In this document: positions 1 to 19,365 of the stretch, one piece after another
Position numbering within the stretch: position 1 is the first letter of the stretch
How the letters are laid out: each line of letters begins with the position of its first letter
Source: Promethearchaeota archaeon
Lineage (GTDB): Archaea; Asgardarchaeota; Lokiarchaeia; Sigyniarchaeales; SOKP01
Assembly (NCBI GenBank): GCA_048940445.1
Contig: JBHLON010000046.1
Coordinates: 1 to 19,365 of the forward strand
Direction of reading: 5' to 3'
DNA length: 19,365 nucleotides
The notes under the pieces: generated by a model
The model's database searches: none
What the model was told of the DNA's origin: nothing
Seen by the model: only the letters and a program-made list of their open reading frames with translations
Position numbers and translations under genes: made by a program

Positions 1-118
1 ATAATTAGGAATATAGATCTTTAATGAGAATTAAAATTTTAAAACCAATATAAAATTAATGAAAAGAATTAAAAAAAAGTAATTTATTATATTTTTAATC
101 AGAAGTAAATCCAGAATT

Positions 119-1207
119 ATGTCTAAGGAAGAGAATATACGAATTTTACTGAAGAATTTTGTTGAAACTCAGAACGATATAGAAGTTGCATTTGTTTATT
201 CAAATCAAGGTTTGATTATATCTAAATATGGAAAACTAGAAAAAAGCATGGTTAATGATAAAGAAGTTGATGAAGTTTATGGTGCTCTCACAAGCTTAGT
301 TGAAAATTTACTTAAAAAAATCTCTTCAGAGTATAAAATAGGACATTATGGTAGTGGTTCTTTTGAAACTTCAGATCATAGGATTGTATACCTTGAAGCT
401 GGACCAGATGCCATTTTATTATTAGTCTGCAATTATTTAATAAATCTAAAAGAATTATTTCCAATCGCTTTTCTTGTTGTAGAGAAAATTGCTCAATTAC
501 TAGAAGATAGTTTTGATTTTAATTATAATACACTAGAAGTTCCGGATTTGAAAATACAAGAAAATATTTCATTAAGGTTAGATAAATTTGCTATAACTCA
601 ATCAGATATATTAATCAATGGTATTAAAGAAACACATCATTTAGAAAAAGAGAGAAAGATAGAAAAGCAATTCAAACTTATCATCTTAGGTAGTGCAGCT
701 GTTGGAAAGACTACGTTAGTAAATAGATTTTTGAAAAAAGACCAAATAATGGATTATCGTCCAACTATAGGAATTAATTTTGCAGCACAGAATTTTTACA
801 TACACGGATTTAAAGACGATGTAATTAAATTTTTAGTTTACGATCTCGCAGGTCAAGAATTCTTTAAAAGAGTCAGACATGACTATTATAAGGGTGCTAA
901 CTGTGCTTTTATCGTTTATGATGTTACTCGTAGAAATACCTTTGAAGAAGCGATAAATTTTTGGTTTAAGGATGCTCGTCAAGAATTAGGAGACATTCCT
1001 TTTGTTCTGATTGGGAATAAAATGGATCTAGAAGAAATACGCGAAGTATCAATAGAGGAAGGATTAGAAATGGCTCAAAAATTAAAAACCTCTTTCATTG
1101 AGACTTCCGCATTACATAATATTAATGTACAAGATACTTTTAAAATAATAGGAATTGGTCTTTTTTTTAAATATATTGAAAAGGACGGATTAAAATTAGA
1201 AAAATAA
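119..1207 (+). CDS. Roadblock/LC7 (MglB/LAMTOR-like) domain fused to a C-terminal Rab-like small GTPase
   Basis: The N-terminal ~130 aa fit the roadblock pattern (helix, IEVAFVYSNQGLIIS, long helix GALTSLVENLLKKIS, strands SFETSDHRIVYLEAGPDAILLLVC, final helix). The C-terminal domain has G1 GSAAVGKT, G2 YRPTIG, G3 DLAGQ, G4 NKMD, G5 ETSA and Rab-family-like motifs IGINF, YYKGA, IVYDVT. Confidence 0.9.
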   Translation: MSKEENIRILLKNFVETQNDIEVAFVYSNQGLIISKYGKLEKSMVNDKEVDEVYGALTSLVENLLKKISSEYKIGHYGSGSFETSDHRIVYLEAGPDAILLLVCNYLINLKELFPIAFLVVEKIAQLLEDSFDFNYNTLEVPDLKIQENISLRLDKFAITQSDILINGIKETHHLEKERKIEKQFKLIILGSAAVGKTTLVNRFLKKDQIMDYRPTIGINFAAQNFYIHGFKDDVIKFLVYDLAGQEFFKRVRHDYYKGANCAFIVYDVTRRNTFEEAINFWFKDARQELGDIPFVLIGNKMDLEEIREVSIEEGLEMAQKLKTSFIETSALHNINVQDTFKIIGIGLFFKYIEKDGLKLEK

Positions 1208-1223
1208 AATAGATAAATAATCT

Positions 1224-4091
1224 TTATTTTCTCCAGACTTTTATTCCTCTCTTTCTCCTTAAACGCCATTTACGAACTTCATCCATAACAGAAACGCTAA
1301 AAGCACCAAGTAAAACAGTAATCCAATAATAAGGATGATAAATTGGTATAACATGAAAAGCTAATCCCATAGGAGTAAACAATATTAAAAGTTGCAGTCC
1401 AAGAGAAAGCCCCACAGCCCAGAACAAATGTTTATTTGGAAACAAATAGAATGGTTTTATGTTAGACGTACAGGTAAAGACAAACATTAATTCACATATT
1501 ACTAAATTACTAAAGATTATTGTTTGTGTTAGAGCAATTGCGTATTGTTCTGCGGTATAGGTAACTCCAAATATAGTCGTTCCACTTATAAGGGCTGGAT
1601 CCAATGGATTCAAAGGATTACTCCAGATTGGAATTAATACGCTCCATAAAAGTAAGTATAGCGTAATATCTGTGAAGGACGTATATATACCAAGAAGTAA
1701 TACGGGTCCTTTAATTTCTGGAAGCAATGTAAATCCTTTACGCGGTTTCTCTTTCATAACATCAGGATCTGTTGGTGTTAAACCAAGAACCATTGCCGGT
1801 ATTCCATCAGTTGCAATGTTAAGCCATAAAATTTGTATTGGAACTACTGGAATCGTTATAAATATCAAAGGAAATAATTTCATAACGATAAAGGCTGCAA
1901 GTATCATAAAGATTTCATCAAAATTAGTACTTAGCATATAACGGAAGAATCCTTTTGTAGTTTCGAAAATTCCTCGCCCTTCTTCAATAGCATTAACTAT
2001 AGTAGAATAATTATCGTCTATTAGTATCATATCAGAAGCTTCTTGAGTTACTTCTGTTCCTTTGAGACCCATAGCCACCCCTACATGGGCACCTTTAACT
2101 GCTGGTGCATCATTAACCCCGTCTCCAGTCATTGAAACTATTTCACCCAATTCTTTCAATCTTCTGAGAATCCTTAACTTATGACCTGAAGTAACACGAG
2201 CAAAAATATCTACCGTCTTAACTTTCTTTTGCAATTCCTCGTCACTCATTTCCTCTAGGTCTGCTCCTGTTATAGCTTCTTCAGAATCAGTTAATCCTAT
2301 CTGTTGAGCAATAGCTATCGCTGTAATCTTATGATCTCCTGTAATCATAATTGTTCTGATTCCTGCCATTCTCGCTTCCTGTATTGAGTCCTTTACTTCA
2401 TCCCTTGCTGGATCGATAATACCTACTAAACCTAAATATATATAATCTTGTTCTATTTCTTCTTCCTTGTATCCCTCATTTATAGGTTTATAGGCTACTC
2501 CTAATACTCTTAATGCATTCCTTGCAAATTCTTCATTTTGATCTAGAATTTTATCCTTCACATCACTAATCGGCTTTATTGTACCATTATCTAACCCTTG
2601 ACTTGCATTCTTTAATAAGATATCTGGAGCACCTTTGATTAGAGAATAAAGCTGATTGTCAATTTTAACTACTACGGACATCATTTTACGGTCAGAGTTA
2701 AAGGGAATTTCGTCAACTTTTTCAGCTTTAGTATCTAAACTCATTTTCATTGCCAAGACTTTCATTGATATCTCAGTAGGGTCTCCAACAACATCAGCAT
2801 TTTTCGTACCATCAGTTCTGGGAGAGACATTAGAATTATTGCAAAACATACAAACTTCTAAGAATCTTTTTAAGTTTTCATTCAATTCTACTCTTTTATT
2901 TTCCTCATCAGTAACATTTCCTTCAAGAGTATAACCTACGCCCTCCACGAGATAGATTTGACCACCAAGAAATATCTTTACAACTGTCATTTCATTTTTT
3001 GTGAGAGTTCCTGTTTTATCGGAACAAATCACATTAACTCTACCTAAAGTTTCAACAGCTGTGAGTTTTCTTACCAACGCATTTCTATCAGCCATTTTTC
3101 TCATACCTATGCTCATTACAACAGTAATCACCACAATAAGGCCTTCGGGAACAGCAGACACTGCTAGACTAATTGCAATCTCAAACGCTTGAATTATTTC
3201 GTTAATTTCAATTGGTCCAAATGTAAATCCTTCTGTAACAAGGATGATTATCAATTCAGTCGCGAATACACCAAAACAGATTACTAATATAATAATCCCT
3301 AGAAGTTTTCCAAATCTATTTACCTCTACTTGAAAAGGGCTAAGTGTAATTTCTTCTTCTTGTAAACTTTCAGCAATTCTTCCTATTTCAGTTTTCATTC
3401 CAGTTCCAATAACAACACCTTCTCCATTCCCTCTGGTGATTATTGTATTCATATATCCAAGATTTGTTCTATCAGCTAGGATCATTTTCTTCTCAACAGG
3501 TTTAGTTTGCTTTTTAACTGGTTTGGATTCACCTGTTAGGATCGCTTCATCAACATACAGTGAAAATTCTTTATAGAGACGAATATCTGCAGGAAATTTA
3601 TCGCCTTCTTCAACCAACACGATATCTCCAGGAACTAAACCTTCAACATCTATTTCCATTACCCTCCCATTTCTCCGGACTCTGGCTATATGAGGAGCTA
3701 ACTTCTTTAAACTTTCAAGAGCTTTTTCAGCTTGAAATTCCTGGTAAAATCCAAGTACGGCATTAACAATCAAAATCGCTCCAATTACAATTGCATCAGT
3801 ATACTCGGAAGACCAAGGATCTGCTCCCGGTTTTGATGCTTCCCAAATACCTATAATGATGGATATTACAATAGCAAACATTAGGAGATAAATCAAGAAA
3901 TCTTTAAACTGACCTATAAATATTTGCCAAGCTGTTTTCCCTTTTTCTTTAACCAGTTCATTCCTACCATAGATTTCCAGTCTTTTCTGAGTCTCAGTTT
4001 CGTCTAATCCATTTTCAATGGATGTTTTAAATGTTCTTTCAGTATCTTCAGAGGTAGCAGCATGTGGGTAAAAATCCTTTAGTTCAAGCAT
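1224..4091 (-). CDS. P-type IIA (SERCA-like) Ca2+-transporting ATPase
   Basis: Motifs TGES, PEGL (M4), phosphorylation site DKTGTLT, KGAPD, DPAR, MITGD, MTGDGVNDAPA, M5 YMLSTNFDE, M6 QILWLNIATDGIPA. About 10 TM segments, 955 aa. Confidence 0.95.
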   Translation of the reverse strand: MLELKDFYPHAATSEDTERTFKTSIENGLDETETQKRLEIYGRNELVKEKGKTAWQIFIGQFKDFLIYLLMFAIVISIIIGIWEASKPGADPWSSEYTDAIVIGAILIVNAVLGFYQEFQAEKALESLKKLAPHIARVRRNGRVMEIDVEGLVPGDIVLVEEGDKFPADIRLYKEFSLYVDEAILTGESKPVKKQTKPVEKKMILADRTNLGYMNTIITRGNGEGVVIGTGMKTEIGRIAESLQEEEITLSPFQVEVNRFGKLLGIIILVICFGVFATELIIILVTEGFTFGPIEINEIIQAFEIAISLAVSAVPEGLIVVITVVMSIGMRKMADRNALVRKLTAVETLGRVNVICSDKTGTLTKNEMTVVKIFLGGQIYLVEGVGYTLEGNVTDEENKRVELNENLKRFLEVCMFCNNSNVSPRTDGTKNADVVGDPTEISMKVLAMKMSLDTKAEKVDEIPFNSDRKMMSVVVKIDNQLYSLIKGAPDILLKNASQGLDNGTIKPISDVKDKILDQNEEFARNALRVLGVAYKPINEGYKEEEIEQDYIYLGLVGIIDPARDEVKDSIQEARMAGIRTIMITGDHKITAIAIAQQIGLTDSEEAITGADLEEMSDEELQKKVKTVDIFARVTSGHKLRILRRLKELGEIVSMTGDGVNDAPAVKGAHVGVAMGLKGTEVTQEASDMILIDDNYSTIVNAIEEGRGIFETTKGFFRYMLSTNFDEIFMILAAFIVMKLFPLIFITIPVVPIQILWLNIATDGIPAMVLGLTPTDPDVMKEKPRKGFTLLPEIKGPVLLLGIYTSFTDITLYLLLWSVLIPIWSNPLNPLDPALISGTTIFGVTYTAEQYAIALTQTIIFSNLVICELMFVFTCTSNIKPFYLFPNKHLFWAVGLSLGLQLLILFTPMGLAFHVIPIYHPYYWITVLLGAFSVSVMDEVRKWRLRRKRGIKVWRK

Positions 4092-4218
4092 TTTAAAATC
4101 ATTCTTTAAATTTTTTATAAAGTAATATTAATTTATTAAATAAATATTCTCAAAAAACTTTAGTTTTTTATTTGTAACTTATAAAATAAAATTCCTAAAA
4201 AAGTATTCTGGTGAGGTG

Positions 4219-4246
4219 CACTAAATTAGTGTCTAAAGATTACACT
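4219..4246. promoter_or_regulatory. Overlapping inverted repeats, possible transcription-factor operator upstream of the P-type ATPase
   Basis: CACTAA-A-TTAGTG (4219-4231) and AGTGT-N9-ACACT (4228-4246) lie in a locally GC-richer patch of the AT-rich 4092-4272 intergenic region. Function is inferred only. Confidence 0.25.
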
Positions 4247-4272
4247 TTTATCAAGAAACTTAAATGAGAATC

Positions 4273-4899
4273 TCATTTTTTAATTTTTTGTACTAACTCC
4301 GTTACTCTTTTTCCTAAATCCCTAGCAATTATTCCGGCAAGTTCATCATTTTCGCCTTTCCCTATAAATTCTTTCAAATTATATTTTTGCAAACTTGTTA
4401 TAGGAATATTTCCCTCGATTACAGGAGAACCTGACGTATTACCCACCACTATCATACCTTGAATGAGAGCAAAATTTATTAAATCTGAAATTACACCCTC
4501 TCCTCCATTTCTAAGGCCAGTAGATGCCAATGGAGCAAATACTATATCTTTTAGAAGATAATTTTTCATTTTCCAAGGACGTGATCTATCAATTAAAGTT
4601 TTTATTTGAGAACTAACTGAACCAAAGTAATTAGGTGCTGCAATTAAAAGAGCAGCACATCCTAAAACTTTTTGCTCCAGTTTCTTCATATCATCATTTT
4701 CAGAGAGCTGGCATTCATTTGGTGGTCTTAAACATTGATCACATCCATTACAAGGAGTAATTTTATAATCAGCTATTTGAATTTTTTCAATGTGAAAATT
4801 ATTAGATACAGACTGAATTCCCTGTATCGCTTGGTCAATCAAGAAATTACAGCTCTTATTTTTACGAGGTGAACCTACAATAAGACTAATTTTTTCCAA
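4273..4899 (-). CDS. Iron-sulfur flavoprotein / multimeric flavodoxin (NADPH-dependent FMN reductase superfamily)
   Basis: N-terminal FMN-binding loop GSPRKNKS, compact Cys motif CNGCDQC-x5-C, and AAPNYFGSVSSQIKTLIDR. TTG start. Confidence 0.88.
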   Translation of the reverse strand: MEKISLIVGSPRKNKSCNFLIDQAIQGIQSVSNNFHIEKIQIADYKITPCNGCDQCLRPPNECQLSENDDMKKLEQKVLGCAALLIAAPNYFGSVSSQIKTLIDRSRPWKMKNYLLKDIVFAPLASTGLRNGGEGVISDLINFALIQGMIVVGNTSGSPVIEGNIPITSLQKYNLKEFIGKGENDELAGIIARDLGKRVTELVQKIKK

Positions 4900-5064
4900 T
4901 TTTACTCTTCCCTTAGATTGTATTAAATTAGAAATATAAACATAAATTATGTATGTACAAAATGAGAATTAAAATAAATATTTAATGCCCAATATCACAT
5001 TTAAATTTATATTTGCCTTAATTAATTATAGTAAGAATATACTTTGTCATTTTGGTAAAAGTAT

Positions 5065-5799
5065 ATGAGCTTTAAAGATAAACTTAAAGAATATAAACAT
5101 AAAAATGATTTGATTGAGGAATTACAATTATATGAATCAATGATTTCAAAAAAGATTGAAAATCACGATTATAAATATGCTTTAAATAAAGTCGAATCTG
5201 CTATAACTCTAATCAAAGAAAATCAACAAACTTTTAATCTGGAACCTGAACTATCAGAATTAAATAGTTTGCGGGAAAAAATAATAATTAAAATTAATAA
5301 ATATCAGAAATTTTATCAAAGACGATATCGTAATTTATTAAAAGAAACCTTGACAGAGGCAAATATAGAGAATTTTTTAAAACTATTAGCTATGTTAAAA
5401 GATGAAGTTGATGAAAATATAAATAATTATAAGCTAACTGAGCTCGCTGATAAAATAAATAGATACTTCAACTTTTTAAAAAGATTGTATGCAATAATTA
5501 ATTCTTATAAGATCTTACATTATAAAGGGGCTCTAGATAAAATCTTAGAATATGTTAGATTAATTAAAAATGAAAATTATCCCAATATTAAAGCATTAAT
5601 TTTTCGCATTTATCAAAATCTACTTAATTTGCAATTCTATTATTTAGCAAAAGAATATCCAAAATTAACCATCACAGAATTATCAAAAAGATTAGCTATT
5701 AATCAGGAAAGTTTAACAAACCTTCTGGATTTGATTATGAAAAATCCTGATTGCCCAATTAAAAAGTATAATATGCAAACTCAAGAAATTATTTTCTAA
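5065..5799 (+). CDS. Hypothetical helical protein with C-terminal PCI-like winged-helix domain
   Basis: Helical, charged N-terminal ~185 aa. The C-terminus YPKLTITELSKRLAINQESLTNLLDLIMKNPDCPIKKYNMQTQEIIF matches the PCI winged-helix pattern (Y-x2-I/L-x-L-x2-LA-x2-L ... terminal beta hairpin ending in F). The ORF is solid; the domain call is by eye. Confidence 0.6.
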   Translation: MSFKDKLKEYKHKNDLIEELQLYESMISKKIENHDYKYALNKVESAITLIKENQQTFNLEPELSELNSLREKIIIKINKYQKFYQRRYRNLLKETLTEANIENFLKLLAMLKDEVDENINNYKLTELADKINRYFNFLKRLYAIINSYKILHYKGALDKILEYVRLIKNENYPNIKALIFRIYQNLLNLQFYYLAKEYPKLTITELSKRLAINQESLTNLLDLIMKNPDCPIKKYNMQTQEIIF

Positions 5800-5800
5800 C

Positions 5801-6715
5801 TTATAAACCACGGGAAAACTCAGGTCTTAGTACATTAGGGTGAGTTAAGCCATAATTTATTGTATTTAATATAACATCTTTGTCTCTGTCTAATATCCCC
5901 TTAATTGGTAAAAAATTGCTTGCATGGTTACTCCTAAACACACAATTTGCCTTCTTATTTTCAAATTTAATATTCTTTATGAATAACTTTAATTCTTTAA
6001 GAATTTCTATTGAATTCATTTCTTCAAATTGACCTTCCCTTTGTTTCTCATAAATAACAGTACCTGTAGGGATCATGAGAGTCAAAAATGCTATATACCA
6101 AATTCTATCATCTATAGGGCAAATTTTATTTACTAAATCAGCAGATTCAGTAGCATGCTTTTTTGAAACCTCCGGATTATTTGATCCTCCAAGTCCGTTT
6201 ATAAATGTCGCTGATAATGTAATATTAGCTTTCATCAGCCTTTTTGATGCTTTAATATAGTCCGCTTTAGTGGCATGTTTATTAATTTGCTTTAATAAAA
6301 AATCATATCCTGATTCAAAACCTACATAAGCAATTTTAAGTCCAGCGTCTGATAATGACTTTAGTTGAGCATCAGACTTTTTTATAATATCAAGTGCATG
6401 AGCATATACTCCCACTCTTTCTAGTCTTGGAAATGCTTCCATGGCGTATTTAGTTACTTCTAATAGCTTTTCGGCAGGAGTAACCATAGCATTTCCATCT
6501 AAAAAAAAGATCTTACGTACTATAGAACCATACTGTTTTTTTGCTATATCTAAGTCTTTTTTCACATTCTCTACTTTTCTAATTTTAAAATCTTTCCGTA
6601 AATTTGATACGCAGAAATCACAGTGATAAGTACATCCTTCTGTTAATTGGATTAGTAATGAATTAGCTTCGCTAGGTGGACGAAAAACAGGATGGCAGTA
6701 ATATATACTTTCCAT
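5801..6715 (-). CDS. Radical SAM protein (RPPSEA-type family, function unknown)
   Basis: FRPPSEANSLLIQLTEGCTYHCDFC (CX3CX2C), FFLDGNA, YVGFESG, FRSNHASN. ATG at 6715 preferred; an in-frame TTG lies at 6721. Confidence 0.88.
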   Translation of the reverse strand: MESIYYCHPVFRPPSEANSLLIQLTEGCTYHCDFCVSNLRKDFKIRKVENVKKDLDIAKKQYGSIVRKIFFLDGNAMVTPAEKLLEVTKYAMEAFPRLERVGVYAHALDIIKKSDAQLKSLSDAGLKIAYVGFESGYDFLLKQINKHATKADYIKASKRLMKANITLSATFINGLGGSNNPEVSKKHATESADLVNKICPIDDRIWYIAFLTLMIPTGTVIYEKQREGQFEEMNSIEILKELKLFIKNIKFENKKANCVFRSNHASNFLPIKGILDRDKDVILNTINYGLTHPNVLRPEFSRGL

Positions 6716-6755
6716 ATACAAGAACTTCTATATGATTTTTGACCATTTCTTTAGA

Positions 6756-7457
6756 TTAATCTTCTTCTTCCTCATCAGTATCTTCACCCTCTTGTGGTCT
6801 TTTAGGGCATGAATTAAGATGCCGTCCTAATCTTACAAACTCTTTACCACAGTAAGGACATACTTTTTTACCTTTTCCCTCGTCGGTTCCAGATTTAGAT
6901 TCTTTAGATTTTGTTATTTTTTTCTTTTTCTTCCGAGGTAATACATCTTCAATACTGACATCATCAGGGGCGAATTCACAAGTTGGGATATGCGCTCTTA
7001 AATCATCGACGATTTCTCCACAGAACGGGCATTCTAAGTCTCCAAATTCTTGAGAAACACCTATTTCATCTTTCCCTACTTTCCTTTTTTCGAATTTTAC
7101 TGGTTCTTCCGCTTCTTCTTCTTCAAACTCATCAATTGTTAAATCAACATCATCTTCTCCAGTTAATTCCTTATATTCAAAATCTTCTAATTCAATCTGT
7201 TTTTCTAAAATCTTTTTTTCAGCACTTTTTCTACTATCTTCATAAACCTCTTGTGTCTTTCGATTCGATTTCACAGGGTCATAAATTGCACATACTTGAC
7301 AAATATATGCTCGTCTTCCGAGGATCAAATCCCTTTCAGGACAAAAACACAGTGGTTGAAGACTATTAGAAATATTACCCATTGATTCTAAGTGTTTGCA
7401 AGCGATTTTTCTAGAATATTTAATTTTTTGCTTTCGACGTGGTATAATAATCACCAA
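6756..7457 (-). CDS. Acidic/basic low-complexity protein with two C2HC (CX2CX9HX3C) zinc fingers and an N-terminal Cys/His cluster
   Basis: CPFCGEIVDDLRAHIPTC (aa143-160) and CPYCGKEFVRLGRHLNSC (aa200-217), N-terminal CKH...CFC...CQVC, acidic tract, PRKKKKK, acidic tail. The start is uncertain because TTG/GTG overlap a GGTGA SD-like site; ATA at 7445 is possible. Confidence 0.8.
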   Translation of the reverse strand: MVIIIPRRKQKIKYSRKIACKHLESMGNISNSLQPLCFCPERDLILGRRAYICQVCAIYDPVKSNRKTQEVYEDSRKSAEKKILEKQIELEDFEYKELTGEDDVDLTIDEFEEEEAEEPVKFEKRKVGKDEIGVSQEFGDLECPFCGEIVDDLRAHIPTCEFAPDDVSIEDVLPRKKKKKITKSKESKSGTDEGKGKKVCPYCGKEFVRLGRHLNSCPKRPQEGEDTDEEEED

Positions 7458-7534
7458 AAGAAGTAATTAAAATAATATAGCTTAAAATTTATTTTTTTTC
7501 ATTTAAAAAAGGTGAAATTATCTTTAAGATAAAA

Positions 7535-9061
7535 TTAATAGTTATAATTTATAGACTTGAGATCATTTATTACTTTCTCTCTTATTTTACTATGTGTTAT
7601 ATACGGCAAAAGTTCGTCTACCAAATCCCTCAATTCAATTATCTTCTCAGTAAGTAATTCAGGCTTACTCCAGAGAGATTTCCTTAATGGATGGTTTTGG
7701 ATTAATGCTTTATTATAATTTTCAATAGCTTCTTTGTAGAAAAGGGAAGCACTGTCGTAATTTTTAAGTCTTGTTTGATATATTGTAGCAATTTTATTAT
7801 AACTCATACCTGCTCCTGCGTAATCTCTTTCTTTTTCAAAATATATAGCAGATTTTTCGATTTTTTTTAGAGCATCTTTTAATATTTGCTGATCGCCTGT
7901 TTTTAAGGAGATATATCCTATGATATAGCTCGCAACACCTAGATAAAACCTACTATCATATTTTTTGGAAAAATCATATAATTCATCAGCAAATTCTTCT
8001 GCTAAAACTAAATGATTATTTGAAATACATAATTTCGCTACATTTCTTAATAGTTCTAAGACTCGGTCAATATTACCCAATTTGTTATATTTGGCAATAC
8101 CTTGTCGATATTTTTCAACTCCAGTAAATGTATCTTTACGCTGAAAAGCTTGGTTACCTTCATATATCAAAAGTTCAGCTTGTTCTTCAGATTTATTTGA
8201 AAATAAATCGTCCTCTTGCTGTGAACTATCATAAAAAAGGTTTTTAAAACCAAATGATAAATCTTCCTCAATTGGAATTTCTACTAAATCCTTAGGTTCA
8301 GTTCTGATGTCTATTTCAGACATATAGTTTTGATCATTTAAGTCTTGCACATCTTTATAATTTGAATCTAATTTGAGCTCCTCTTTGTAAGCAGATTGTA
8401 AGGGTTTACCAGAAGAAACTAAAGCAGATAATTCAGACAAAACATTAGCAAAGAAATACTTATTTAGCCCTTTAACCATATAATCAACTTTTTGATAATT
8501 ATTTTCAAATTCTGGAACATTGGGATTCAAATTTACGTCTTTCAACCTATAAATTTCAAATCCAGTATCATATTTAGTGAGAACATTATCACCAATTGTC
8601 TCTTCTTTCTTTTTTCCTAATAAAGTGTGATCGAAAACTAACCCAATAGCATCATTATATTTTGCTTGAAATCCTAGTTGATTTATGAGATCTACATAGG
8701 AAAAAAATAAAGATAAACCCGGATGAGAATGAAACCAGCCTACAATAAATTGGCCCTCTCCTTCTGCATCTAATTGTTGCTGTATCTCATCAATAAATAT
8801 ATAATGTCGTTCATCTAGGTTTACATCAGTATCATGCCCAAAAGTAAGTGCGTGTGCTTTTTCTACATAAACAAAATCATCATCAGAGTAGCCAGTTAAA
8901 ATCCCATATATTTCTTTCCAATCTTTAGGTGGGATCGCTTGATTTGAATACCTACTGGCATATAATATTATTGTTTTATAGGCTTCTGCTTTAATAATTA
9001 CAGGTTTACTTATTACTTCTTCTAATTCTTCTTTATTTTCTTTTTCAAACTCTTCAGACAT
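7535..9061 (-). CDS. MPN+/JAMM metallo-isopeptidase (Rpn11/CSN5-like) fused to a C-terminal TPR/alpha-SNAP-like helical repeat region
   Basis: E50 in KEIYGILTG and VGWFHSHPGLSLFFSYVDLINQ give an intact E...HxH-x7-S-x2-D motif (H111, H113, S121, D124), followed by LVFD. An acidic linker leads to TPR-like helix pairs (EGNQAFQRKDTFTGVEKYRQGI; YAGAGMSYNKIATIYQTRLKNYDSASLFYKEAIENY). Confidence 0.88.
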   Translation of the reverse strand: MSEEFEKENKEELEEVISKPVIIKAEAYKTIILYASRYSNQAIPPKDWKEIYGILTGYSDDDFVYVEKAHALTFGHDTDVNLDERHYIFIDEIQQQLDAEGEGQFIVGWFHSHPGLSLFFSYVDLINQLGFQAKYNDAIGLVFDHTLLGKKKEETIGDNVLTKYDTGFEIYRLKDVNLNPNVPEFENNYQKVDYMVKGLNKYFFANVLSELSALVSSGKPLQSAYKEELKLDSNYKDVQDLNDQNYMSEIDIRTEPKDLVEIPIEEDLSFGFKNLFYDSSQQEDDLFSNKSEEQAELLIYEGNQAFQRKDTFTGVEKYRQGIAKYNKLGNIDRVLELLRNVAKLCISNNHLVLAEEFADELYDFSKKYDSRFYLGVASYIIGYISLKTGDQQILKDALKKIEKSAIYFEKERDYAGAGMSYNKIATIYQTRLKNYDSASLFYKEAIENYNKALIQNHPLRKSLWSKPELLTEKIIELRDLVDELLPYITHSKIREKVINDLKSINYNY

Positions 9062-9167
9062 TTTAGAATTATAAATCCTTCATTAAAGCAGATAAATATT
9101 TCTTAAAAATATAATGAAAAGATTATTAAATAAAATTATGTGTTAATAAATTCAATTAATCATATTA

Positions 9168-9686
9168 TTAGATTTTGTAGTGTTTTGCTTTTTCTGCCAT
9201 ATCGAGTATTCTTTTGGCAAAATCTAAATTAGGCACTATTTCTAATGCTTTTTCTAAAGCCTTAATCGAATCTTCGTATAATTTTTTATTAAAATACGCT
9301 GAACCTAAATTAGTCCAAACCACCTCATCTTTTGGATTGAGTTTCAAAGCAATTTTACAAGTTTTAATTGCTTCATCAAAATTTTTCATATCAACATAAA
9401 TAGAACTGAGTTCTGACCATGAGATTGCTAAATTGGGATTAAGATCGATAGCTCGCATTAAAGCAACAATAGCTTTTTCATAATCTTCAATTTCATAATA
9501 TAAATATCCTAAATTATGCCAGTTAATTGCTTCATTTGGATTAAGGTCTAGCCCTTTATTGTACGCTTCAATAGCTTTCACAATGTCATTTGCTTGAAAA
9601 TACAAAAAACCGAGCTGGATCCAATCATTTGAATCAGAAGGATTAATTTCTAGTTTTTTTTTTAAATCTTCAATCTTCTTTAACAT
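9168..9686 (-). CDS. Tetratricopeptide repeat protein (4 canonical 34-aa TPRs)
   Basis: Four consecutive 34-aa units, W..LG..Y......A...A...A..L.P, ending LNPNE, LNPNL, LNPKD and IVPNL. Confidence 0.93.
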   Translation of the reverse strand: MLKKIEDLKKKLEINPSDSNDWIQLGFLYFQANDIVKAIEAYNKGLDLNPNEAINWHNLGYLYYEIEDYEKAIVALMRAIDLNPNLAISWSELSSIYVDMKNFDEAIKTCKIALKLNPKDEVVWTNLGSAYFNKKLYEDSIKALEKALEIVPNLDFAKRILDMAEKAKHYKI

Positions 9687-9704
9687 TATTTACTTTAACT
9701 TTTC

Positions 9705-10262
9705 TTATTTTTCAGAAATGGATTTTATGAAACGATTTTTAATTTCTATTGGAAGCAATGGTATATTGTTTACTTCAGCATTACCTGGTTCAGCTTTAAT
9801 CAAAATAAAGTGACACCCTTTACCTAAATTTGTTATAACTTTTTTTATATCCTGAAATTGTGTAATTTTAATTACAGACTTGAATCCAGCCCCTTTTGCA
9901 ATGATATCTAATCTCGTTTCCTTACCTGTGTATGTCATTTGATCCCCCGTAGAGCCATATGATGCATTATCTATTACTATTAAAGTTAAATTAGAAGGGT
10001 TTACATTGGCAATTGTACTTAAACTGCCAAGGTTCATCAGTAATGATCCATCTCCTTCTAAGCACCATACTTTTTTCATTGGTTGAGAAATGGCAAATCC
10101 AAGCGCAATGGAAGATGCTAAGCCCATTGAACCCATCATATAGAAATTTTGAGTACGATCCTTCAGATGATATAATTCTTTAGATGGAATCCCAATATTA
10201 CATATGATAAATTCATCTTTCACTATTTCTACAATAGCTTTTAATACCTCGAATCTTCTCAT
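9705..10262 (-). CDS. comE: Sulfopyruvate decarboxylase subunit beta (TPP-binding C-terminal module)
   Basis: ICNIGIPSKELY, NFYMMGSMGLASSIALG and TPP motif GDGSLLMNLGSL...DNASYGSTGDQ. Overlaps comD by ATGA (translational coupling). A split phosphonopyruvate decarboxylase is the alternative. Confidence 0.85.
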   Translation of the reverse strand: MRRFEVLKAIVEIVKDEFIICNIGIPSKELYHLKDRTQNFYMMGSMGLASSIALGFAISQPMKKVWCLEGDGSLLMNLGSLSTIANVNPSNLTLIVIDNASYGSTGDQMTYTGKETRLDIIAKGAGFKSVIKITQFQDIKKVITNLGKGCHFILIKAEPGNAEVNNIPLLPIEIKNRFIKSISEK

Positions 10263-10759
10263 TTAGAATCACTCCACAAGGATTTTTGTAAGAGAACACC
10301 GGCAGAATGGCTACTTCTTTGACTATATGAAATTGCTCCTTTGAGTTTATTAATCTCATTCTTGGATTTTATAGACCAAGATTTAATTCCCATTAATTTT
10401 AATAATTTTTTAGTAATACTTCCCATTGGAATCTGTGCTAAGATTTCCTCACCTTTCCCTCCTCTATGACTGATAATAAAGATTATTGGGATGTTATATA
10501 AACCTAATAAAGATTTAATTGCATTAACTGAGTTTCCCAATCCTGAATTTTGCATTAACATAACGGGGCTTTTTCCACCCAAATAAGCACCAGCTGCAAT
10601 ACCTATTCCTTCTTCTTCACGTGTTAAAGGGATATGTAAAATTTCTTTTCTTTCATTAATTAAATTTAAAAGACCTTTTAGTAAAATGCAAGGTACAGAA
10701 AGAATGATATTGATTCCGGAATCTTTTAGAATTTTGTATAACTCAAAATCAATTTTCAT
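10259..10759 (-). CDS. comD: Sulfopyruvate decarboxylase subunit alpha
   Basis: SVPC, LTREEEGIGIAAGAYLGG, MQNSGLGNSVNA, SHRG and AQIPMG. 166 aa, paired with comE. Confidence 0.85.
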   Translation of the reverse strand: MKIDFELYKILKDSGINIILSVPCILLKGLLNLINERKEILHIPLTREEEGIGIAAGAYLGGKSPVMLMQNSGLGNSVNAIKSLLGLYNIPIIFIISHRGGKGEEILAQIPMGSITKKLLKLMGIKSWSIKSKNEINKLKGAISYSQRSSHSAGVLLQKSLWSDSK

Positions 10760-10839
10760 AAAGCTAAGTGATTTAGTTTTATTTAGCTATAATCATTAGT
10801 ATATAAACAACTAAAAACTTTTTTTTATAAAGGATTGAA

Positions 10840-12102
10840 TTGAAAGCGCTTCTCTTTGACTATAAATTTTCCCGCCTTGCTAGTGCAAAGTTATTAGGAA
10901 TATTCTCTAAAAGAGGTTATCTCTCAAGATGTGGTCCTTTGAAATTGAATGATTTTGAAAAGCCAATTATTAAATTAAACGATTGGTGTATTGTAAAGAC
11001 AAAATTCTGTGGGATATGTGGCTCAGATCATAAACAAGTCTTCTTAGACGGAAATATAGATAATCCAATGACAGCTCTTATCTCATGGCCACAAATACTT
11101 GGACATGAAGCAGTTGGTGTAGTTGATAATCCTGGGAAACTTTTAGACCTCAAAAGAGGAGATAGAGTTGCATTAAACCCTTGGATTAGTTGTGAACCTC
11201 GAGGAATTGAACCTATATGTTCATCATGCAAAGAAGGTAAAAAGTCGTTATGCAGAAACTTTACTAAGGGAGCATTAAGTCCTGGTATTCATACTGGAAA
11301 TAGTAGAGACGCGACAGGAGGTTTTGCAGAATTTTTTCCCGCTCATAAGATTATGGCAATTCCAATCCCTGATTATATAAGCTGGGACCAAGCAGTTTTA
11401 TCAGATCCGTTCTCAGTTGCCTTTCATTCAATTTTGAAGGTAAATTTACAACCGAATTCAATATGTGCAGTATATGGTTGTGGAAATCTAGGGTTGTTAA
11501 CAATTCATCTGTTAAAAAATATTTTTGAAGAAATAACTGTAATTGCAATTGCTAAATTCTCCCATCAAGCAAATATGGCAAAAAAATTTGGGGCAGATTA
11601 CATTATCAAGTCATCACCACCTTATAAGATAATAGAACGGGTAGCAGATTATCTCAACTGTGAGATTTATTATTTAAAAAAGAAAAAGCCATGGTTAATT
11701 GAAGGAGTCGATATTCTTTTTGACACAGTTGCATCATCTGAAACAATTGAGACAGGATTAAGAATAGTAAAAGCTCGAGGCAAAACATCAAATATGAAAA
11801 AAAATTATTCAAGCGCTATTGTTGTAACTGGCGTTTCAGCACCTAAGCGCTATGAATGGACGCCGTGGTACTTTAAAGAAATAAATATTATAGGAAGTAA
11901 TGCTTTTGCTATAGAAGAATTCAAAAATGAAAGAACACATGCGTATTATCATTATTTCCGTTTTATTAGGGAAGGTAGAATTGATCCTTCTCCCATGATT
12001 ACTCATAAATTTTCATTATCCCAATATAAGAAAGCGTTTTTGGCAGCACATTTTCCAGAAAAATACAATGCAATTAAAGTAGTATTCAAATTTGAAGGGT
12101 AG
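10840..12102 (+). CDS. Zn-dependent medium-chain dehydrogenase/reductase (threonine/sorbitol dehydrogenase-like), paralog 1
   Basis: CGICGSD, GHE, structural Zn site C-EPRGIEPI-CSSC-x7-C, Rossmann motif YGCGNLG, C-terminal ITHKFSL...IKVVF. TTG start after AGGA. Confidence 0.9.
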   Translation: MKALLFDYKFSRLASAKLLGIFSKRGYLSRCGPLKLNDFEKPIIKLNDWCIVKTKFCGICGSDHKQVFLDGNIDNPMTALISWPQILGHEAVGVVDNPGKLLDLKRGDRVALNPWISCEPRGIEPICSSCKEGKKSLCRNFTKGALSPGIHTGNSRDATGGFAEFFPAHKIMAIPIPDYISWDQAVLSDPFSVAFHSILKVNLQPNSICAVYGCGNLGLLTIHLLKNIFEEITVIAIAKFSHQANMAKKFGADYIIKSSPPYKIIERVADYLNCEIYYLKKKKPWLIEGVDILFDTVASSETIETGLRIVKARGKTSNMKKNYSSAIVVTGVSAPKRYEWTPWYFKEINIIGSNAFAIEEFKNERTHAYYHYFRFIREGRIDPSPMITHKFSLSQYKKAFLAAHFPEKYNAIKVVFKFEG

Positions 12103-12119
12103 AAGAGAAGTAGAATAAG

Positions 12120-13379
12120 ATGAAGTCAAAAAGCAATGAAGAAAAAATAGAAGCGTTAGTTTTTGAAATGAAAAAGTTCAAGCTTCTAAAAGCATACATT
12201 ACTGGTAAAATAAGTAAGACAAAGTACTGGAAAAAAGGTGGCCCTATTAGCATAAAGAAGATGCCTCTTTTAAGCCTTCCCAATGAAGATTGGATACGAG
12301 TTAAAACTATTTATTCTGGGATATGCGGGAGTGATATGAAAGAATTAACTTTAAGCGGATCATTTGACAATCCTTTAAGGACTTTTATCTCTTTTCCACA
12401 AATAATGGGCCATGAAGTAGTTGGCACTGTTTCTGAAGTTGGAACCAATGTTTCTGAGTTTAAAATAGGAGATAAAGTGGCTATAAATCCTTGGTTTTCT
12501 TGCGAGCCAAGGGGAATTAAACCTATTTGCTCTCGTTGTCATGAAGGAGATTATACTCATTGTAAAAACTTTCAAAAAGGTCTTTTACCAATTGGTATGC
12601 ATTTAGGGGTGACCAAAGGTTATGGAGGTTTTGCTCCTTATGTACCTGTACATAAATCCCAATGTTTTATTATCCCTGATGGAATAAACCTAGAACAAGC
12701 TGTATTAGCGGACCCATTTTCTGTTGCTTTTCATTCAAATTTACTTTTAAACCCTGAGCCAAAATCGACAATTCTAGTATATGGCATAGGTATTATAGGA
12801 TTACTATCAATAATTTGTTTAAAAAATTTATTTAATGTAAAAAATGTATTAGCTATTGGAAGATATTCCTTTCAAAAAGACTTGGCATTAAAGTTTGGGG
12901 CACAACATGTATTTATGAGTAGAGGCGAACAATTAATTGAAGAAATTGGAAATCTTATGAATATTGAGCTTTACACGCCTGAACGGGGTCTTAAATGGGC
13001 CTTAGACGGACCAAATGGAATTATTGATACAATCGCTTCTTCAGAGACTCTAGAGATTGGTGTTCGCATACTCAGAACTCAGGGAAAGTTGGTTTTTCTA
13101 GGAGTTAGTACCCCAAGAAGATGGGAAAACACTCCTCATTATTTTAAGGAACTTGAAATTATTGGATCTAATGCCTTCTCAATCGAAAAGTTTGAAGAGA
13201 AGAAAGCACATGCATTTGAATTTTTTCTTAATTTTCTAAAAGAAAAAAGATTTGACCTAACCCAATTAATCACTCATAAATTTACTCTAAAGAATTATCA
13301 AAAAGCATTTAATGTTTTAATCAGAAAAGGAGAATCTAAAGCAATAAAAGTTATTTTTGATTTTACTTCTCAAGTTTGA
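12120..13379 (+). CDS. Zn-dependent medium-chain dehydrogenase/reductase, paralog 2
   Basis: SGICGSD, GHE, C-EPRGIKPI-CSRC-x7-C, YGIGIIG, ITHKFTL...IKVIF. Colinear with the upstream paralog, 17 bp gap. Confidence 0.9.
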   Translation: MKSKSNEEKIEALVFEMKKFKLLKAYITGKISKTKYWKKGGPISIKKMPLLSLPNEDWIRVKTIYSGICGSDMKELTLSGSFDNPLRTFISFPQIMGHEVVGTVSEVGTNVSEFKIGDKVAINPWFSCEPRGIKPICSRCHEGDYTHCKNFQKGLLPIGMHLGVTKGYGGFAPYVPVHKSQCFIIPDGINLEQAVLADPFSVAFHSNLLLNPEPKSTILVYGIGIIGLLSIICLKNLFNVKNVLAIGRYSFQKDLALKFGAQHVFMSRGEQLIEEIGNLMNIELYTPERGLKWALDGPNGIIDTIASSETLEIGVRILRTQGKLVFLGVSTPRRWENTPHYFKELEIIGSNAFSIEKFEEKKAHAFEFFLNFLKEKRFDLTQLITHKFTLKNYQKAFNVLIRKGESKAIKVIFDFTSQV

Positions 13380-13460
13380 TAATTAACAACTAAATCTTTT
13401 TGAATTTATAGCTTTTTAATGAATCTCAAAATAAGGCTGTCTTAATATCTTTATCAGAAA

Positions 13461-14390
13461 TTAAGGAATAGTCTCTTTTTTTTTCCTTTTCATTTTAGAA
13501 CCTCCTCCACCACCCCCAATTCCCGAGAGATCAATACCCCCAGTCTCTCCACAAATAACAGCTAATACAATAATAATAAGAACTACTACGACAATAACAA
13601 CGGCAACTACAAGTGCTAACAATAATAGACCTTCAACTTTATAAAAAATGTATATCCATGGTTCATTTTCATTTTTCTGCACTGCTTTAGCACCATAAAA
13701 CATTATTACTAGAGAAGCAATGAGGAGATAAGCTAATGTTATAGGGATTGTTAATAAGAAATTTTGAATATTAAAAATAATAATAAATAATAACTCAAAT
13801 ATCGCTGTCCCTATAAGAAAAATAATGATATGTGCCCATAAATATCCTTTTGCAAAATATTTAGCTCTCAAACTATAAGCCATTAAGGCTACTATAAGTG
13901 TCGCTCCAACTGTTAAAGTAACGAACATATGAACTTGGGGTAAGAATTCTGTCAAAATTATTATAGGAAGACTAATAATTCCTGCTATGATACAAAATAT
14001 AAAAAAAATACTAAGCCCTAAATATTTCTTATTAGCCTTTGACACAAAATAAAATAATGTAAACAAACCTCCCTCAACAATTAAAAAAATAATATAAATA
14101 GTCAAAAACATAGTAGTAAATTCAAAGTCTCTAAATACAAAGCTGAAAACTATTTCACTAGCTAACCAAATAAGGGAACCAATTATCAAAATAGGTAAAA
14201 TTTTATGTAAGAAAGTATTACGTTGTGGTAATGTAAGCAGATATTTTGACTCTCTTTTAGAAATACTTTTATTTATCACTTGTAAATTGGACTTCATTTC
14301 AATATTTTGTTCTACAGGCTCACCACAATTAGTACAATATTGATTTTCTTTTTTTAAAGGAGCACCACATTTTGTACAGTATTTACTAAT
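13461..14390 (-). CDS. Double zinc-ribbon + Bax inhibitor-1/YccA-like multi-pass membrane protein
   Basis: The track ORF (ATG at 14297) extends upstream in frame without a stop through SKYCTKCGAPLKKENQYCTNCGEPVEQNIE. The likely start is ATT at 14390, 7 nt downstream of GGTGA (14402-14398). The body has about 7 hydrophobic segments with BI-1-like spacing (FFIFCIIAGIISLPII; TLTVGATLIVALMAYSLRAKYFAKGYLW). Confidence 0.7.
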   Translation of the reverse strand: MSKYCTKCGAPLKKENQYCTNCGEPVEQNIEMKSNLQVINKSISKRESKYLLTLPQRNTFLHKILPILIIGSLIWLASEIVFSFVFRDFEFTTMFLTIYIIFLIVEGGLFTLFYFVSKANKKYLGLSIFFIFCIIAGIISLPIIILTEFLPQVHMFVTLTVGATLIVALMAYSLRAKYFAKGYLWAHIIIFLIGTAIFELLFIIIFNIQNFLLTIPITLAYLLIASLVIMFYGAKAVQKNENEPWIYIFYKVEGLLLLALVVAVVIVVVVLIIIVLAVICGETGGIDLSGIGGGGGGSKMKRKKKETIP

Positions 14391-14397
14391 ACAAATT

Positions 14398-14402
14398 TCA
14401 CC
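14398..14402 (-). promoter_or_regulatory. Archaeal Shine-Dalgarno GGTGA for the zinc-ribbon membrane protein
   Basis: Minus strand reads TAAATT-GGTGA-AATTTGT-ATT-AGT-AAA-TAC-TGT. Confidence 0.55.
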
Positions 14403-14559
14403 AATTTATAGTCGTAGTATTAAAATTCATAAACTATAAGCTAAATATCAATAATATTAATATGTATTTATAGATATGTTTAATTTATCTGCTACATAAC
14501 TCTCTGAAAAAGTTTTTTCAAAGAATCTAAAAATTAGATTAAAATATAAATAAAGTGCT

Positions 14560-15777
14560 CTATAATATCCCCATTTTCTTAAGATTTTTAATATTATCGT
14601 CAGTATAATCTAAAGATTTTAATATTTCCATTGTATCTTGTCCGACTTTTGGAGCTAGATTTCTTATTCCTAAGGGAGTACGTGAATATTTAATTGGTGA
14701 AGCAACATTTTGAATTTTACCAAATTTCGGATGGTTAAGTTCAACTATCATTTTTCTTGCTTGTATTTGAGGGTCATAACAAGCTTCATTGAAAGTTTTA
14801 ACTGGCATGACACAAGCATCTCTCTTAATAAAGATTTTCATCCACTCGTCTTGTGTTTTCTTTAAAAATTCTTTTTGAACTTCTTGAAAAACCTCTTCCT
14901 TTTCTTCATCTTGAGCATTGCCTTTAGGAATTAGGTCCTCTCTGCCAATTCCCTTGCAAACTTCACGCCAAAACTTAATCTCAATAGCACCTACAGATAA
15001 ATATCTATTATCTTTAGTTTTGAAGATAGAATAAAAAGGAACCTCTCCATGAAGTGGATTTTTTGGTTGAATATCCCCATCATTTAAATCTTTCGAAAAT
15101 TCGAAAGCAGCAGCCATTGGCATAAATGAAAATACACAATCGGTCATAGATAGATCAATATATTGCCCTTTTTTTTCATCATTCTTTTCTCTCTCGATTA
15201 AAGCTCCTAATATACTGATTACCGAAACTAAGCCACCTCCTATATCTGCAGCCTGTATACCAGGTACAATAGGCTTCCTTTCTTGATCTTTTTTGCCGAA
15301 AATTTCGCGTTCTCTATTTAAATCTAAAATCCCACATATTCCAATATAATTCAAATCATGTCCAGCTATTCCTTCATAAGGGCCAGTTTGTCCGTAGCCA
15401 GTTAATGAACAATAAATAATAGAGGGATTGATTTCAGATAGGGTCTTGTAATCAATCTTTAATTTTTTTGTTACATTTGGTCGAAAAGTTTCTAAAATAA
15501 TATCTGCTTTCCGAACCAATTTATAAAAAATATTTACTGCTCCCTCTTTCTTCAAATTAAGCGAAATTGACTTTTTGTTTCGCATTAGAATTGAATTAAA
15601 AGCACTTTCTCTATATCGCCCTTTCTGAAAAAATGGTGGAGGCCTTCCATATGGGAATCTTGGATCATTGATATGAATTACTTCTGCACCTAAATCTGCT
15701 AAGATCATAGAACAATAGGGTCCAGGAAGCATACGACTTAAATCTAATACTACAATATTCTCTAAAGGTAAAACCAT
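14560..15777 (-). CDS. CaiB/BaiF family III CoA-transferase, alpha-methylacyl-CoA racemase-like
   Basis: VLDLSRMLPGPYCSMILADLGAEVI, RNKKSISLNLK, ETFRP, SLTGYGQTGPY, plus GHDLNY and ADIGGG (His/Asp catalytic pair positions of AMACR-type enzymes). Confidence 0.9.
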   Translation of the reverse strand: MVLPLENIVVLDLSRMLPGPYCSMILADLGAEVIHINDPRFPYGRPPPFFQKGRYRESAFNSILMRNKKSISLNLKKEGAVNIFYKLVRKADIILETFRPNVTKKLKIDYKTLSEINPSIIYCSLTGYGQTGPYEGIAGHDLNYIGICGILDLNREREIFGKKDQERKPIVPGIQAADIGGGLVSVISILGALIEREKNDEKKGQYIDLSMTDCVFSFMPMAAAFEFSKDLNDGDIQPKNPLHGEVPFYSIFKTKDNRYLSVGAIEIKFWREVCKGIGREDLIPKGNAQDEEKEEVFQEVQKEFLKKTQDEWMKIFIKRDACVMPVKTFNEACYDPQIQARKMIVELNHPKFGKIQNVASPIKYSRTPLGIRNLAPKVGQDTMEILKSLDYTDDNIKNLKKMGIL

Positions 15778-15844
15778 AATAAAGATAAATGGAAACTTAT
15801 TAAAAAAGACTTATTAAATTTAAATAAATTTTAAAAAAATAAGA

Positions 15845-16357
15845 TTATAAAAAGATAATTTCAGCTTCAAGTTTACTCGTATCAATTAAAGCAAAAGAAC
15901 TTTTTCCCGTTAAATAACCGCAAACTTCACCAGGATTAACTACTAACACATCATTATTATATTTTTTGTTTACAAATACATGAGTATGGCCTGATAAAAT
16001 AATGTCAAAATTCCCCGATTTAGCTAATGCTTCAATAGTTTCTGGTCTCGGCATATGTGAGGCAAACACTCTTTTTCCGTCTATTTCCTTAATAATTTCA
16101 TGTCCATTTTCCGCAAATTTACATATTTGCCCTAAGTTTTTTCTTAAAAAAAAATGGTCCCCATCATTATTTCCAAACACTCCATAAAAATTCTCTTTCA
16201 AGTTTTGATTTAGATTATTAAACCATCGTCTTGTAAAAGCTGAACAATAATCACCACAATGTATCAATATATCTGCTTTTCTTTCATTCATGATAGAAAT
16301 TGCCCTTAAAATATTATTTTGATGGTCATGAGTATCTGAAATTACAGCTAATTTCAA
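15845..16357 (-). CDS. YfcE/MJ0936-family metallophosphoesterase
   Basis: ISDTH, HCGD, GNND, SH, GHTH and NPGE motifs. TTG start preceded by GAGGTG. Confidence 0.92.
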   Translation of the reverse strand: MKLAVISDTHDHQNNILRAISIMNERKADILIHCGDYCSAFTRRWFNNLNQNLKENFYGVFGNNDGDHFFLRKNLGQICKFAENGHEIIKEIDGKRVFASHMPRPETIEALAKSGNFDIILSGHTHVFVNKKYNNDVLVVNPGEVCGYLTGKSSFALIDTSKLEAEIIFL

Positions 16358-16492
16358 ATAATATACACCTCTTTTTGATTAAATTGAAATTATTATATAT
16401 TATAATAAAAACCAATAAAAATTGTTTGGGTAAAAAGTTATATTGTAAGACTAAATATTTATAGCATAAGAAATGAAAAAGTTGTACTCTCA

Positions 16493-17569
16493 ATGATTGA
16501 AGATTTCCTTAACAGAGAAAAAATGGTTATTGATAGTGAATTAGAAAAATATTTCAACCATCTCGATGAAATTGAAGATGAAATTCTATTAAAAGATTTT
16601 ATTTCCCAATTAAGAGAATTTGTGCTTAATAAAAAAGCAAAACGGTTGCATCCCATATTGTTAATCGCCAGCTTCACTGGAATTATAAATCCAATTTATT
16701 TAAATGAACAATTGGATCAACTTAGGAAAGTTTCTTTAGCAATGGAATTACTACATAGTGGGCATATAATCCATGATGATCTTATAGATGAGGAAGAAGA
16801 GAGAAGATCTAAACCAACATTTCACATCCAATTGACCAAAGAATTAGAAAAAATGTATAAAAATCTCGATTTTGTTCATAAAGAAGATTTTATAAAACTG
16901 TATGGGAGAGATATGAGCATCTTAGGTGGAACTCATGGATATTTACTCGGACTTAACGTACTTAAAAATTCAAAATTTCCTGATAATTTGAAGTTACTTG
17001 CAATTAATGAATACACTGACGCAATGGATTTTTTGATCAAGGGGCATATTGTTGAAGAATATATGCATTATCATAATTTAACAATGACATTGGAGCAGTA
17101 TCTTAATATAGCTGAAATGCAAAGAGCAAGATTATTTGAAAAATCTGCTAAAATAGGAGCAATATTGGCTAGAGGGAATTTACATTATCAGATAGAACCA
17201 TTGAGTGAAGCCCTACTAAGAATTGGACAAGCTTCTGCTATTCGAGATGATATACTGGATATGAACAGTGATATAAAAAGTAAGATAAAGAAAAATTTTG
17301 TATATATCTTAGCTATTCAAAATTCAAATGAAGATCAATCTAAACAATTAAATGAAATTTATCATAAAGATAAATTATCAAAGGATGATATAAAGATTGT
17401 ACAAAACATATTTGCAGAAACAAATTCAGTTATTACAGCAGAACACTTTTCAAAAAACTTAGTTTCTCAAGCAAAAAACTTCTTGAAAGACATTTATCCA
17501 GATCTTAATAAAGAACAAAAATTGTTCTTCAATGAATTCGCGGATTATATCTATATGAGGGAATTTTAA
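16493..17569 (+). CDS. Trans-isoprenyl diphosphate synthase (polyprenyl synthetase) family protein, divergent
   Basis: AKRLHP (cf. GKRLRP), ELLH, FARM HDDLID...RRSKPT and SARM RDDILD. Several other conserved motifs are altered. Confidence 0.85.
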   Translation: MIEDFLNREKMVIDSELEKYFNHLDEIEDEILLKDFISQLREFVLNKKAKRLHPILLIASFTGIINPIYLNEQLDQLRKVSLAMELLHSGHIIHDDLIDEEEERRSKPTFHIQLTKELEKMYKNLDFVHKEDFIKLYGRDMSILGGTHGYLLGLNVLKNSKFPDNLKLLAINEYTDAMDFLIKGHIVEEYMHYHNLTMTLEQYLNIAEMQRARLFEKSAKIGAILARGNLHYQIEPLSEALLRIGQASAIRDDILDMNSDIKSKIKKNFVYILAIQNSNEDQSKQLNEIYHKDKLSKDDIKIVQNIFAETNSVITAEHFSKNLVSQAKNFLKDIYPDLNKEQKLFFNEFADYIYMREF

Positions 17570-17582
17570 ATTCTCTTTTGCT

Positions 17583-18185
17583 TTATAATACTACAAAATT
17601 ACATTTCTGCTTTTTAAGCATTAGATTGCTCAATTTTTTGAAAACTTCTACAACATTATAGTTTTCTAATGATGATGTTTTGTAAAAAGCGTCTATCCCT
17701 TTTTTTACAACAAAATCATTTATCAATGCAACAGGAACTATCTCTTCCCGGGGTGTATTTTCAACTAAATCGAATTTACTTCCTACTAAAATTTTTGGAA
17801 TATTGGATCCATTGGCATGTTCTATCAATTGATTATTCCAAAAGTCTAATTGTGCAAATGTATTCTGATTTACCAAATCAAAAACTAAAAGTGCTCCGTT
17901 AGCACCACTTAAAAATTTTGGAATTAAAGGTTTGAATCTATCTTGGCCTCCAAAATCGAAAATTGAATTATTTATATAATTTTCCCCTGACTTATCAATA
18001 CGATCTTGATGATTTATCTTCAGATTTATTGAATGAAAATTAATACCAATAGTCATTGATGTGTCAAAATTGAATGAGTTAAAACAAAATCTATTAAATA
18101 AACATGTCTTTCCGGCAGATGGCCCTCCAACTATAACAGTTTTAAAGTTAAAGATTACGCTCCTTTCTTGTTCTTGAACTCTCAT
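17583..18185 (-). CDS. Rab-like small GTPase (Ras superfamily)
   Basis: G1 GGPSAGKT, G2 MTIGINF, G3 DFGGQDRF, FLSGANGALLVFDL, G4 variant SKFD, G5 TSS. Confidence 0.92.
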   Translation of the reverse strand: MRVQEQERSVIFNFKTVIVGGPSAGKTCLFNRFCFNSFNFDTSMTIGINFHSINLKINHQDRIDKSGENYINNSIFDFGGQDRFKPLIPKFLSGANGALLVFDLVNQNTFAQLDFWNNQLIEHANGSNIPKILVGSKFDLVENTPREEIVPVALINDFVVKKGIDAFYKTSSLENYNVVEVFKKLSNLMLKKQKCNFVVL

Positions 18186-18304
18186 ATAATCGAAATCATA
18201 TTTTTTCCTCTTAAGAAATTAAATTTTGCTTCTAAAAAAAAATTAATTAAATCTCTTTTTCATTATAACACTTAATTCCTAATATCAAGATCCTTTATAA
18301 TTTA

Positions 18305-19243
18305 ATGATTATAAAAATGGAACATAAAACGCTAAAAGCAGTCCCTGCAGAATATATTGTCATCAGACCACCAATCGAAGGTAGTTCGAATTCCATACTA
18401 ATCCCTGTAACTGGTGGATGTTCATGGAATCGATGTGCATTTTGTGGAACCTATAAGGGAATGTATGGAATAGTCCAAAATTATACTATTCGTCCCCTCG
18501 AAGAAGTATTACAAGATATAGATTATTATGCTGAACATAATTATCATGGTTTTCCTGTATTTTTAGCAGGAGGAAATCCTACTTCTGCCCCCACAGATTA
18601 TCTAGTTAAGATAATAAAGTACATTAGATTGAAGATTAAAGATGTACCAAGAGTAAGCTGCTATTCTAAAGCTTTAGATATATTGCGAAAATCAGATGAG
18701 GAACTTAAAGAATTGGCACATGCTGGATTAGATATTGTATATATGGGATTAGAAAGTGGAAGTAGTGTTATATTAAAGAAAATGAAAAAAGGAACTAATG
18801 CTGAATCAATGATTGAGGCAGGCAAACGTGTACTTAAAGCAGGTATAAAGCTTAGTTTATACATTATTCTTGGATTAGGTGGAAAAAAGCTTTCAAAAGA
18901 GCATGTTGAGGGGACTGCTAGAGTTTTAACAGAAATAAATCCAACAATATTTAGATTTCGAACTTTAAATATCGTTCCATATTCAGATCTTTTTGATGAA
19001 TATAATAATGGTGAATTTAAGTTATTATCACCAGTGGAAAATCTTATGGAAGAAAGAGATATAATTGCAAAATTAGGGGAAAATGTTACTTCTGAAGTAT
19101 ATAACGATCATTTCGTAAATTATTGTGATTTTGAATCGAAGAATATAAAAGAAGATCGAGATCTGTTCCTTAAAGCTCTTGATGCTTTAATTGATAATCC
19201 TAGAATTCAAAATTTGCCAAGAATTAATTTCACACGATTATAA
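18305..19243 (+). CDS. Radical SAM protein (same family as 5801-6715)
   Basis: IRPPIEGSSNSILIPVTGGCSWNRCAFC (CX4CX2C), FLAGGN, YMGLESG, ILGLGG and NDHFVNY. Alternative ATG at 18317. Confidence 0.88.
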   Translation: MIIKMEHKTLKAVPAEYIVIRPPIEGSSNSILIPVTGGCSWNRCAFCGTYKGMYGIVQNYTIRPLEEVLQDIDYYAEHNYHGFPVFLAGGNPTSAPTDYLVKIIKYIRLKIKDVPRVSCYSKALDILRKSDEELKELAHAGLDIVYMGLESGSSVILKKMKKGTNAESMIEAGKRVLKAGIKLSLYIILGLGGKKLSKEHVEGTARVLTEINPTIFRFRTLNIVPYSDLFDEYNNGEFKLLSPVENLMEERDIIAKLGENVTSEVYNDHFVNYCDFESKNIKEDRDLFLKALDALIDNPRIQNLPRINFTRL

Positions 19244-19365
19244 CTTCTCTTTTCTCGAAAGTTGTTAATTGATTAATATTACCATTTACGAAAACTATAT
19301 ATTTTTCATATTATAAATTGATAAAATTTTATAATATGCAGCTTCTTTATTAATAATATTTAAAT

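Follow-up and report, generated by a model that had tools for sequence, protein, structure and literature searches.

A JAMM protease on a TPR arm in Lokiarchaeia: a probable stand-alone isopeptidase outside the Rpn11/CSN5 clade

The gene described here comes from a genome of the Lokiarchaeia and lies within a window of 19,365 nucleotides, the whole stretch of DNA that was analysed. It encodes a JAMM protease domain tethered to a helical arm of TPR type, and we refer to it as JAMM-TPR. The features of the gene and of its neighbours are as follows.

7535..9061, minus strand: JAMM-TPR gene, a single uninterrupted open reading frame of 508 aa
8417..9007, minus strand: MPN+/JAMM domain including the post-core helix (aa 19-215), from Pfam JAB, AlphaFold2 (AF2) and Foldseek
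8912..8914, minus strand: catalytic Glu50, invariant in the family
8690..8731, minus strand: zinc motif H111-x-H113-x7-S121-x2-D124, invariant
8813..8848, minus strand: Ins-1-equivalent loop (aa 72-83), role by analogy to CsRpn11 (PMC6043591)
8564..8617, minus strand: beta-hairpin (aa 149-166) inserted at the Ins-2 position, specific to the family
8207..8416, minus strand: linker, acidic, disordered and poorly conserved (aa 216-285)
7706..8206, minus strand: TPR-like region (aa 286-452) of four helical hairpins, each about 40 residues long, LGN/KLC/TPR_12 type
7538..7705, minus strand: cap, the H457-P-x-R460-x3-W464 loop plus two helices, signature of the TPR-plus-cap module
6756..7457, minus strand: syntenic downstream zinc-finger gene, with an N-terminal Cys-rich domain, an acidic region and one or two C2HC fingers
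5801..6721, minus strand: radical SAM gene, the usual syntenic neighbour
5065..5799, plus strand: convergent gene for a 244-aa helical (PCI-like) protein with a winged-helix-like end
9168..9686, minus strand: upstream gene for a protein of 34-residue TPRs, adjacent only in part of the genus

A promoter and terminator scan gave signal at chance level. Elsewhere in the window, positions 9705-13379 hold a two-gene TPP-enzyme pair, probably sulfopyruvate-decarboxylase-like, and two tandem zinc-dehydrogenase-like genes, a set that suggests a sulfonate-metabolism cluster. Positions 13461-14297 encode a membrane protein that matches Bax inhibitor-1 weakly (E 0.003) and has a basic tail rich in Gly, and a similar gene adjoins JAMM-TPR in several relatives. 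The window also encodes a Rab-like GTPase preceded by a fused N-terminal domain of roadblock/longin-like appearance, judged by eye (119-1207), a second small GTPase (17583-18185) and a polyprenyl synthetase-like protein whose first motif (HDDLIDEEE) diverges and which has unusual insertions (16493-17569).

In the AlphaFold2 model, about aa 20-215 of JAMM-TPR adopt an MPN fold, aa 216-285 are disordered (pLDDT below 50) and aa 286-508 form a helical solenoid, and the low pTM of the whole protein (0.48) is consistent with two domains on a flexible tether. The C-terminal domain folded alone reaches a pLDDT of 95 and has ten helices, with four hairpins (about 40 residues each) followed by a loop and a two-helix cap. 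An initial annotation, made from the letters of the DNA, had described an acidic linker followed by helical repeats, and both the solenoid and the charge of the linker (18 D/E versus 7 K/R) bear this out. It was also right that protease and helical arm form one polypeptide: the 508-aa query has 371 matches, the 120 listed ones span 90-100% of it, and open frames of about 500-700 aa occur in well over 100 genomes, so the fusion is not an assembly artefact. The annotation did not recognise this architecture from eukaryotes; we likewise found no eukaryotic or published equivalent, and no description of it in the literature searched, whose coverage was incomplete.

The catalytic motif had been read as complete, with the positions correctly given, and it is conserved: E50, H111, H113 and S121 are kept in 120/120 listed homologues, and D124 in 119 with one gap. 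Pfam JAB matches aa 19-132 (E 4e-12, 46 bits against a cut-off of 22.5), and Foldseek aligns the MPN domain with Rpn11, CSN5, BRCC36 and CsRpn11, each at a probability of 1.00. The family profile scores 85 bits with CsRpn11, 62-72 with Rpn11, 62-64 with CSN5, 44-55 with BRCC36 and 37-42 with AMSH. As a single query, the protein gives 30-46 bits to Rpn11/CSN5 (35-46 to Rpn11) and 15-16 bits to AMSH, for which the profile gives about 40. Identity with the desampylases was rejected, as their model (JAMM1, NF041370) yields 14.4 bits against a curated cut-off of 130. By similarity, then, the domain ranks as Rpn11-grade and closer to Rpn11/CSN5 than to JAMM1/desampylases, which upholds the earlier impression that its motif context lies nearer Rpn11/CSN5 than stand-alone prokaryotic JAMMs. 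Published work likewise places Asgard JAMMs between Rpn11, BRCC36 and AMSH (PMC6043591).

The Ins-1-equivalent loop is conserved, with G75, T78 and V80 invariant in the family alignment, and by analogy it is the expected, putative binding site for the C-terminus of the tag. The hairpin at the Ins-2 position is limited to the host family and is short or absent in deeper orthologues, which indicates that it was gained independently of the eukaryotic Ins-2. The yeast Rpn11 alignment extends to aa 246 of JAMM-TPR, probably by chance, since this stretch is not kept in deeper relatives. Two further candidates were discarded: an HbYX proteasome-docking tail, as Asn occupies the penultimate position and deeper orthologues lack the tail, and an EMC2-EMC8/9 "Rosetta stone" idea, as UPF0172 matches only deeper paralogues and not JAMM-TPR itself. 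EMC2 is not among the listed fold matches of the helical domain, an absence that by itself carries little weight.

The MPN tree (75 rows, a short alignment of 174 columns, LG+C20) was rooted on two short JAB proteins as outgroup, and its eukaryotic rows were retrieved with a CsRpn11-like query. It contains no BRCC36, AMSH or true JAMM1/2 sequences, and the inactive paralogue, three rows with long branches and a number of redundant ones were removed. The JAMM-TPR clade, query included, has support of 100/100 above a backbone that is not resolved. A phylogeny of this kind had been suggested in the initial annotation, and its outcome cuts both ways: JAMM-TPR lies far from the short prokaryotic JAB proteins, but it is nested in a 30-row clade made up only of Lokiarchaeia paralogues (98/98), apart from eukaryotic Rpn11 and CSN5, which form a clade of their own (100/99). 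A forced clade of JAMM-TPR with eukaryotic Rpn11/CSN5 is rejected (AU p=0.003), and the anchoring helices RPN11_C and CSN5_C (PF23594 and PF18323), detected in the eukaryotic rows compared, have no match in JAMM-TPR at E<=0.1. Membership in the Rpn11/CSN5 orthologous group was rejected on these grounds. More Rpn11-like JAMMs exist among Asgards, including an E2-linked paralogue on contig C70 of the same genome (53-56 bits) and a CsRpn11-like protein of another Asgard class (about 80 bits to Rpn11). Of the earlier label "lid-like", the Rpn11-grade similarity thus stands, but the missing tails, the rejected clade and these closer Asgard proteins speak against the rest. From its sequence, the enzyme appears to be a lineage-specific cousin of the eukaryotic proteasome-lid enzyme and not its forerunner.

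Rpn11 and CSN5 act as MPN+/MPN- dimers within PCI complexes, and the neighbouring genes bear on whether JAMM-TPR could be the catalytic subunit of a comparable proto-lid or COP9-like complex with the PCI-like, zinc-finger and TPR proteins. The zinc-finger gene lies directly downstream at each of the 30 family loci examined and is generally followed by the radical SAM gene. In several genera a convergent PCI-like gene adjoins the cluster, and one 26S proteasome chain is among the structural matches (9m2w_X, Z 16.1). However, the PCI-like gene is found in only 6/30 genera, and its profile, run on four JAMM-TPR genomes, found nothing in three and a weak 55-residue match to another protein in the fourth, so the protease is kept where no PCI-like gene is detected. 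The zinc-finger gene is commoner than the protease: it occurs in 19/19 genomes from the order's other three families, unlinked in some, and is retained in 10 genomes of family f3 in which no protease TPR was detected. Together with the lack of detectable lid-anchoring helices and the AU result, this makes such a complex rather improbable. As the zinc-finger gene is wider, the PCI-like gene patchy and the upstream TPR gene local, the cluster represents synteny without shown co-inheritance. The zinc-finger protein is single-copy throughout the order, with C20, C39, C53 and C56 of its Cys-rich domain invariant; this domain has no Pfam match and no usable Atlas match and was not found in other orders. 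A single complex prediction of the TPR domain with this Cys domain scored 0.01 and counts neither for nor against an interaction. An MPN- gene and PCI-like matches are present elsewhere in the host genome.

The C-terminal repeats had been likened to alpha-SNAP/Sec17 on the basis of a segment that corresponds to aa 411-449, and this comparison did not survive. The domain has stacked hairpins with the small-residue/aromatic pattern of the TPR superfamily. Its best VIA-align matches are LGN/Pins (Z 18.5-20.2, rmsd 2.9-3.6) and a Deinococcus TPR protein (17.9-18.9), followed by NASP (16.6-17.5) and by RapI and BtubC (about 16.5-16.7), with the SNAPs lower (Sec17 Z 16.1-16.4, rmsd 5.4-5.9; gamma-SNAP 15.6). 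The top alignments are Z 20.2 for LGN (rmsd 3.4, 182 aligned) versus Z 16.4 for Sec17 (rmsd 5.9, 204 aligned). In Foldseek, a comparison that the initial annotation had itself proposed, LGN, Sec17, NASP and KLC are interleaved at indistinguishable E-values, so the resemblance of the arm to SNAP does not exceed its resemblance to other 40-residue TPRs, an outcome that the initial annotation had named as refuting its reading. Sequence searches point the same way: consensus TPRs, Sti1 and an Rgg protein score above alpha-SNAP (E 0.04), the nearest sequences after the family itself among 1.84 billion representatives are long TPR_12 proteins (median 1045 aa), and Atlas searches agree with the TPR placement. 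Identity to LGN/Pins, kinesin light chain, Rap/Rgg and TPR_12 solenoids is 10-16%.

Could the C-terminus nonetheless be an alpha-SNAP homologue that recruits an AAA ATPase (NSF, Cdc48 or PAN) and couples tag removal to unfolding or disassembly? Sec17 (Z 16.3) and gamma-SNAP (15.6) do appear in the fold searches, with rank 2 in Foldseek, and Pfam SNAP (PF14938) matches 35/53 family members at E<=0.01. But Rgg_C matches more of them (42), and the SNAP match of JAMM-TPR itself reaches 22 bits (24.7 for the domain alone), below the 25-bit cut-off, and spans about 70 of 282 model positions (19-88). Thirteen other stretches of the same genome match the SNAP model better, and long multi-domain TIR/AAA/CHAT-TPR proteins reach 89-119 bits on it, which explains how the repeats came to look SNAP-like. 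The SNAP-type acidic tail and penultimate Tyr are also absent from the sequence. We rejected alpha-SNAP homology and regard this adaptor role as extremely unlikely; recruitment of an AAA ATPase by the arm, as first proposed, finds no support. The helical domain is an ordinary long-repeat TPR (about 40 residues, TPR_12-type), not specifically a SNAP. What can be kept of the idea that the protease carries its own recruiting scaffold is its general sense, which is plausible, but not the SNAP form of the arm. Besides packing residues, the top conserved feature is the HPxR-x3-W loop, in which H457, R460 and W464 are kept in 16, 18 and 19 of 21 diverse orthologues, respectively, and conservation suggests H457-P-x-R460-x3-W464 as a candidate binding surface. 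A two-carboxylate clamp was also considered and dropped, as the alignment, inspected by eye, has no conserved Lys/Arg set at those positions.

The TPR-plus-cap module is not confined to the protease. It occurs with a TIR_2 head in P0193 (E 8e-82) and P0252, with a zinc ribbon and DUF4062 in P0200, with LRR in P0203, with a zinc ribbon in P0219 and behind an unknown head in P0198. In P0215, an 815-aa protein on a contig of Logan SRR28370465, it follows a Cys/His/Asp pattern that looks papain-like by eye only; this gene lies directly upstream of a 569-aa JAB gene, itself adjoining a radical SAM gene, and its placement suggests a local duplication. In a module tree whose bootstrap had not fully settled, the nine non-JAMM rows, two of them possibly fragments, fall at scattered positions within the JAMM-TPR family. 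Starred branches force at least five changes, and TIR-type head fusions arose at least three times. Re-used with varied heads and nested in the family tree in this way, the module behaves as a portable unit. P0203 occurs on five contigs, P0193 on two and P0200 on a 157-kb MAG contig. Some of the fusions could be assembly chimeras. None appeared as a second copy in 161 genomes, indicating that they are rare.

Prokaryotic TIR-TPR, SIR2-TPR and CHAT-TPR proteins are immune proteins of the sensor-effector type, and JAMM-TPR might be thought to work likewise, its TPR sensing a ligand such as a viral or stress protein and switching on the JAMM head as an effector. The repeated fusion to TIR-type heads and the LRR fusion fit this idea, as do the TIR/AAA/CHAT-TPR proteins that are the nearest outside relatives of the arm and the peptide-sensing Rgg/Rap/PlcR folds among its matches. 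We nevertheless consider it unlikely, because JAMM-TPR is single-copy and syntenic, with about 57-65% identity across most genera of the host family, unlike patchy defence genes, and the non-JAMM fusions are rare and derived.

The distribution of the arm suggests an old association with the protease. Searched with a C-terminal domain profile, 131/161 genomes of the class have a match, always as a single copy (in one case the gene is divided between two contigs). The matches come from 123/134 genomes of the host family and from 1/1, 4/14 and 2/4 in three other families of the order, with none in 7 genomes of other orders. One more orthologue, a divergent one in the fourth family, is matched at a probability of 97.9%, and the fusion probably arose at the base of the order. 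Almost all of the named homologues come from MAGs labelled Promethearchaeota or Lokiarchaeota, and a few carry other Asgard labels. JAMM-TPR was not found in three single-contig genomes, one of them taken as Ca. Lokiarchaeum ossiferum (PMC9834061). The gene thus looks dispensable in some lineages, and that culture would be unsuited to its study.

The host genome encodes ubiquitin-family proteins, E1-like and E2 genes, and seven JAMM/MPN genes. Two other JAMMs sit with E1, E2 or ubiquitin-like genes, on contigs C110 and C70 (the start of C70 appears to continue C68), and sister paralogues in the same clade as JAMM-TPR adjoin an E2 gene at loci L051 and L056. JAMM-TPR itself lies outside such operons, among zinc-finger, radical SAM, TPR and TPP-enzyme genes. 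A stand-alone ubiquitin-family gene on contig C62 (G000:C62:34908-35162, locus L063) encodes a protein ending in GG plus Ile. It is present in 136/161 class genomes, with identity of at least 90% in most of the family and about 70% across the class, and one or two extra residues often follow the GG (21 of 30 loci fetched). Such a tag needs a processing protease and has none adjacent, which makes it the leading candidate tag for JAMM-TPR. It is also kept in the three single-contig genomes in which JAMM-TPR was not detected, so JAMM-TPR is not its obligatory processor and at most one of several. On contig C68 (G000:C68:31156-33716), two ubiquitin-family proteins end in AG, not GG, and have acidic N-terminal extensions; one of the genes directly precedes an E1-like gene, and a third ubiquitin domain ends a membrane protein encoded between the two.

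Among the paralogues, the same type of MPN domain bears other arms, including a coiled coil, an apolipoprotein-like arm and TPR plus winged helix, as would be expected if the arm sets the target. Several related proteins were seen in passing. Tandem MPN genes on long helical tails (G000:C134:10628-13489; loci L003, L006 and L112) comprise one copy with an intact zinc motif and one with HSR for HSH, which resembles an active/inactive pair, and the inactive copy is found in 46/49 family genomes. In L054:3882-5549 and L087:961-2622, a single TPR-JAMM-winged-helix chain has the JAMM domain inserted in a PCI-like domain order. A JAMM domain with a degenerate motif is fused to an apparent type II/IV secretion-type ATPase at L100:1435-3327 (G309). 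In other orders of the class (L049, L050, L052, L053, L057 and L058), proteins of 580-600 aa join a JAMM domain to a different helical domain with two conserved Cys, and end in an invariant PEP-x-F-[YF]-P that fits or resembles the HbYX proteasome-docking motif. Their genes are divergent from moaC/moaB/moeA and lie beside a 2H phosphoesterase gene. The C-terminus of these proteins is not detectably homologous to the JAMM-TPR arm (probability 1.4%).

These moa neighbours touch on the possibility that JAMM-TPR acts not on a ubiquitin-type tag but on a MoaD/SAMP-like sulfur carrier or some other specific protein, in connection with its radical SAM or cofactor neighbours. The synteny with radical SAM and the several MoaD-like GG proteins in the host genome are compatible with it, and the related JAMM-helical genes of other orders lie beside moaB, moaC and moeA. 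There, however, the moa genes are transcribed divergently and the JAMM proteins have another type of C-terminus, the host MoaD-like proteins already end in GG, and JAMM-TPR is distant both from short prokaryotic JABs in the tree and from the desampylase model. We consider such a substrate quite improbable.

We favour, as probable, the reading of JAMM-TPR as a stand-alone isopeptidase for ubiquitin-like tags in which the TPR arm serves as an address module, with a predicted activity, substrate and ligand. The known JAMM mechanism has zinc held by two His and an Asp, a water activated by Glu, and a cut after the last Gly of the tag, which is placed by Ins-1 (PMC6043591). JAMM-TPR would thus be a soluble, Zn-dependent isopeptidase, derived from a Lokiarchaeia-specific paralogue expansion, that cleaves after the C-terminal Gly of a ubiquitin-like tag, most plausibly the C62 protein, to strip conjugates, and possibly also trims tag precursors. 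On its flexible linker of about 70 residues, the TPR-plus-cap arm may bind a partner or substrate peptide and bring the protease to its clients, addressing the enzyme rather than inhibiting it. Counting against this reading are the place of the gene outside ubiquitin operons, the three single-contig genomes that keep the tag but in which the gene was not detected, and its constant zinc-finger and radical SAM neighbours, which have no shown link to ubiquitin.

More tentatively, and with the odds against it, one may picture the arm as a portable Lokiarchaeal address module for one conserved partner, fused to a JAMM domain in the ancestor of the order and re-used to bring TIR, LRR and cysteine-protease heads to the same site. 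JAMM-TPR would then be one arm of an archaeal radiation of targeted deubiquitinases, in which a genome has six or seven JAMMs and each of these bears a different arm, independently paralleling the eukaryotic division of labour among Rpn11, CSN5, BRCC36 and AMSH.

Asgard Rpn11-like JAMMs were already known, and to our knowledge the archaeal deubiquitinases studied to date are small, single-domain and encoded in ubiquitin operons. New here is that the SNAP reading and a clade with Rpn11/CSN5 are both rejected, and that the TPR-cap module has been re-used behind other heads. JAMM-TPR provides neither an archaeal SNAP nor a proteasome-lid ancestor. Like eukaryotic Rpn11 and CSN5, it has the MPN+ fold and motif context, but the eukaryotic proteins belong to a separate clade and carry C-terminal tails not detected in it. 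With alpha-SNAP/Sec17, its arm shares the broad class of helical-hairpin solenoids (Z about 16) and lacks the SNAP-type acidic tail. LGN/Pins, kinesin light chain, Rap/Rgg and TPR_12 solenoids are the best structural and sequence neighbours of aa 286-508, and unlike LGN/Pins-type solenoids the module ends in the family-specific HPxR-x3-W loop and a two-helix cap. The best solved match of the protease domain, CsRpn11 of Ca. Caldiarchaeum subterraneum (PDB 6FJU, 6FJV and 6FNN; PMC6043591), is likewise a soluble archaeal protein with the same catalytic set, Ins-1 loop and post-core helix. It differs in being about 200 aa long, without TPR and encoded inside a ubiquitin operon, whereas JAMM-TPR has an extra insert after helix 1, the insert at the Ins-2 position, the linker and the TPR arm. 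As a compact, expressible protein, JAMM-TPR offers a test case for the origin of specificity in the archaeal ubiquitin system, and the family suggests that Loki-type Asgards evolved substrate- or site-targeted JAMMs by arm swapping, apart from eukaryotes. In AMSH/STAMBP, a JAMM domain and a helical targeting domain (MIT) are combined in one chain. The TPR arm of JAMM-TPR may select its site much as the MIT domain targets AMSH, an analogy in how the two would work, given their weak similarity, opposite domain order and different arms.
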